NCBI GenBank assembly: GCA_934183155.1 | Contig: CAKPSB010000006.1 | Span: 25,097-89,096 of the forward strand | Source: an uncultured Bacilli bacterium | GTDB taxonomy: Bacteria > Bacillota_I > Bacilli_A > RF39 > UBA660 | DNA length: 64,000 nucleotides | Direction of reading: 5' to 3' | Shown: piece after piece, positions 1-64,000 of the stretch | Layout: every line of letters starts with the position of its first letter | Position numbering within the stretch: the stretch's first letter is position 1 | Made by a program: the position numbers and the translations under genes | Notes under the pieces: model-generated | What the model was told of the DNA's origin: nothing | What the model saw: only the letters and a program-made list of their open reading frames with translations | Databases searched by the model: none

Positions 1-437
1 TGAAGATCTTCTAATATTAGTTCGCTTTTTAAGTCTATTTTATAGTCATTTTGATTACGCATACTGTCTTTTTTTGAAGCTCTATTTTGACTCATCATTA
101 TTATTGGTGCTTGAATTGCTGACAAACATGATAGCACTAAATTTAAAAGAATAAATGGATATGGGTCTATTTGTTTATCTTTTAAAATAACGGTGTTTAT
201 AATAACCCAAGTTATTAAGAAAATAGAAAATATTATTATGAAAGTCCAACTACCTGCTATTTCTGACAATTTATCGGCCATTTTTTCGCCAAATGTTAGT
301 TGGTTTTTTTCTTCTTTATCAACGTCGATGGCTATTGAACTATCAGCAAGCATATCTATAATATCATTTTTATCCTGTTTATCTAATTTTTGGTGCAAAA
401 TCATTTGTACTATTTCTCTTTTGTCTTTTTTTGACAT
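1..437 (-). CDS. DUF1003-family membrane protein (partial; continues past window start)
   Basis: Minus-strand translation from ATG at 437 (RBS GGAGTGAG upstream) gives MSKKDKREIVQM...WTFIIIFSIFLITWVIINTVIL...LSCLSAIQAPIIMMSQNRASKKD. Two TM helices and a QAP-IMMSQNR motif typical of DUF1003. No stop before position 1. Not in ORF track because incomplete. Confidence 0.45.
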   Translation of the reverse strand, partial: MSKKDKREIVQMILHQKLDKQDKNDIIDMLADSSIAIDVDKEEKNQLTFGEKMADKLSEIAGSWTFIIIFSIFLITWVIINTVILKDKQIDPYPFILLNLVLSCLSAIQAPIIMMSQNRASKKDSMRNQNDYKIDLKSELILEDL

Positions 438-740
438 ATTATCTCACTCCTAACATGTAAAGTTTAACATCTATATATTATTTTATCAAGAAAAATATTA
501 CATATACTAAAATAAATTATTTTATGTATTTAAAAAAAGGATTGTTCGATTAATGTGTAGTTAATTTTGGGTTATTTGTAATACCTTATAGGAAATTTGT
601 TTGTCATATAAGGAGGATATTGGATATGACAAATTTGTATATTTTTCTTATGAAGAAAGAAAAAAATTAGAAGGTTGGTTAAACAATAAATTTAATTAAA
701 TTACTTATATTTCTTTATTTCAGAAACAAACAAAAAACGA

Positions 741-783
741 GCAGACTCTTATAAGAAGAGATTAAGCTCGCTGTTTTCATAAA
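741..783 (-). terminator. Rho-independent terminator downstream of tRNA-His
   Basis: Minus-strand reading: imperfect two-part hairpin (CGAGC/GCTCG outer, CTCTT/AAGAG inner) followed by TTTTTTGTTTGTTT run. Confidence 0.45.
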
Positions 784-861
784 TGGGGCGGAATATCGGA
801 ATCGAACCGATGCATAACGGAACCACAATCCGCCGTGTTAACCACTTCACCAATTCCGCCA
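784..861 (-). tRNA. tRNA-His (anticodon GTG)
   Basis: Reverse complement reads GGCGGAATTGGTGAAGTGGTTAACACGGCGGATTGTGGTTCCGTTATGCATCGGTTCGATTCCGATATTCCGCCCCA. Cloverleaf with extra 5-prime G(-1), anticodon loop TTGTGGT, T-arm GGTTCGATTCC. Close to B. subtilis tRNA-His from memory. Confidence 0.8.
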
Positions 862-876
862 TTTGAAGACAAATAT

Positions 877-905
877 ATTTTATCAGTATTTTATTATTTT
901 TTCAA
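877..905 (-). promoter_or_regulatory. Candidate sigma-A promoter for tRNA-His (TTGAAA-17nt-TGaTAAAAT)
   Basis: Minus strand: -35 TTGAAA (900-905), 17-nt spacer, extended -10 TGATAAAAT (877-885), about 15 nt upstream of tRNA 5-prime end. Confidence 0.4.
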
Positions 906-930
906 GTGTTTTATTAATTTTTTGTTTTAA

Positions 931-962
931 AAAAGAGTCAATTACTTTTTAATTGACTCAAT
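931..962 (-). terminator. Hairpin terminator at 3-prime end of M23 gene
   Basis: GAGTCAATT...AATTGACTC inverted repeat followed by T-run on minus strand, overlapping the stop codon. Confidence 0.4.
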
Positions 963-1600
963 GGCTTGTTATAACAACTATTTGGGTTAACATAACTATT
1001 ATTTATAGATATTTTAAATAATATGTGCTTACCTAAGTTTTTATCTAAATTAGAATTACCGGCTTTACCTATTACTGTTCCTTGACTTATCTCGTCGCCT
1101 TCTTTAACGGTTACTTCACTTAAGCTCTGATAAGTTGTTATAATGTTTTGACTATGCTCTATGGTTATTATTTTTCCTAATAGTTTATCATCTTTTATGC
1201 TAGTTATTTTCCCGTCTAATGTGCTTACAACATCAAATGTGTTATTTATGCCACCGTAGGCTATGCCATTATTTTGAATATATGTTGTGTCATAATTTAA
1301 CAATGACTTTTCTTGTTCTGTTTCTTTTCCTTTATAATCGTAAAATGATTTTATTTCTTTTACATTATTATCATTATATGGCTTAATCATGATAGCTTCG
1401 GTGTTTACTACTGATTGTACTGGGGAAGAGAATAGTTTTGATACATATATATGATCTTCATTTTTACTTTGTTTTAATGTATTATTAGCTGTATTTGCGT
1501 ACCAAATTCCTCCCATTAATAGTGTAAGTGTTCCAATTGCTATTCCATATATTGTTTTTTTAGATATTCCTTTCGTCATTTTATTCACCTCTACTATCAT
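938..1600 (-). CDS. M23/LytM-domain membrane protein (possible SpoIIQ-like)
   Basis: 220 aa, N-terminal TM (IYGIAIGTLTLLMGGIWY). C-terminal LytM-like region (GTVIGKAGNSN...GKHILFKISINNSYVNP). Immediately downstream of spoIID on the same strand. Confidence 0.6.
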   Translation of the reverse strand: MIVEVNKMTKGISKKTIYGIAIGTLTLLMGGIWYANTANNTLKQSKNEDHIYVSKLFSSPVQSVVNTEAIMIKPYNDNNVKEIKSFYDYKGKETEQEKSLLNYDTTYIQNNGIAYGGINNTFDVVSTLDGKITSIKDDKLLGKIITIEHSQNIITTYQSLSEVTVKEGDEISQGTVIGKAGNSNLDKNLGKHILFKISINNSYVNPNSCYNKPLSQLKSN

Positions 1601-1625
1601 TTTGGATAGTTTTTGGTAATTTATA

Positions 1626-2537
1626 CTATATTTTTTTTAATTCGGTGTTTTTATAGTAATATTTTAAAATTTCATCATATTTATATCCTTCTTTAGCCAT
1701 TCCATTAGCTCCATACTGACTCATTCCAACGCCATGGCCAAATCCTTTGGTAGTTATCGTTATACTATCACCGTTTTGAATTATATCAAAATAGTTAGAC
1801 CTTAAATTTAATTTTTTAGCAAATTGGCGGCCATTTATTTCTTGACCGTTTATTTTTAATTTTTTTGTTCGTCCAGTTGTTGTTTTTTCGACTTCGGTTA
1901 TTTCTAATTTATTGTTTATGGGGAGTGATAATTTGTTATAAAAATCGTTTATGCTAAATTTATATGTATCTATGTATGATGGTGAGGATTCATCCCATTT
2001 GCTGCTAGTACTTCTTAAATAAGGTAGTGCTGATGAAAATATTTCTTCACTATTTTCGGTGACACCTGTACTGGTGGAGAAGAACATAGCATTTATAACA
2101 GATGAATTATATGTCAAATATTCTCCTGATGTTTGTTCTATGGCTTTTTTTATTTTATTTATTTTTTTGGGGTATTCTTCTTTCCATATTTGTTTTAATT
2201 CATTATCGGTTTTGTAAACTTGATTTGTTGTTGTATTTGTTAGATCATATTCTCTATTTTTACTACCATTTATTTGATACATGGCATAGCTTCTTGAGGC
2301 AACAGCTTGTGCTTTTAAGGCTTCAATTTCAAATGACGATGGCATTTCACTGGCAACCACTCCTTTTATGTAATCTTCAAATGGAATTGTGTTTATATTT
2401 CCTGTTTTTTCGTCTTTTACTCTTACAAAGTTATTTGATATATATTTAAATTTTATATTATCGGTTTTTATAAATATTTTTGTGCATAAAAAAGGTATTA
2501 TAATAACTAACAGCGCTACTACAATAAGCTTTTTCAT
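1626..2537 (-). CDS. spoIID: Stage II sporulation protein D (SpoIID lytic transglycosylase)
   Basis: 303 aa with N-terminal TM and the SpoIID hallmark GHGVGMSQYGANGMAKEGY plus AQAVASRSYA motif. Confidence 0.85.
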   Translation of the reverse strand: MKKLIVVALLVIIIPFLCTKIFIKTDNIKFKYISNNFVRVKDEKTGNINTIPFEDYIKGVVASEMPSSFEIEALKAQAVASRSYAMYQINGSKNREYDLTNTTTNQVYKTDNELKQIWKEEYPKKINKIKKAIEQTSGEYLTYNSSVINAMFFSTSTGVTENSEEIFSSALPYLRSTSSKWDESSPSYIDTYKFSINDFYNKLSLPINNKLEITEVEKTTTGRTKKLKINGQEINGRQFAKKLNLRSNYFDIIQNGDSITITTKGFGHGVGMSQYGANGMAKEGYKYDEILKYYYKNTELKKI

Positions 2538-2551
2538 AATTTAGTTCCTTT

Positions 2552-2749
2552 CTAAATGAATTTTGTATTGATAAAAAAATCATATAAAAAATTTACTACT
2601 AAATACGCTAAAGCCATGCTGATAAGTAAATATAATACTCTTGACGAATAGTATCTATTTTTTTTAAATATTCCTGATATGTTTAGACTTTCTAATGACC
2701 AAATTGTTATTATTATCACTACGATGTATATAAATCCTTTTAATGCCAT
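2552..2749 (-). CDS. Small hypothetical membrane protein (2 TM)
   Basis: 65-aa ORF with two hydrophobic helices between spoIID and rpiB. No recognisable family. Confidence 0.3.
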   Translation of the reverse strand: MALKGFIYIVVIIITIWSLESLNISGIFKKNRYYSSRVLYLLISMALAYLVVNFLYDFFINTKFI

Positions 2750-3267
2750 TAATTTTTATAACTATCTAGCATTTCAATGCGCTTTTTGTGACGTTCTAGA
2801 TTGCTGAAGGGGGTGTTTAAAAATACATCGGTAATGTCTTTTGCTCTATATAATGGCATGCTGCCGCTTATAGCAATTATATTAGCATCATTGTCTTTTC
2901 TTGTATATTTTGTTTCTTTAATATTATCAACTTTGGCACATCTTACTTTATCAATTTTGTTGCAAGCGATGCTTATGCCAATGCCACTTCCACAAATTGC
3001 TATGGCTTTTTCGACATTTCCATCTCTAACTGCTTTTCCCAATTTAAATCCATATTCAGGATAATCATGACTATTTTCATCATCGCATCCGTAGTCAATA
3101 ACAGTATAACCTTTCTTGTTTAAATATTTTGTAAGTTTTTGTTTTAATTTATAGCCTCGGTGATCACTAGCAAGACCTATTTTTTTTGTCGGAATATTTA
3201 TATCAAGCATTGTTTTTTCTTGATAATTGTTTTTTACTATTTCTTTTAATGATGTTTCTTTTTCCAT
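2749..3267 (-). CDS. rpiB: Ribose-5-phosphate isomerase B
   Basis: RpiB/LacAB signature KIGLASDHRGYKLK...AIAICGSGIGISIACNK. Start re-set to ATG at 3267 (MEKETS...) preceded by AGGAGG. The ORF-track 225-aa version runs through the tRNA-Trp gene. Confidence 0.85.
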   Translation of the reverse strand: MEKETSLKEIVKNNYQEKTMLDINIPTKKIGLASDHRGYKLKQKLTKYLNKKGYTVIDYGCDDENSHDYPEYGFKLGKAVRDGNVEKAIAICGSGIGISIACNKIDKVRCAKVDNIKETKYTRKDNDANIIAISGSMPLYRAKDITDVFLNTPFSNLERHKKRIEMLDSYKN

Positions 3268-3365
3268 TTTATGCCTCCTTTTTATATTATAACTTTCTTT
3301 TGTGAAATTTTTTAGAATTTTTAAATAAAAGGTCATAAACAGAGCTATGACCTTAGTTTTAATAA

Positions 3366-3440
3366 TGGCAGGGGAAGCAAGACTTGAACTCACGACATTC
3401 GGTTTTGGAGACCGACGTTCTACCAACTGAACTATTCCCC
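3366..3440 (-). tRNA. tRNA-Trp (anticodon CCA)
   Basis: Reverse complement GGGGAATAGTTCAGTTGGTAGAACGTCGGTCTCCAAAACCGAATGTCGTGAGTTCAAGTCTTGCTTCCCCTGCCA. Anticodon loop CTCCAAA, very similar to B. subtilis tRNA-Trp. Upstream (minus) TTGAAT-17-TGaTATAAT promoter-like sequence at about 3461-3489. Confidence 0.85.
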
Positions 3441-3518
3441 TATTTTTTTTGACAAGTTGATTATATCACATTATTTAAACTTATTCAATGTTTTTTCATA
3501 TAATATATTGGTGAGAAT

Positions 3519-3947
3519 ATGGCAGTTATAAAATATGTTGAAAAAGAGCGGGACCTTTTGGCAAGACTTATGCGTGCTGAGGCTATTGGCGAAGGTGAGT
3601 TAGGGATGTTGATGGTTGGCAATGTGGTTGTTAACAGAGTTTTAGCTAATTGCTTAACTTTTAAAAATACTAATACTATTTCAAAGGTTTTATATCAAAG
3701 TCCTGGGGGATTTTCAGGAATTGATTCTCCTTTGTTTTTTAGTAATCCTACTACTTTAGAGAAAAATTTAGCTGACAGGGTTATTAAGGGCGAATATTAT
3801 TATCCGGCAACACATGCTTTATGGTTTTATGCTCCTAAATCTGGTGAGGCATGTAAAGCAAGTTGGTGGGGGCAATATAATAGTGGAAGGTACAAGAATC
3901 ATTGTTTTTATGTTCCTGAGACTGGAATATGTAATGAAATAAGATAA
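3519..3947 (+). CDS. cwlJ: Spore cortex-lytic cell wall hydrolase, SleB/CwlJ family
   Basis: 142 aa (same length as B. subtilis CwlJ). Hydrolase_2 motifs LLARLMRAEAIGEG...MLMVGNVVVNRV...YQSPGGFSG. Confidence 0.8.
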   Translation: MAVIKYVEKERDLLARLMRAEAIGEGELGMLMVGNVVVNRVLANCLTFKNTNTISKVLYQSPGGFSGIDSPLFFSNPTTLEKNLADRVIKGEYYYPATHALWFYAPKSGEACKASWWGQYNSGRYKNHCFYVPETGICNEIR

Positions 3948-3963
3948 AAGAGACTATTATAAA

Positions 3964-5037
3964 CTAGTCTCCTATTTTATGAGTTAATTTTAAAGTTAGC
4001 TCTTTTTCTTTACCATCTCTGTTGACTGTTACTTTAACGGAATCGCCTATATTGTGTTTATAAAGTAGATATTTTAAATGAGCTGAACTTTTAACTGTTG
4101 TTCCATCTATTTTAGTAATAATATCGTTTTTCTCTAATCCAGCTTTTTCAGCGTCACTATCTTTTTGAACTTCATTTACGATTACGCCTGATTTTACGCC
4201 GTTTATCTTAATGGTAGAATTATAATATTGTACTTTATCTAAGTCATAAAGTGAAACACCTATAAGTGGTCTTTCTATTGTCTTAGAATTTTCTAGTTTT
4301 TCTGTGCCACTCATGGCTACTTCAATTGGAATGGCAAATCCCATTCCCTCAACTGAGCTTTCAACTAATTTTACAGAATTTACGCCTATAACTTGTCCAT
4401 TTATGTTTACTAATGGGCCACCACTATTTCCTGGATTAATAGATGCGTCTATTTGAATTGCCTCCATCATGTATTGTGTTCCAGAATTAGTTATTGTTAT
4501 TTCTCTATTTTCACCTGATATTATTCCTTTGGTAACTGTACCGGCGTAGTCTGTGCTTACTGGAGTTCCAACGGTAAATACTGTGTCACCCACTTTTGAT
4601 TTTGAGCTATCTCCTATTTCAGCCACGCCTAATACTTTATCAGCGTTTATTCTAACAACAGCTATGTCCATGTATGAATCGGTTCCTAATACTTTGGCGT
4701 CTACATCTTCGCCTGAACTTAAGGTTACTTTTATTTCACTTGCGCCGTCTACAACGTGATTATTTGTCATAATATAACCGTATTTATTATCTTTTTTATA
4801 AACAAAGCCAGAACCATAGCCAGATAATCTACCATTTTGGTAGTTGTTAACGACGACGACTGAGTCGTATACTTTTTCAACTGATTCATTTATTGAATCT
4901 TTTGAGGTTATAGTTACATTTTTTTTGACTGATGTTTGATTATTATTTGTACTTTTTTCATTAAAATACAATGTTCCACAAACGCCTATTGATAAGGCTA
5001 TTATAATCATTACTATATTTATTATTTTTTCTCGCAT
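3964..5037 (-). CDS. htrA: HtrA/DegP-family serine protease with PDZ domain
   Basis: 357 aa, N-terminal TM. Catalytic His (TNNHVV), Asp, Ser (GNSGGPLVN), C-terminal PDZ-like region. Confidence 0.85.
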   Translation of the reverse strand: MREKIINIVMIIIALSIGVCGTLYFNEKSTNNNQTSVKKNVTITSKDSINESVEKVYDSVVVVNNYQNGRLSGYGSGFVYKKDNKYGYIMTNNHVVDGASEIKVTLSSGEDVDAKVLGTDSYMDIAVVRINADKVLGVAEIGDSSKSKVGDTVFTVGTPVSTDYAGTVTKGIISGENREITITNSGTQYMMEAIQIDASINPGNSGGPLVNINGQVIGVNSVKLVESSVEGMGFAIPIEVAMSGTEKLENSKTIERPLIGVSLYDLDKVQYYNSTIKINGVKSGVIVNEVQKDSDAEKAGLEKNDIITKIDGTTVKSSAHLKYLLYKHNIGDSVKVTVNRDGKEKELTLKLTHKIGD

Positions 5038-5046
5038 AATATCCTC

Positions 5047-5979
5047 CTAATCTAATTTTTTTATTTCATACCAATTTTCTGGAAAGCCTATTTTGTTTAA
5101 TATGGTTTCTAGAGGAACTGTGTCTATTTTTTCATCTAGCCAATCAACTTCTCTTTTTATTTCATTTATTAATCTTTCAAATTCTTCATTTCTAAGCATT
5201 TCCTTCATTATTATAACTAGACTAAATAGATCGTTTTTACCATAAATATAACCATCTTCTGATTTTGGAATATTTAAAATTTCATGATATTTACTGTCAG
5301 GAACAACCCTTTGGGTGCGATGGTCATATAACATATCTTCGTGCGCACACACATTTCTAAAGTTTGATAATAATACTAAATAGTCTGACAGTTTGCTTGC
5401 TGATATATTATAAACTTTGGCTATTTCATTTTGATCTTCGTTTTTTAATATTCCATAAAATTCAGCCATTATACCAAACGAAAGTATTTTAACAGAAATC
5501 CATAATGGAATGTATCCATAATTACTTATGTAATGCATGGTTGCCGTATGCTTACGTCCGTTTATTCTAATTTGTCTTTTTACTTTATCTAAAACATCAT
5601 AAACTCGTCTTGATTCTAGGCAATCTTGGGCAAAATTTTTGGGATCTAGATATTCTTTTTCTTTAAACCCGTATTTTTTACTCAGCTGGTAACTCATAAT
5701 TGATTTTATATTGTTTTCAACTATTAATATGTTTTTAAAGAATGTATTGCGCAAGGCTCTATCAAAGACAAATGTGGCATATAGTTCTTCAAATGTTGTT
5801 CCTGGCAAAAATTTTTTATCACCAAATTTGGCCATAAACAAATGTCTATAACCACTTATAAAAAAATAGTTTTCTCTAAAAAGTATTTCTCTAGCCTTTC
5901 CTTTATCTCTTATTATCAGGCCTTTATTTTCTAATATTTCTACTTGTTCATCTAGTGTTTTGAATATTTTTCCTGTCAC
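5047..5979 (-). CDS. Abi_2 family (AbiD/AbiD1/AbiF-like) abortive-infection protein
   Basis: 310 aa. N-terminal LENKGLIIRDKGKAREILFRENYFFISGYRHLF matches the Abi_2 (PF07751) consensus L..rGL.i.D...A...L..inYYrLsgY. Upstream minus-strand TTGACA/TGcTATAAT elements (13-nt spacer). Confidence 0.7.
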   Translation of the reverse strand: MTGKIFKTLDEQVEILENKGLIIRDKGKAREILFRENYFFISGYRHLFMAKFGDKKFLPGTTFEELYATFVFDRALRNTFFKNILIVENNIKSIMSYQLSKKYGFKEKEYLDPKNFAQDCLESRRVYDVLDKVKRQIRINGRKHTATMHYISNYGYIPLWISVKILSFGIMAEFYGILKNEDQNEIAKVYNISASKLSDYLVLLSNFRNVCAHEDMLYDHRTQRVVPDSKYHEILNIPKSEDGYIYGKNDLFSLVIIMKEMLRNEEFERLINEIKREVDWLDEKIDTVPLETILNKIGFPENWYEIKKLD

Positions 5980-6044
5980 TTTCTTCTCACCTATGATAAT
6001 TATAGCATAAAAACACTTGTCAAATATGATAAAATGGTGAAATT

Positions 6045-6701
6045 TTAATTCGTTAAATATTTTATTGACGCTTTTGTAATGACGTCTGCTAATTTATTTT
6101 GATAAGTTTCGTTTGTTAATAAAGCTCTTTCCCCCGAATTTGAAAGAAATCCTATTTCTAATAATAGCCCAGGTCTGTTTACTCTTCTTTGAAGATATCT
6201 AGTACTGTTTTCTTTATAATTTCTTTTGGTATTTAAATATTTTTTAAAATAGTCTTGAAAAATAATTGCTAGTTTTTTATTTTCGGGATTAATTGTATCA
6301 TAATGAGCCTCTGCTCCGTGAAGCAAACCTGTATCATCTGCATTTAAATGTATAGAAAGATATAAATCGCAGTTTGATTTATTAATTATGTTTGCTCGTC
6401 TTGATAAATCACTACGTTTTCTATTCCAAGCATTACCAACGGCTAAATCATAATCACCATATCTGGTTAGGTAGACTGTTGCACCAGCTTTTTTTAGAGC
6501 TTTTTCTATTTTTTTTGTTATTTCTAAGTTTATATCTGATTCTTTTATGTTTTTATAAAAGGCGCCACTATCGACTCCTCCATGACCACTATCTAAATAT
6601 ATTACTTTAGATAGTAATGGTAATTTGTTTTCAGCAAAAGTTATATTAAATAAGCATAACGACATTAACAAAGTAAATAATAATAGTGATCTATTTTTCA
6701 T
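6045..6701 (-). CDS. cwlD: N-acetylmuramoyl-L-alanine amidase (Amidase_3; CwlD-like)
   Basis: 218 aa, signal peptide, Amidase_3 motifs VIYLDSGHGGVDSGA...DLYLSIHLNA...GLLLEIGFLSN. Size and context consistent with a germination-specific amidase. Confidence 0.7.
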   Translation of the reverse strand: MKNRSLLLFTLLMSLCLFNITFAENKLPLLSKVIYLDSGHGGVDSGAFYKNIKESDINLEITKKIEKALKKAGATVYLTRYGDYDLAVGNAWNRKRSDLSRRANIINKSNCDLYLSIHLNADDTGLLHGAEAHYDTINPENKKLAIIFQDYFKKYLNTKRNYKENSTRYLQRRVNRPGLLLEIGFLSNSGERALLTNETYQNKLADVITKASIKYLTN

Positions 6702-6809
6702 AAATATCCCCCATAAATTATATGAGTTTATTTATTGTTTAATTATTTTTTATAATATATTTAATGTATTTTTAAAATGATTGTTTTTATTCTTTTATTT
6801 GAAACACCT

Positions 6810-7409
6810 TTAGGTGTTTTTTAAATATCCGATGATAACTATTTGTTTGTCAAATGATTTACAGGTAATTAGCGTTATCGTTTTTTTGCTTTTATCTCGG
6901 AAAATTGATACCTTTCCCGTCTTTAATACTTCATATTTTTTTGATATTTCATAAATATAGTTTTGACCTTTGTAATTTATTTCTATCTTATCTTTTAAAT
7001 TAAGTTCATCTAAATGTTTGAAATATCCAACGGCCGTATTGCCGCTATGGGCCGCTAATATAAAATTACCTCCTTCGATGTTTGGCAAGGATGATGTTTT
7101 TAATATTTCTATGTTCTTATTAACATCATTTAATGGCGAGTCTATATCATACAAGTATTTTTTTAATTTTATTTTAGGAATATTTATGACTCCTATGTAA
7201 TTGTTTTGATTTGTTTTTTCTGTTTTTATTTTTATATCTTCTTTTATTTTGTTTGGATTATTTTTTTCTTGATCTTTATTTATTGTATATGTTTCTTTTT
7301 TTATAGTTCGTTTTGTTTCTTTCAATATGGATATACAAATGAAAAAGCAACCAATTATTATTAAGGCTAAAGCTACTTTTCTAATTTTTTTTATATAAAG
7401 CAAGGCCAT
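6810..7409 (-). CDS. Sortase family transpeptidase
   Basis: 199 aa, N-terminal membrane anchor, catalytic His (NFILAAHSG) and TLITC Cys motif. Conserved Arg after the Cys not evident, so possibly atypical or C-terminally short. Stop codon lies inside a hairpin. Confidence 0.65.
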   Translation of the reverse strand: MALLYIKKIRKVALALIIIGCFFICISILKETKRTIKKETYTINKDQEKNNPNKIKEDIKIKTEKTNQNNYIGVINIPKIKLKKYLYDIDSPLNDVNKNIEILKTSSLPNIEGGNFILAAHSGNTAVGYFKHLDELNLKDKIEINYKGQNYIYEISKKYEVLKTGKVSIFRDKSKKTITLITCKSFDKQIVIIGYLKNT

Positions 7410-8274
7410 GTACTAACATAAAAGTCCCAATAAGTGGAGTAATATCATAAAGTCCCGTGTTTGGAACTTCTATTTCTTCAGGGACTTGTTCGCTTTTTAT
7501 TTCTAATGTTGCCTTTTTGTCAGAAGTTGCTCTTAAAGCGGCTAATTTTTGAGATGTTCCCTTACTATAGATTAATAATGGTGCGCTATCATAATATTTT
7601 CTTGTTAATTCTATCTCTTCATTATATGGGGACTCATTTAAAGTGATTATTAGTTGATTGTTTTCTTTAATTATTTTATGATATTTACTTTGCGCTATAT
7701 CATAGTCTTCTAACACGTTATTTTCATCTGTTAATGTTACTGTCGTTCCCACTTGGCCTTTTATCAGTTTATTAGCGAAACTAGGCATTAATTTATGCTT
7801 AGCTATAAGATTTTTTATTTCATCTTTTTCTTTGGTTACATCTATGATATTACCACTATTATTTTTGGCAGTTGACCATGATACATCAATATCACTTTTG
7901 ATGGCTTTCCATATTAATTCTTGAGTAGCTATATAATAATATTCTGTATTATGTCCTGGGTATTCATATCCATAATAACCAATAAGTTCAATATATTCTT
8001 TAACTTCGTTTGATAAATTGATGTTGTCCCAACTGGTAAATATTTCATAATATCTTTGATTTATTTCTACACCAGGTTCTATACAATATGCTATTCTTTC
8101 TTTTAGTTTAAACATAGTAACACCATTTGATTCTATCTTTCCATTTATGTTTAAATTATAGTATATTTCATTTAAATGAATGTAACTTATTTTTGCTTCT
8201 TCGGCTTTAGCAGAATTAAAATAGACTCCAAACAGTAAGATAAAAAATAATAGTAATGAAAATATTTTTTTCAT
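7381..8274 (-). CDS. Sortase-anchored surface protein (VPNTG sorting signal)
   Basis: Start re-set to ATG 8274 (MKKIFSLLLFF..., AGGAGA RBS). Signal peptide. C-terminal EIEVPNTG followed by a hydrophobic stretch and KKN tail, a classic cell-wall sorting signal. Confidence 0.55.
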   Translation of the reverse strand: MKKIFSLLLFFILLFGVYFNSAKAEEAKISYIHLNEIYYNLNINGKIESNGVTMFKLKERIAYCIEPGVEINQRYYEIFTSWDNINLSNEVKEYIELIGYYGYEYPGHNTEYYYIATQELIWKAIKSDIDVSWSTAKNNSGNIIDVTKEKDEIKNLIAKHKLMPSFANKLIKGQVGTTVTLTDENNVLEDYDIAQSKYHKIIKENNQLIITLNESPYNEEIELTRKYYDSAPLLIYSKGTSQKLAALRATSDKKATLEIKSEQVPEEIEVPNTGLYDITPLIGTFMLVHGLALYKKN

Positions 8275-8342
8275 ATTTTCTCCTTTCTTTTGCCCCTTCA
8301 TTTATTAACATAGTTTATGTTTTATTAAAATCCTGCTTTATT

Positions 8343-8370
8343 GAACAAAAAAAATTAAGCTTTTGCTTAA
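8343..8370 (-). terminator. Terminator after rpsR
   Basis: TTAAGC-TTTT-GCTTAA hairpin followed by T-run on minus strand. Confidence 0.45.
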
Positions 8371-8373
8371 TTT

Positions 8374-8589
8374 TTATTTAACGAATGGTAATAAAGCCAT
8401 AAATCTAGCTTTTTTAACTTCGCCAGCTATATATCTTTGGTGTTTAGCGCAGGCACCAGTCATTCTTCTTGGTAAAATTTTGCCTTTATCTAAACTAACA
8501 TACTTTTTTACGGTGTCATCTTTATAACTTACATGTTTTCCGGCACACATTTGACATATTTTTCTTTTTCTTCTACGAAATTCTGCCAT
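8374..8589 (-). CDS. rpsR: 30S ribosomal protein S18
   Basis: 71 aa, [11 protein letters not shown]...ILPRRMTG...[21 protein letters not shown] is canonical S18. Confidence 0.92.
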
Positions 8590-8599
8590 ATCTATCCTC

Positions 8600-9061
8600 C
8601 TATTCTAAGAAATTATCATCAATTGAAACGTTATCCCCAAAATCGGCGAAAGGATCTCCTGCGACATTTACGTTGTTTTGTGGTGTGCTTTGAGCTGGTT
8701 CATCTTGATAATCATATGGTGTTGCAGCTGGTGCACTATTTGAACGACGTGAGTCCAAGAATTGAACGTTATCAGCAACAACATCTGTTGTATAACGTCT
8801 ATTTCCATCTTTATCTGTGAAACTTCCTGTTTGAATTCTTCCGTCAATTGAAACCTGACTGCCTTTATCTAGGTAATTAACAATGTTTTCAGCTGTACGT
8901 CTCCAAACAAGGATATTTATAAAATCGGCTTCTCTTTCACCTTGGGCATTATTAAATGTTCTATTTACTGCTAAACTGAATCTTGTATATGGAATATTAC
9001 TACTGGTATATCTAAGTTCTGGTTTAGAAGTGATTCTACCTACTAAGCATACTCTATTCAT
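8600..9061 (-). CDS. ssb: Single-stranded DNA-binding protein
   Basis: 153 aa, [21 protein letters not shown]-fold N-terminus and acidic C-terminal tail DDNFLE (ends in the F-like hydrophobic motif). Sits between rpsF and rpsR. Confidence 0.92.
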
Positions 9062-9077
9062 TCAACTTCCTCTTTTC

Positions 9078-9368
9078 TTAATCTTCTACTTTTGTAATTA
9101 AATGACGAACAATATCGTTGTTGATAAGAGCTAAACGGTTGAATTCTTTAATAGCTTTGTCATCTTTAGCTTCAACTTCAAAAACGAAGTAGTAACCACT
9201 TTTGAAATCTTTGATTTCATAAGCTAATTCTCTTTGTCCCATGTTTTCTTCTTTTGTTACTTTAGCACCATTTTCAGTGATAATGCTTGAAAAATCTTTA
9301 ACAACTTTTTTTACTTCTTCTTCACTTAATGTTGGTCTAACGATAAACATGATTTCATAGTTTTTCAT
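9078..9368 (-). CDS. rpsF: 30S ribosomal protein S6
   Basis: 96 aa, MKNYEIMFIVRP...YYFVFEVEA is typical S6. rpsF-ssb-rpsR operon order. Confidence 0.92.
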   Translation of the reverse strand: MKNYEIMFIVRPTLSEEEVKKVVKDFSSIITENGAKVTKEENMGQRELAYEIKDFKSGYYFVFEVEAKDDKAIKEFNRLALINNDIVRHLITKVED

Positions 9369-9489
9369 TTTTCCACCTCCTTATGGTCTTTTGGCTTTTT
9401 TTCAAAAGCAAGGAGTAAATTAATACTCGGTTTAAATTATAACAAAACACATCAAAAAAGTAAATAGAAAGTGATATTTTTATATATAA

Positions 9490-9510
9490 AAAATGCCCTT
9501 ATGGCATTTT
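9490..9510 (-). terminator. Terminator after ychF
   Basis: AAATGCCATAAGGGCATTTT hairpin plus T-run on minus strand, beginning at the ychF stop. Confidence 0.45.
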
Positions 9511-10612
9511 ATACATTAAATCGGAAGTGACATATATCACCATCTTGCATGATGTAGTCTTTTCCTTCTAATCTTAATTTCCCAGCTTCTTTTACTTTTG
9601 TCTCACTACCAAGTTGTTTTAAATCGGTAAAGCTCATTACTTCGGCTTTGATAAATCCTTTTTCAAAATCTGTGTGGATTATTCCAGCACATTGAGGTGC
9701 TTTCATTCCTTGTTTAAATGTCCATGCTCTTACTTCATCTGATCCTGCAGTTAAGTAAGTTGATAGTCCTAGTAGTTTATATGAGCTTTTAATTAATTTA
9801 TCTAGGCCGCTTTCTTTAATGCCTAAATCTTTTAGAAATTCTTTTTTGTCATTTTCTTCTAATTCACTTAATTCGGCTTCTATTTTAGCACATATTACAA
9901 CTACTTCAGCATTTTCTTTATTAGCATATTCTCTTAACCCTTTAACATATTCATTTTCACTATTTATTTCATCATCAGAAACATTGGCAACATAAATTAT
10001 TGGCTTTAATGTTAATAGATTAAATGGTTTTAAAATTTTCATTTCTTCCTCGGTTAAATTCAAATTACGGGGATTGATATTTTTTTCTAAATTTTCTTTT
10101 AACTTTTCTAACAAGTTAGCTTCTTTTAAAGCTTCTTTGTCATTTGCAAGTTTTGCTTTTTTTCCCATTTTTCCTAATCTATTTTCTATTACTTCTAGGT
10201 CAGCAAGTTCTAATTCGACATTAATTATTTCCACATCTTTAATTGGATCAACTTTGCCAGACACATGTGTTATATTGCTATCTTCAAAGCATCTTACTAC
10301 CTCACAGATAGCATCTACTTCTCTAATATGCGAAAGAAATTTGTTACCTAATCCTTCTCCTTTAGAAGCACCAGCTACTAAACCAGCAATGTCTGTAAAC
10401 TCAAAGGTTGCTGGTAAAGTTTTTTTTGGTTTATACATTTTTTCTAAAAATTCTACTCTTTCGTCTGGAACAACAACCATACCAACATTTGGTTCTATTG
10501 TGGCAAATGGATAGTTTGCCGCTAGTATATTTTGTTTTGTTATTGCGTTAAATAGGGTTGATTTTCCTACATTTGGCAGACCCACTATTCCTGCTGTTAA
10601 ACTCATTTTCAT
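9509..10612 (-). CDS. ychF: Ribosome-binding ATPase YchF (Obg-family GTPase)
   Basis: GIVGLPNVGKSTLFNAIT P-loop. C-terminal TGS region ending ...GKDYIMQDGDICHFRFNV. ORF-track start is TTG/GTG; ATG at 10612 or 10606 more likely. Confidence 0.9.
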   Translation of the reverse strand: MKMSLTAGIVGLPNVGKSTLFNAITKQNILAANYPFATIEPNVGMVVVPDERVEFLEKMYKPKKTLPATFEFTDIAGLVAGASKGEGLGNKFLSHIREVDAICEVVRCFEDSNITHVSGKVDPIKDVEIINVELELADLEVIENRLGKMGKKAKLANDKEALKEANLLEKLKENLEKNINPRNLNLTEEEMKILKPFNLLTLKPIIYVANVSDDEINSENEYVKGLREYANKENAEVVVICAKIEAELSELEENDKKEFLKDLGIKESGLDKLIKSSYKLLGLSTYLTAGSDEVRAWTFKQGMKAPQCAGIIHTDFEKGFIKAEVMSFTDLKQLGSETKVKEAGKLRLEGKDYIMQDGDICHFRFNV

Positions 10613-10699
10613 CACCAAGTGTTATTATACTATAAATTTAATTGTTTTTAAAGTTTTGCATAATAATTCTTGAGTAATTTTAGATAATAAAAACTCCAA

Positions 10700-12214
10700 C
10701 TATAAAGTTGGAGCTGCGGCAGTTGGTCCAAGTGGAAGTCCAATTACGAACCAACCGATAACAATTAACAGCCAGATGACCATAATCATTAAGGCAGTTG
10801 GTCTTAACAGTTTTAGCGTTCCAAATACCGTTATTTTATTACTTTCTTTATTATTATACTTTTCCAAGAATGCTAGCATTACTATGAAATAAACAAAAAA
10901 TGGAGTTATACTTTTACCAACACTATCGGCAGCTTTAAAAATAAATTGGGTGAAATCTGGGGTGATATTTGCTTTCATAAATAATGGCACTAAGATTGGT
11001 GATGCTAGTTTCCATTTTGCAATTGATTCTGGTATGAAAAATGACATTAAGATTATAACAAGGAACATCGTTATAATGAGAGGTAATCCAGTAAATTCTA
11101 AATTACTCATAAATGATATTAACCAAGTTCCTATGACTGTTCCTAAACCTGTAAAGTTTAATATGCTTACCATTAATGATGAGAAAAACATTAATATAAA
11201 CATATATCCTAGGTTATCAAATTCTTTCGACAAGCCTACACTGAAGTCATTTGTGTTTTTTATGTTTTTTGAAATATATCCATATATTCCAGAACAAACC
11301 ATCATGATAATTAAAAATACAAAGGCAAAGGCATCTTTAAAGGGAGATGTACCTCCTAAAAGTTGGGCTACATAATCTGTTTTTGTTTTATCTAGAAGTA
11401 TACCTGAGCCTGGTAGGCTTGGTATTATGGTATATATGAATATTAATATTAATAAAACAAACGCTATAGAACTATAGATTAACCCTTTTTTTGAAATTGT
11501 TAGTTCATCTTCTTCTTGAATTGATTCTTTTACTTTTGGCTTTAAAACATTTTCAATGATTAAAGTGCCTGCTACCGATAAAATAAATGTTGCAGATATC
11601 ATAGCATAAGAATTTGACCAAGCATTAAAAATGTAATTTTTATCAACGTCAACGGTAGCGGCAGCTTTGGTTAATATTCCCAATTGATAATCATCATAAT
11701 TAAATACCAATCCGGCTCCATAGCCCATACTAACCCCAACGAAAGCTGTTAATATGCCTAGCATTGAGTTTCTTCCTAAATACTGATAAACAACGGCTGT
11801 AAGGGGAATTAGTAAGACAAAGCCATACTCACCAAAGAAAGATGATATTATGCCTAAAAATAAGGTTAAAAATGTTACTACAGATGGTTTTAGTCTTCTT
11901 AATGGAGTAAACATTGCTTTGAATAAACCACTTGCTTTACCGATTGAAATGGCCATTAATGAAACAATTAATAACACTAATGGTTCAAATGTTTTAAATG
12001 TTGATACGGGAGAGGAAAGAATATATTTTATTCCTTCTTCTGAAAAAATGCTTTTTACAGTAACAACTGATGTTTCTAAGGAAGCATTGTTTATTTTTGT
12101 TATTTCACCTTGAACACCTAAAACAGAAAATATTGCACTTACTAGGATTACTAAAATTGTTAATATTATTATGGTAATTACGGGTCCTAGTAAAATCTTT
12201 TTCTTTTTTTTCAT
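10700..12214 (-). CDS. Polytopic membrane transporter, AbgT/YfcC-like
   Basis: 504 aa, about 12-13 hydrophobic helices, polybasic N-terminus. Family assignment from overall architecture only. Confidence 0.45.
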   Translation of the reverse strand: MKKKKKILLGPVITIIILTILVILVSAIFSVLGVQGEITKINNASLETSVVTVKSIFSEEGIKYILSSPVSTFKTFEPLVLLIVSLMAISIGKASGLFKAMFTPLRRLKPSVVTFLTLFLGIISSFFGEYGFVLLIPLTAVVYQYLGRNSMLGILTAFVGVSMGYGAGLVFNYDDYQLGILTKAAATVDVDKNYIFNAWSNSYAMISATFILSVAGTLIIENVLKPKVKESIQEEDELTISKKGLIYSSIAFVLLILIFIYTIIPSLPGSGILLDKTKTDYVAQLLGGTSPFKDAFAFVFLIIMMVCSGIYGYISKNIKNTNDFSVGLSKEFDNLGYMFILMFFSSLMVSILNFTGLGTVIGTWLISFMSNLEFTGLPLIITMFLVIILMSFFIPESIAKWKLASPILVPLFMKANITPDFTQFIFKAADSVGKSITPFFVYFIVMLAFLEKYNNKESNKITVFGTLKLLRPTALMIMVIWLLIVIGWFVIGLPLGPTAAAPTL

Positions 12215-12224
12215 AATGGCCTCC

Positions 12225-12425
12225 TTATTTTATTATTTTTTTTATTTTTTTGTTGAACTCAACCCTTGGAAGCATGATACTGTGGGAACAGCCTAGACAT
12301 TTTATTTTAATATCAGCACCTAACCTTGTTATTTCCCATTCATTGTGTCCACAAGGATGGGCTTTTTTCATAACAACAATACTACCTAATTTATAATCAG
12401 ACATTGTGAACATCCAATTTCTCAT
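12225..12425 (-). CDS. DUF951 (YyzM-like) small protein
   Basis: 66 aa with Cys pairs (HPCGHNEW...KCLGCSH). Conserved ori-region neighbour of ychF in Bacilli. Confidence 0.55.
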   Translation of the reverse strand: MRNWMFTMSDYKLGSIVVMKKAHPCGHNEWEITRLGADIKIKCLGCSHSIMLPRVEFNKKIKKIIK

Positions 12426-13185
12426 AAGATAATGTTAGGTTTCCTTTTTCAGCTTCCTTTTTAATTTCTCTTTGAAAAACTCTTTTAAATTCAAAGTCTT
12501 TAGTTGCATTTACTGTTGCTTCTATTCGGTATACAACATAGCTTGGCTGAAGTTCTTCAATTCCTAATATTTTAATAGGTTTTTTTAAATATGTAATTTG
12601 TTTGCTTACGCTTTCACAAACATTTTTTAAAGCTGTTTCTATTTTGTTTATATCATCTTCGTAAGAAAGACCCAAGTCTAAAACACATACTGATGGCATC
12701 ATACTGTAGTTTATTACTTCGGTAATATTTCTATTTGAAATGGTTTTAACTTCTCCTGTATAGGCTCTTATTTTTGTTGATTTCATTCCTAGTGAAATAA
12801 CTGTTCCTCTAAAGTCTCCTATTTTTATATTATCGCCTACTTTGAATTGATTTTCGGTTATAATAGCGGTTCCGCTAATAAAGTCTTTTAGTAAATCTTG
12901 CATAGCAAGTCCGGCAACGACGCCGACAACTCCAAGAGACGCTACTAACGCTTTGGTATTTACTCCCCATATGTCTAAAATTGTTAATATGGCAACAATT
13001 ATTAATATGTACTTTAAAACATTTAATGTTAGGCTAAGCATAGTCATTGCTTTTCTATTGCCTCTGGCTTTAGCTTTTTTTAAGCCTATTTTGCTAAACA
13101 ATTGTTTAAATATTAGATATATTAAAACGGTTATAAAAATTACAAAAATTGTGCTTACAACTTCTTTGGTAAATATTCTTTCCAT
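12397..13185 (-). CDS. Small-conductance mechanosensitive channel (MscS family)
   Basis: 262 aa, N-terminal TMs. MscS core motif GDNIKIGDFRGTVISLGMKSTKIRAYTGEVKTISN. Overlaps DUF951 by 29 nt, so the true start may be internal. Confidence 0.75.
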   Translation of the reverse strand: MERIFTKEVVSTIFVIFITVLIYLIFKQLFSKIGLKKAKARGNRKAMTMLSLTLNVLKYILIIVAILTILDIWGVNTKALVASLGVVGVVAGLAMQDLLKDFISGTAIITENQFKVGDNIKIGDFRGTVISLGMKSTKIRAYTGEVKTISNRNITEVINYSMMPSVCVLDLGLSYEDDINKIETALKNVCESVSKQITYLKKPIKILGIEELQPSYVVYRIEATVNATKDFEFKRVFQREIKKEAEKGNLTLSYEKLDVHNV

Positions 13186-13189
13186 AAAT

Positions 13190-14065
13190 TTACTCCTTTA
13201 TGTTTAAAATTTCCAATATACGGTTTAAATCAGCATCATTTGTGAAACTTATTTCTATTTTTTTCTCTTTTACTTTTACTTTGGTATCTAGTCTTTCTCT
13301 AAGCATATCTTGAACATAAATATATTCATTATTTTTTATTTTTCTGATTGTTTGATGTTTCTTTGTGGCATTTTCACTTTTTTCTTCAATGTCTCTTACA
13401 GTTAAACCTTTTTCAGCTATTTCGTTTGCCATTTTTATTATTTCTTCATCATCATCTAGTTTGCTTAATGCTCTGGCATGACCCATTGTTATTTTACCTT
13501 CAATTATCATATCTTGCACTTCGCCCGGAAGTCTAAGGAGGCCAATCATATTAGTGATATGACTTCTTGATTTGCTTACTTTTTTTGCTAATTCTTCTTG
13601 CGTTAAGTTTAATTTTTCTAGTAAACTTTTATAGGCTTTAGCTTCTTCTAGGGCATTTAAGTTTTCTCTTTGTAAGTTTTCAAGTAAGGCTATTTCGGCC
13701 ATTTTTTCGTCGCTTAGTTGTCTTATGATTGCCGGTATTGTTTGTTTTCCTGCTATTTTACTGGCTCTTAGTCTTCTTTCACCAGCAATTACATCGTATC
13801 CTTTTATACTTTTTTTAACTATTATTGGTTGAAATACACCATTTTCTTTGATTGATTCAGCAAGTTCATTTAATGCTTCTTCATCAAATATTGTTCTTGG
13901 TTGATATGGATTTGGTCTTATTTCATTAATGTTTAATTCAACAACTTCTTCACCACTAGCTTCTTTGTACATGTTTTTTTCAAAATCACTAACGTTATCT
14001 ACATTTAAATTATCTAAATCAAATAATTGTTCTAGGCCTTTGCCTAGGGCTCTTCTACTTTCCAT
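13190..14065 (-). CDS. parB: Chromosome partitioning protein ParB/Spo0J
   Basis: ParB-box motifs IRPNPYQPR and GERRLRA. HTH region and C-terminal dimerisation domain. Confidence 0.88.
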   Translation of the reverse strand: MESRRALGKGLEQLFDLDNLNVDNVSDFEKNMYKEASGEEVVELNINEIRPNPYQPRTIFDEEALNELAESIKENGVFQPIIVKKSIKGYDVIAGERRLRASKIAGKQTIPAIIRQLSDEKMAEIALLENLQRENLNALEEAKAYKSLLEKLNLTQEELAKKVSKSRSHITNMIGLLRLPGEVQDMIIEGKITMGHARALSKLDDDEEIIKMANEIAEKGLTVRDIEEKSENATKKHQTIRKIKNNEYIYVQDMLRERLDTKVKVKEKKIEISFTNDADLNRILEILNIKE

Positions 14066-14858
14066 TTCTTGAAATCACCTCTTTTGCTAAATTTATATAA
14101 GCTTCTGCTCCTCTGCTTTTTGGATCATAGCTAATTATTGGTTTGCCATGTGATGGAGCTTCAGATAACCTTACTAGTCTTGGTATTATAGTATCATACA
14201 CTCTTTCTTTAAAATAACTTTTTATATCTTGAACTACCTCTAATCCTAAATTTGTTCTATTATCAAGCATGGTTAACAATACCCCTTCTATGTCTAATGT
14301 TGGGTTTAATGTTTTTTGGGCAAGCATGATTGAATTTAATAACTGCATTATTCCTTCTAGTGCGAAGAATTCACATTGAACAGGGATTATTACTGAATCT
14401 GCGGCTGTTAAAGCATTTGTTGTTAAAATTCCTAATGATGGTGGACAATCTATTATAATATAATCAAATAAGTCTTTTACATATTCTAATTTGTTTTTTA
14501 ATTGTCTACTTTTTGAAAATTCAGGGTCTAAACGACTTTGTTCAACGAGTTCAATATCAACACCGGCTAGACTTATCGTAGCTGGAATAATATATAAATT
14601 TTTAAATTTTGTTTTTTTGATAACTTTTTTTGCTTCGGCTTTTCCTGTTAGTAAATCATATATACTTTGTTTTATACCACCTTTGTCAATGCCTAATCCT
14701 GTTGTACTATTTCCTTGAGGATCTAAATCTATTAACAAAGTTCTTTTTCCTAGATAACCTAATGAAGCGGCCAAATTTATGCTGGAAGTTGTTTTTCCAA
14801 CGCCGCCTTTTTGGTTAACAAGGGCAATTATTTTTCCCATTATATCACCAGTTTCCAT
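14055..14858 (-). CDS. parA: Chromosome partitioning ATPase ParA/Soj
   Basis: Deviant Walker A KGGVGKTT. Likely start at internal ATG 14840 (MGKIIALVNQKGGVGKTT). 11-nt overlap with parB. Confidence 0.9.
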   Translation of the reverse strand: METGDIMGKIIALVNQKGGVGKTTSSINLAASLGYLGKRTLLIDLDPQGNSTTGLGIDKGGIKQSIYDLLTGKAEAKKVIKKTKFKNLYIIPATISLAGVDIELVEQSRLDPEFSKSRQLKNKLEYVKDLFDYIIIDCPPSLGILTTNALTAADSVIIPVQCEFFALEGIMQLLNSIMLAQKTLNPTLDIEGVLLTMLDNRTNLGLEVVQDIKSYFKERVYDTIIPRLVRLSEAPSHGKPIISYDPKSRGAEAYINLAKEVISRNGK

Positions 14859-14932
14859 TTTTAAGCTATATTCATTTTAACACATTAGATGAAATAAATC
14901 TATTAATTTTAATTAGAAAATAAAGAGAAGAA

Positions 14933-15268
14933 TTATTTATTTTCTTGTTTTGTTAATTTTAGCATTTCATCATATTGTTTATATAGATATTGTACTTTGT
15001 TTTCTAAGAAGAAATAATGTCTCACATAAAATATTAAAATTACTAAAATTATGTATAAGATTATTAAGAATAATGGCGTTTTTATGGAGATTATAGTTGA
15101 AATTAATAGAAAAAGACCATAAAAAAGAGTTACCAACAAATGTATTAATCTTTCATGTTGAAAAAATTTTATTTTTATTTGATGATTTTCTAGATCTTGT
15201 TTTTCTATTTGCTTCATCTTTATTTTTTTATCTATTTCATTTATATAATTTTGTAAATATTCTCGCAT
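14933..15268 (-). CDS. Hypothetical membrane protein
   Basis: 111 aa, charged N-terminal half followed by two TM helices. No family recognised. Confidence 0.35.
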   Translation of the reverse strand: MREYLQNYINEIDKKIKMKQIEKQDLENHQIKIKFFQHERLIHLLVTLFYGLFLLISTIISIKTPLFLIILYIILVILIFYVRHYFFLENKVQYLYKQYDEMLKLTKQENK

Positions 15269-15352
15269 AATTAAGCTCCTTTATTATATTTTAGCACAGT
15301 TTGAATATTTTGAGTTAAAAAGTTATAATGTTGGTAGAAAGGTGGAATTAAT

Positions 15353-15841
15353 ATGAATTTTTTTGATGTTGTTGGCAAAAGATTTTCTTGTCGTAATTTT
15401 TCAGATGAAAAGGTTACTGATAATGATTTATCGCGTATTTTAGATGCAGGAATGATGGCTCCTGTTGGTAGAGGAAAATATGAAGATGTTCATATTACAG
15501 TGATTCGCAATAAGAGTCTACTTGATGAAATTTCTAAATTGTCTGATAAAAGCTTATTTTATAATGCTGATATTTTAATTATTATTTCTTCTCATGATGA
15601 TGGCTTTGGTTTGGGTGATCAAAACTGTGGTTGTGTAGCTGAGAATATGCTTTTAGCGGCGAGTGCTTTGGGGTTAGGTTCTATTTATTTAAATTTGGTT
15701 ATTGGATTTATTAAGAATAATGAAGATATATTAAATAAATTAAATTTACCTGAAGGCTTTACTCCTGTGGTTGGAGTTGGCATTGGACATTTCAAAGAAG
15801 AGCTTATTAAAACACACAAAATAGACGTTAATTATATTTAA
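15353..15841 (+). CDS. Nitroreductase-family protein
   Basis: 162 aa, RFSCRNF N-terminal motif and overall nitroreductase-like layout. AGGTGG RBS. Confidence 0.65.
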   Translation: MNFFDVVGKRFSCRNFSDEKVTDNDLSRILDAGMMAPVGRGKYEDVHITVIRNKSLLDEISKLSDKSLFYNADILIIISSHDDGFGLGDQNCGCVAENMLLAASALGLGSIYLNLVIGFIKNNEDILNKLNLPEGFTPVVGVGIGHFKEELIKTHKIDVNYI

Positions 15842-16164
15842 TATTCTTTAAATCTTGATTTTTTATAAAACAAAAACGATATTAGATTTTTTCTAATATC
15901 AGTTTTTTTATTTACATTTTTGATTCTTATTTGGGTGCTGTTTTTTTATAAATTTCTGTTTGGCGTCTGAATCAATTATAATTAGTTGTTTGCTTGTGTT
16001 TTGTGGATCAAATGGATTATATATATATTTTAAGTGGTTTTTTTGATGAATGTTTGAACTGGTTGTTTTTTGATTAATCTCTTCTTTTTTAAACATTTTG
16101 CTTCCTCTTTTCTTGTGCTTATTATACTTAACTTTATATACCTTGTCAAATTAAAAATTTATGT

Positions 16165-17538
16165 TTAGCTATTTAATATATCTCTAGCGGCTACTAATCC
16201 AGTGGCAGCAGCAGTGACAATGTTTCCGGCTTTACCCGCACCGTCACCGATAAAGTACACATCATAATCTTTTAATTTAAATTTATTATTTGTTTCAATT
16301 TCATTACTAAAGAATTTTATTTCTGGGCCATATAATAATGTTTCTCCATTATTTACACCTGGAATAATTTCATTTAATTTATCTAATCCTTCAATTATAT
16401 TTGTGATTATTCTATATGGTAATATTAATGCTAAATCACCAGCTACACAATCTTTTAAGGTTGGAGTTATAAATCCTTTGTTTATTTTGTGCCACTGACT
16501 GCGCCTGCCTTGTTTTAAATCTTTCAATGTTTGGATTATTGGTTTTCCATCACCCAAAACATTTGCAATATGGGCAATACTTTCTCCATATTCTCTTGTG
16601 TTAGTTGCTGGCTCAGTTAAGGTTATTTTTGAAATGAAAGCAAAATTGCTGTTATTTGATTTTACTTCTTTTAGAGCATGCCCATTTACACAAATATATC
16701 CATAATAATTTTCTTTGGCAACAAAACCGCCTGGATTAGTGCAGAAGGTTCTTATTTCATCACCATAAGTGTTTGTTTTTATAAATATTGTTGGGTCGTA
16801 GATAATGCTGCATAGCTTTTCCATTATTTCTTTTCTTACCTCTACTCTAACACCTATTTCAATGCTTTGTGATAGGTATGATATTTTATATTTGTCAGCT
16901 AATGTTTGAACCCATTTGGCGCCTGTTCTTCCTGGGGCGACTATTACTTTTTTGGATATATATGTTTCGTTTTTACAAATAATTTCATGTTTTGTTTTAC
17001 TTATGCTGTGGATATCTATTACTTTTGTTTTATCTTTTATTTCAACACCATTGTCTTTTAAATATTTTGTAAAATCTTCTATATATTTTGGTAATTTATC
17101 ACTACCTAAGTGTTTTTGCTTAATTAAAAGCATTCTCGCTCCAGTTAGTGCTACTTGACTTTTTATTTTTAACGCTTCATCGAAGTTTGAAGGATATACT
17201 TTGCTGTTCATATTAAATTTATTAAATATTTTTTCGCAATCTTCTATTAATTGATTTGCTTCTTGCTCATTCATATATTTAAATAAATCACTTTTACCTA
17301 ATTTGGGAATGAAGTTTAACTTTCCATCGGAAAATGTTCCTGCTCCTCCATATCCTGATAAGATATTGCATGGGTTACAATTTGCACATATGCCTGTTTT
17401 GGACATTGGACATTTTCTATGATTGGCAAATTTTCCTTCATCTAATAGTAATATTTTTAAATTTTTTTTACTTTCAATTAATTCATAGGCGGAAAATAAG
17501 CCTGCTGGTCCCGCTCCCACTATTATTACGTCATACAT
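16165..17538 (-). CDS. FAD-dependent dehydrogenase (COG2509-like)
   Basis: 457 aa, N-terminal Rossmann motif MYDVIIVGAGPAGLFSA and Cys-rich insert KCPMSKTGICANCNPCN. C-terminal second FAD-binding motif. Confidence 0.7.
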   Translation of the reverse strand: MYDVIIVGAGPAGLFSAYELIESKKNLKILLLDEGKFANHRKCPMSKTGICANCNPCNILSGYGGAGTFSDGKLNFIPKLGKSDLFKYMNEQEANQLIEDCEKIFNKFNMNSKVYPSNFDEALKIKSQVALTGARMLLIKQKHLGSDKLPKYIEDFTKYLKDNGVEIKDKTKVIDIHSISKTKHEIICKNETYISKKVIVAPGRTGAKWVQTLADKYKISYLSQSIEIGVRVEVRKEIMEKLCSIIYDPTIFIKTNTYGDEIRTFCTNPGGFVAKENYYGYICVNGHALKEVKSNNSNFAFISKITLTEPATNTREYGESIAHIANVLGDGKPIIQTLKDLKQGRRSQWHKINKGFITPTLKDCVAGDLALILPYRIITNIIEGLDKLNEIIPGVNNGETLLYGPEIKFFSNEIETNNKFKLKDYDVYFIGDGAGKAGNIVTAAATGLVAARDILNS

Positions 17539-17583
17539 ATTATCACCAGTTTAAGTATATCAAAAAAAGCAAGATTTTTTCAA

Positions 17584-19611
17584 TTATTTATCTTGCTTTT
17601 CATTTAATTTATCAATTAATTCTTTTTTTGTTAGTTTATCATAGTCTTTTATTTTTTCTTCGTGGGCAATGCTTTTTAAATCATCTAAAGTTAAATCTTC
17701 TAATTTAGCTACTTTTATTTCTTTTTTTGTTTGCTCTTTTGTCTGTTCATCTTTGGTGATTTCTTTTTCGGCTTCTTCAGGCATTTTACCATTTTTTACT
17801 AAATATTCGATTTGTTCTTTAGTGATTGTTTCATATTTTAATAATGTTTCGGCTATTAATTTTAATAAATCCATATTTTCACTAATGATTTTTTTAGTTA
17901 CTTTATACTGATTCATAATAATTTTATGAACTTCTTCGTCAATTTGTTTAGCAACTTCATGTGAAAAGTTTTGGGCTTTATTATAGTCTCTTCCTAGAAA
18001 TACGCTTGACTGTTGTTCTTCAAATTGAATTGGACCTAAGTCACTCATTCCATATTCAGTAACCATTGCTCTAGCTATTTTTGTGGCTTTTTCAAAGTCA
18101 TTTTGAGCACCTGTTGTTACTTCTTTAAACATTAGTTCTTCAGCTACACGGCCACCTAAGAATCCACTAATTGAATCTAATAAATCATTTTTTGTTCTTA
18201 AGTAGGTTTCTTCTTTTGGAAGCATTAAGTTATAACCACCTGCTTGTCCTCTTGGAATAATGGTTATTTTTTGAACATCATTAGCTCCATCTAACTTTAT
18301 ACCTACTACGGCATGCCCTGCTTCGTGATAAGCAACGGTGCGTTTTTCTTTATCGGTATATTTATGGCTCTTTTTGGCTGGTCCCATTAAAACTCTATCA
18401 TGTGCTTCGTCTATTTCGGCCATGGTAATGGCTTTTTTATTTCTTCTAACTGCTAGAAGAGCAGCTTCATTAAGTAGATTTTCAAGATCTGCACCTGAGA
18501 AACCAACAGTTCTTTTTGCTATATTTGTTAAAGTTATGTTTGGAGCAAAAGTTTTGCCTTTTGCATGAACTGATAAAATTTCTTCTCGTCCTTTTGCATC
18601 TGGATAGTTAACTGTTACTTGTCTATCAAAACGCCCTGGTCTTAGTAGGGCTGGGTCTAAAACGTCTGGTCTATTTGTTGCGGCAATTATAATAATTCCT
18701 TCATTAGCACCAAAGCCATCCATTTCAGTTAGTAATTGGTTTAATGTTTGCTCTCTTTCATCATGTCCACCACCTAGGCCTGCTCCTCTTTGGCGACCAA
18801 CAGCGTCTATTTCATCAATAAATACTAAACAAGGTGCGCTTTGTTTAGCTTGTTTGAACATGTCTCTTACACGAGATGCTCCAACACCAACAAATAGTTC
18901 AACAAATTCTGAACCACTTATAAAATAAAATGGAACGTTTGCTTCTCCAGCTACAGCTTTAGCTAATAATGTTTTACCTGTTCCTGGAGGGCCTACTAAT
19001 AGAACACCTTTTGGAATTCTAGCTCCCATTTTTTGGAACTTTTTAGGTGCTTTTAAGAAATCAATTAATTCTGACATTTCTTCTTTTTCTTCGTCTAAAC
19101 CGGCAACATCTTTGAATGTTACTTTAGTATCGCCACCACTTAGGCGAGCTTTTGAACGACCAAAGTCCATTGATTTATTACCTGCTCCCATTTGTTTTGT
19201 GATGAAGTAAAAAGCGGCTCCTACAATAATTACCATTGGTAAAACATTTATTACAAATAGTAAAAATGGGCTTGAGCTTGGGTCAGCTTGGGTTGTTAAT
19301 TTAAAGCCTGCGGTTTCTTCTGCTTTTAATAATTTTACCATTGTTTCATCGGTAAGCGGCATATTGAAAGCAAAAGTTTCATTTACTTGGTAGCCTTTTA
19401 GTTTACCTTTAATTAAATAAACACTTGATTGGCTATTTGGAATAACATTTATAGATTGTACTTCTTTTTTTGTGGCAGCTTTCATGAAATCCCCGTAAGT
19501 TATTTCATTTACTTTTGTATTCATTGTGCCTACTAGGGCATACATACAAAATAAGAAAACTGCTAGAAATACATAAGGAACTAATCCTTTTTTTATATTT
19601 TTTTTATTCAT
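17584..19611 (-). CDS. ftsH: ATP-dependent zinc metalloprotease FtsH
   Basis: Two TMs. AAA Walker A GPPGTGKT, second region of homology. HEAGH zinc site. About 70-aa Lys/Glu-rich C-terminal tail. Hairpin plus T-run overlaps the 3-prime end (17556-17597). Confidence 0.95.
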
Positions 19612-19625
19612 TAAAAACTTCCTTT

Positions 19626-20942
19626 CTAAAAGTACCTCATTATTATATCATAGTTTTCGTTATTTGACTTATCAAATTTGCTTTTTTTTAGGCCTGGAAG
19701 CCAAATTATTTGACCGTTATCATCGGTTACGACTGGCCATGTGTTTCTTTTTTCTTTTGGTATTTTCTCGTTTATAAAAATTTCTTTTATTTTTTTTGAT
19801 TTGTTTAATCCTTTTAAGATGATTTTATCACCTGGTTGTTTATTTCTTATATGAATTGGCATTTTGATTTCTTTTGAATTGATTTTTATTGTGTAATTTG
19901 AATTATCAGTTGTTTCGCCTTGAATTTTTATCATATGACCATTTGCCAGAATTATTTCCTTATTTAATATATAATTATATTCTTTTGTTTGATTAATTTT
20001 TTTTATGTATGCTTTATTATATTCTTTGACAAAACTTCTTTTTAAGGGGAGGGATAACGATTGATTGGGCTTGTTTGAATTTATAATATTTATGATTTGA
20101 TTTAGGTGGTTTTCATTTATTTTTGTAATATTTTCACCATATTCTTCTATTAAAATTTTAGAAATTGTCTTCTTTTGAATTAACTTTTTTTCCCTCCTTA
20201 ATTTAGATATATTTATTGCTTCATCTTCATATATTTGTGGTAATTTTTCTTTTATTATATTTTCAAAATAATTTTCAGTTTCATTGATGGTTTTACTAAA
20301 ATTTAAAAATTTTAGATGGATATTTTTATTTTCTTTTTTTAAATAAGGTAAAATATGCATTCTTATTCTATTTCTTGTAAACTTTTCGCTTTCGTTTGTT
20401 TTATCGACAGCGTATGGAATATTATTTTTTTGGACATACTTTAATATTTCTTCTTTTGTTTTAGTAATCAATGGGCGGTATATTTTATACCCTTCTTGAT
20501 TTGTTATTTGTGGAAAGGCTCCATACCCTTTTAGGGACGACCCTCTTATTATTCTCATTAATATGGTTTCGGTTAAATCATCGCCATGATGTGCGGTTAA
20601 AAGATATTTGGAGTTATATTTTTTTATTAGGCTTTGAAAAAATTGATATCTTTTTTTTCTGGCATAATTTTCTGTATTTCCTTTATAGTTTGTTATTTCC
20701 ATATATTCAAAGATAATATTGTTTTTTTGGCAATACGCTTGTACCATTTTTGCTTCGGCTTCACTTTCTTTTCTTAATTTATGATTTACATGAGCACACA
20801 CTATTTTTAAATTATTTTTTGTTTTTAAAAGAAGCGATAATAGAGCCATAGAATCTGGGCCACCCGATGTAGCCATTATAACTGTTTGATTTGGTTCTAT
20901 TTTGTTTTCTATTTCTCTAATGATATCATTCATCTTCATCAC
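19626..20942 (-). CDS. tilS: tRNA(Ile)-lysidine synthetase
   Basis: PP-loop SGGPDSMAL near the N-terminus, 438 aa. Directly upstream of ftsH as in Bacilli, but no hprT between them. Confidence 0.85.
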   Translation of the reverse strand: MMKMNDIIREIENKIEPNQTVIMATSGGPDSMALLSLLLKTKNNLKIVCAHVNHKLRKESEAEAKMVQAYCQKNNIIFEYMEITNYKGNTENYARKKRYQFFQSLIKKYNSKYLLTAHHGDDLTETILMRIIRGSSLKGYGAFPQITNQEGYKIYRPLITKTKEEILKYVQKNNIPYAVDKTNESEKFTRNRIRMHILPYLKKENKNIHLKFLNFSKTINETENYFENIIKEKLPQIYEDEAINISKLRREKKLIQKKTISKILIEEYGENITKINENHLNQIINIINSNKPNQSLSLPLKRSFVKEYNKAYIKKINQTKEYNYILNKEIILANGHMIKIQGETTDNSNYTIKINSKEIKMPIHIRNKQPGDKIILKGLNKSKKIKEIFINEKIPKEKRNTWPVVTDDNGQIIWLPGLKKSKFDKSNNENYDIIMRYF

Positions 20943-21591
20943 TCCATTTTATTGGCGTTATACCGTGGCTCACAAGAAAATTATTGGTTTTGGAAAAGGG
21001 CTTACTACCAAAGAATCCTCGATAAGCTGATAATGGTGAAGGGTGTGGTGCTTGTATTATGTAGTGATTTTTATTTGTTATTAATTTCTTTTTGCTTTGA
21101 GCGTAGCCTCCCCATAATATGAACACTATAGGTTTTTCTCTTTCATTTAATATTTTTATTAAATCATCGGTGAAAATTTCCCATCCTTTGTCTTTATGTG
21201 ATAATGGAGTATCCTTGACAACCGTCATGATTGAATTTAGTAGAAACACTCCTTGTTTAGCCCAGTCTGTTAGATTATTATTTGTTCTGGTTATACCTAG
21301 ATCATCTTTTAATTCTTTAAATATATTGTTTAATGATGGTGGTCTTTTGACGTTTGCTTCAACGGAAAATGAAAGTCCATGGGCTTCATGGGGGCCATGA
21401 TATGGATCTTGTCCCAATATTACAACTTTTACCTCATCATAATCAGTATACCTTAGAGCGTTAAATATATTCTTATATTCTGGATATATGATTTTTTTAT
21501 TATATTCATTTTTAATAAAGATGCCTAATTTTTGAAAATATGGTTTTTCCATTTCTTCTTTTAGAATTATATCCCATTTTTTGTTAATCAT
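20926..21591 (-). CDS. ung: Uracil-DNA glycosylase
   Basis: GQDPYHGP catalytic motif. HGLSFSV and HPSPLS motifs. 17-nt overlap with tilS start. Confidence 0.9.
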   Translation of the reverse strand: MINKKWDIILKEEMEKPYFQKLGIFIKNEYNKKIIYPEYKNIFNALRYTDYDEVKVVILGQDPYHGPHEAHGLSFSVEANVKRPPSLNNIFKELKDDLGITRTNNNLTDWAKQGVFLLNSIMTVVKDTPLSHKDKGWEIFTDDLIKILNEREKPIVFILWGGYAQSKKKLITNKNHYIIQAPHPSPLSAYRGFFGSKPFSKTNNFLVSHGITPIKWSDEDE

Positions 21592-21743
21592 GTTTTACCT
21601 CCTTTTGGAATATATTGTAGCATTTTTTTTATTATATATAAAGATATATTAATATTTTGAAATGTGTTTTAATAAAATATTTTGTGTAAATTTGACTTTT
21701 AATAAAATAGTGCTATAATATGTTCTCGCAAAGGGGGAAATGT

Positions 21744-22010
21744 ATGAAAAAATTAGTATATAAGCCTGGTGAACACAAGGTAATAGGTCTTGTAATGGCT
21801 AACACTGTAGAGAACGGAGAGGTGTTTGTTGCTAAAGTAGCACCTCATGATGGCTATAAATTTGTTAAAAAGATTTGTGATTTGGGTTTAAAAAGCAATA
21901 ACAAAAGCTCACAGACAGTTTATGGCGAATATGTTAATGTAGTTCCTGTTATTACAAGTGACCCAGAATTTATGGGTAAACCACTTACTAAAATTCGCAA
22001 GGAATTATAG
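21744..22010 (+). CDS. Hypothetical small protein
   Basis: Start re-set to ATG 21744 (MKKLVYKPGE...) after GGGGG RBS. 88 aa, no recognised family. Lies at the left edge of the toxin island. Confidence 0.4.
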   Translation: MKKLVYKPGEHKVIGLVMANTVENGEVFVAKVAPHDGYKFVKKICDLGLKSNNKSSQTVYGEYVNVVPVITSDPEFMGKPLTKIRKEL

Positions 22011-22145
22011 AAATCATATAAAGAAGCTTTATATGGTTTTTTTGTTGTTTTATTAATTCGTTTATCGATAAATTTTACAGGCTTTTACAATTTTTTGTCT
22101 TTTTTTTGATAACTTTTTTTATTATTGTTTTATTTAGCCTTAAAA

Positions 22146-22154
22146 ATGATATAA
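22146..22154 (+). promoter_or_regulatory. Extended -10 element (TGaTATAAT) upstream of the toxin module
   Basis: TGATATAAT at 22146-22154, about 45 nt upstream of the first island gene. No good -35 found. Confidence 0.3.
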
Positions 22155-22200
22155 TTTAAGAGATTATTTAACGTAGTTTACAATGGAAAGGAGTAGTTTA

Positions 22201-22473
22201 ATGAGCAAAGCAGTTTTATCAAATGCAAACGAGAATGCAAATAAATTATATAGCGCTACTCAGAATTTATATAATGCAAGCAACCATTTAAACGAGGTTA
22301 TAAATGATTTAAATAATGGAGCTACAGCAAATAGAATTAAATTTACAGTAACTATTTTGAGTACTTTACGAGATGAAATAAACGAAGAGATACTTTTGTT
22401 GCGAAATACTGCTAACGATATTGTTAGCGTGGCAAATTCAATTGAAAATGAAAATAAAGCACGTTCAGATTAA
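22201..22473 (+). CDS. Small all-helical protein, candidate WXG100-like / LXG-associated (Lap-type) targeting factor
   Basis: ATG 22201 preceded by AAGGAG (7-nt spacer). 90 aa. Heptad-like Asn/Leu/Ile pattern predicts two long helices. No WXG motif. Positioned immediately upstream of the large toxin gene. Confidence 0.45.
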   Translation: MSKAVLSNANENANKLYSATQNLYNASNHLNEVINDLNNGATANRIKFTVTILSTLRDEINEEILLLRNTANDIVSVANSIENENKARSD

Positions 22474-22546
22474 GTAATATTTATTTTATTTTTACTGATT
22501 TAATGTAACTATTTTTTAATTATTTTGAGTGATAGGATATGGTATT

Positions 22547-24658
22547 ATGAGTTATTTTAAACCGAATAAAATTAGTAATGGTGTTCTTGGCTTGGATATT
22601 GTTTATAGCCAAATAGAAGATGCATATGAAAAAATAAATAGTTGTAATAACTGTTTAAATTATTTAATTAAAGAAAATTTGAACTATAGTATTTCAAATA
22701 TTGCTGATAAAGTTTCTAAAAATCTTAGGACTAGTAAAGAGATGCAGAATAAAATTATTGATGTTATCGATGATTATAATAAAACGATGAGGCTAACTAC
22801 CGAAAATAGTATTGATTTAAATAGTATTTTACAAATGCCAGAAGAGCTTTTCTCATTTTTAGAACATAGCTCTGGTTCAATGGTAAAAATGCTTCAAAAT
22901 AGCTGTGATGTTCTTTATGATGTTGCTAGCGATACTGGAGCTAAATTTGTAGGCGATGTCAAGAGTTGGTTTACTAATCTTTATGAAACAAATATAGTTT
23001 ATAGAGCGGCTGCGTCAACTGGGGCTTCTCTTATAAATACTGGAATATCTTTTTTAAGCGGAGCAGCAAAATTTGTTGAAGGACTATTTGATGGGGCTTT
23101 TCTTTCTTTAGCTACTTTGGCTGTACCTATTACAGGACTTATAGATATGTCTTGGAATTGTTTAACTGGGGAAAATTTGGGTTTAACTGATACGATGTTA
23201 GAAAGTACGCGAGGTGTGGTACAGTATAACGCGGTTCAGTCTTGGTGTGACTGGTTATACAACACAGATTTTGGTAAAACTATTAATGATTGCTCATTTC
23301 CTTCATTTAAAAGAGATGGAGCCATATACAACTTGACAAATCAGGCCGGCACATTAGTCACTCCAATTCTTTTGTCAGCAGTTTTAGCATATTTTGGCGT
23401 TGATCCATCTATATCTTTGCCTCTATTAGCAGGTATTTCCTCATTTGGAAATACAACAGAAAATTTTTGGCAGAATGGCACTGGAACTGTGGAGGGAATG
23501 GCAGCTGGATTTTTAGATGGTTTATATAACGCCTTTCAATGGGCTATAGGTGGAAAATTAGATGGGACAGGGGCGAAATCTATATTATTTTATACCGTTG
23601 GTGGTTTTATTGAGCCTTTATTCCAAAGCTCCTTATTTGGCTTTGCTACTGGTGATGATATATTGAAAGTTTATAATGATAGTGGTGGATTAATGACCTC
23701 ACTTCAAAGTGCATTTTTATCTGGAATTATCGCTGGATGGGGTGAGCATAGTTATAATACAAAAATAAACACACAAAGATTAGAAGAGATCAATACTAAA
23801 AAAATAGATCTTGATATTTTTAACAATAAAATATCAGAAATAAATATTGAAAGAAATATAGATTCAGATACTTTTTCAAGCTTTAATGATATTGTTAATT
23901 TTTATAAAGTACATGGTAAAGCGCCCGGTGCATACTCTGTTGATGAAATTAATAATTTTTTAAATAAATATTCCAAAGAGGGATTTGATACTTTTAATTT
24001 TCTTAATTGCAGTGTAAAAGCTGAGCAAAAAAGTGTTATACATGACATTGGAACCGACTTAACTTACGTTGGAACCGAAAAAGGCAAAATTGGAAATACC
24101 GAATTAACATTTAATGTTTTACAAGATTCTGATGGAATACGTTATCGCATTCAAAATAGTGATGTCAATAATCACTTCCGTTTAAATGAAATATATGATT
24201 CTGTTTCAAAAGTAAAAGACTTTAGTGAATCTGGGGATTTAATGAAAAACGTTAAACAAATCGATGTTGTTTCTGTAAAAAATCCAGATGATGAGTTTTG
24301 GGCACAATTTCATGGTGATGGAACATTTACTTCTGCAGCAACTTTCAATAATGGTTATGTAACTATATACAAATTATCTCCAACTATAGATCAAACAATT
24401 GCTCATGAAGCAGGTCATGGTATAGATAAAAATAATATTTTATCTGGTTCAGATTTATGGGCTAAAGCTGCTGAGTTAGATGGAAATTTTGCGAGTGAAT
24501 ATGCTCGTTCATACAGAAATGGGGCAGCAGAAAATGGAGAGAAAAATTTGTATATTGAGGATTTTGCAGATTCAATTAGAAATCTTTATTCTTTAGGCTT
24601 TGAAAGGTTTCGCCAAAAATATCCTAACAGGGCTAAATTGTTGGAATTATTATTTTAG
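22547..24658 (+). CDS. Polymorphic toxin, LXG/EsaD-like architecture, with C-terminal ATLF/M34-like zinc metallopeptidase domain
   Basis: About 703 aa from ATG 22547 (ORF-track start is GTG at 22529). N-terminal about 150 aa is helical. A Gly/Ala/Ser-rich hydrophobic central region (AAASTGASLINTGISFLSGAAKFVEGLFDGAFLSLATLAVPITG...GTGAKSILFYTVGGFIEPL) resembles the EsaD/YeeF mid-region. The C-terminus has HEAGH (nt 24404-24418), then ELDGNFASEYA and YIEDFADSIR about 35-45 aa later, like the HEFGH...EFFAEAF of the anthrax lethal factor family. Confidence 0.6.
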   Translation: MSYFKPNKISNGVLGLDIVYSQIEDAYEKINSCNNCLNYLIKENLNYSISNIADKVSKNLRTSKEMQNKIIDVIDDYNKTMRLTTENSIDLNSILQMPEELFSFLEHSSGSMVKMLQNSCDVLYDVASDTGAKFVGDVKSWFTNLYETNIVYRAAASTGASLINTGISFLSGAAKFVEGLFDGAFLSLATLAVPITGLIDMSWNCLTGENLGLTDTMLESTRGVVQYNAVQSWCDWLYNTDFGKTINDCSFPSFKRDGAIYNLTNQAGTLVTPILLSAVLAYFGVDPSISLPLLAGISSFGNTTENFWQNGTGTVEGMAAGFLDGLYNAFQWAIGGKLDGTGAKSILFYTVGGFIEPLFQSSLFGFATGDDILKVYNDSGGLMTSLQSAFLSGIIAGWGEHSYNTKINTQRLEEINTKKIDLDIFNNKISEINIERNIDSDTFSSFNDIVNFYKVHGKAPGAYSVDEINNFLNKYSKEGFDTFNFLNCSVKAEQKSVIHDIGTDLTYVGTEKGKIGNTELTFNVLQDSDGIRYRIQNSDVNNHFRLNEIYDSVSKVKDFSESGDLMKNVKQIDVVSVKNPDDEFWAQFHGDGTFTSAATFNNGYVTIYKLSPTIDQTIAHEAGHGIDKNNILSGSDLWAKAAELDGNFASEYARSYRNGAAENGEKNLYIEDFADSIRNLYSLGFERFRQKYPNRAKLLELLF

Positions 24659-24666
24659 AAAGGACG

Positions 24667-24876
24667 ATGTTTTTGAAAAGAATTGATGGACCTACACCAA
24701 ATGGTGGAACGTATGCTGAGGTATATTATTATGATGAGCATGATAAAGAAACTGATGATGTTAAAAAGGCTGTAAAAGCATATGGCCGTGAATATGATAA
24801 AAATGGCAAATTAATAAATGAAGTCTTTTTTACAAAAAACAATAATGATATTGAAGAAAAGGAGAAAATAAAATGA
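24667..24876 (+). CDS. Small acidic protein, candidate cognate immunity/inhibitor protein
   Basis: 69 aa, GGACG-type RBS. Starts 9 nt after the toxin stop. Its TGA stop overlaps the ATG of the next gene (ATGA coupling). Acidic (D/E-rich), no family recognised. Confidence 0.4.
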   Translation: MFLKRIDGPTPNGGTYAEVYYYDEHDKETDDVKKAVKAYGREYDKNGKLINEVFFTKNNNDIEEKEKIK

Positions 24877-25187
24877 GAGAAAAATATTTACCAATAGGAA
24901 CAGTTGTTACTTTAAAAGGAGCGACAAAAAAAATTATGGTTATAGGTTACTTACCAATGGTTGGTGACAAAAAGGAAGTTTATGATTATAGTGCTTGTAC
25001 TTTTCCAGAAGGAGTTTTGTCTTCAGATAAAACATTAGCTTTTAATCATAATCAAATTGAAAAAATTAACTTTGTTGGACTTGAAAATGAAGAAAGTAAA
25101 AAATTTGATGAAACTATTAAAAAGATGGTAAAAGGATTCCATGAACTTAAAGATGCAAAACTTCCTAATGATACAGAAATATTATAA
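24873..25187 (+). CDS. DUF4176-family protein (T7SSb/LXG-locus associated)
   Basis: 104 aa. LPIGTVVTLKG...KIMVIGY...YDYSACTFPEGV...FNHNQIEKINFVG matches the recalled DUF4176 consensus (LPIGSVV.LKG / YDYaGv.YPEG / FNH..I). Confidence 0.65.
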   Translation: MREKYLPIGTVVTLKGATKKIMVIGYLPMVGDKKEVYDYSACTFPEGVLSSDKTLAFNHNQIEKINFVGLENEESKKFDETIKKMVKGFHELKDAKLPNDTEIL

Positions 25188-25204
25188 TTTTTGATTAATT
25201 TGAT

Positions 25205-25230
25205 AAAACAGATAATTTCTGTTTTTTTGT
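25205..25230 (+). terminator. Rho-independent terminator after the DUF4176 gene
   Basis: AACAGA-TAATT-TCTGTT hairpin followed by TTTTTTG. Confidence 0.5.
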
Positions 25231-25318
25231 ATAGTTTACTTTTAATATAAATTATTTATAAATTTAAATATTGCATATTAAGTATAAGTGCTATAATTTA
25301 TTATAGGGAGCTGATGAT

Positions 25319-27907
25319 ATGGAAAATAAACATATTGATGATGAAATTTTAAGTGAATATAGAAAAATTAGTTCTTTGACTAATGATAAACTTTTTAATA
25401 ATTTTAAAAGTAAGGAAGATGGTCTTTCTAATAATGAGGCTAATTATCGCTTAAAAGTTTATGGAAAAAACGTTATAAAAGATGAAAAAATTAAAAAATG
25501 GTATGATTTTTTATTTGATTCTTGTAAGGATCCCTTTATTTATATTTTAACTGTTTTAGCTATTATTGACTTGATTTTAGGTGATGTACTTGGTGCCTTA
25601 ATTATATTTGTTTTAGCTTCAATTAGTATTATTATTAGGCTTGTTCAAGATTATTCAGCTTATAAATTTGATAGAAAATTAAGAAATAGACTTTTTACTA
25701 AAGCTAATGTATTAAGAGATAATAAAAATGTGGAAATTAAAACTTCTAACTTGGTTGTTGGGGATATTGTGCAATTAAATGCTGGAGCAATTATTCCCGC
25801 TGATATAGTTTTACTATCTTCAAATGATTTATTTATTAATCAATCTGTTTTTACTGGTGAGAGTGTACCTACTGAGAAAAAATCAGGTGAATGTGATATT
25901 AAGTCTTTACTAACGGCGGATAATATTTGCTTAATGAACTGCTGCGTTGTTAGTGGTAGTGCGACTGGTTTAGTAATTGAAACAGGAAAGAACACTTATA
26001 TTGGACGAATTTCAAAGGAAATGGGGGAAAAAGCTCCACTTACTAATTTTCAAGTTGGTATGCAGGCAGTAAGCAAAACTTTAATTACTTATATGGTGGT
26101 AATTACTATTGCGGTATTTATTTTAAATTCTTTATTACATCGTGATTTACTTCAAGCGTTGCTTTTTTCTATATCAGTAGCAGTTGGTATAACTCCGGGT
26201 ATGCTTCCTATGATTGTTAATGTTAATCTTTCGAAGGGTACTAAGACGCTTGCTAAAAAAAGAACTTTAGTAAAGCGGATTGAAGCTATTGAAAATTTAG
26301 GTGCTATTGATATTCTTTGTACTGATAAAACAGGAACTCTTACTCAAAATCAAATTACCTTACAATATTATAGAAATGTAAATGGTAAGGAGGATGAGAC
26401 AATTTTAAAATATGCTTATCTTAACAGTTTATATTCTACTGGTATTAAAAATATTATTGATAGAGCTATTATGAGTTATGCGACTAGTCATGATGTTAAA
26501 AACAAGGTATCACACTATAAGAAAATTGACGAGATTCCATTTGATTATAATAGACGTTTGGCTAGTGTTGTTGTTAAAAATGGGGAAAAGGTAAGAATAC
26601 TTACTAAAGGAGCTTTAACTGAAGTTTTAAAAAAATGTACTAAAGTTAAATATCAAAATAAAGTTATGGATATTAATAGTGACTTAATTTATAAAATTAA
26701 AGCGGATGTTCAAAAGTTAATATCTGATGGTATGCAAGTAATTGCCCTTGCTGAAAAAGAGGATTATAGTGGTGTTAATAATTTTAGTGTTAAAGATGAA
26801 TGTGATTTAATATTTATTGGCTATGTTGCTTTTTTAGACCCTCCTAAAAAAGAAGTTAAAACTGTTTTAAAAAAATTACTTTCAGTTGGTGTTCATACTA
26901 AAATTTTAACTGGGGATAATCCCGAAGCTACTAAAGTAATATGTAAAGAGGCTGGATTAAATATTAATGAGGTTTTGATTGGTGAAGATGTTGATAAATT
27001 AACTGATAAAGAGCTTGCTAAAAAGGTTGAAATTTCAGATATATTTGCTAGACTTACACCTTTACAAAAACAAAGAATCGTAGATACTTTAAAAAGAAAT
27101 GGCCACGTTGTCGGATATATGGGAGATGGGGTTAATGATGCCCCTTCACTAATACAAGCGGATGTTGGAATTAGTGTTGATTCGGCTACTGATATTGCTA
27201 AAGAATCTAGTGATATTATTTTACTTGAAAAAAGTTTAAAAGTTGTCTATGATGGTGTTTTAGAAGGTAGAAGAGTATATGGTAATATCATGAAGTATAT
27301 GAAAATGGCTTTATCAGCTTCATTTGGCGATGTGTTTAGTGTCTTTTTGGCTAGTATTTGTTTGCCATTTTTACCAATGATTCCGATTCAATTTTTGCTT
27401 CAGGATTTACTTTATGACACTTCTCAAATAGCTATTCCTTTTGATAATGTTGATGAAGATTTTTTAATTAAACCTCACAAATGGGATACAAGTGATTTAA
27501 AAGATTTTATGAATGTTATGGGAATTACTGCTTCAGTTATTGATTTGATTGCTTTTGCAGTATTCTGGTTCTTGCTTGGATATAATACGGTGGAAAAAAC
27601 AGTTGCCTTCCAAACAGCTTGGTTTATTGAAGGTGTTATTTCTCAAACAATGATTGTTCATTTTATTAGAACAGAGAAAATTCCTTTTGTTGAATCAATT
27701 GCAAATAAATGGTTACTTCTTTCAACATCACTTTGTATTATTGCTTCAATGATTTTACCTTTGCTACTAAAGGGTGTTAAAGATTTTCATTTTACAGCTT
27801 TACCTTTTGCGTTTTATATGTATGTAATTATTTTAATGATTTTGTATGCTATATTAACAGAATTTGTGAAACATTATTACATAAAAAAACATCACAGATG
27901 GTTATAA
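25319..27907 (+). CDS. mgtA: Mg2+-importing P-type ATPase (MgtA-like, P3B)
   Basis: 862 aa. Phosphorylation site ICTDKTGTLT. TGES-type actuator motif (TGESVP). Hinge MTGDGVNDAPSL. 10 TMs. No M-box-like leader seen upstream. Confidence 0.85.
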   Translation: MENKHIDDEILSEYRKISSLTNDKLFNNFKSKEDGLSNNEANYRLKVYGKNVIKDEKIKKWYDFLFDSCKDPFIYILTVLAIIDLILGDVLGALIIFVLASISIIIRLVQDYSAYKFDRKLRNRLFTKANVLRDNKNVEIKTSNLVVGDIVQLNAGAIIPADIVLLSSNDLFINQSVFTGESVPTEKKSGECDIKSLLTADNICLMNCCVVSGSATGLVIETGKNTYIGRISKEMGEKAPLTNFQVGMQAVSKTLITYMVVITIAVFILNSLLHRDLLQALLFSISVAVGITPGMLPMIVNVNLSKGTKTLAKKRTLVKRIEAIENLGAIDILCTDKTGTLTQNQITLQYYRNVNGKEDETILKYAYLNSLYSTGIKNIIDRAIMSYATSHDVKNKVSHYKKIDEIPFDYNRRLASVVVKNGEKVRILTKGALTEVLKKCTKVKYQNKVMDINSDLIYKIKADVQKLISDGMQVIALAEKEDYSGVNNFSVKDECDLIFIGYVAFLDPPKKEVKTVLKKLLSVGVHTKILTGDNPEATKVICKEAGLNINEVLIGEDVDKLTDKELAKKVEISDIFARLTPLQKQRIVDTLKRNGHVVGYMGDGVNDAPSLIQADVGISVDSATDIAKESSDIILLEKSLKVVYDGVLEGRRVYGNIMKYMKMALSASFGDVFSVFLASICLPFLPMIPIQFLLQDLLYDTSQIAIPFDNVDEDFLIKPHKWDTSDLKDFMNVMGITASVIDLIAFAVFWFLLGYNTVEKTVAFQTAWFIEGVISQTMIVHFIRTEKIPFVESIANKWLLLSTSLCIIASMILPLLLKGVKDFHFTALPFAFYMYVIILMILYAILTEFVKHYYIKKHHRWL

Positions 27908-28100
27908 GTATAGGCTTTGGCTTATGCTTTTTTTGTTTTTAAATATTTTAATTGTTTTTCCTTATACTTTTTTTAACTTGCTACTCATATGAATTTTTCA
28001 ATATTGATGGGCTGATTTTCAATTTAAGTTAACAATTTTTAAATTAGTTTCTTTTTAACTGAAAATATAGTATAATACCTATGGAAAAACGGGTGATTTT

Positions 28101-28664
28101 ATGAAGTTAATTGTTGGCTTGGGTAATCCTGGCAAAGAGTATGAAAACACAAGACATAATGCAGGTTTTAAGTTTATTGATAAATACGCTAAATATAAAA
28201 ATTTAACTTTTAATAAAGAAAAATTTGGTGGCCTATATACAGAGTTTATGAATAATGGTGAAAAAATTATCTTGTTAAAACCGCAAAAATTTATGAATTT
28301 ATCAGGTGAGGTTGTTTTTGAATTTTATAAATTTTATAAAATCAATGTTAATGATATATTGATTATATGTGATGATTTAGATACACCTCTTGGAAAATTA
28401 AAATTAAAATACAAAGGTTCTCCAGCTGGTCATAATGGCCTTAAAAATATTGAAAATCATCTTAAAACAAATGAATATAAGAGAATTAAAATAGGAATTT
28501 CAGAGGTTTCTGGAGATGATAGAATAGATTACGTTATTGGCAAAATGCCTAAAGAGGAACTTAATGTTTTAGAAAAGGTTACTGATAGATCACCAGAGAT
28601 ACTTGATGATTATTTGAATATGTCATTTGATAATTTAATGAATAAATATAATCAAAGGGGGTAG
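28101..28664 (+). CDS. pth: Peptidyl-tRNA hydrolase
   Basis: MKLIVGLGNPG...TRHNAGF Pth signature, 187 aa. Confidence 0.9.
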   Translation: MKLIVGLGNPGKEYENTRHNAGFKFIDKYAKYKNLTFNKEKFGGLYTEFMNNGEKIILLKPQKFMNLSGEVVFEFYKFYKINVNDILIICDDLDTPLGKLKLKYKGSPAGHNGLKNIENHLKTNEYKRIKIGISEVSGDDRIDYVIGKMPKEELNVLEKVTDRSPEILDDYLNMSFDNLMNKYNQRG

Positions 28665-28669
28665 TTACT

Positions 28670-31600
28670 TTGAGTTTTTTGGATAATATATTTAAAAAAG
28701 ATGCTCATGAGATAGTTGGCTTGAATAATGAATTAAAAAGCATATATATTTATAATAAGTTTAAAACTAAAAATAAATCAATACTTTTAGTTACTTCTAA
28801 TTTACATGAGGCTGAACAACTATATAGTAGCCTTACTCACCATACTGATAAAGTATGGCTTTTTCCGATGGATGATTTTATTACTTCAGTAGCGGTTGCG
28901 ACTTCTCCAGAATTAAAAGTTACTAGATTAGAAACTTTAAATAATATTATTAATGAAGATAAAGTAATTGTTATTACTAATCTTATGGGATATTTAAGAT
29001 ATTTACCTAGTAAGGATTTATTTAAAGAAAGTCATATTACTTTAAAAAAGAAAGAGGTATACAATATTGACAATATTGTGGAAAAGTTATTTTCTTTGGG
29101 TTACAAAAGAGAAGTTACAGTTAATATGACTGGAGAAATTGCGACTAGAGGATTTGTTTTAGATATATTTCCAATTAATTGTGATAATCCTGTCCGTATT
29201 GAATTTTGGGGAGATGAGATTGATAGTATTAAGTCCTTCAATGTTGATACCCAAATGACTACTGATAAATTGGAACAAATAACAATTAATCCTAATACGG
29301 AAACTTTATTTAAAAATCATAAATTTGGCGCAGCTCACGATGAGTTAAAAAACGAAGATGGAACTGTTAATATTGCTGGTTATTTGAATAATCCTCAGAT
29401 AATTTTTAATAATTATCAAGCTTTATATGCAAATTATGCTTTACTTGTTGATGAGATTACTAATTATAATAAGGGAATAGAGAAAAACATAAAATATATG
29501 TTTAATCTTGATGAACTATTACCAAGTGATTTAATAGTTTTTGAAGAGTTGGATGAACTATCTTTGAATATTAAAGATAGGTTAATATATAAAAAGGTGA
29601 ATGTTGAGTTTTTTCCAAAGGACTCAAAAGATATAAATAAACGATTAAATGAATATTTAAAACTTAGAAAAACAGTTATTATTTGTTTATCTACTAGGTA
29701 CCAAGTTAATCATTTAATAGAATTTTTAGGTAATGATAAGGTAACTTATACGAATGAAGATAACATTTTTTCTGATAGAATAAATGTTATTGTTAAAAAC
29801 TTAAATGATGGTTTTCAAACAGAAGAATATGTTGTAATTACTGAGTCTGAACTTTATGGTAAAAAAAGTGAAAGCAATTATAAAACTAAATTTAAATATG
29901 GTACTAGAATAAAAGATATAACTAAATTAAACATTGGTGATTTTGTTGTTCATGGTTCTTATGGTATTGGTAGATATGTTGGGCTTAAAACTATTGTTAA
30001 AAATGGACTAAAAAAAGATTATTTAACGATTGTTTATCGTGATGAAGATAAATTATATATTCCTGTTGAGAAGATAGATTTAATTACTAAATATTCATCT
30101 GGTGATGGAATGCAGCCAAAATTAAGTAAACTTGGAAGTTCTGATTGGCAGAAAACAAAAGCTAGAGCTAGAAAACATGCGGAAGATATTGCTGAAGATT
30201 TACTTAAAGTTTATGCAATTAGAGAATCAAAGAAAGGATTTGCTTTTGATAAGGATGGGAAAGAACAAATAGAATTTGAGAAAGAATTTAAGTATACAGA
30301 GACAGCTGACCAGCTTAGGGTAACAGAAGAGATAAAAAAAGAGATGGAATCTGATAAGCCGATGGACAGATTGCTTTGTGGCGATGTTGGCTATGGTAAA
30401 ACAGAAGTTGCTTTTAGGGCGATATTTAAGGCAATTATTTCTGGCAAACAAGCCGCTATTTTATGTCCTACAACAATTCTTTCTAATCAACATTATAAAA
30501 ATGCTTTAGAACGTTTTAAAAATTTTCCTGTGGATATTGCTCTTTTAAACCGATTTGTTTCTAAAAAAGATATTGGTGAAACTTTAGATAAGCTTAAAAA
30601 AGGGCAAATTGATTTATTGATTGGAACTCACAGAATATTAAGCGATGATGTGGAGTTTAAAAATTTGGGTTTGCTTGTTATTGATGAGGAACAAAGATTT
30701 GGGGTAAAACATAAAGAAAAAATTAAAAAATATAAAAATAATATTGATGTTTTAACTTTATCGGCAACCCCTATTCCAAGAACATTACAAATGTCAATGG
30801 CTGGTATTAGGAGTTTATCTTTGATTGAAACGCCTCCTAAGGATCGATATCCAATTCAGACATATGTTCTTCCAGAAAATGCTCAAATAATTAAAGATGC
30901 TGTTTTAAAAGAATTAGCTAGAGGCGGACAAACTTTTATTTTATATAATAATGTACAAAATATTGAAAGTAAAAAAGTTGAACTTGAAAGATTAATTCCT
31001 ACGGCTAAAATTGGGGTGGCTCATGGTCAAATGACTAAGGATAAACTTGAAATGGTCATGCTTGATTTTATAGATAAAAAATATGATGTGCTTTTATGCA
31101 CTACTATTATAGAGACTGGTATAGATATTGAATCGGCTAATACTTTAATTATTATTGATGCAGATCATTTTGGATTGTCACAACTTTATCAAATTAGGGG
31201 ACGTATTGGTAGAAGTAATAAAATTGCATATTGCTTTTTGATGTATGATAATAAGAAAATATTATCGGAAATAGCTACTAAGAGGTTAAAAGTTATTAAA
31301 GATTTTACAGAACTTGGTAGTGGATTTGCAATTGCAATGCGTGATTTATCAATAAGAGGAGCTGGAGATTTACTTGGTAGTGAACAAGCTGGATTTATTG
31401 ATAGTATTGGTGTTGAATTGTTTATGCAGATGGTTAATGAAGAAATTAACAAGCTACAAGGTAAAGAAATTATACCGGAAGATACTAATAATAAATTACC
31501 TCTTATCGATGTTGAAACTTCTATTGATGACAATTATGTTAGTGATGAAGAGTTAAAAATTGAAATACACAAGAAAATTGCTTCTATTTCTTCCTATGAA

Positions 31601-31957
31601 TCTTTGAAAAACGTTAAAAATGAACTTGAAGATAGGTTTGGAAAGTTATCTGATGATTTAATTATTTATATGCATGAAGAATTATTTGAAAGAATGGCTG
31701 ATAAGATTAATATTAGAAAAATTAAACAAACTAAAAATTCAGTTGAAATTATGCTTGATAAATCATTAACTAATAGTTTAGATGGAGAAAAATTATTTTA
31801 TGAAGTTTCTATGTTATCACGAATGTTTAGATTTAGTATGAATTCTGGCAATTTGACAATTACTTTAGATACTGTTAAGCTAGATAAACATTTTATTTAT
31901 TATTTGCTTGATTTACTTAAGATTATTGATAAATGTAGAAAGAAGGAGATAAAGTGA
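28670..31957 (+). CDS. mfd: Transcription-repair coupling factor Mfd
   Basis: 1095 aa. UvrB-homology N-terminus, RNAP-interaction domain, DExH helicase motifs (GDVGYGKTEVA, DEEQRFG), TRG motif. pth-mfd adjacency as in Bacilli. TTG start with AAGGGGG RBS. Confidence 0.95.
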   Translation: MSFLDNIFKKDAHEIVGLNNELKSIYIYNKFKTKNKSILLVTSNLHEAEQLYSSLTHHTDKVWLFPMDDFITSVAVATSPELKVTRLETLNNIINEDKVIVITNLMGYLRYLPSKDLFKESHITLKKKEVYNIDNIVEKLFSLGYKREVTVNMTGEIATRGFVLDIFPINCDNPVRIEFWGDEIDSIKSFNVDTQMTTDKLEQITINPNTETLFKNHKFGAAHDELKNEDGTVNIAGYLNNPQIIFNNYQALYANYALLVDEITNYNKGIEKNIKYMFNLDELLPSDLIVFEELDELSLNIKDRLIYKKVNVEFFPKDSKDINKRLNEYLKLRKTVIICLSTRYQVNHLIEFLGNDKVTYTNEDNIFSDRINVIVKNLNDGFQTEEYVVITESELYGKKSESNYKTKFKYGTRIKDITKLNIGDFVVHGSYGIGRYVGLKTIVKNGLKKDYLTIVYRDEDKLYIPVEKIDLITKYSSGDGMQPKLSKLGSSDWQKTKARARKHAEDIAEDLLKVYAIRESKKGFAFDKDGKEQIEFEKEFKYTETADQLRVTEEIKKEMESDKPMDRLLCGDVGYGKTEVAFRAIFKAIISGKQAAILCPTTILSNQHYKNALERFKNFPVDIALLNRFVSKKDIGETLDKLKKGQIDLLIGTHRILSDDVEFKNLGLLVIDEEQRFGVKHKEKIKKYKNNIDVLTLSATPIPRTLQMSMAGIRSLSLIETPPKDRYPIQTYVLPENAQIIKDAVLKELARGGQTFILYNNVQNIESKKVELERLIPTAKIGVAHGQMTKDKLEMVMLDFIDKKYDVLLCTTIIETGIDIESANTLIIIDADHFGLSQLYQIRGRIGRSNKIAYCFLMYDNKKILSEIATKRLKVIKDFTELGSGFAIAMRDLSIRGAGDLLGSEQAGFIDSIGVELFMQMVNEEINKLQGKEIIPEDTNNKLPLIDVETSIDDNYVSDEELKIEIHKKIASISSYESLKNVKNELEDRFGKLSDDLIIYMHEELFERMADKINIRKIKQTKNSVEIMLDKSLTNSLDGEKLFYEVSMLSRMFRFSMNSGNLTITLDTVKLDKHFIYYLLDLLKIIDKCRKKEIK

Positions 31958-32250
31958 CTTTTCCTAAATATAGTAAAGAAAATGAAATCGATTTAAATAA
32001 GGTTATAAAAGTTAAATATAAAAACTGTCAGCCTTATAAAAAAATGAAATTATTTACGAATGATATTAAATTGGCTTTAATTTCTTCTTCTTCATTTTTA
32101 TTACTTTCTCAAGTTCAACCTGAATTTGCTACTACTTATTATGTAATTGCTGGCAGTCTTCTTATTTATTCTTTTGCCAATCTTTATTCACATAAGGCAA
32201 ACAACAATAAGATTAAAAAAATAAATAAAAAAAAATTCACTATTAAATGA
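31954..32250 (+). CDS. Hypothetical small membrane protein
   Basis: 98 aa, overlaps mfd stop by 4 nt, two hydrophobic segments, Lys-rich tail. Confidence 0.3.
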   Translation: MTFPKYSKENEIDLNKVIKVKYKNCQPYKKMKLFTNDIKLALISSSSFLLLSQVQPEFATTYYVIAGSLLIYSFANLYSHKANNNKIKKINKKKFTIK

Positions 32251-32278
32251 GGATTAATAAATATATTTGAAAATAGAT

Positions 32279-32312
32279 AAAGGAACTGTTTTTTGGCAGT
32301 TCCTTTTATATT
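32279..32312. terminator. Bidirectional hairpin terminator between convergent mfd-side and addA transcripts
   Basis: AAAGGAACTG/CAGTTCCTTT 10-bp stem, T-rich on plus side. addA stop lies in the 3-prime arm. Confidence 0.5.
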
Positions 32313-35300
32313 TTGGTAAATTTTTCATCTAATATTGAATATAAATATATTTTTGTTTCTTTATTTGTTATATTTTCTATATACTTTTTATAGCCTTGTA
32401 GTTGTTTTAAATATTCTTTGTCTTCGGTATGTTTAAGTTTATAATCAACTATTATATTTTCTTTTTCTTTTATTAAAAGCAAATCTATTATTCCGTGATA
32501 TTCTTTTTCGTCAGTATAAATAAACTCATATTCTTTATATATTTCAAGGGCGTTTTTTAAAATGCCGCTATTTATAAATGCCATTACTTTTTCTTTTTCA
32601 AAGTTGTTTAATGAGGATACGTTTGGATTAGAAAAATCTATGTTTTCAAATATACTGTGCATTCTAAGACCCAATTCAATATTTGCTTTTTCTTCTTTGG
32701 TATATAGCTTATGAGTTACTTTAGAGAAATGTGATTTATTTATTATCTGTTTTTCAATATTGATTTCCTTAACATCTAATTTTTTATTTGTTTTAGAAAT
32801 ATAGTTGCTTGTTTTTGATAAATTGTAATTTTTTGTTAAATCTATTTTAGTTAAATCTATTTTTACTATATATTTTTCAAGTGATTTATAAATTGAATTT
32901 AAAATATCTTGAAATGATTTGTATTTCAATCTAGTATAGTTTAATACTATACCTTCCTGTTTTTCTGTTAATTCCTCTTGCATGTTTGTTATTAAAATCA
33001 TTTTTTCTCTGGCTCTTGTTAAAGCAACATAAAAAAGTCTTATTCTTTCAGATATTTCTTCTTGCATATAATTATTTTTTAATAAGGTTTTTAAAATTGT
33101 TGTTTTTGGTGTTTCCTCAAAATATGGTGAAATTATTCCATACTTTTCTGAAAAATAAAATAGGCTTTTTAAATCTGCATCATTAAAATTTTTAGATAGA
33201 CCACTAAAATAGCATATTGGAAATTCTAGCCCTTTTGAAGCATGAATTGTCATTATTTTAACTGAATTAGATTCTTCTTTATTTAAGGATAATTTTATAT
33301 CAAGACCTGTTTCTAATACTTCTGATAGATAGTTATAAAAATCAATTGGTTGATAGGCTAATTTATCACAGTCTTTAGCTATTTTTAATAGTGAATCTAT
33401 AACGGTTGTTCGTTGATTAATATTTCCTACTTTAAGCATTTTCATATATATATCAAATGTATCAATTATTTCGTATAATAACATCTCATTGGTTTTTGTT
33501 TTTATATTTTCTTTTAATTTGTTGCATTTTTGACAGATAATATTATCTTCAAAATTACCATTTATTATTTCAAATATTTCATTATCCTTTATTTCAAACA
33601 AATAACTTCTTGCTAAGGATACAAATGAATATTTGAATTTTTCGTCTTTTTTGTTAGATAAAATTAAGTTATATATATGTTTAAATAAAATGATTTCATC
33701 TGAATTGTTAATGGCTTTATCTCGATATATGGTTATAGGGATGTTTAAGTATTCAAATATTTTTTTATATAGTTCAAAAGATGTAGAACGGTCTATTAGT
33801 ATAGCTATATCTTTATAATTAAGTTTATTTTTATTTCCTGTTTCTTTATCCATTATTTCATAATTATTTATTTTCTTTTTTATGTCACTAGCGATAGTAA
33901 ATATTTCTATTTCCTCTTTTGAAAATTGGCTTCCTTTAGCCACTTCATAATTTAATATTTCCATGTTATAATTTTCTTTGTTTATTTTATTATATGAAGT
34001 ATTACCAAATATCATTTGATGAGATGTCTGATAATCAGCACCACCTATATCAAAGTCCATTATTTGATTAAACATTTTATTTATATTATCTAAGACTTCA
34101 TTTCTTGAACGGAAATTTTTATTTAAATCTATTTTTATACCGCCTATATTTTTTGAGTAATTTTCGTATTTATTTTTAAAAAGTAGGGGATTTGTGTGTC
34201 TAAAACGATATATTGATTGCTTTATATCGCCGACCATATATATGTTGTTTTTTTCAATATATGATATAAATTTTTCTTGAATATCATTTGTATCTTGATA
34301 TTCATCAATAAGAATTTCAGAATATTTTTCCTTTAAACTATTTGCTATTGATTTGTTTTCTTTTAATAAATTTATGGCCATTCGTGATATATCAGTAAAT
34401 TCAAAAGTATTTTTTTCATTTTTGAATTTTAATACTTCTTCATCTAATTTTAAAATTATTTTAACTATTATATCAACATAATCTTTTGTTTGGTATAAGC
34501 TTTTTTTTATGCTTTCTTCATCTTGATAGCAAAAAAGTTTTTGAAGTTCTTTGATGGTAGAAGTTAATTGTTTTTTTATTTGTTTGGCTTCTTCCTCACT
34601 ATTTTTTGGTAAACTTGGAAGACGATCGGGAAAATTGATTTTTATATCATCATATTTTTCAGATGTTAGTATCATATTTAGCGAGGTGGTTAATTTATTT
34701 ATATAGTTTTCTTCAGTATAAAAACTTAGTGAGTGTATTAGTTCTTTAATTTCATGTTTTTTTTCGTTTATAAGTTTGTAATATTCTTCTAAATAATAAT
34801 TTATTTTTTCAACACTATAATACTGATTAAGGTAGTTTTCTAAAAACTCTTTTTTATTATATAAATTATCTAATGAACTGTTTAGATGCATTATATTATT
34901 CTTAATTGTTTGATCATCTTTTAAGGTGAATTTTTCAATAAGATTTAAAAAATCTTTGTTTTCTTCTTGATAATATTTATCAAATATTTTATCTAAAATA
35001 TGTTTTTTTTGTAATTTTATAATGCTTTCGCTGACGATGGAAATATCAGGTGATATGTTCAGCAAATGACTATATTTTTTTACTAATGAAAGGGCGTAAG
35101 CGTCAAATGTTGTTATATCTGCTATATCAACTTTAGGCAATTCACTTTGTAAATTTTCTTTTATTATTTTATTTTTTATACGTTGTTTCATTTCAGCAGC
35201 GGCGGCATTTGTAAAGGTTAAGATGAGTAGGGTATCTAATGATATTCCTTGTTTTAATTTAGTTATTACACGCTCTGATAAAACAGCTGTTTTTCCTGAC

Positions 35301-35386
35301 CCAGCTCCTGCTGAAACGATGATATTTTGACCTGTCTTATTGATAGCTTCTGTTTGTTCTTTAGTCCAATTTGGCATTTTCTTCAC
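32306..35386 (-). CDS. addA: ATP-dependent helicase/nuclease subunit A (AddA/RexA, UvrD-like + PD-(D/E)xK)
   Basis: 1026 aa. UvrD Walker A AGAGSGKTAVLSERV, helicase motifs (DEYQDTN, TIHASKGLEFP). C-terminal RecB-type nuclease motif GIIDLLLIKE...DYK. Confidence 0.8.
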   Translation of the reverse strand: MKKMPNWTKEQTEAINKTGQNIIVSAGAGSGKTAVLSERVITKLKQGISLDTLLILTFTNAAAAEMKQRIKNKIIKENLQSELPKVDIADITTFDAYALSLVKKYSHLLNISPDISIVSESIIKLQKKHILDKIFDKYYQEENKDFLNLIEKFTLKDDQTIKNNIMHLNSSLDNLYNKKEFLENYLNQYYSVEKINYYLEEYYKLINEKKHEIKELIHSLSFYTEENYINKLTTSLNMILTSEKYDDIKINFPDRLPSLPKNSEEEAKQIKKQLTSTIKELQKLFCYQDEESIKKSLYQTKDYVDIIVKIILKLDEEVLKFKNEKNTFEFTDISRMAINLLKENKSIANSLKEKYSEILIDEYQDTNDIQEKFISYIEKNNIYMVGDIKQSIYRFRHTNPLLFKNKYENYSKNIGGIKIDLNKNFRSRNEVLDNINKMFNQIMDFDIGGADYQTSHQMIFGNTSYNKINKENYNMEILNYEVAKGSQFSKEEIEIFTIASDIKKKINNYEIMDKETGNKNKLNYKDIAILIDRSTSFELYKKIFEYLNIPITIYRDKAINNSDEIILFKHIYNLILSNKKDEKFKYSFVSLARSYLFEIKDNEIFEIINGNFEDNIICQKCNKLKENIKTKTNEMLLYEIIDTFDIYMKMLKVGNINQRTTVIDSLLKIAKDCDKLAYQPIDFYNYLSEVLETGLDIKLSLNKEESNSVKIMTIHASKGLEFPICYFSGLSKNFNDADLKSLFYFSEKYGIISPYFEETPKTTILKTLLKNNYMQEEISERIRLFYVALTRAREKMILITNMQEELTEKQEGIVLNYTRLKYKSFQDILNSIYKSLEKYIVKIDLTKIDLTKNYNLSKTSNYISKTNKKLDVKEINIEKQIINKSHFSKVTHKLYTKEEKANIELGLRMHSIFENIDFSNPNVSSLNNFEKEKVMAFINSGILKNALEIYKEYEFIYTDEKEYHGIIDLLLIKEKENIIVDYKLKHTEDKEYLKQLQGYKKYIENITNKETKIYLYSILDEKFTKI

Positions 35387-37652
35387 CTCCTAAAATATCT
35401 TCAAATTTGGTGTTTTTTAAGTCTTTGACATTTTCTTCTTTGACAAAGCAAAGATCTTTAAATGGACAATTTTTGCAGCTAATGTCTTTTTCAATTCTTT
35501 TTGGTTCGATTTTAAAATCAGCTTTTAAAATTTTATCAATTGTATTATCCAAGTTTTTTTCAACCAATTCTTTGATATAGTTTATTTCATTTTTGCTAAT
35601 TATTTTGGTATATGATGAAAATCCATTTTTTGTTTGTTTCATTGAACTTATTATTTCACTATTTTGATATGTTTCATCTATTTGACTAATTATGTTTTCA
35701 TCACCGATAGTATATCCATTTAATTTTAAATTGTTTTTATTTTGTTTTTCATAATCAGTTTCATCTAAAGATGGTTTAGTTAATATTTTTTGAAGATAGA
35801 AACCATCAACAGAATATTTAGGACCTAGACCTTTTTGAATTAAATATATATATGTTGGTAATTGCATATTTAATCCATAATTAATATTGTCTAAGTTTGT
35901 TTTGATATCACCAGTTTTATAATCAATTATTATACAGTTTATATTATCTTTTTGAATATAGTTTAACTTATCTATTATTCCTGTAAATGTAATTTTTATT
36001 TCTTTTGATTTATTAATTTCTATTTTCTTTTCTGTTAAATGACTGCTGTAGGTGGTGTGCGTTTCTTGCCATTTTATAACATCGATGTCATTTTTTAAAA
36101 TGGAAAATAGTTTATTTATATAAAATTTTTCTTTTGCATTTAAGTTTTTATTTTTTAAATATGAATAATATTCTTTTTCTAAGTCAAATTCTTTTTCATA
36201 CATTTTGGATAAACAAAAGTGAAATAAGTTTCCAATTAATATAGGAAATGTTTCTTCATATGGCTCTAATTTTAATATGTTTTTAGCATAAAATTTAAAT
36301 GGGCATAGGGCATAATTATTTAATGATGTATATGATAGTGTTAAATGATTTTTTAAATATTTTTTTAAGCTTTCGGTGTTTATTTGAGTATAATTGTTAC
36401 TATAATTTAAAAAATCTGTGTTTTGATAATTACTATACAATATATCTAAGGCAGAATCTTTTTCGTTATAATTAAAGTAATCATCTAATTTTTGAACTAA
36501 GGAAAATTTGTTGTAATTATTAGAACAGTTATATTTTTTTTGATAGTCTTTAATTGTGCTTAAATTAAGTTCACTTATAATAGAAGAGGGATAATAGGTT
36601 TTAAATAAATCTTTTAGCTTATATGATATGGTTAAATTGGGGATTGATTTAATTAAAAATTTTATTTTATCTTTTTCTATTTTGTTTTTATCCGTGGATG
36701 TTAATGCATCTATTTTTATTTTTTCTTTATCACTTATTATATCATCATCTTTATATATGTGTGGAATAACCCCTTCATTTAGGCCTGCTATATAATAGTA
36801 ATTATTCGGATTATTTATCTCATTTATGCTTATTATTTGAACAGCGTTTGAAACAGTTTCTTTGTCTAATGATATTGTTTTTAATTCGTTTTTGATAATT
36901 TCAATTGAAACTTCATCAAGAGGATCTGGTAGGTTTAACTTATTTAATTTATCAATTATTTTGTTTTTTATATCACCATTTTCTATATTTTCTAAAGTTT
37001 CTTGAATTGAGAGATCTTTTTTTAAACTGTTTAAGAAGTGTTGAACTTCTTGCGTGCTATAACAATTATTTGCCTTTTCTAAATTAAATGGAATTTTAAA
37101 TAAATTGAATATTCTTATAAACTCGCTTTTATAGTCATCAGTAATTCCTGCTATAAAAATATTATTTATATTTACTTTTTTTAATTTTTCTATTATATCC
37201 TCAGCGATAAATGTTAATTCATCCGTTTGAGTTTGAAATTCATAAACTTTTGGAGTATAGCTACCGCAACTATTTTCTAAGAATTTTACATTTTTTATTT
37301 CTTTTAAGATATATGGTTCAATGTCTGTGTAAGCCACGGTTATATCGTGGTATTTTTCTTTAAAAAGTGGGTTTTCTTCAATCATGGCGTTTTCTTTTAA
37401 ATAAGCATAGTATGGAGTTATAATTTCTGATTTTAAATGTATATTTTGAAGATATTTTTTGGCTGTTCCATAGTTTAAATTAAATTTTTTCATTAATAAA
37501 TATAAACTTTTTGGATTTATTTTACCATAATAGTTATCTATAAATTCTTCTTTGTTTATTATTTTTAGGTTACATAATTTTTTTTCTGTGGAATATTTTT
37601 TTAATATTTCTTTTTTTAAATAATTAGGCGCTATTAATAATTGTTGTTTCAT
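35361..37652 (-). CDS. addB: AddB/RexB-like nuclease subunit (shortened, Fe-S nuclease domain retained)
   Basis: 763 aa. No N-terminal Walker A. C-terminal nuclease region with four Cys (YALCPFKF ... CKNCPFKDLC) and GIIDKLNY...DYKTG RecB-nuclease motif. 26-nt overlap with addA start. Confidence 0.6.
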   Translation of the reverse strand: MKQQLLIAPNYLKKEILKKYSTEKKLCNLKIINKEEFIDNYYGKINPKSLYLLMKKFNLNYGTAKKYLQNIHLKSEIITPYYAYLKENAMIEENPLFKEKYHDITVAYTDIEPYILKEIKNVKFLENSCGSYTPKVYEFQTQTDELTFIAEDIIEKLKKVNINNIFIAGITDDYKSEFIRIFNLFKIPFNLEKANNCYSTQEVQHFLNSLKKDLSIQETLENIENGDIKNKIIDKLNKLNLPDPLDEVSIEIIKNELKTISLDKETVSNAVQIISINEINNPNNYYYIAGLNEGVIPHIYKDDDIISDKEKIKIDALTSTDKNKIEKDKIKFLIKSIPNLTISYKLKDLFKTYYPSSIISELNLSTIKDYQKKYNCSNNYNKFSLVQKLDDYFNYNEKDSALDILYSNYQNTDFLNYSNNYTQINTESLKKYLKNHLTLSYTSLNNYALCPFKFYAKNILKLEPYEETFPILIGNLFHFCLSKMYEKEFDLEKEYYSYLKNKNLNAKEKFYINKLFSILKNDIDVIKWQETHTTYSSHLTEKKIEINKSKEIKITFTGIIDKLNYIQKDNINCIIIDYKTGDIKTNLDNINYGLNMQLPTYIYLIQKGLGPKYSVDGFYLQKILTKPSLDETDYEKQNKNNLKLNGYTIGDENIISQIDETYQNSEIISSMKQTKNGFSSYTKIISKNEINYIKELVEKNLDNTIDKILKADFKIEPKRIEKDISCKNCPFKDLCFVKEENVKDLKNTKFEDILGGEENAKLD

Positions 37653-37724
37653 TTTATCACCACTTTCTATTTAATTATAACATTAGAATAGAGAAAAAGT
37701 ATAAAGTTTTTTCTTTATACTTAA

Positions 37725-40700
37725 TTATTCATTGTCGATTGCAAGAAGCATCTTGATATCTTCCTCGGTAAGCTTTGAAAATTGATTTTCGGTATGTTTT
37801 TCATTATCAATAAGCATTTCAGCTAATTTTCTTTTTTTGTTTTGTAATTCTAGAATTTTTTCTTCAATGGTTCCTTTGGTAATTAATCTAATTACTTCAA
37901 CGGTATTTTTTTGACCTATGCGATGCGCTCTATCTGTTGCCTGATTTTCTACTTGGGGATTCCACCATAAATCTAAATGAATAACAACTGTGGCTGAGGT
38001 TAGATTTAAACCAGTTCCTCCAGCTTTTAGGGTTATGATAAATGCATCGGTAGTATCTTTGTTAAATTTTTCAACTAATTCCATGCGTTTTTTTGATGAT
38101 ATAGTTCCATCTATATAATATGTGGTTATTCCTTTTTTATTTAATTTGGGAATTATTAACTCTAAAGCTTTTCGATATGTTGTAAATATTAACATTTTAT
38201 GTCCATTTTGTTTTGCTTCAGAGGCTATTTTTAATAGTTCATTTATTTTCGAACTTTCACCTTTATAATTTTCAAATTCTAAGGCTGGAGATATACATAT
38301 TTGTCTTAATTTTGTTAGTAATTGCAATATTTTTAGTTTTGATTTAGTAAATCCTTCTTGTGCTATCATTTCATCAAGTGTTTCTTTTGTTTTTTCGACT
38401 TCGGCGGCATATATTTTCTTTTGTTTACTTTCTAAGTCAACATATATATTGTTTTCTATTTTAGCAGGTAGATCTTTAACAACATCTTTTTTCTTTCTCC
38501 TTAATATAAAATACTGTATTTGTTTATTTAATCTATCCATAACTTCTTTATTTTCAATATTTTTAATACTATATTTATTTTGAAATTTTTCTTTTCCTGC
38601 GAGATATCCTGGCATTATGAAGTCAAATATACTCCAAAGTTCCATTAAACTATTTTCTATTGGTGTTCCTGTTAAAGAAATCTTTACATTACTTTTTAAT
38701 TTTTTGATTGCTTTTGAAATTCCAGTGTTGGGATTTTTGATGTTTTGTGCTTCATCTATGGCTATTAAATCAAAACTTATTTTTTGATATTTTTCTAAAT
38801 CATTTCTAATTAATCCATAGGATGTTATTAAAATATTTGTATTATTTAAATTATTTAATTCATTTTGTCTTATTATTTTATTTTCGGCGATAACTTTATA
38901 ATTTAGTTCTGATCCAAATTTATCAAATTCTTTTTTCCAGTTATATATTAAAGAAGTTGGCGCTACTATGAGAATTTTAGCATTTTTGTTTTCTTTAATT
39001 ATCAATTTTATCAAGTATATTAATTGAATTGATTTTCCAAGGCCCATTTCATCTGCCAAAATACAGCCAAAACCTGTTTTGTATATATTATAAAGCCATT
39101 TTACACCAATTAGTTGGTAATCTCTTAATATTTTTAATTCTTCCTTTGGAAGGGGAATTTCTTTATCCTTATATGCTTTGAAATTTCTTATTAGTTCATT
39201 AAAAGCATCGTTTGTTTTAAGAATGTCTTGATAGTTTTCTTTTAGGCTATCAAGATATATAGCACGGTATCTTGGTATTTGTCCTTCGCCTTTTTGAAGT
39301 TGTTTATTTTCTATATTTATGATTTGCGTTAATGATTCTAACTTTTTGATATTTTCATCGGTGTTTAAATCAATTATGTTTCCATTTTTTAATTTATAAT
39401 AATGTTTTTTTTCTCTTAGAGAAGATAAAACGCTGGGTATTTCAGATTGTTCAATATTATCTAAATTAAAGTTATATGAAAGTATTCCATTTTGTCCTAT
39501 TTTAAATGTAACGTTGGTGGCTGTTTTTTTAATAATTTTTGTTTCTTTTATCTTTTGTGATGTAAATACTTCATAATCTTTACTTATTTCATAAATTCCC
39601 ATTTCTAAAAATTTTCCTATTTCATCTGTTTTATCTAGAATAAATGAATTGGCATTTACTTTAAACTTATATTTTGCTAATTTTGCTATTAAAATATTTT
39701 CATATTCGCTGTCCCGAACAATAGAAGGTGTTTTGTCAAAGTAATTTACTTCTTTTCCATAATTTAATTTTACTTCACATTTGATTGAATTATAATAAAA
39801 ATCAAAATATAATTTTGCACATGGTTTGGTAGGTATAGTTATTTCGGTTATGCTTTCATCTAACTTGATTTTTTCTTTTAATTTTGAGAGTAATCCACCG
39901 GTAAATTTTCCTAATTCTTTTTGTGAAAACATAAATTTATCTATTTTATTTTCTTTAAAAATGGTATAAAGTTTAAATAAATTTTTATCTAATTTATATA
40001 GTGTTTTTTTGTCATATATAAATGATGCGGTTTCGGTTAATTGTTTAAATAAAGAGATATTTTTTATTGATAAAAGATAATTTTCATTTTCTTTAGTAAG
40101 TTCTATGTCAAAGGGATTTTCTTCTTTATAGCCATTATATTGATTTCCATCCATTGTAAATTGTTTATTCTTTAATGTTTCCATAAAGGTGTTTAGGTAT
40201 TTTTCTGTTATTATACATTCATAATTTCCAATTTGGTAGAGATTAATGTTATAGTCTAAAATTTGTTTGTCAATTTTATCAAAATAATTTTGCTGTGGAT
40301 CATAGGTGAATTTTGTGGATATTTTGTATGGTTCGCTTTTACTATAAGCTCTCATAAAGTTGCGGTATTTATTATTTAGCGTATACATTTTATCTATTCC
40401 TATTTTATAATTTACTTTTATATAATTTCCTTGGTAATAGCTTTCTTTTTTTTCAAGATCAACGTCTAAAAATACTTGCTTTTTAATTATGTTTGTTTTT
40501 GAATCATAAAAACTGTCTAAAATCTTTTTGCCTAAAGCAAGTTGGTAAGTTATTGGATTTATTGTTTCACCATTAAAAAGAGCATCTTCGTATTTTAATA
40601 TACATGCGGCGATGTGTTTGCATGTATCCATTTTTTGATATTCTGGACAAGTACATGTATATTTTTCTAAATTTTTATTTTCTTTGTCGACTGTTATTTT

Positions 40701-40868
40701 TACAGTGTAATTTCTATCAATTTTTTCTGATTGTATTTGAAATTTAGCGTCTCTATATTTTTCTATATCCTCGGTTTCAATTATTTTTATTTTGTTTGCT
40801 TGATAATTTAATCCTCGCATGAAATTTGTTGTTCCACATATTTTAATTATTTTATCATATAACTTCAC
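37725..40868 (-). CDS. SNF2-family helicase with N-terminal SWIM zinc finger (YwqA/RapA-like)
   Basis: 1047 aa. SWIM CTCPEYQKMDTCKHIAAC. SNF2 motifs LADEMGLGKS, DEAQNIKN. C-terminal helicase domain (DLWWNPQVENQATDRAHRIGQ). Confidence 0.85.
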   Translation of the reverse strand: MKLYDKIIKICGTTNFMRGLNYQANKIKIIETEDIEKYRDAKFQIQSEKIDRNYTVKITVDKENKNLEKYTCTCPEYQKMDTCKHIAACILKYEDALFNGETINPITYQLALGKKILDSFYDSKTNIIKKQVFLDVDLEKKESYYQGNYIKVNYKIGIDKMYTLNNKYRNFMRAYSKSEPYKISTKFTYDPQQNYFDKIDKQILDYNINLYQIGNYECIITEKYLNTFMETLKNKQFTMDGNQYNGYKEENPFDIELTKENENYLLSIKNISLFKQLTETASFIYDKKTLYKLDKNLFKLYTIFKENKIDKFMFSQKELGKFTGGLLSKLKEKIKLDESITEITIPTKPCAKLYFDFYYNSIKCEVKLNYGKEVNYFDKTPSIVRDSEYENILIAKLAKYKFKVNANSFILDKTDEIGKFLEMGIYEISKDYEVFTSQKIKETKIIKKTATNVTFKIGQNGILSYNFNLDNIEQSEIPSVLSSLREKKHYYKLKNGNIIDLNTDENIKKLESLTQIINIENKQLQKGEGQIPRYRAIYLDSLKENYQDILKTNDAFNELIRNFKAYKDKEIPLPKEELKILRDYQLIGVKWLYNIYKTGFGCILADEMGLGKSIQLIYLIKLIIKENKNAKILIVAPTSLIYNWKKEFDKFGSELNYKVIAENKIIRQNELNNLNNTNILITSYGLIRNDLEKYQKISFDLIAIDEAQNIKNPNTGISKAIKKLKSNVKISLTGTPIENSLMELWSIFDFIMPGYLAGKEKFQNKYSIKNIENKEVMDRLNKQIQYFILRRKKKDVVKDLPAKIENNIYVDLESKQKKIYAAEVEKTKETLDEMIAQEGFTKSKLKILQLLTKLRQICISPALEFENYKGESSKINELLKIASEAKQNGHKMLIFTTYRKALELIIPKLNKKGITTYYIDGTISSKKRMELVEKFNKDTTDAFIITLKAGGTGLNLTSATVVIHLDLWWNPQVENQATDRAHRIGQKNTVEVIRLITKGTIEEKILELQNKKRKLAEMLIDNEKHTENQFSKLTEEDIKMLLAIDNE

Positions 40869-40980
40869 GCTACCACCTCAAGCATATATATTACTATTTT
40901 TTCATTTAAATAACAAGGGTAATTATTATGCCTATACTTTGTAGAAGCTTTGTCATAGTATATTGCGGGGGGGATAATAG

Positions 40981-41502
40981 ATGAACGACTATTTTCAAGG
41001 ATTTTCAAATGCTTTTATGATGAAATATCCAAGTGATTTAAATGATTCAAATTATCAAAATACACTTAATGAACATAATATTTTGAAAGAAAAACTTAAT
41101 AAACAAGCTGGTGACAATATGAATTTTAATAAATGTAATTTTAATAGTAGTACTAAACCGGCTCAACTATACGATGTTTATAATGGCTTTATAAGAGGTA
41201 ATATGTTTCCAAATTTATTTAATCAATATAAAATTTCTAGGCCTTTTGATATTAGACCTTTAAATGAACAAGCAGAACTTTTAACTAAGGTTGATGCTTA
41301 TACGTTTGCAGCTCATGATGTTAATTTATATTTGGATACACATCCTGATGACAAAGAGATGATTGAACTTTTTAATCAATATAGTGGGGATGCAAAAACT
41401 GCTAGAGATGAATTTGAAAATAAATTTGGTCCTCTTTTGGTAAATTCTAAAGAGGGGTTTCCTTGGGCTTGGAACAATAGACCTTGGCCATGGGAAAATT
41501 AG
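40981..41502 (+). CDS. cotJB: Spore coat protein, apparent CotJA-CotJB fusion
   Basis: 173 aa. C-terminal half has the CotJB signature (AHDVNLYLDTHPDDKEMIELFNQY). N-terminal half has a CotJA-like GNMFPNLFNQY motif. Followed 10 nt later by cotJC. Confidence 0.6.
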   Translation: MNDYFQGFSNAFMMKYPSDLNDSNYQNTLNEHNILKEKLNKQAGDNMNFNKCNFNSSTKPAQLYDVYNGFIRGNMFPNLFNQYKISRPFDIRPLNEQAELLTKVDAYTFAAHDVNLYLDTHPDDKEMIELFNQYSGDAKTARDEFENKFGPLLVNSKEGFPWAWNNRPWPWEN

Positions 41503-41511
41503 GAGGTTTTT

Positions 41512-42069
41512 ATGTGGAAATATGAAAAAAAATTGCAATATCCGGTAAATATTAAAAAAAGAGATTTAAATCTGGCTAAATGTATACTTGTTCAGTATGG
41601 AGGACCAGCTGGGGAATTAGCTGCTGCTTGGCAATATCTTGATCAACGTTATAATATGCCTGATGACAGAGGAAAGGCTTTACTTACAGATATTGGAACT
41701 GAAGAACTTGCTCACGTAGAGATTATATGTGCTATGATATATCAACTTATGAAAGGGGCTAGTAAGGAAGAAATTAAAAAAGCTGGATTAGATGGTATGT
41801 ATGCTCAGTTTGGAAATGATTTATTTCCTGCTGATGCCTTTGGCAATCCTTTTAACATGAGTTATATTAAGGTATCTGGCGATTATATTGCTGATTTAGA
41901 AAGTAATATGGGGGCAGAGCAACGAGCTAGAGCAACGTATGAACATTTAATGGACCTGACAGATGACGCTGACGTGCTTGGACCACTTTCATTTTTAAGA
42001 CAACGCGAAATAGTTCATTATCAAAGATTTAAAGAGCTTAGAGATTATTATTTGAGTTTTAGAAAATAA
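41512..42069 (+). CDS. cotJC: Spore coat protein CotJC (Mn-catalase-like ferritin fold)
   Basis: 185 aa, GGPAGELAAAWQYLDQRY and EELAHVEII di-metal motifs typical of CotJC. Confidence 0.85.
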   Translation: MWKYEKKLQYPVNIKKRDLNLAKCILVQYGGPAGELAAAWQYLDQRYNMPDDRGKALLTDIGTEELAHVEIICAMIYQLMKGASKEEIKKAGLDGMYAQFGNDLFPADAFGNPFNMSYIKVSGDYIADLESNMGAEQRARATYEHLMDLTDDADVLGPLSFLRQREIVHYQRFKELRDYYLSFRK

Positions 42070-42077
42070 ATTTTATT

Positions 42078-42103
42078 AAAATGACTTAATGGTCATTTTT
42101 TTG
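42078..42103 (+). terminator. Terminator after cotJC
   Basis: AATGAC-TTAATG-GTCATT hairpin followed by TTTTTTG. Confidence 0.5.
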
Positions 42104-42146
42104 TATTGTTTTTTTATTTTTTCTAATAATAATTATAGGTGATATA

Positions 42147-42812
42147 ATGAAGAAATTGGTTTTTTTGTTACTTATTTTGATAGTTGGCTGTACGAATAAA
42201 TTAGAAATTGATGATAATATTACAGAAATTAAATATAATAATTACTATATTTCTAAGTATGATTTTTATAAGGTTAAAAAAATGATTAATAAAAAATTTA
42301 AAAAAAACAGTAAAAGAAAGTTGAGTGATAAATTAACTATTAAGACTAATAAGAATATATATTATTTTTCTTTAGATGATAATTTTATTGAATATAATGG
42401 AAAAATTGCAGAAAATAATAGATTGAATAGTTTTTTAAAGGATCTTTCTTTCAAATATATTAGTAATGATTTTTATACTGTTCAATATGTTAAAAAATAT
42501 GAGACAAGTAAACAGGATAAATTTATATCAATTGATAAAAATTCCAATTATATTATTTTTGATTTTAATGATGATATTTATGATTTTAAAATTTATGAAA
42601 TTGAAAAAAATGGTGATAATTTTAGCGATGTAAATTTAATTTATGATGATAAAAGTAGTAATAGAGTAATAATTAGAAAAACTGTTAACTATAATATTCC
42701 AGATATTAGAATTTCTTTTAAAAATAAATATGGTTATACTTTTTCTATTATTCCTTGTTATAGAGAAAATATAGAATTTGATACAAAAGTATATAAAAAA
42801 ATCGCTTCTTAA
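42147..42812 (+). CDS. Putative lipoprotein
   Basis: 221 aa. Signal peptide with lipobox LIVGC. Asn/Lys-rich, no family recognised. Confidence 0.45.
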   Translation: MKKLVFLLLILIVGCTNKLEIDDNITEIKYNNYYISKYDFYKVKKMINKKFKKNSKRKLSDKLTIKTNKNIYYFSLDDNFIEYNGKIAENNRLNSFLKDLSFKYISNDFYTVQYVKKYETSKQDKFISIDKNSNYIIFDFNDDIYDFKIYEIEKNGDNFSDVNLIYDDKSSNRVIIRKTVNYNIPDIRISFKNKYGYTFSIIPCYRENIEFDTKVYKKIAS

Positions 42813-44624
42813 GCGGTTTTTTTGTATTCATGTTTTTTTCTTTCATTTGTGTTTAATATTTTTTTTCTCAAGCGATAAGATGCTGGGGTTACTTCAACTA
42901 ATTCATCTTCATTAATATAATCTAAGCATACTTCTAGGCTCATTTCTCTAGGTCTTTTTAGAACTACTGTGTGATCTTTATTGGCACTTCTTGTGTTTGT
43001 TAGCTGTTTACCTTTAGTAACATTAACGGCTAAGTCATTTTCATGGTTGTTTTCACCAACAATCATTCCTTCATAAACATCCGTTCCTGGGGCTACAAAC
43101 ATAACACCTCTATCCTCTAATGATCCTAGGGCATAGGCTGTTGCTTTTCCGTTATCAATTGATACTAAAACGCCGGCTTTTCTTTCACCTATATTACTAT
43201 TTGACATTTTTTCATATGATTTAAAGGCATGTGATAAAATTCCATATCCCTTAGTTAATGTCATAAATTCTGTTGTAAAACCAATTAATCCTCTTGATGG
43301 TATTGTATATAATAGTTTTGTTTGATTATCAAATGGTTGCATATTTTCCATATTACCACCACGGTTTCCTAAAGCTTCAATTACAGATCCTACATATTCT
43401 TCTGGAACTTCTATTTCAACATCTTCATATGGTTCACATTTTACGCCATCAATTTCTTTAATTATAATTTGAGGCTTTGATACTTGCAATTCATAACCTT
43501 CACGGCGCATTGTTTCAATTAATATTGATAAATGCAATTCACCACGACCAGAAACCATCCATGATTCTGAATCTATTTGTTTTACTTTTAAAGAAACATC
43601 TTTATCGGTTTCTTTCATTAATCTTTCTTCTATTTGTCTTGCTGTTAAAAATTTTCCTTCTCTACCATTGAATGGACTTGTATTGACTCCAAAGGCCATT
43701 TGTAATGTTGGTTCATCTATACGTAATTTTGGCAAGGCTTCTTCGTGACCTACTTCACAAACAGTTTCTCCTACTGAAATGTCTGGCAAACCAGCTATAG
43801 CAACTATATCTCCAGCGTGAGCTTCATTAACTTCTATTTTGTTTAATCCTAAATATCCAAATATTTTTTGTATTCTAAATTGCTTAATGCTGCCATCTAA
43901 TCTCATGCATGAAACGTTGGAATTTACTTTTATATGACCTCTCTTAACTACGCCTATTCCAATACGGCCAACAAAATCATTATAATCTAAAAGGGCTGGT
44001 TGGAATTGAAATGGCCCATTTTCGTCAACGTTTGGTTCTGGAATGTTTTCTATAACCGCATCTAAAATTGGATCCATTGTTTTTTCTTGCGTTTGAATAT
44101 CTGGACTTGTACTTGAAGTTCCATTTATAGCTGAAGCATATAAAACAGGGAAATCTAACTGTTCTATTGATGCGCCTAATTCAATAAATAAATCCATTAC
44201 TTCATCAACTACTGCTTGTGGTCTTGCTGCTGGTTTATCAATTTTATTAACAACAACTATAGGAGTTACACCAGCGGCTAGAGCTTTTTTTAAAACAAAT
44301 CTTGTTTGAGGCATTGTTCCTTCATAAGCATCTACTACTAATAAAACTCCGTCAACCATGTTCATGATTCTTTCTACTTCTCCACCAAAATCGGCGTGGC
44401 CTGGTGTATCTAATATGTTTATTCTATAGCCTTTATATTTGATGGCGGTTGTTTTAGCTAAAATTGTGATTCCTCTTTCTCTTTCTATATCATTTGAATC
44501 CATTGCTCTTACTTGTACTTCTTCGTTTTCTCTAAATGTTCCGGATTGTTTTAATAATTGATCTACCAATGTTGTTTTGCCGTGGTCAACATGGGCGATT
44601 ATTGCAATATTTCTTTCTTTCATA
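42809..44624 (-). CDS. typA: Translational GTPase TypA/BipA
   Basis: Start re-set to ATG 44624 (MKERNIAIIAHVDHGKTTL, AAGAGGTAG RBS). G-domain motifs, EF-G-like domains. ORF-track start is GTG and swallows the RBS. Confidence 0.95.
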
Positions 44625-44652
44625 ATTACTACCTCTTTTCGCACTAGGCTTA

Positions 44653-44681
44653 ATTATAGCACTTATAGTTTTGGTTGTAAA
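44653..44681 (-). promoter_or_regulatory. Near-consensus sigma-A promoter for typA (TTTACA-17nt-TGcTATAAT)
   Basis: Minus strand: -35 TTTACA (44676-44681), 17-nt spacer, TATAAT (44653-44658) with TG at -15/-14. Confidence 0.5.
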
Positions 44682-44693
44682 CCTTTTTTAGGT

Positions 44694-44724
44694 AAGAAAA
44701 AAGTAAGATAATTTATTATCTTAC
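44694..44724 (-). terminator. Terminator after NUDIX gene
   Basis: GTAAGATAA-TAAA-TTATCTTAC hairpin followed by TTTTTT on minus strand. Confidence 0.5.
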
Positions 44725-44769
44725 GGTGTTCATTATTAAGTCACAATGCAATTATTTACAAAAATTGTT

Positions 44770-45216
44770 TTAGTTACCTTTAATATTAAAATAGTTTTTT
44801 AATATATAATCAATTGTGATTTTGACATCAGGAAACACAGACATTTCTTCTAATTCAGCTCTGGAAAACCATCCTATTGCGGTACTTTCAGTACTCATTT
44901 TTAGTTCAGCATTAGGATTATTTGGCACACCAACATATATTATATCAATATGTCTATCACCATTTTCTTTCCGATTACACTGAATACCTAATGGTCTTAT
45001 CAAGTCATCTTCTCTTGGAAAATGCTCCCCTAATAAAGTTATTTTTAAGCCTGTTTCCTCATAAACTTCTCTAATAGCTGTTTCTTCAGGGATTTCATTT
45101 TCTTCTATGTGCCCACCAGGTTGGATCCATTTATTAAAAATTGCATGTTTAACTAATAAAACTTTTTTGTTATCTGGATTAATTACAAATGCAGAGGCAC
45201 AAAAGTGTCTTTTCAT
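44770..45216 (-). CDS. NUDIX hydrolase
   Basis: 148 aa, Nudix box GGHIEENEIPEETAIREVYEETG. Confidence 0.75.
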   Translation of the reverse strand: MKRHFCASAFVINPDNKKVLLVKHAIFNKWIQPGGHIEENEIPEETAIREVYEETGLKITLLGEHFPREDDLIRPLGIQCNRKENGDRHIDIIYVGVPNNPNAELKMSTESTAIGWFSRAELEEMSVFPDVKITIDYILKNYFNIKGN

Positions 45217-45258
45217 ATTATCACCAATTGTTAGTATAGCAAAATAAATATTATAATA

Positions 45259-45978
45259 CTAGTTTAAAACGTCATAACTTTTCTTGTTGACATTTTTTTC
45301 GTAAATTTCTAGGTTTTCTTTCAAATCTATGGTTGCTAAAATTATGTTTTCTATTTTTTTACCTTTTATTTTTAATTCATGCTTTAACCATTGCTCGTCT
45401 TTATGCATAACTTTTAAAGATTCTACTATTATTTTACCGTCAACTATTATATTTGCACATAATCCTGATTTTGTTTTTTGAATTTTTAAATCTTTATTAT
45501 TTGGTGTTTGATAATCAGGTTTTAGTAGAAAGCTTATTTTTCCGTTTGCTTCCATTAAAGCGTAGTCTATTTCTGATAAATCAAAATAACCATTAATTCG
45601 GCATTCTTCTAAAAGGTCATTTATATCAAATTTTGTTTTTTTTAAATTTTTATATAAAACTTTGCCATCTTCTATTAGTATTGTTGGGTCCCCTATAAAA
45701 AATTTCCTTGCTTTTAAGCTTTTTAATGTTAGTATGGAAACTAGGTAGGCTACTAAACCAAATACTATTACAGCTATTATTCCATGAAGATATTCTGATT
45801 TTAGGTTTATAGACATTTCGGCGGCAAAATTGCCAATTGATATTCCTATTACATAATCAAATAAACTAAACTGTGATACTTGTTTTTTACCAATCATTTT
45901 TGTAGTAAAAAATAATGTTATTAATGACAATAAACATCTTAGAATAACGTCTAAAATTTCAATTATTTCTTTTTCCAT
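45259..45978 (-). CDS. DUF421 (YetF/YdfS-like) membrane protein
   Basis: 239 aa. N-terminal TMs with FSLFDYVIGISIGNFAAE motif and DUF421-like C-terminal domain. Confidence 0.55.
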   Translation of the reverse strand: MEKEIIEILDVILRCLLSLITLFFTTKMIGKKQVSQFSLFDYVIGISIGNFAAEMSINLKSEYLHGIIAVIVFGLVAYLVSILTLKSLKARKFFIGDPTILIEDGKVLYKNLKKTKFDINDLLEECRINGYFDLSEIDYALMEANGKISFLLKPDYQTPNNKDLKIQKTKSGLCANIIVDGKIIVESLKVMHKDEQWLKHELKIKGKKIENIILATIDLKENLEIYEKNVNKKSYDVLN

Positions 45979-46028
45979 AATATCACCATTTTTATTATGA
46001 TATTAAAAAAAATAATTATGTATAATAA

Positions 46029-47114
46029 TTATTTTTCTTTATGTTTTCGGTGCATATGAGCTTTGTCAACAACTATATCTGTTTTTAATACAAAGGTTAC
46101 AACAATTATGGTTAATACCGCATATATGACATAACCAACTTTTTGATCGTGTAGAACATATATAATTGATGCGGCTGCGAACAGTATATCAATAGCATAA
46201 ATAATAAGGACTGTTGTCTTGTGAGAAAAGTTTTTATTAAGTAATTGATGATGAAGATGTGATTTGTCTGGGTGGGAAATTTTTTCTCCTTTTAATAATC
46301 TTCTTATTATAGCAAATACTGTGTCTAATATTGGAATTGCTAGTATAAGTAGGGGAATTATTAATGATGTTAGAGTAACACTTTTAAATCCTAACAAAGC
46401 TATTACGGCTATCATAAATCCCATGAAAAGTGATCCTGAGTCTCCAGCAAAGATAGAGGCTGGATGGAAATTATGAACTAAAAAGCCTAAAACTGAACCA
46501 AGCATTATGAATGTTAGGACAAAATCTAAACCCATTTTACCCATGATAATTGATATTATTCCAATGGTTGCAAAATAAATAGCACTTATTCCGGCTGCTA
46601 GTCCATCTAATCCATCAATTAGATTTATGCAGTTTAGACATCCTAGGATGAAAAATATGGTTATTGGATAGGCAAATATTCCTAAGTCAATATATAAACC
46701 AAAGGCGGTTATATCTTGAATTAATAGCTTTCCGTAACAACTAACTACAATTGCCGCCATTAATTGAGCAGCAAATTTAACAGACGCTTTTAATGGCTTT
46801 ATATCGTCAATAGCTCCTGTTAAAACGATTATGAAACTTCCTATTAAAATGGAATTCATAGTACTACTTGGTTCTCCAAATAGCATATAGCCAAATAGAA
46901 ATCCTAAGAATATGGCAAGGCCACCTAATCTTGGCATTGGTTTATTGTGTACTTTTCTAGCATTTGGAATATCTAATGCTCCTACATGAATAGCTATTTT
47001 TTTTATAAATGGAACTAGGCATACAACAAATACAAATGTTGTCATAATCATAAGAAAGATTTTCATTATTTCATTTTGTCCCATAAAACTCACCTCTTGC
47101 ATTAATTTTATCAC
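46029..47114 (-). CDS. tagO: MraY/WecA-family polyprenyl-phosphate N-acetylhexosamine-1-phosphate transferase (TagO/TarO-like)
   Basis: 361 aa, 10-11 TMs. Motifs NLIDGLDGLA and the DD-containing cytoplasmic loop (GAIDDIKP). Confidence 0.7.
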   Translation of the reverse strand: MIKLMQEVSFMGQNEIMKIFLMIMTTFVFVVCLVPFIKKIAIHVGALDIPNARKVHNKPMPRLGGLAIFLGFLFGYMLFGEPSSTMNSILIGSFIIVLTGAIDDIKPLKASVKFAAQLMAAIVVSCYGKLLIQDITAFGLYIDLGIFAYPITIFFILGCLNCINLIDGLDGLAAGISAIYFATIGIISIIMGKMGLDFVLTFIMLGSVLGFLVHNFHPASIFAGDSGSLFMGFMIAVIALLGFKSVTLTSLIIPLLILAIPILDTVFAIIRRLLKGEKISHPDKSHLHHQLLNKNFSHKTTVLIIYAIDILFAAASIIYVLHDQKVGYVIYAVLTIIVVTFVLKTDIVVDKAHMHRKHKEK

Positions 47115-47117
47115 ATT

Positions 47118-47654
47118 TTAGTCAATATTACCATCTTCTTGTTTCAATTGGTAATTTATACTATATATTGCTATAATAATATATAAAATCATATATAGGA
47201 TAGGATTTTTAAAGGAAACTACGGAAGATATAGTTTTTACTAATAAAGTTGTTCCAGATAATGATGTTGTTACTATTATTAATGGTTTTGTAAAATTAAC
47301 TCCTATTATGCCAGCTATTAAGCCAGCAGTTAAGCCGATTATTACTCTTAATGATTCATCAATACCTATAGTTTGACATAAACTATATACAACTGTGGCA
47401 CATAAAGCAAATATACCAATTAAATATAATTTGTAAGATATAAAACCGGCTATTAGACCAATTATTATAGATATAGTTATATTCATCCATGGTTGTAGTA
47501 TATATGATGGTAAAAATTGCATACCAAATTTATACCCAATTATAAATCCAAATATTGATAAAATTGCTTTTGAAAAACGGTATCCAAAAAAGCAACTAAT
47601 AAAGCCTAATACCATGTCAATAATTTTTGTCATTTTTTGCCTCCTTTTTATCAT
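47118..47654 (-). CDS. Hypothetical polytopic membrane protein
   Basis: 178 aa, five hydrophobic helices, Gly-rich small-residue motifs. Family uncertain. Confidence 0.4.
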   Translation of the reverse strand: MIKRRQKMTKIIDMVLGFISCFFGYRFSKAILSIFGFIIGYKFGMQFLPSYILQPWMNITISIIIGLIAGFISYKLYLIGIFALCATVVYSLCQTIGIDESLRVIIGLTAGLIAGIIGVNFTKPLIIVTTSLSGTTLLVKTISSVVSFKNPILYMILYIIIAIYSINYQLKQEDGNID

Positions 47655-47675
47655 TATAGCACGAAAAAAGATGAA

Positions 47676-49091
47676 TTACTCATCTTCATAAAATGTTTTA
47701 TAAGCTTTATATGCATTATATATATCAAATTTACTTGTAATTTCATATGGTGAGTGCATAGACATAACGGGAATTCCACAGTCTATAACGTCTAAGCCTT
47801 TATTGGCTAGAATGTAGGCAATAGTTCCACCGCCACCGATTCCTATTTTTCCCATTTCACTGTTTTGATAAGCTATGTTATTTTTTTCGAATAGATTTCT
47901 AATATATCCGGTGTATTCAGCATTAGCGTCTGATGCACCACCTTTACTTGCTGAACCAGTATATTTTATTATTGAAATTCCATGACCAATATATGATTCG
48001 TTATTTTTTTCATAAATATTTGGAAAATTTGGATTATACGCTCCTGTTACATCTGCTGATAAAACTCTTGTATTATTAAATATTTCTTCTAATTTTCCTA
48101 TGGTATTTCCTATTGTTTTGTTTAATAGTTGATATAAAAAGTATTCAAATGTTCTTGAACACATTCCGGTATTTCCCACGCTACCAATTTCTTCTTTATC
48201 AGCAAGTAGGCATATACATGTCCTTTTTGGATTATTAATATTTAATAATGCGGTTAAAGAAGTATAGGAACAAGATCTATCATCTTGACCATATCCGGCG
48301 ATTAAGCTTTTATCTAGTCCAAGACTTTTTGCTTTTATGGCAGGTACAAACTCTAATTCACTACTGACAAAATCTCTTTCAACTATTCCATATTTTTTAT
48401 TTAATAAATCTAAAATGTTTAGTTTTATTTTTTCACTTATTTCTTCATCTGTTTCATAGGGAATACTTCCAAATAAAATATTTAAATCTTCTCCATCAAT
48501 TGCTTCTTCTAATTTCTTTTTGTTTTGGTTTGAAGAAAGGTGGGGTAATAGATCAGCTATTGTAAATATTGGATCATCATCATTTTCACCAATGTTAATA
48601 TTTATTTTTTCATTATTTTCTTTTATTATAACGCCGTGCATGCTTAGGGGAATATTTACCCATTGATATTTTTTTATTCCACCATAATAGTGAGTTTTTA
48701 ACATGGCTAATTCGCTTGATTCATATAATGGATTTGGTTTTAAGTCTAGTCTTGGACTATCAATATGAGCTCCAATTATATTAAAACCTTTTTCTAAATC
48801 TTCTTTTCCTATAACGGCGGCATATATATTTTTATTTCTATTAATATAATATATTTTGTCTCCTGCTTTTAAGTTTTCTGTTTCTTCAATGTTTTTGAAG
48901 CCTTTTTCTTTTAACTGTTCAACTATTTTTAGAACACATTCCCTTTCAGTTTTGGCTTCATTTATAAACTTAATATATTTATCACAAAATGCAAAAATTT
49001 TATCTTTTTCTTCTTTGTTTAAATCTTCCCAACCATTTTTGGATTTTTTAAATAATTTTTCTTTTAAATCTTTTGTTTGTGGTTTTTCCAT
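47676..49091 (-). CDS. M18-family aminopeptidase
   Basis: 471 aa. GAHIDSPRLDLKPNP and C-terminal GGGGTIAYILANKG...MHSPYE match the M18 aspartyl-aminopeptidase family. Confidence 0.75.
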   Translation of the reverse strand: MEKPQTKDLKEKLFKKSKNGWEDLNKEEKDKIFAFCDKYIKFINEAKTERECVLKIVEQLKEKGFKNIEETENLKAGDKIYYINRNKNIYAAVIGKEDLEKGFNIIGAHIDSPRLDLKPNPLYESSELAMLKTHYYGGIKKYQWVNIPLSMHGVIIKENNEKININIGENDDDPIFTIADLLPHLSSNQNKKKLEEAIDGEDLNILFGSIPYETDEEISEKIKLNILDLLNKKYGIVERDFVSSELEFVPAIKAKSLGLDKSLIAGYGQDDRSCSYTSLTALLNINNPKRTCICLLADKEEIGSVGNTGMCSRTFEYFLYQLLNKTIGNTIGKLEEIFNNTRVLSADVTGAYNPNFPNIYEKNNESYIGHGISIIKYTGSASKGGASDANAEYTGYIRNLFEKNNIAYQNSEMGKIGIGGGGTIAYILANKGLDVIDCGIPVMSMHSPYEITSKFDIYNAYKAYKTFYEDE

Positions 49092-49121
49092 ATTTAGCCT
49101 CTTTTCTAATTATATTATGGA

Positions 49122-50129
49122 CTAATAATTTTTATTTAAACCACTTTCTAGTAGTGGAATATTTTCTAACAATATTCCTGTTCCTTCAACCACACAGGTA
49201 AGTGGACTTTCCGCTACAAATACAGGAACTTTTAATTCATGTGATAATAATTTATCAATTCCGTCCAAAAGTGCTCCTCCACCAGTTATTACTATGCCTT
49301 TGTCAATAATATCGGCAGATAACTCTGGAGGTGTTTGTTCTAAAACTGATTTTGCTGTATTAACAATAACGTAGGCACTTTCTCTTAAAGCTTCTTCTAC
49401 TTCTTCTGAGGTTAAAGTTATGGTGTGGGGAAGTCCTGTTACTAAATCTCTTCCTCTAACTTCCATTTTCTCTTCTTTTGAACCTGGAAAAACTGTTCCA
49501 ATTTGAAATTTAATTTCTTCGGCTGTTCTATCACCAACTAATAATTTATATTTTTCTCTAATATATTTTATTATATCATTATCAAAAACATTACCAGCTA
49601 TTTTTATTGATGAAGAGGTTACTATTCCACCTAATGACAACACCGCTACATCCGTTGTTCCACCACCAATATCAATTACCATATTTCCACTTGGTTTAGA
49701 TATATCCATTCCAGCACCAACAGCAGCTACTTTTGGTTCTTCTTCTAGATAAACTTTTCTTGCTCCAGTTTTTTCAGCAGCTTCTCTTATGGCATTTTTT
49801 TCAACTTGTGTAATATTTGATGGACAGCAAATTAATATTCTTGGTCTACCAAAAAAACTCTTACCATTTACTTTTCTTATAAAGTTATTAAGCATTATTT
49901 CGGTTATTTCAAAGTCTGCGATTACACCATCTTTCATTGGTCTTATGGCTTTTACTTGTCCTGGCGTACGTCCTAACATTTCTTTAGCGGTTGCACCAAC
50001 AGCTACTGGTCTTTTTGTCTCTTCATCTATGGCTACTACGCTAGGTTCATTTAGAACAATTCCTTGACCTTTAATATAAATAAGAACGTTAGCTGTTCCT
50101 AAGTCTATTCCTATATCTTTTGAAAACAT
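49122..50129 (-). CDS. mreB: Actin-like rod-shape protein MreB/Mbl paralog
   Basis: MFSKDIGIDLGTANVLIY...DIGGGTTDVAVLS...GIVITGGGALL. No mreC/mreD adjacent, so Mbl/MreBH-like. Confidence 0.9.
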   Translation of the reverse strand: MFSKDIGIDLGTANVLIYIKGQGIVLNEPSVVAIDEETKRPVAVGATAKEMLGRTPGQVKAIRPMKDGVIADFEITEIMLNNFIRKVNGKSFFGRPRILICCPSNITQVEKNAIREAAEKTGARKVYLEEEPKVAAVGAGMDISKPSGNMVIDIGGGTTDVAVLSLGGIVTSSSIKIAGNVFDNDIIKYIREKYKLLVGDRTAEEIKFQIGTVFPGSKEEKMEVRGRDLVTGLPHTITLTSEEVEEALRESAYVIVNTAKSVLEQTPPELSADIIDKGIVITGGGALLDGIDKLLSHELKVPVFVAESPLTCVVEGTGILLENIPLLESGLNKNY

Positions 50130-50198
50130 TTTATCACCCTTTTTCTTTAATCATTATATCACAGTGCAAAGTTTATTCGCAACTACATATTCATAATT

Positions 50199-51071
50199 TT
50201 AATGTCTATAGTAGTGTGTTTTATTTATGTATTTTTTTCTTTTTTTGTTTTTTATCATTAATATTATAATTAGTATAATAATAGGTGAGGCAAGTATTAA
50301 TATTCCGATAGTTGCGCCAACAATATCGGTTAAAATGCCGCTTTTTGAATAATTTATATAGTAATTTTGTGTATTTCCATTTTCAGCGGTCATTATTATT
50401 GTTATTTTACCAGTACCACTTTTTAAATTATTGTTATTTTCAATTGTTACTTTTGCTTTTTTATCTTCAGGTGAAACATTTATATTTAAATTTTTTCTAT
50501 TTGAAGTGATAAAAATGCCACTTATTTCATTGTTTTGAAATACATATTGTTTGCCATCTATCATTATTTTTCTTATGTTATTGTTTGATGATAATATTTT
50601 TTTTCTTATGATATCTAGTTCATAAGTTTTTTTCATACCACCTGGGGTTGTTAGTTTGATGTTTATTTTATTATGACCTATAGTTAAATTTTTTACTTTT
50701 TCATATTCGACTTTTGAATAATTATATGTTGGTATTACAGCTATTGTAGCGGTTGTGTCGTAAGTTTGAAAAACCATTTTGTCTTTAAGTTGAACACTGC
50801 TGGTATTTACTGTGACACTTTTTAGTGTGGTGTTATTGTATTCGGCACATGGATCAGTGTAGATAGGGTCTCCTGTGGCAATATATTCTTCGCCATTTTG
50901 AATGGCTTTATGATAGTGATTATTATGATACCCATAGATATTTCCATCACATGATTTAATACTATTTGAATAAAGCGGTCCCTCGTCTGCTTTAACAATA
51001 TTTAAATTAATAATAGAACATAATAATAGTATAATAATGTATTTGCTTTTTTTCATACCAACCAACTCCAC
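50199..51071 (-). CDS. Hypothetical secreted protein with C-terminal membrane anchor
   Basis: 290 aa. Signal peptide, Asn/Thr-rich body, C-terminal TM (IVGATIGILILASPIIILIIILMI) plus polybasic tail. Confidence 0.4.
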   Translation of the reverse strand: MELVGMKKSKYIIILLLCSIINLNIVKADEGPLYSNSIKSCDGNIYGYHNNHYHKAIQNGEEYIATGDPIYTDPCAEYNNTTLKSVTVNTSSVQLKDKMVFQTYDTTATIAVIPTYNYSKVEYEKVKNLTIGHNKINIKLTTPGGMKKTYELDIIRKKILSSNNNIRKIMIDGKQYVFQNNEISGIFITSNRKNLNINVSPEDKKAKVTIENNNNLKSGTGKITIIMTAENGNTQNYYINYSKSGILTDIVGATIGILILASPIIILIIILMIKNKKRKKYINKTHYYRH

Positions 51072-51150
51072 CTTAAAAATTTAACACTATATAATAGTAT
51101 ACAGCAAGAATATATTAATATCAAAAAAAATTGATTTTTTTATCAATTTT

Positions 51151-52770
51151 TTAATTGTCCATATAATTCATTATTTTTGGAACAATTTGTTTTTTGCGAG
51201 AAACAAGGCCTTCGAAGAAATAACCTTCTTCTAAATTTTCGATGCCAAATGATTTAGCAAATATTTCTTTACTATTTTCGTTAAAGAAGATATATGAGCC
51301 ATTTTTTAATATATCAGTTACAAATAGGGCAATGGCTGTGTAATCTTCTTCAGAAGCATCCTCATTTAATTGGTTAATAAACTCTTTTTGCTTACTTAGT
51401 ATTTCGTCTGTTGACATGGTTGAAACTTGGCCAATACCAACTTTTTGATTATCAACCATAAAGTTTTTAAAGTCACCACGAATAATTTCTGAAATACTTT
51501 TTCCTTTTATTGATGAACCTGCTTTAAACATTTCCATTCCATATTCTTTATAGTCTACTTTGGCGATTTTGCTAAGCTCTTTTAGAGCTTTTTTGTCTAT
51601 ATCGGTAGTTGTTGGAGAAGAAAGTAATAGGGTATCAGAAATGATTCCTGACATCATTAATCCTGCTATTTTTCTTGGAATTTCAATGTTGTTTTCTTTA
51701 TACATTAGGTAAAGTATTGTTTCAGTACATCCTAATGGCATATTTCTAAAGTTTATTGGCATAGTTGTGCCAATGTTACCAATTTTGTGATGGTCAACTA
51801 TTTCAATAATATCGGCCTCGTCTAGACCTATAACGCTTTGTTCTTTTTCATTATGATCAACAAGCATTACTTGTTTTGGGTGTCTAGAGTAAGCTGTACT
51901 TACTCTAAATACTCCTAGGCAATTATTCTCATTATCTAAAACTGGGTAGTTGCTGTATTTTTTCTTGTTTGCTAGTTCTAATACTTCTGATAATGGATCA
52001 TTTTCATTTATAGTTATGATGCTTTTTGTTTCTAGTTTGGTTTTAACAAAGTTACTTAAGACAACTAAATTAGAAGCTATTAAGGTATTGTAATCTGTGC
52101 TTATAACATCAACATGATTTTTTTTGGCTATTTTTAAGTGTTCTTCTTTCATTTTTACACCATTTGTTAATATTATAATAGATGCACTATTTTCAACGGC
52201 ATATTCGATTATGCTGTGCCTATCACCAACAATCAAAACGCTTTCTTTGTTTATTTCTACTTTTTCTTTGAAGGTTGTTGATCTATATCCAGCTGTTATT
52301 ATATTTCCTTTGATTTCTTTGTCGAATCTTAAAATCTCTTTTCCGTTTAAGGCTTCAAGTAAGTTATCATATGAAGTATCTAGTTTGTTTAAATTTCCTT
52401 CGATTAGGTTGCTTAAGGCTGTTTTCATTGAAATTGTTCCCAAATATTTTCCTTTCGAATTAATAACAGGTATGGTACTTATTTTTGTTTCATTCATATA
52501 TTTGTAGCCATCAAATATTGAATTATTTTCCTTTAAGAAACAATTTTTCGTATAGTCAACGTCTTTTATTTGAAGTCTAACGTCATTTAAAAATTTTGGT
52601 GTCTCTACTTTAAAATAATCTAATACAAATTTTGTTTCATTGTTAATGTTTCCAAGAATCCTTGGCTCACTGTTCATGCCTAATTTGTTTTTTAAATATG
52701 AAAGTACGATTGCTGATGTTACTGTATCAGTATCAGGTTTTTGATGTCCAAAAACTAAAATTTTTTCCAA
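51151..52770 (-). CDS. ppaC: CBS-domain-containing family II inorganic pyrophosphatase (DHH-CBS-DRTGG-DHHA2)
   Basis: 539 aa. N-terminal DHH (KILVFGHQKPDTDTV). CBS pair inserted. Conserved MLVDHNE, DHH (VDHH), C-terminal DHHA2 with GxGxxST-like motif. Confidence 0.8.
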   Translation of the reverse strand: MEKILVFGHQKPDTDTVTSAIVLSYLKNKLGMNSEPRILGNINNETKFVLDYFKVETPKFLNDVRLQIKDVDYTKNCFLKENNSIFDGYKYMNETKISTIPVINSKGKYLGTISMKTALSNLIEGNLNKLDTSYDNLLEALNGKEILRFDKEIKGNIITAGYRSTTFKEKVEINKESVLIVGDRHSIIEYAVENSASIIILTNGVKMKEEHLKIAKKNHVDVISTDYNTLIASNLVVLSNFVKTKLETKSIITINENDPLSEVLELANKKKYSNYPVLDNENNCLGVFRVSTAYSRHPKQVMLVDHNEKEQSVIGLDEADIIEIVDHHKIGNIGTTMPINFRNMPLGCTETILYLMYKENNIEIPRKIAGLMMSGIISDTLLLSSPTTTDIDKKALKELSKIAKVDYKEYGMEMFKAGSSIKGKSISEIIRGDFKNFMVDNQKVGIGQVSTMSTDEILSKQKEFINQLNEDASEEDYTAIALFVTDILKNGSYIFFNENSKEIFAKSFGIENLEEGYFFEGLVSRKKQIVPKIMNYMDN

Positions 52771-52877
52771 TTTGATTCCTCCTCAATTAAACGCTATTAA
52801 TTATAACACGATTTTCTTTTGTTTTAAAGTATAATTATATGTTTTTCAAACACAATATATGTTAGATGGAGGTTATT

Positions 52878-53381
52878 ATGAGACATATTGGTTTTATCAG
52901 ACGAATAGATGAACTTGGTAGAATTGTTATTCCAAAAGAAATTAGAAAAAATTTAAGAATTAAAAGTGGTGATAATTTAGAAATTGGGGTTAATGATGAT
53001 AAGATTGTTTTAGAAAAGTATTCTGAAATTAAAAATTTTATGAAGTTTTGCAATAAATATGCTCCTATTTTGAGTAATAGCTTAAAATGTGTTGTCTTAA
53101 TTTGTGATACTGATGGTGTTTTAGCAACCTATGGTGGAATGAAAAACTGTATTGGAAAGAGAATAAATAGCGAATTTTTTAATAAAAGAGAGCTTTTGTT
53201 TTCTAACGAAGTAACTTTCGAAGATTATAAAGTTATTGGTAATTTTATTGTTAGTCCGATTATATCTGAGGGTGATGTTATTGGCTTTTTAGTTGCATAT
53301 AGGGAAGAGGCTTTTTTTACTTATAGTGAAAACATGATAAAACTATTCACACAAATTTTGGGTAAATATGTTGAAAACTAA
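52878..53381 (+). CDS. spoVT: Stage V sporulation protein T-like regulator (AbrB-type N-domain + GAF-like C-domain)
   Basis: Start re-set to ATG 52878 (GGAGG RBS, 6-nt spacer). MRHIGFIRRIDELGRIVIPKEIRKNLRIKSGDNLEI matches the SpoVT/AbrB swapped-hairpin domain. 167 aa total, unlike 96-aa AbrB. Confidence 0.75.
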   Translation: MRHIGFIRRIDELGRIVIPKEIRKNLRIKSGDNLEIGVNDDKIVLEKYSEIKNFMKFCNKYAPILSNSLKCVVLICDTDGVLATYGGMKNCIGKRINSEFFNKRELLFSNEVTFEDYKVIGNFIVSPIISEGDVIGFLVAYREEAFFTYSENMIKLFTQILGKYVEN

Positions 53382-53399
53382 CATTTAAAATGTTATAAT

Positions 53400-53612
53400 T
53401 GCTTGGAAAAGCGATGAAGGAAAGAATAGTAGGAATCTTTTTAGAGAGTCTATGGCTGGTGAAAATGGGCAAGTGAACTACTTTAAATGGCTCTGGAGCT
53501 GTTTAGCTGAATAAGCTAGAACGTATACACACGTTATGTGTTTAAGGTAAGTTGTCTTACAAATTAAGGTGGTACCACGTTTTAAACGTCCTTATATATT
53601 AAGGATGTTTTT
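53400..53612 (+). promoter_or_regulatory. T-box riboswitch leader (Met specifier) controlling metG
   Basis: Stem I AGAGAG element with AUG in specifier position (AGAGAGTCTATGGCT). Conserved T-box AAATTAAGGTGGTACCACG (53563-53581). Terminator ACGTCCTTA-TATAT-TAAGGATGT plus TTTTTT (53586-53613). Confidence 0.75.
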
Positions 53613-53629
53613 TGTTAGGAGGGATAGGT

Positions 53630-55195
53630 ATGAAACCAAAATTTTATATAACTACATCTATTTTTTATGCATCTGCGAAACCACATATAGGAAATACTTA
53701 TGAAGGTGTTTTAACAGATGCTATCGCAAGATATAAAAGATTGATGGGATTTGATGTTAGATTTCACACTGGATGTGATGAACATGGGGAAAAAGTAGAA
53801 TCAAAAGCTTTAGCGGCTAATAAAAGTCCACAAGAGTATGTTGACGAAATATCGCTTGAGGTTAAAAGAATTGATGATTTGCTTAATATAAGTTATGACA
53901 AGTTTGTTCGAACTACTGATTTAAATCATAAAGAAGTGGTGGCTAAAATATTTAAAAAACTTTATGATAAGGGAGATATTTATAAAGGAAAATATGAAGG
54001 CCTTTATTGTACACCTTGTGAGTCATTTTTTACGGAAAAAGATTTAGTTGGTGGTAAATGTCCTGATTGTGGAAGGGAAGTTCATAAAACTGAAGAAGAA
54101 GCTTACTTCTTAAAATTGAGTAAATATAATAAATGGCTTGAAGAATATATAGAAAATCATCCTGATTTTATTAAACCAGAAAGCAGAAAAAACGAAATTG
54201 TTAATAATTTTATTAAACCTGGTGTACAAGATTTATGTGTTTCAAGGACATCTTTTGACTGGGGAATTAAAGTTCCGTTTGATGAGAAACACGTTGTTTA
54301 TGTATGGCTTGATGCATTGGTTAACTATATAACTTTTGTTGGATATGATCCTGATAATGAAAGTGAAGAGTTTAATCATTACTGGCCTGCGGATGTACAC
54401 ATAATAGGAAAAGATATTCTTAGATTTCACACGATTTACTGGCCTGTGATATTGAAAGCGTTGGATTTACCTATGCCTAAATGTGTTTTTGGTCATCCTT
54501 GGGTTCTTTCTTCTGATAGTGATAAAATGAGTAAATCTAAGGGAAATGTTTTATATGCAGATGATTTAGTTCATTTATTTGGCTGTGATGCAATTCGTTA
54601 TTATGTTTTACATGAAATTCCTTATGGACATGATGGAAATATTGGTTATGAATTAATTATTGATAGAGTAAATTCTGATTTAGCTAATACTTTAGGAAAT
54701 CTTGTTAATAGAACAATAAGTATGAGTCATAAATATTTTAATGGCGTTGTTTTTAAACCTAGTGAAATAAATGATATTGACAAAGGTTTAATTGAAATGG
54801 CAACTAGCCTAGGTGATAGAATTGAAAGCAAAATGAAAGAATTAAAAATTGCGGATGCTTTAGAAGAAATAATTGATTTGTTTAGGCAATGTAATAAGTA
54901 TATTGATGAAACTACTCCTTGGATTTTAGCAAAAGATAAAAGTCAAGAAAAAAGATTACAAACTGTTTTATATAATTTATTAGAGTGTATTAGAATTGCT
55001 GCTGTTTATTTACAAGCTTTTTTACCTCAGACAGCTGATAAAATATTTGAACAGTTAAATACTCAAAATAGGAAACCCGAAAGTACTAAAGATTTTAATG
55101 GTATGGATGATGGTATTATATTAAACAAACCGGAAATTTTATTTACTAGAATAGATAAAGCCGAGTTTTCTTCAAAGATGAAAGCTAATGATTAG
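53630..55195 (+). CDS. metG: Methionyl-tRNA synthetase (short form, no C-terminal tRNA-binding extension)
   Basis: Start ATG 53630 after GGAGGG. HIGN(T) variant of HIGH, knuckles with CPDCG zinc motif, KMSKS. About 521 aa. Confidence 0.95.
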   Translation: MKPKFYITTSIFYASAKPHIGNTYEGVLTDAIARYKRLMGFDVRFHTGCDEHGEKVESKALAANKSPQEYVDEISLEVKRIDDLLNISYDKFVRTTDLNHKEVVAKIFKKLYDKGDIYKGKYEGLYCTPCESFFTEKDLVGGKCPDCGREVHKTEEEAYFLKLSKYNKWLEEYIENHPDFIKPESRKNEIVNNFIKPGVQDLCVSRTSFDWGIKVPFDEKHVVYVWLDALVNYITFVGYDPDNESEEFNHYWPADVHIIGKDILRFHTIYWPVILKALDLPMPKCVFGHPWVLSSDSDKMSKSKGNVLYADDLVHLFGCDAIRYYVLHEIPYGHDGNIGYELIIDRVNSDLANTLGNLVNRTISMSHKYFNGVVFKPSEINDIDKGLIEMATSLGDRIESKMKELKIADALEEIIDLFRQCNKYIDETTPWILAKDKSQEKRLQTVLYNLLECIRIAAVYLQAFLPQTADKIFEQLNTQNRKPESTKDFNGMDDGIILNKPEILFTRIDKAEFSSKMKAND

Positions 55196-55210
55196 CTTTC
55201 TTTTTTTGTC
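55180..55210 (+). terminator. Terminator overlapping metG stop
   Basis: AAAGCTAAT-g-ATTAGCTTT palindrome followed by CTTTTTTTG. Confidence 0.5.
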
Positions 55211-55309
55211 AATTTGTTGTAAATTGTCGATGATTTTTGATTGCTTTTATTATATTAATCGTGTTATTCTTATAGTGGACGAATTAATAAAACAAGAGAG
55301 GAAAAAATC

Positions 55310-55474
55310 ATGAACCATAAAAGCATTAGTGGAATTGGTGTGATGTTTGTTTTAATAATTTTTTACTTAACTATGAATGTTATAGAAAAATTTAATTTTT
55401 TAGATTTTTGTTACCTTTTATTTATAGTTGGCTGTTATGTCAAACTTATTTTTATTAGAAAAGAGCAAAATTAA
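55310..55474 (+). CDS. Putative small membrane peptide (54 aa)
   Basis: GAGAGGAAAAAATC-ATG. MNHKSISGIGVMFVLIIFYLTMNVIEKFNFLDFCYLLFIVGCYVKLIFIRKEQN. Not in the ORF track (<60 aa). Confidence 0.3.
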   Translation: MNHKSISGIGVMFVLIIFYLTMNVIEKFNFLDFCYLLFIVGCYVKLIFIRKEQN

Positions 55475-55479
55475 AGAGA

Positions 55480-55740
55480 TTAATTTTTTAAATTATTAAT
55501 CTCTTTTTCTATGGCTTTAAGTATTTTTTCTAATAAATATATTGTATTTTCTTTATCGCTTTTACTTCCTTTTTCTTCTTTTAGTTGAACAAAATAAGCA
55601 TTTGTACAAAGCATCTGGGCTATTAACATAAGCCAGTTACCAAGGGCATTTTGTTCATTTGCGGTTGTGTCATCTAAAAGGAGATACCCTATGGCAACAG
55701 CACTTAACGTAGACATTTTTGGAGGAAATTTTGAAAACAA
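55480..55740 (-). CDS. Hypothetical protein (TTG start)
   Basis: 86 aa, AGGAGA RBS 7 nt before TTG. No family recognised. Occupies a slot where metG and tatD are adjacent in B. subtilis. Confidence 0.3.
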   Translation of the reverse strand: MFSKFPPKMSTLSAVAIGYLLLDDTTANEQNALGNWLMLIAQMLCTNAYFVQLKEEKGSKSDKENTIYLLEKILKAIEKEINNLKN

Positions 55741-55882
55741 ACTAAGTCTCCTTTTTATAAGTATATTTTATTTTATTATATTAAATTACTTATTTATTAT
55801 AATTTTTTTTAATTTGATGATTATCTTTATATTCGCAATATTAATCAGATAATGTTATAATTTTATTGGGGATGTGATTTTT

Positions 55883-56635
55883 ATGTTGATAGATACACAC
55901 TGTCATATTAGTAAAAATGAGTATGATAATATAGAAGAAGTTATTAAGAATATGGGGGATAATATAATGATAGTATCGACTGCGAATCCTTCTGATATTG
56001 ATGAAGTCATAAAGTTATGTGAAAATTATCCTAATATTTATGGAACAGTAGGTATTCATCCAGAATTTGCTGACACTTATACGGAGAATGATTTAAAAAA
56101 AGTTGAAAAAAGCTTAACCCACTCTAAGATTGTTGGTGTTGGAGAGATTGGTTTGGATTATCACTATACAAAAAACAATATGGAAAAACAAAAAAAATTA
56201 TTTATTGAACAAATTAAGCTTGCAAATAAATATAAGAAAACAATTGTTATTCATAGTAGAGATGCTATTGAGGATACATATAATATAGTAAGTAAATATA
56301 AAAATACAAAATGTCATATGCACTGTTATAGTGGAAGTTTAGAAATGGCAAAAAGATTTATTAAACTTAATGTTACTTTAGGTATTGGTGGGGTTTTAAC
56401 TTTTAAAAATGAAAAGAAGTTAAAAGAAGTTGTAAAAGAACTTGATTTAAAATGGTTTCTTTTAGAAACGGATAGTCCTTATCTTACGCCAGAACCCTTT
56501 AGGGGTTATAAAAATGAGCCTATTAATGTTAGGTTTGTAGCTAAAAAAATTGCGGAAATTAAGGGTAAAAGTTACGACGAGGTTGCCCTTAAAACAACAG
56601 CTAATGCGTTGAGCCAATTTGACATAAATATTTAA
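55883..56635 (+). CDS. tatD: TatD-family metal-dependent DNase/hydrolase
   Basis: MLIDTHCHI...GEIGLDYHY...HSRDA...ETDSPYL are TatD motifs. ORF-track start is GTG at 55874. Confidence 0.9.
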   Translation: MLIDTHCHISKNEYDNIEEVIKNMGDNIMIVSTANPSDIDEVIKLCENYPNIYGTVGIHPEFADTYTENDLKKVEKSLTHSKIVGVGEIGLDYHYTKNNMEKQKKLFIEQIKLANKYKKTIVIHSRDAIEDTYNIVSKYKNTKCHMHCYSGSLEMAKRFIKLNVTLGIGGVLTFKNEKKLKEVVKELDLKWFLLETDSPYLTPEPFRGYKNEPINVRFVAKKIAEIKGKSYDEVALKTTANALSQFDINI

Positions 56636-56683
56636 TGGTGTTATTATACTTCTCGGTTTCAATTTTGAAATATGAGGTGAAAT

Positions 56684-57388
56684 ATGAATAAAGATCACCT
56701 GTTGAAATTAAGTTTAAATGGCTTTTTGTCATTATTGATTTTAACAGGATTATTGAGTTCTGGTAACCTAATTTCAGAAAAGAAAGTTGAAGTAAAAAAC
56801 TTAAACCAGACAAAAAATTCAGTGGCTTTAACTAAAGTCATTGAGTATGATACGGTTAAGTCTTATAACAAGTCTCTTCCTACGGGGACAACTATCACGA
56901 AAACTGAGGGGCAAAATGGACTTGCTTATGTTGATAATGAGAATAATTCTCAAATTATTGAAAGTCCTATAAATGCAGAAATCGAAATTGGAACTGGTGA
57001 TAAGGCTGATTATGTGGGAAAAATGACAGGTTATGGGGCTGACTGCGAAGGTTGCTCTAAATCAGGAACTTTATATTGTAAAACAAAAAGTGGAAATTAT
57101 TATAGTTTAACTAATGATGGCAATACGTATATGGATGATGAATATGGAAACGTTCGTATTATGGCGGCGGCTTTAGATAAATTTCCTTGTGGTACAATTA
57201 TTGAAGTTAATAATCCTAATTTAGGGACTTTCAATGCTATTGTTTTAGATACTGGTAGTGCAATGAAAAATGCTTGGTCAAGAGGTGTAGTTCATATGGA
57301 CTTAGCTTATGGTTCTGAAAAAGATCCTGAGGTTAATATTACTACTAGTTCAAATGTTAAGTATAGCGTTAAAAGATGGGGTTGGTAA
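56684..57388 (+). CDS. yabE: YabE-like G5 + 3D (MltA-like) domain cell-wall protein
   Basis: Signal/TM. G5-like middle (TEGQNGLAYVDNEN). C-terminal 3D domain with invariant Asp triad (DTGSAM, VHMDLAY). Synteny with tatD and ksgA. Confidence 0.7.
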   Translation: MNKDHLLKLSLNGFLSLLILTGLLSSGNLISEKKVEVKNLNQTKNSVALTKVIEYDTVKSYNKSLPTGTTITKTEGQNGLAYVDNENNSQIIESPINAEIEIGTGDKADYVGKMTGYGADCEGCSKSGTLYCKTKSGNYYSLTNDGNTYMDDEYGNVRIMAAALDKFPCGTIIEVNNPNLGTFNAIVLDTGSAMKNAWSRGVVHMDLAYGSEKDPEVNITTSSNVKYSVKRWGW

Positions 57389-57428
57389 AATCTCATCTTT
57401 TTAGTATAATTGTTTTGGAGGTTTTAAA

Positions 57429-58259
57429 ATGGAATATTCACCTAAAAAAATCAAGAATGATCTTGATGGCGAAAATTTTAAGTTTAAGAAAAAGTTTGGT
57501 CAAAATTTTATTGTGGATAAAAATATTATTCACAGTATTGTAAATAAAGCTAATATTGATAAGGATACTTTAGTAATTGAAATTGGCCCAGGTGCAGGGG
57601 CTTTAACAAGTGAACTTGGGAAGGTTGCAGGTAGTGTTTTAGCTTATGAAATAGATACAAGTTTAAAAAATATTTTAAATAAAAATATTGAAGATAATAC
57701 TACTGTTATATATGATGATTTTTTAAAAAGGAATGTGGCTGGTGATTTAGTTAATTATGATTTTAAAAAAATTTATGTTGTTGCTAATTTACCTTATTAT
57801 ATTACTACACCAATAATAATTAAATTAATTGAAGATAAACTTAATATTGATAAAATTGTGGTTATGGTTCAAAAAGAAGTTGGAGATAGATTTAAAGCTG
57901 TTCCAAATAGTAAGGATTATAATTCTTTATCTGTGTTTTTAAATTACTATTTTACTGTGGAAAAACTTTTAAATGTTAGTAAAAATGTTTTTATGCCTAA
58001 ACCAAATGTAGATAGTATTGTAGTAGCTTTTACAAAACGGGAAAAGAAGCCTTTTTTAAAGGATGAAAATATATTTTTTAAATTAATTAGAGATGCTTTT
58101 AGGCAAAAAAGGAAAACCCTAAAAAATAATTTAAGTAATTATAATTTGAAAAAAGTCGATGAGGTTTTAAATAAATACGGTTTTTCTTTAAGTGTTAGGG
58201 CAGAGGCTTTACCTATTGAAGTTTTTGTTGATATTTCTAACAATTTAGCTGATAATTAA
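57429..58259 (+). CDS. rsmA: 16S rRNA (adenine1518/1519-N6)-dimethyltransferase
   Basis: KKFGQNFIVDKNII, EIGPGAGALT SAM motif, NLPYYITTPII are the KsgA signature. Confidence 0.9.
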   Translation: MEYSPKKIKNDLDGENFKFKKKFGQNFIVDKNIIHSIVNKANIDKDTLVIEIGPGAGALTSELGKVAGSVLAYEIDTSLKNILNKNIEDNTTVIYDDFLKRNVAGDLVNYDFKKIYVVANLPYYITTPIIIKLIEDKLNIDKIVVMVQKEVGDRFKAVPNSKDYNSLSVFLNYYFTVEKLLNVSKNVFMPKPNVDSIVVAFTKREKKPFLKDENIFFKLIRDAFRQKRKTLKNNLSNYNLKKVDEVLNKYGFSLSVRAEALPIEVFVDISNNLADN

Positions 58260-58276
58260 AAAAATAAGGACTTGCC

Positions 58277-59113
58277 TTATATTTTATGATATATTGCGTA
58301 TATTTCACTTTTAGGTATGCCTCTTTCTTTGGCTACTTTTTTTATGGCTTCTTTGGAATTTAGACCATCTTCTATGTACAAATCAACGTGTTCTTTTACT
58401 GATAGGTTGTCAAAGTTTTTTTGCTGTTTGTTTCCTTCAACAATAATAACTATTTCACCTTTTATATTTTCTATCTCTTGGAGAATATTTTCTATATTGT
58501 CCCTAATTACTTCTTCGTATTTTTTTGATATTTCACGAACGATGGCTACTTGACGATTTCCAAATATTTCTTTTATGTTTTTTAATGTTTTTAAAAGTCG
58601 ATGAGGCGCTTCATAAAATGCTATTGGATGAGTAATATTTTTTAAGGCTTCTAATTCTTTTTTTCTTTTAGTTTCTTTGCTATTTAGAAAGCCATAGAAT
58701 GTGAATGGTCCACCTGATAGACCTGACATTACTAAAGCTGGTATTAGGGCGGTTGCTCCTGGTAGGCAAACAACATTATATCCATTTTTGATGGCATTAT
58801 TAACTAATATAAAACCTGGGTCACTAATTACAGGGGTTCCTCGATCACTGACAATGGCAATGTTTTTTCCTTGTTTTAAATATTCTAATTCTTTGTCTTC
58901 ATTTTTGTCTTCATTATATAGATGACTTGATATTAGTTTTTGTTTTATATCGAAGTGTTTTAATAATTGATTGGTTGTTCTGGTATCTTCGGCGAAAATA
59001 ACATCTACTGTTTTTAGTATATTTAATGCTCTTATGGTTATATCTTCCATGTTACCAATAGGGGTTGGAACTATATATAAAATAGGGGTTCCATCATAAC
59101 TTTTTTGTTTCAT
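58277..59113 (-). CDS. rsmI: 16S rRNA (cytidine1402-2'-O)-methyltransferase RsmI
   Basis: LYIVPTPIGNMEDITIRALNIL...AEDTR...DRGTPVISDPG tetrapyrrole-methylase-fold motifs. Confidence 0.9.
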   Translation of the reverse strand: MKQKSYDGTPILYIVPTPIGNMEDITIRALNILKTVDVIFAEDTRTTNQLLKHFDIKQKLISSHLYNEDKNEDKELEYLKQGKNIAIVSDRGTPVISDPGFILVNNAIKNGYNVVCLPGATALIPALVMSGLSGGPFTFYGFLNSKETKRKKELEALKNITHPIAFYEAPHRLLKTLKNIKEIFGNRQVAIVREISKKYEEVIRDNIENILQEIENIKGEIVIIVEGNKQQKNFDNLSVKEHVDLYIEDGLNSKEAIKKVAKERGIPKSEIYAIYHKI

Positions 59114-59122
59114 TATATCATC

Positions 59123-59842
59123 TCACTTAAAATATTTTTTTATTTCGTTTGTATATGAGCCATCATTGTTGTGGGTATATAGTGGAGGTAAAATTTTTAT
59201 TCCTTTATTTCCATTTTTCTTACCTTCTATTAATAATATATTAGCTTCTTTGTCTTTTTTTGGATAAATTAGTCTTATTTTTTTTGGCTCTATATTATAT
59301 TTTCGCATGGCTAAAAGAATATCTATTAATCTCTCTGGTCTATGAACTATGGCTAAATTGCCACCATTTTTTAGTAATTTTCTGGCACATTTTAATAAAT
59401 CTTCTAGTGTTAAATTAATTTCATGTCTTGCTGTTGTTTTATAATCATTTTTGTTTAATTTCGATTTTTCTTTAATTTCAAAATATGGTGGATTACATGT
59501 TATAGTGTCGTATGATTCATTTTGTGTCTTTTTTTTATATTCTTTTATATCATCGTTTATAATGTTTATTTGTTTTTCTTTGTTATTTAGCTTAACACTT
59601 TCTTCGGCCATTTGACTTACTTCTTTTTGAATTTCTATTCCTGTTATTTGGGCATTTGTTTTTTGTGATAATATTAGAGGAATAGGGGCGTTTCCACAAC
59701 CTATATCTAAAATTTTCTTTGCTTTTTTATTTATGGTTACAAAGTTAGCGAGTAAAACACTATCTAATGAAAAATTAAACATTTCATTGTCTTGAATTAT
59801 TTTTAAATTTTCATATCCTAATAAATAATTTGTTACTTTCAT
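59123..59842 (-). CDS. SAM-dependent N6-adenine-type methyltransferase, YabB/TrmN6-like
   Basis: Motif I DIGCGNAPIPLIL, motif IV TCNPPYF. 4-nt overlap with ricT. Confidence 0.7.
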   Translation of the reverse strand: MKVTNYLLGYENLKIIQDNEMFNFSLDSVLLANFVTINKKAKKILDIGCGNAPIPLILSQKTNAQITGIEIQKEVSQMAEESVKLNNKEKQINIINDDIKEYKKKTQNESYDTITCNPPYFEIKEKSKLNKNDYKTTARHEINLTLEDLLKCARKLLKNGGNLAIVHRPERLIDILLAMRKYNIEPKKIRLIYPKKDKEANILLIEGKKNGNKGIKILPPLYTHNNDGSYTNEIKKYFK

Positions 59843-60615
59843 TTTTTATCTATCTCAACAATTCCATAGTCTTTTACGTTTACTTTGTATTTTTGTCTTA
59901 ATATGTCTAATCCTATTATAGTACCTTCTCCTTGTTCGGTTTTGATTGTATCACCAATTTTTTTCATTCCTTTACGGCATGTTTGGTAACATTCATCTTC
60001 ATACTTTAGACAACACATTAATCTGCCACATACTCCATTTATTTTTGACGGATTTAAAGCTATATTTTGATTTTTTGCTTGATTTATTGAGACGGCATTT
60101 AAATCTTTTAAAAACCTTGCGCAGCATAGTTTTTGACCACAAGGACCATATCCACCGATTTCTTTGGCTTTATCTCTAATTCCTATTTGTCTTAATTCTA
60201 TTCTTACTTTATATATAGATGCAAGACTTTTGGCTAGTTCTCTAAAGTCAATACGGCTATCAGCTACGAATTTAAATATTATTTTATCACGATCAAAAGT
60301 ATAATTTGCTTCTATAACATTCATATTTAGTTTGTTTTTATTTACTAATTCACGACATTTTTTTAAAGCTATTAGAGAATCTTTCTGATTTTTTTTATGT
60401 TTTAAATAATCTTTTTTTGTAGAAATTCTTATTATGTTATTTTCTTCTTTTAATACTTTTTCAGAAGTAATATGGGGATTTATTACTGTTCCAAATTCTA
60501 TTCCTTGTTTTGTTTTGACTATTACAGTTAAATTTTGTTTTAAATTTAACTTACCTTTTGTACAGTAATGAATTGGCCCGTTTTTTTTGAATTGTACTCC
60601 AGCGAAGGTTTCCAT
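59839..60615 (-). CDS. ricT: RicT/YaaT (PSP1 C-terminal domain; stage 0 sporulation protein)
   Basis: Cys-rich PSP1 domain (YGPCGQKLCCARFL...CGRLMCCLKYE). Adjacent to holB as in B. subtilis. Confidence 0.8.
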   Translation of the reverse strand: METFAGVQFKKNGPIHYCTKGKLNLKQNLTVIVKTKQGIEFGTVINPHITSEKVLKEENNIIRISTKKDYLKHKKNQKDSLIALKKCRELVNKNKLNMNVIEANYTFDRDKIIFKFVADSRIDFRELAKSLASIYKVRIELRQIGIRDKAKEIGGYGPCGQKLCCARFLKDLNAVSINQAKNQNIALNPSKINGVCGRLMCCLKYEDECYQTCRKGMKKIGDTIKTEQGEGTIIGLDILRQKYKVNVKDYGIVEIDKK

Positions 60616-61538
60616 TATATTCCTCCTTCTAAACTTATTATTAATTTGTCCATTAATAAACCTGTATTGGCATTATATTTTATTTTTTCTTTTAAATTGG
60701 TTATAATATTTATTTTTGTGCATATTTGGTTTATAGTGTTTTTTTCGGCTATTTGGTTTATACTTTCGCTTTGCTCAAATATTTCTAGTTGTTTGTTTAA
60801 TTTGCTATTTAATATATCTTTATAGTATAGTGTCATTATTTCGAATGATGAATACATTTCATCCTTTGTTTTTATATAATCGTTCCATAGTTTTCCAAAA
60901 TAAAGTAGGGTATTTAAGTGATTTTTTTCATAATAATTTATTAATTCAACAACTTTATTTATTTTTTCTTCATCCATTGTTTCATTATTTATTATTTGTT
61001 TTATTTTATCAAGTTCACTTTCTTGTTTGTTTATGGTTTGTTTTAATCTTAGTATTTGGCACCTTGATCTAATTGTGGTTAAAATACTATAAATGTTATC
61101 TGTTAATAGTATGGCAATTATGCTTCCTTCTGGTTCTTCTAGAAACTTAAGAATTGAATTGGCGGCAGATTTATTTAATCGTTCAGCATTTTGAATTATA
61201 TATATTCTTTTGTTGCCTATAAGTGGCTTAGTTTCAAATTCTTTTTGTAAGTTTTGAAGTTGTTCTTTTTTTATCCACTGACCGTCTGGCTTGATTATTT
61301 CTATTTCAGGAAAATTGCCGGATTCGATTACTTCGCATTGATGACATTCACCACAGTTTATTTTTTCTAAATTTTTTTTAGGACACATTAATGATTTTAC
61401 AAATGCCATGGTAAAATTTAGATAATCATAAAAACCGCCTGTTTCTATTAAATAGGCGTGAGAACATTTATCATTTAATATGGCATTTTTTAGTATTTTA
61501 TATGTTACTTGTTGTGTGGTTTTGTAATCATTTAGCAT
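60615..61538 (-). CDS. holB: DNA polymerase III subunit delta-prime
   Basis: 307 aa. HAYLIETGG, Zn module CGECHQC, sensor SRCQ motif. Confidence 0.8.
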   Translation of the reverse strand: MLNDYKTTQQVTYKILKNAILNDKCSHAYLIETGGFYDYLNFTMAFVKSLMCPKKNLEKINCGECHQCEVIESGNFPEIEIIKPDGQWIKKEQLQNLQKEFETKPLIGNKRIYIIQNAERLNKSAANSILKFLEEPEGSIIAILLTDNIYSILTTIRSRCQILRLKQTINKQESELDKIKQIINNETMDEEKINKVVELINYYEKNHLNTLLYFGKLWNDYIKTKDEMYSSFEIMTLYYKDILNSKLNKQLEIFEQSESINQIAEKNTINQICTKINIITNLKEKIKYNANTGLLMDKLIISLEGGI

Positions 61539-61549
61539 ACTTCGTCCTC

Positions 61550-61756
61550 CTAGTAGACTACTAGTCTTATTATTATTAAAAATATTAGTGCGGGAATGCT
61601 GAAAAAGGTTATAAGAATGACAGTTATTACGTTTATTGGAATGATGGCTGTTGCTGGGGCTATAACATTGTAGCCGTATAACATAAAAAAACTTGCTACT
61701 ATTCTTTTTAGTATTTTGAATAATTTATTCAGAATTTTTAACATGTAACACCTCAA
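61550..61756 (-). CDS. bofA: BofA-like pro-sigma-K processing inhibitor (2-TM small protein)
   Basis: 68 aa. C-terminal IIPINVITVILITFFSIPALIFLIII resembles B. subtilis BofA HVPINLVTTAISGILGIPGIAALVV (from memory). Positioned next to recR as bofA is in B. subtilis. Confidence 0.5.
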   Translation of the reverse strand: MRCYMLKILNKLFKILKRIVASFFMLYGYNVIAPATAIIPINVITVILITFFSIPALIFLIIIRLVVY

Positions 61757-61781
61757 TAAATTATATAGATTTTATATTTTT

Positions 61782-62381
61782 TTATGAAATGGTTGTTCTA
61801 TCTTCAATGGCCATTTCGAGTGTTAATGGATCTATATAATCTATATCAGCTCCCATTGGAATCCCATGGGCTATTTTTGATATTTTCGTGGTTGTTCCTT
61901 CTAGCATTTTTCTTATATAAAGTGCTGTTGTTTCGCCTTCAACACTTGGTTTAAATGCTAGAATTACTTCTTTTATATTTTCTTTTTTTATTCTATCTAT
62001 TAGCTTATTTATATGGATGTCTTCAGGATTTATTCCTTCTAATGGAGAAATTAATCCACCAAGCACATGATATAGTCCTTTGTATGACCCTATTTTTTCA
62101 AATAAAACGACGTTTTTACATTCTTCTACTACGCATAGGGTTTGTTTATCTCTTGATGAATCTTGGCAGATTTGACATAATTCATCTTCTGTTAAACTAC
62201 CACAACGTGTGCAGTGTTTTATTTTTGCTTTGCCATCTTTAAGTGATGTTGAAAAAAGTTCAACTACATCTTCATCCATGTTTATTGATGCGAGGGCTAA
62301 GCGTTCAGCAGTTTTTTCACCTATTCCTGGATATTTTTTAAAACATTCTATTAAATTTAATATTGTTTTAGGGTAATTCAT
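61782..62381 (-). CDS. recR: Recombination protein RecR
   Basis: C4 zinc finger (CTRCGSLTEDELCQIC), Toprim region. 199 aa. Confidence 0.9.
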   Translation of the reverse strand: MNYPKTILNLIECFKKYPGIGEKTAERLALASINMDEDVVELFSTSLKDGKAKIKHCTRCGSLTEDELCQICQDSSRDKQTLCVVEECKNVVLFEKIGSYKGLYHVLGGLISPLEGINPEDIHINKLIDRIKKENIKEVILAFKPSVEGETTALYIRKMLEGTTTKISKIAHGIPMGADIDYIDPLTLEMAIEDRTTIS

Positions 62382-62677
62382 TAGAAAAGGCCTGGCATTC
62401 CTTGGGTATATTTGCCCATTTTTTGTTCTGTTTCTTTATCTATTTGTTTGTTTGCATCATTTACGGCTACTTGAATCATATCTTGTAACATTTCAATATC
62501 TTCTTTTTCTAAGGTGTCTGCTTCTATTTTAACGTCGGTTATTTCTTTTGTTCCTTTTACTGTTACGGTTACTATTGATGCTTTTCCAATAAAGTTTTTT
62601 TCATCTATTTCATTCTTTGCTTTTAGCATATCTTTTTGTAATTTTTGTGCTTGTTTCATCATTGCTTGTATATTCAT
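62381..62677 (-). CDS. ybaB: Nucleoid-associated protein YbaB/EbfC
   Basis: 98 aa. MNIQAMMKQAQKLQ...MPGLF is typical YbaB. Stop overlaps recR start. Confidence 0.85.
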   Translation of the reverse strand: MNIQAMMKQAQKLQKDMLKAKNEIDEKNFIGKASIVTVTVKGTKEITDVKIEADTLEKEDIEMLQDMIQVAVNDANKQIDKETEQKMGKYTQGMPGLF

Positions 62678-62694
62678 TTTATTCCTTCTTTCTT

Positions 62695-64000
62695 TTAATT
62701 ATATTCTATGATTTCTTCAAAGAGGTTATTTATGTTTTCATTTTCTTTTGAATCTTTGAAGATACTATCAAGTGGTTCTTTTTCTTCTTGATAGGTGAAC
62801 TGACGTAACTTTTGATTGAATTCTTTTTTTATTATTTCCCAGTCGTCTATATCAGTTGCAATTAAATTATATTTTTTATTTAAAATTTTTTCAATGGTTT
62901 GTTCTATAATTGGTAAATTTTCATTAAATAAGTTGGCTAATCTGTTTGTTTTATATACAAATATTAGGTTTGTATTACTGGCGGCTTTTAGCGTTCCGTC
63001 TAATATTATGGATGCTGAGTGGCTATAATCTGGATTTATAAGCATGTCATTTAATTTTTCTAATTTGGGGATTAATTGTTTTAATTCGCTTTTGTTAAAG
63101 TAGGAAAGTGTATTATCTATTCTTATATGTTTTAATTTTTCTAATTTTTCATGTATTTTTTTATTTTCTTCTATGGTTGTACTTTCTAGTTGCCTTGTTT
63201 TTTTTGTTGATGTTTGTTTGGAAAATTCTGCTGGGGTTGTATTTTGTTTCGTTTGTTCGTTTTTTGTTCTGTATTTTTCTGGGTTTTCCACAGTTTTTAT
63301 TTGTTTTTCCACATTATTTTGCTCGTTTTGGGTGTTTTTTTCTATTTTTTTGGTATTTTGAAGATTATTTTGCTCTTTTTCCACTTCTTTTTTTTGACTT
63401 TCATTTATTATTTTTATTAAAGCTAATTCAAATAGAAGTTTTGTATTATTGTTGTTTTTCATTTCAAATGAATATTTATTTAATGTTTCGATGTATGAAA
63501 ATAATTGGTTTATTGTTATTTCTTTGCTTATTTTCTCATAGTTTTCGGCATTTTGAACTTTTGTTTCAAAATATGTTTTTGCTTCTTTATAAAGTAATAT
63601 GTTTTTGATAAAATCTATTAGTTCTTCAGTTAATTTTACAAAATTTTTTCCTTTATCGTTGTAATTATCTATTTTTTCTAATAATTTATCTATTTTTTCT
63701 TCTTTTATGTCTTGAATTAGTTCTATTAAATCGTTTTCTGTTAGTGTTCCATTTATGTCATGGATATCTTCTAAGGTTATTTTACCTTCTGTATATGCTC
63801 TTGCTTGGTCTAGCATTCCTACTGAATCACGCATTCCGCCGTCGGCGAGGTGAGCTATTTCTTTTAGGGCGTCTTTATCTATGTCTATTTTTTCTTCTTG
63901 GGCTATTTTTTCTAAGTTTTTTATTATTGCGTCTTCACTTATTTTTTTGAAGTCTAATCTTTGACATCTTGATAGTATTGTTTCTATTATTTTATGTGGA
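62695..64000 (-). CDS. dnaX: DNA polymerase III subunit tau/gamma (partial; N-terminus beyond window end)
   Basis: Frame stays open upstream of the ORF-track Met to position 64000 (..IAHLADGGMRDSVGMLDQ, sensor-2 region). Low-complexity K/Q/N/E linker, conserved C-terminal domain. Confidence 0.85.
   Translation of the reverse strand, partial: PHKIIETILSRCQRLDFKKISEDAIIKNLEKIAQEEKIDIDKDALKEIAHLADGGMRDSVGMLDQARAYTEGKITLEDIHDINGTLTENDLIELIQDIKEEKIDKLLEKIDNYNDKGKNFVKLTEELIDFIKNILLYKEAKTYFETKVQNAENYEKISKEITINQLFSYIETLNKYSFEMKNNNNTKLLFELALIKIINESQKKEVEKEQNNLQNTKKIEKNTQNEQNNVEKQIKTVENPEKYRTKNEQTKQNTTPAEFSKQTSTKKTRQLESTTIEENKKIHEKLEKLKHIRIDNTLSYFNKSELKQLIPKLEKLNDMLINPDYSHSASIILDGTLKAASNTNLIFVYKTNRLANLFNENLPIIEQTIEKILNKKYNLIATDIDDWEIIKKEFNQKLRQFTYQEEKEPLDSIFKDSKENENINNLFEEIIEYN

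Follow-up and report, generated by a model that had tools for sequence, protein, structure and literature searches.

A Five-Gene Cassette in an Uncultured Gut Bacilli Genome

The 64-kb window, by which we mean the whole stretch of DNA that was analyzed, comes from the low-G+C genome of an uncultured gut member of the Bacilli. Between udg and mgtA it carries a cassette of five genes (Table 1) whose position is kept in eight related gut-metagenome contigs, and all five open reading frames (ORFs) are intact in four sequence variants, on many contigs. When the toxin, the small protein that follows it, the two upstream ORFs (the 88-aa ORF among them), and the DUF4176 protein were scanned against Pfam and NCBIfam, only DUF4176 came out above threshold; close relatives of the toxin, its small partner, and the DUF4176 protein carry no annotation beyond "hypothetical" or "DUF4176 domain-containing".

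Table 1. Features of the cassette (positions within the window)
Feature	Position	Strand	Remarks
Promoter-like site	21692..21719	+	TTGACT, 16 nt, TATAAT, TG extension; 5' of first cassette gene
Conserved 88-aa basic ORF	21744..22010	+	pI 9.4; first cassette gene; candidate module member
90-aa protein, candidate Lap-like targeting partner of toxin	22201..22473	+	Coiled-coil-like composition
Modular toxin, 703 aa	22547..24658	+	N-terminal targeting region, middle region, linker, C-terminal zinc peptidase
Most hydrophobic stretch of toxin middle region	23087..23401	+	Two segments, Kyte-Doolittle 1.65 and 1.82 (hydropathy scan)
C-terminal toxin domain	24089..24655	+	Anthrax-lethal-factor/Pro-Pro-endopeptidase-like zinc metallopeptidase, predicted
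Peptidase motifs	24404-24418; 24500-24514; 24557-24571; 24620-24631		HEAGH; YARSY (conserved Tyr); EDFAD; YPNR
Candidate immunity protein, 67 aa	24673..24876	+	Alternative start ATG 24667 (69 aa)
Small DUF4176 protein, 104 aa	24873..25187	+	ATGA overlap with immunity gene; Pfam PF13780
AT-rich hairpin, then U run	25205..25228	+	AAAACAGA / UCUGUUUU; possible cassette terminator

The promoter-like site ahead of the first gene agrees with the consensus at 11 of 12 positions and is the best match within 21500-25400; it is a pattern match only, and shuffled versions of the region give at least as many promoter-type matches in total. The 88-aa ORF has an AAGGGGG ribosome-binding site 5' of its ATG, and recurs at the equivalent position with 88 to 97% protein identity in the related contigs that cover it (pN 0.014 to 0.052); it has no homologue in T7SS loci L053-L060. 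The ATG of the 90-aa gene is preceded at 7 nt by GAAAGGAG. Its product is 41% (E 1e-20) and 34% (E 6e-13) identical to the products of 85- to 92-aa genes found directly 5' of the toxins in L053 and L054, both of which are EssC/WXG100 loci, and it also matches the equivalent genes in L058 and L059. It matches neither the Pfam Lap families nor solved Lap structures; profiles of this protein and of the N-terminal region of the toxin, run against the PDB, gave coiled-coil noise alone. At the other end of the cassette, the hairpin is a weak candidate for a terminator: the fold of 25185-25240 has a free energy of -7.4 kcal/mol (z -1.26, not significant), and a scan that needs G+C-rich stems called no terminator, this hairpin included.

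The Toxin Joins a Delivery Part to a Predicted Zinc Peptidase Tip

We place the start of the toxin at ATG 22547 rather than GTG 22529, and homologues are likewise 703 aa long. The protein comprises a targeting region (about residues 1 through 140), a hydrophobic, Gly/Ala/Ser/Thr-rich middle region (about 141 through 425) with membrane-like segments at residues 181 through 199 and 267 through 285, a linker, and the zinc peptidase (about 515 through 703), herein the tip. Its two ends have different relatives: residues 1 through 443 align with the toxins of L053 and L054 (E 1e-32 and 1e-26), and residues 495 through 700 align with the toxin of L013 only (E 2e-34). The N-terminal and middle regions occur elsewhere with a different tip and a 3' gene of 219 to 237 aa, and the tip occurs elsewhere on other N termini. 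A word-indexed protein search with the full toxin recovers near-identical relatives only; distant relatives came from an exhaustive HMMER search with the tip, which is carried by 169 clusters, and from contigs of genomes and metagenomes that were scanned for patterns.

A sequence search of the tip against the PDB gave no match, so that a comparison of folds was needed. The structural model of the tip is confident and has the anthrax-lethal-factor/PPEP-like fold, with similarity to solved members of M34 (anthrax lethal factor, PPEP-2, and PPEP-3), to which sequence identity is 13 to 14%. The Pfam ATLF profile does not match the tip at E up to 1, and a few relatives match Peptidase_Mx1 or Peptidase_M90 weakly. 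In alignments of 52 and 65 tip sequences the H, E, H, Y, and E of the catalytic motif are invariant, and the toxin in the window retains all of them; by analogy with the family, the HExxH motif and the later-helix Glu, as third ligand, would bind zinc, together with a role for the conserved Tyr. The tip is a putative zinc-dependent endopeptidase.

Gene Structure of the Small ORF

The toxin ORF ends with TAG at 24656-24658 and is followed by ATG 24667, which opens a small ORF that stops at TGA 24874-24876. The initial annotation placed here a 69-aa acidic protein whose stop overlaps the start of the DUF4176 gene. The sequence bears out both the position and the overlap: AAAATGAGAG is present at the junction, and ATGA 24873-24876 therefore holds both the stop of the small ORF and the start of the 104-aa ORF, which overlap by 4 nt. 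AAAGGAG lies 8 nt 5' of the DUF4176 ATG, and the DUF4176 gene is translationally coupled to its predecessor by this overlap. The ORF itself is real, and far beyond chance, with the frame open in about 19 distinct variants (34 to 69% identity) on unrelated contigs; its length and character need amending. Translation probably begins at TTG 24673, which gives 67 aa. The sequence AAAGGA (24659-24664) stands 8 nt ahead of this TTG and just 2 nt ahead of ATG 24667, the protein has 67 aa in the gene calls of related contigs and in the named NCBI cluster member, and divergent homologues start MKRIDG or MIRIDG with an ATG at the position equivalent to TTG 24673. With a pI of 5.4 and a net charge of about -2.4, the protein is mildly acidic.

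Homologues of the small protein share the core TPxGGxYxE...A...E...G. A model built from a three-sequence alignment has four β-strands at moderate confidence (pLDDT 69.7), and Foldseek searches with it found no fold match, with nothing at E below 3. Profiles of immunity families (Imm1-74, SUKH, SuFu, DUF443, DUF600, DUF5085, and others) matched neither the window protein nor 14 homologues at E up to 1. YwqK-type MORN-repeat proteins are immunity proteins of Bacillus LXG toxins, and the small protein has a comparable hairpin-repeat look (GGxYxEvYYyD...NGkLInE); its matches to MORN_2 (E 0.13) and DUF2963 (E 0.0019) fall far below cut-offs near 30 bits, and on the available evidence it is not a member of that type. 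As judged by these searches, the family is without a Pfam or other name. A word-indexed search with the small protein gave two relatives. The ORF at 1626-2537 of the window, another weak match, is SpoIID, and the resemblance is noise.

The Small Gene Tracks the Peptidase Domain

Homologues of the small protein (37 to 69% identity) are encoded 8 to 15 nt 3' of proteins that end in HExxH...EDFA[ED]S...PNR, and in about 12 of about 19 distinct variants the peptidase domain is immediately 5'. The pair of tip and small protein is found on more than one delivery architecture: in L010-L013 it follows a different N terminus in toxins of 922 to 929 aa with a WXG100 gene adjacent, and in MuF prophage toxins it recurs many times (L015, L017-L025, L027-L029, L040-L043, L046, and L047). 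The small gene also persists by itself. Orphan copies stand without a peptidase tip in L014, L016, and L026; in L030-L038 an Ntox50 tip has replaced the peptidase; and in L009 a copy lies in an array of immunity genes beside another candidate immunity gene. Pairwise identities of tips and small proteins are strongly correlated (Mantel r 0.94, reached in 0 of 5,000 permutations), a correlation that is to be expected for any two tightly linked genes. Close relatives differ in the small gene by zero synonymous and one to three nonsynonymous changes, too few for a dN/dS test.

Because the small protein accompanies the peptidase tip across carriers and is kept as an orphan, it looks like the cognate immunity protein of the tip, and the proposal in the initial annotation that it is the immunity protein or inhibitor of a metallopeptidase toxin is upheld to that extent. 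Tight linkage to the peptidase domain would also suit an obligate cofactor, for instance one that aids folding, activates the enzyme, or is delivered with it as a subunit, and the lack of a match to any known immunity family also fits such a role. However, an accessory of this kind would not be expected to stand alone at loci that lack the peptidase tip or have exchanged it, or to sit in an array beside another candidate immunity gene; this is how immunity genes of polymorphic toxins behave, and not how cofactors do (PMC3482391). We therefore regard the accessory role as quite improbable.

The DUF4176 Protein Tracks the Delivery Part

The 104-aa ORF scores 94.2 bits (gathering cut-off 25; E 5e-27) with Pfam DUF4176 (PF13780), over the full profile (1 through 74 of 74), and residues 4 through 80 match the solved small DUF4176 protein in PDB 9DCS chain A (E 1.9e-8). 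Its length falls in the small class (70 to 130 aa) as defined in PMC12478183, and it occupies a module with the order helical partner, toxin, immunity gene. By sequence it belongs to the Ltc/Lcp-type family of T7SSb toxin chaperones. The description of DUF4176 as functionally uncharacterized has been overtaken by two papers of 2025, in which members of the family are toxin-specific chaperones needed for the stability and export of their toxins (PMC12478183 and PMC12482557). A small DUF4176 protein is needed for the stability of TelD (PMC12478183), stabilization is specific to the toxin where the gene order is toxin-immunity-DUF4176 (PMC12482557), and experiments on LcpE likewise back a chaperone role (bioRxiv 10.64898/2026.03.12.711312).

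The six nearest relatives of the window protein (55 to 73% identical) are all encoded in EssC/WXG100 loci, 3' of the essC and WXG100 genes. The toxins beside them share the middle region in six of six cases and the N-terminal region in five; their tips are unlike the tip in the window, and the genes 3' of them belong to the 219- to 237-aa family in five of six, with a 77-aa gene in L060. In L053, L056, and L059 the DUF4176 gene also overlaps the preceding gene by 4 nt. In the survey of co-variation that the initial annotation had proposed, DUF4176 follows the N-terminal and middle part of the toxin and not the type of tip. The two small genes of the cassette therefore show opposite patterns of co-occurrence.

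That pattern bears on the suggestion that the 67/69-aa protein and DUF4176 jointly form a pair, of immunity proteins or of inhibitors, against the protease. Both genes lie directly 3' of the toxin and are coupled by the ATGA overlap. DUF4176 proteins of Streptococcus suis contact the pre-toxin region and the toxin domain in two-hybrid assays (PMC12482557), and the TelE complex holds DUF4176 and immunity proteins in one pre-secretion assembly (bioRxiv 10.64898/2026.03.12.711312), which together make a ternary complex plausible. Yet no other locus with both the peptidase domain and the small protein carries a DUF4176 gene, the same DUF4176 subfamily goes with at least two other combinations of tip and immunity candidate, and published deletions of DUF4176 destabilize the toxin and do not sensitize the producer (PMC12478183 and PMC12482557). 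A joint immunity pair is thus very improbable, and DUF4176 is better set apart from immunity altogether.

The chaperone would shield the toxin where its middle region is most hydrophobic (23087..23401), as suggested by the published chaperone work (PMC12478183) and by the co-occurrence of this DUF4176 subfamily with the middle region. Membrane-inserting toxin domains, and not middle domains, are the binding partners that the 2025 PNAS paper puts forward, speculatively, for small DUF4176 proteins. Among strains the toxin middle region has 68 to 83% nucleotide identity and DUF4176 97 to 100%; the divergence of the middle region is awkward for a highly specific fit to the chaperone, unless the contact is a conserved island.

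Secretion Context

The label of LXG locus, which the initial annotation had applied, is not established. The toxin has no LXG (PF04740) match at E up to 1 in Pfam and NCBIfam, none of 65 toxins with the same tip has one, and the profile of its N-terminal region matched no solved LXG structure; the 64-kb window contains no EssC, WXG100, or other T7SS core gene, no paralogue of a cassette gene, and no second Lap-like gene. Given these results and the lack of a match to solved Lap structures, it is homologues from other genomes that make the case for T7SSb secretion. The toxins of L053, L054, L058, and L059 share residues 1 to about 90 or more with the window toxin, and these homologous N-terminal regions are encoded directly 3' of essC/esxA and are preceded by a gene for a small helical partner. 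Export of the window toxin by a T7SSb would be in keeping with this arrangement.

The same observations could be read as those of a stranded or inactive satellite, in which there is no working T7SSb, the toxin is not exported or leaves by another route, and the small genes are a self-protecting remnant. The window lacking core genes and cassette paralogues, the toxin lacking a Pfam LXG match, the presence of one Lap-like gene where characterized modules have two (PMC12478183), and the uninformative annotation of close relatives are all in line with this account. However, the ORFs are intact across variants and contigs, the catalytic residues are all kept, pN/pS of the toxin is about 0.45 to 0.5 and not about 1, and satellite LXG modules distant from the ess locus are common (PMC13492133). 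We consider such a remnant improbable.

Discussion

The cassette is probably one type VIIb (LXG-like) polymorphic-toxin module in which the 67-aa protein is the peptidase immunity protein and DUF4176 is a chaperone and not an immunity protein. The 67-aa protein would most likely be a small cytoplasmic, tight-binding inhibitor of the tip that silences the peptidase within the producing cell and shields sister cells. The DUF4176 protein would act as a small Ltc/Lcp-type chaperone, probably a dimer, whose targets would be hydrophobic or amphipathic helices in the middle region of the toxin; it would keep the toxin stable and export-competent until hand-over to the T7SSb, and would itself be retained in the cell. 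Targeting would fall to the 90-aa coiled-coil-like protein as the Lap-like partner, and the stop/start overlap would link synthesis of the chaperone to that of the immunity protein. With one gene probably the antidote and the other the chaperone, the toxin module is an ordinary one, in which a single unnamed family supplies the antidote.

The closest published parallel is the LXG1-CT3/Imm3/DUF4176-CT3 module of S. suis (Wu et al. 2025, PMC12482557), which shares the order of toxin, immunity gene, and small DUF4176 gene, and also has small α-helical partner genes 5'. There, the toxin depends on DUF4176 for its stability, and the groups into which DUF4176 proteins fall correlate with what lies downstream of the LXG domain. 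The S. suis toxin has an LXG domain that Pfam recognizes and a pore-forming tip, whereas the window toxin lacks an LXG match and has a soluble zinc peptidase tip; Imm3 is unrelated to the 67-aa protein, and, unlike the S. suis case, DUF4176 here goes with the middle region whichever of at least three types of tip is present. In the TelD/TipD/MQE10_09270 system of Streptococcus intermedius (9DCS; Gkragkopoulou et al. 2025, PMC12478183), the small DUF4176 gene also adjoins the immunity gene. For that system, and for LtcA/LtcB with TelA/TelB, hydrophobic or amphipathic toxin helices are proposed to be shielded before export, as we propose here. TelD is reported as membrane-depolarizing and TipD is a DUF443 membrane protein, whereas the window has an enzyme tip and a soluble immunity candidate of 67 aa; the large Ltc proteins carry an additional N-lobe and their genes lie 5' of the toxin, whereas the window DUF4176 is of the small class and lies 3'.

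On the side of the tip, toxins of MuF temperate phages (Jamet et al. 2017, PMC5576092) have the same peptidase domain and the same small 3' protein, as in L018 and L041 among others, and a metallopeptidase domain is reported for 20% of putative MuF toxins (PMC5576092). They differ from the window in having a Phage_Mu_F delivery domain and a prophage context, and in lacking DUF4176, a Lap-like gene, and the hydrophobic middle region. The Tox-ALFMPTase toxins (Zhang et al. 2012, PMC3482391) are listed with an Imm-SuFu partner and PVC or T2SS delivery, whereas the peptidase described here goes with a β-protein of about 60 aa and with T7SS or MuF delivery.

A more far-reaching reading, speculative and on the unlikely side, is that the 60-aa TPxGGxYxE proteins form a new class of inhibitor specific for M34-type zinc peptidases, common to MuF toxins from prophages of Clostridia and T7SS toxins from uncultured gut Bacilli. 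An invariant loop rich in proline near the N terminus, which reads G-P-T-P-N-G-G in the window protein, would then occupy the substrate cleft as a pseudo-substrate. The same reading would have this DUF4176 subfamily recognize a conserved element of the hydrophobic translocation region of enzyme toxins, which would widen the chaperone model beyond the membrane-depolarizing toxins to which small DUF4176 proteins have been tied.

The known picture of T7SSb effector modules is unchanged by these results, and the additions are modest. They comprise an unnamed family of proteins of roughly 57 to 75 residues, called "hypothetical" at NCBI, which is tied to a lethal-factor/PPEP-like toxin domain in both T7SS-type and MuF toxins; toxins at T7SS loci of uncultured gut Bacilli whose N-terminal region escapes the Pfam LXG model; and a small DUF4176 protein that goes with the hydrophobic middle region of an enzyme toxin and not with a membrane-depolarizing domain, which bears on the 2025 chaperone paper. 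If the 67-aa protein is indeed a direct inhibitor, it would offer a scaffold of natural origin for protein inhibitors of M34-type peptidases. For annotation, the gene next to the toxin and DUF4176 should not be pooled as "immunity" in such modules: the data assign the 67-aa gene to the toxic tip and DUF4176 to the delivery part.

Organization of the Toxin Cassette

The toxin is encoded within a five-gene, same-strand cassette flanked by udg/tilS/ftsH (minus strand) and mgtA/pth/mfd (plus strand). Eight related metagenome contigs carry the cassette in synteny, and its proteins have exact copies in NCBI MAG records, including the 67-residue form of the small protein encoded between toxin and DUF4176 gene (MDD6323690.1, "hypothetical protein") and the DUF4176 protein itself (MDD6323691.1, "DUF4176 domain-containing protein"). 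The surrounding DNA, from an uncultured gut Bacilli lineage, is low in G+C (~28% for the window). Uncultured MAGs labelled "Bacilli bacterium" or "Firmicutes bacterium CAG:822" are the closest named relatives; given its CotJB, CotJC-type manganese catalase and SpoIID genes, the source organism appears to be a spore-former. The basic ORF conserved at the cassette head follows the best promoter-like site of the region (TTGACT, 16 nt, TATAAT); family searches with it gave no match, and the T7SS loci of relatives hold no counterpart.

Features of the window and of the related loci (L numbers) compared with it
Feature	Location	Strand	Remark
88-aa basic ORF	21744-22010	+	cassette gene 1
90-aa protein	22201-22473	+	cassette gene 2; coiled-coil-like composition
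703-aa toxin	22547-24658	+	cassette gene 3; stop TAG 24656-24658
Toxin middle region	22847-23900		aa ~100-450
AAAGGA	24659-24664		spacing 8 nt to TTG 24673, 2 nt to ATG 24667
Small ORF	start 24673 (TTG)	+	cassette gene 4; most likely start; alternative ATG at 24667
104-aa DUF4176 protein	24873-25187	+	cassette gene 5
SpoIID	1626-2537
CotJB and CotJC-type manganese catalase	40981-42069
219-268-aa family	L053 7345-8004
219-268-aa family	L054 7304-7999
219-268-aa family	L056 7291-8004
219-268-aa family	L058 2713-3519 and 6318-6986
219-268-aa family	L059 6294-7004
219-268-aa family	L009 380-1069		stand-alone copy
Ntox50-tipped toxin	L030 3104-3775
Small protein	L030 3923-4162		orphan-like copy
Small-protein homologue	L050 and L051 ~3992-4183		most divergent

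The initial annotation read the small ORF as a 69-residue acidic protein starting at an ATG shortly after the toxin TAG, its TGA overlapping the ATG of the DUF4176 gene. This layout is present, with the overlap inside AAAATGAGAG, but the start is most likely the TTG, giving 67 residues: the upstream AAAGGA is better spaced for it, divergent homologues have an ATG at exactly its position, and 67 residues is the length both of the gene calls on related contigs and of the cluster member named at NCBI. The protein is indeed acidic, though only mildly so (pI 5.4). Some strains carry a 76-residue form (P0004, P0299, P0303 and P0304 in the small-protein cluster) ending in ...EKEKIKWEKNIYQ; there the overlapping TGA reads Trp, so that the ORF extends nine codons into the DUF4176 gene and a longer overlap replaces the 4-nt coupling.

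The small ORF is a real gene. Pattern scans found homologues (37-57% identity) at 2 genome loci and 38 metagenome loci, other look-ups added further ones at 52% and 69% identity, and the core residues (T, P, G, G, Y, E ... A ... E ... G) never vary across 15 distinct sequences. As only one to three codons differ among the closest relatives, dN/dS is unusable for this gene. The protein has no signal peptide or membrane segment; its model, of only moderate confidence, comprises four β-strands and a disordered tail, and a search for structural neighbours of this model found none.

The Toxin Ends in a Lethal-Factor-like Peptidase Tip

Used as query in an exhaustive HMMER search, the C-terminal 280 residues of the toxin matched 169 representative clusters. 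In most of the 150 matches listed, the matched region lies at or near the C terminus of proteins ranging from 146 to ~2,400 residues, a hallmark of a polymorphic-toxin tip; among the carriers are fusions of the Phage_Mu_F (MuF) and phage minor-capsid types, as well as a single WXG100 fusion. The domain is not covered by any Pfam family. Its invariant residues (the H, E and H of HExxH, one Tyr, and the Glu of an E-D-F-A-[ED]-S helix, which is followed by a near-invariant P-N-R), together with its fold, bear out the metalloprotease payload proposed initially; at 13-14% sequence identity, the fold can be named as M34/lethal-factor-like gluzincin. Lethal-factor-like peptidases are already among the listed polymorphic-toxin tips (Zhang et al. 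2012, PMC3482391), and a metallopeptidase domain occurs in 20% of putative MuF toxins (Jamet et al. 2017, PMC5576092).

The Small Protein Tracks the Tip

The closest nonidentical tip (P0006; 43% identity) belongs to a 922-residue protein with an unrelated N terminus, from a different MAG of uncultured Bacilli, and its gene adjoins one for a WXG100 protein; a 75-residue homologue of the small protein is encoded 12 nt after it, and the locus has no DUF4176 gene. Homologues also lie 8-15 nt after MuF-type toxins with the same tip in metagenome loci with capsid and scaffold-like genes downstream. A tip-profile search placed the domain directly upstream of ~12 of the ~19 distinct small-protein variants, in at least one locus each, and a profile built from 120 DUF4176 proteins found no DUF4176 gene in any of these loci. 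Across 18 distinct pairs, pairwise identity of the tip correlates closely with that of the small protein (r = 0.94; reached by 0 of 5000 permutations), consistent with coevolution, although linked genes share history and the correlation is thus no proof.

Copies lacking an adjoining peptidase tip behave like orphan immunity genes. In L030-L038 an identical small protein follows, at a distance of 147 nt, a MuF toxin that ends in Ntox50 (E 7e-28); the tip looks to have been replaced and the old immunity gene left behind. This copy is identical to that found after peptidase-tipped MuF toxins in L017-L028. In L009 the small-protein homologue precedes a homologue from another candidate immunity family, and in L014 the small protein lies among other small unannotated ORFs. 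Since it follows the tip across carriers and occurs as orphan copies, there is good support for the small ORF as a candidate immunity protein or inhibitor, as first proposed.

The most divergent homologues (L050 and L051; 37% identity) lie between 365- and 785-residue ORFs, with no toxin domain nearby; the larger ORF has an N-terminal HD-like motif, IFHDFAKV, reminiscent of Cas3.

DUF4176 Tracks the Delivery End of the Toxin

The 104-residue protein is a full-length DUF4176 member (E 5e-27) and matches 9DCS, a solved small DUF4176 protein (E 1.9e-8). All six of its nearest relatives looked up (55-73% identical) are housed in canonical T7SSb loci, in the order EssC (FtsK_SpoIIIE, FHA), 83-residue gene, two WXG100 genes, small helical gene, large toxin, 219-237-residue gene, DUF4176; the last two genes overlap by 4 nt in L053, L056 and L059. 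The toxins of L053 and L054 align with residues 1-443 of the window toxin (E 1e-32 and 1e-26), those of L058 and L059 have its N-terminal and middle regions, and those of L056 and L060 its middle region; the helical gene 5′ of these toxins is 34-41% identical to the 90-residue cassette protein. At the C terminus these toxins bear no relation to the peptidase tip, for which a domain-by-domain comparison gave a single alignment partner, the L013 toxin (E 2e-34). The 219-237-residue proteins are likewise unrelated to the 67-residue protein, and L060 has yet another tip, then a 77-residue gene. One DUF4176 subfamily therefore accompanies one middle region in seven of seven cases, the window included, with no fewer than three combinations of tip and immunity gene among them: DUF4176 follows the middle region, not the tip. 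The survey suggested initially, of whether DUF4176 covaries with toxin domain type or with the N-terminal domain, thereby has its answer.

The 219-268-residue family, which has no Pfam name, lies in the T7SS loci between DUF4176 and a tip of another kind, whose end bears motifs similar to ...GACSYA... and ...SSWG..., and is probably the immunity family for that tip; the stand-alone L009 copy (30-38% identity) follows a small-protein homologue.

Published work overtakes the initial view of DUF4176 as functionally uncharacterized. Work that solved large and small members showed that TelA and TelB carry, in their disordered middle domain, an amphipathic helix which LtcA and LtcB bind and fold, that these chaperones stay in the cell, and that TelD requires the small protein MQE10_09270 to be stable and exported (Gkragkopoulou et al. 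2025, PMC12478183). In S. suis, in a toxin-immunity-DUF4176 order, the cognate toxin is specifically stabilized (Wu et al. 2025, PMC12482557), and the TelE presecretion complex is reported to include LcpE, itself a DUF4176 protein (2026 preprint, 10.64898/2026.03.12.711312). The cassette fits this toxin-immunity-chaperone template; DUF4176 is predicted to be a chaperone, not the candidate immunity partner first suggested.

The Gly/Ala/Ser/Thr-rich middle region of the toxin is strongly hydrophobic at residues 181-199 and 267-285 (Kyte-Doolittle 1.65 and 1.82). Its nucleotide identity falls to 68-83% in the close strains L001 and L003, while DUF4176 is 97-100% identical among strains, which fits poorly with a strictly specific chaperone. 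In comparisons with L001, L003 and L007, flanking genes are 97-99% identical, and the N-terminal 100 residues, tip, small gene and DUF4176 are 91-100% identical; this suggests recombination or diversifying selection restricted to the delivery/translocation part.

From the 64-kb window, T7SS core genes, WXG100 genes and a second Lap-like gene are absent. As neither Pfam nor NCBIfam yields an LXG match for the toxin, and profiles of its N-terminal region and partner protein matched no solved LXG or Lap structure, it is LXG-like by context rather than by family match.

Proposed Mechanism and Implications

We propose that the 67-residue protein would bind the tip and block the peptidase in the producer's cytoplasm, while DUF4176 would shield the middle region's hydrophobic helices until the toxin is exported and the 90-residue protein may be the toxin's Lap-like targeting partner. 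Through the ATGA overlap and the DUF4176 gene's own AAAGGAG site, chaperone synthesis would be coupled to immunity synthesis. Speculatively, a PPEP-like cleft might accept the small protein's conserved proline-rich loop as a pseudosubstrate. Two modest novelties emerge: a candidate, unnamed immunity family tied to a lethal-factor/PPEP-like tip and found with MuF and T7SS-type toxins alike, and the linkage of a small DUF4176 protein to the hydrophobic middle region of an enzyme toxin.
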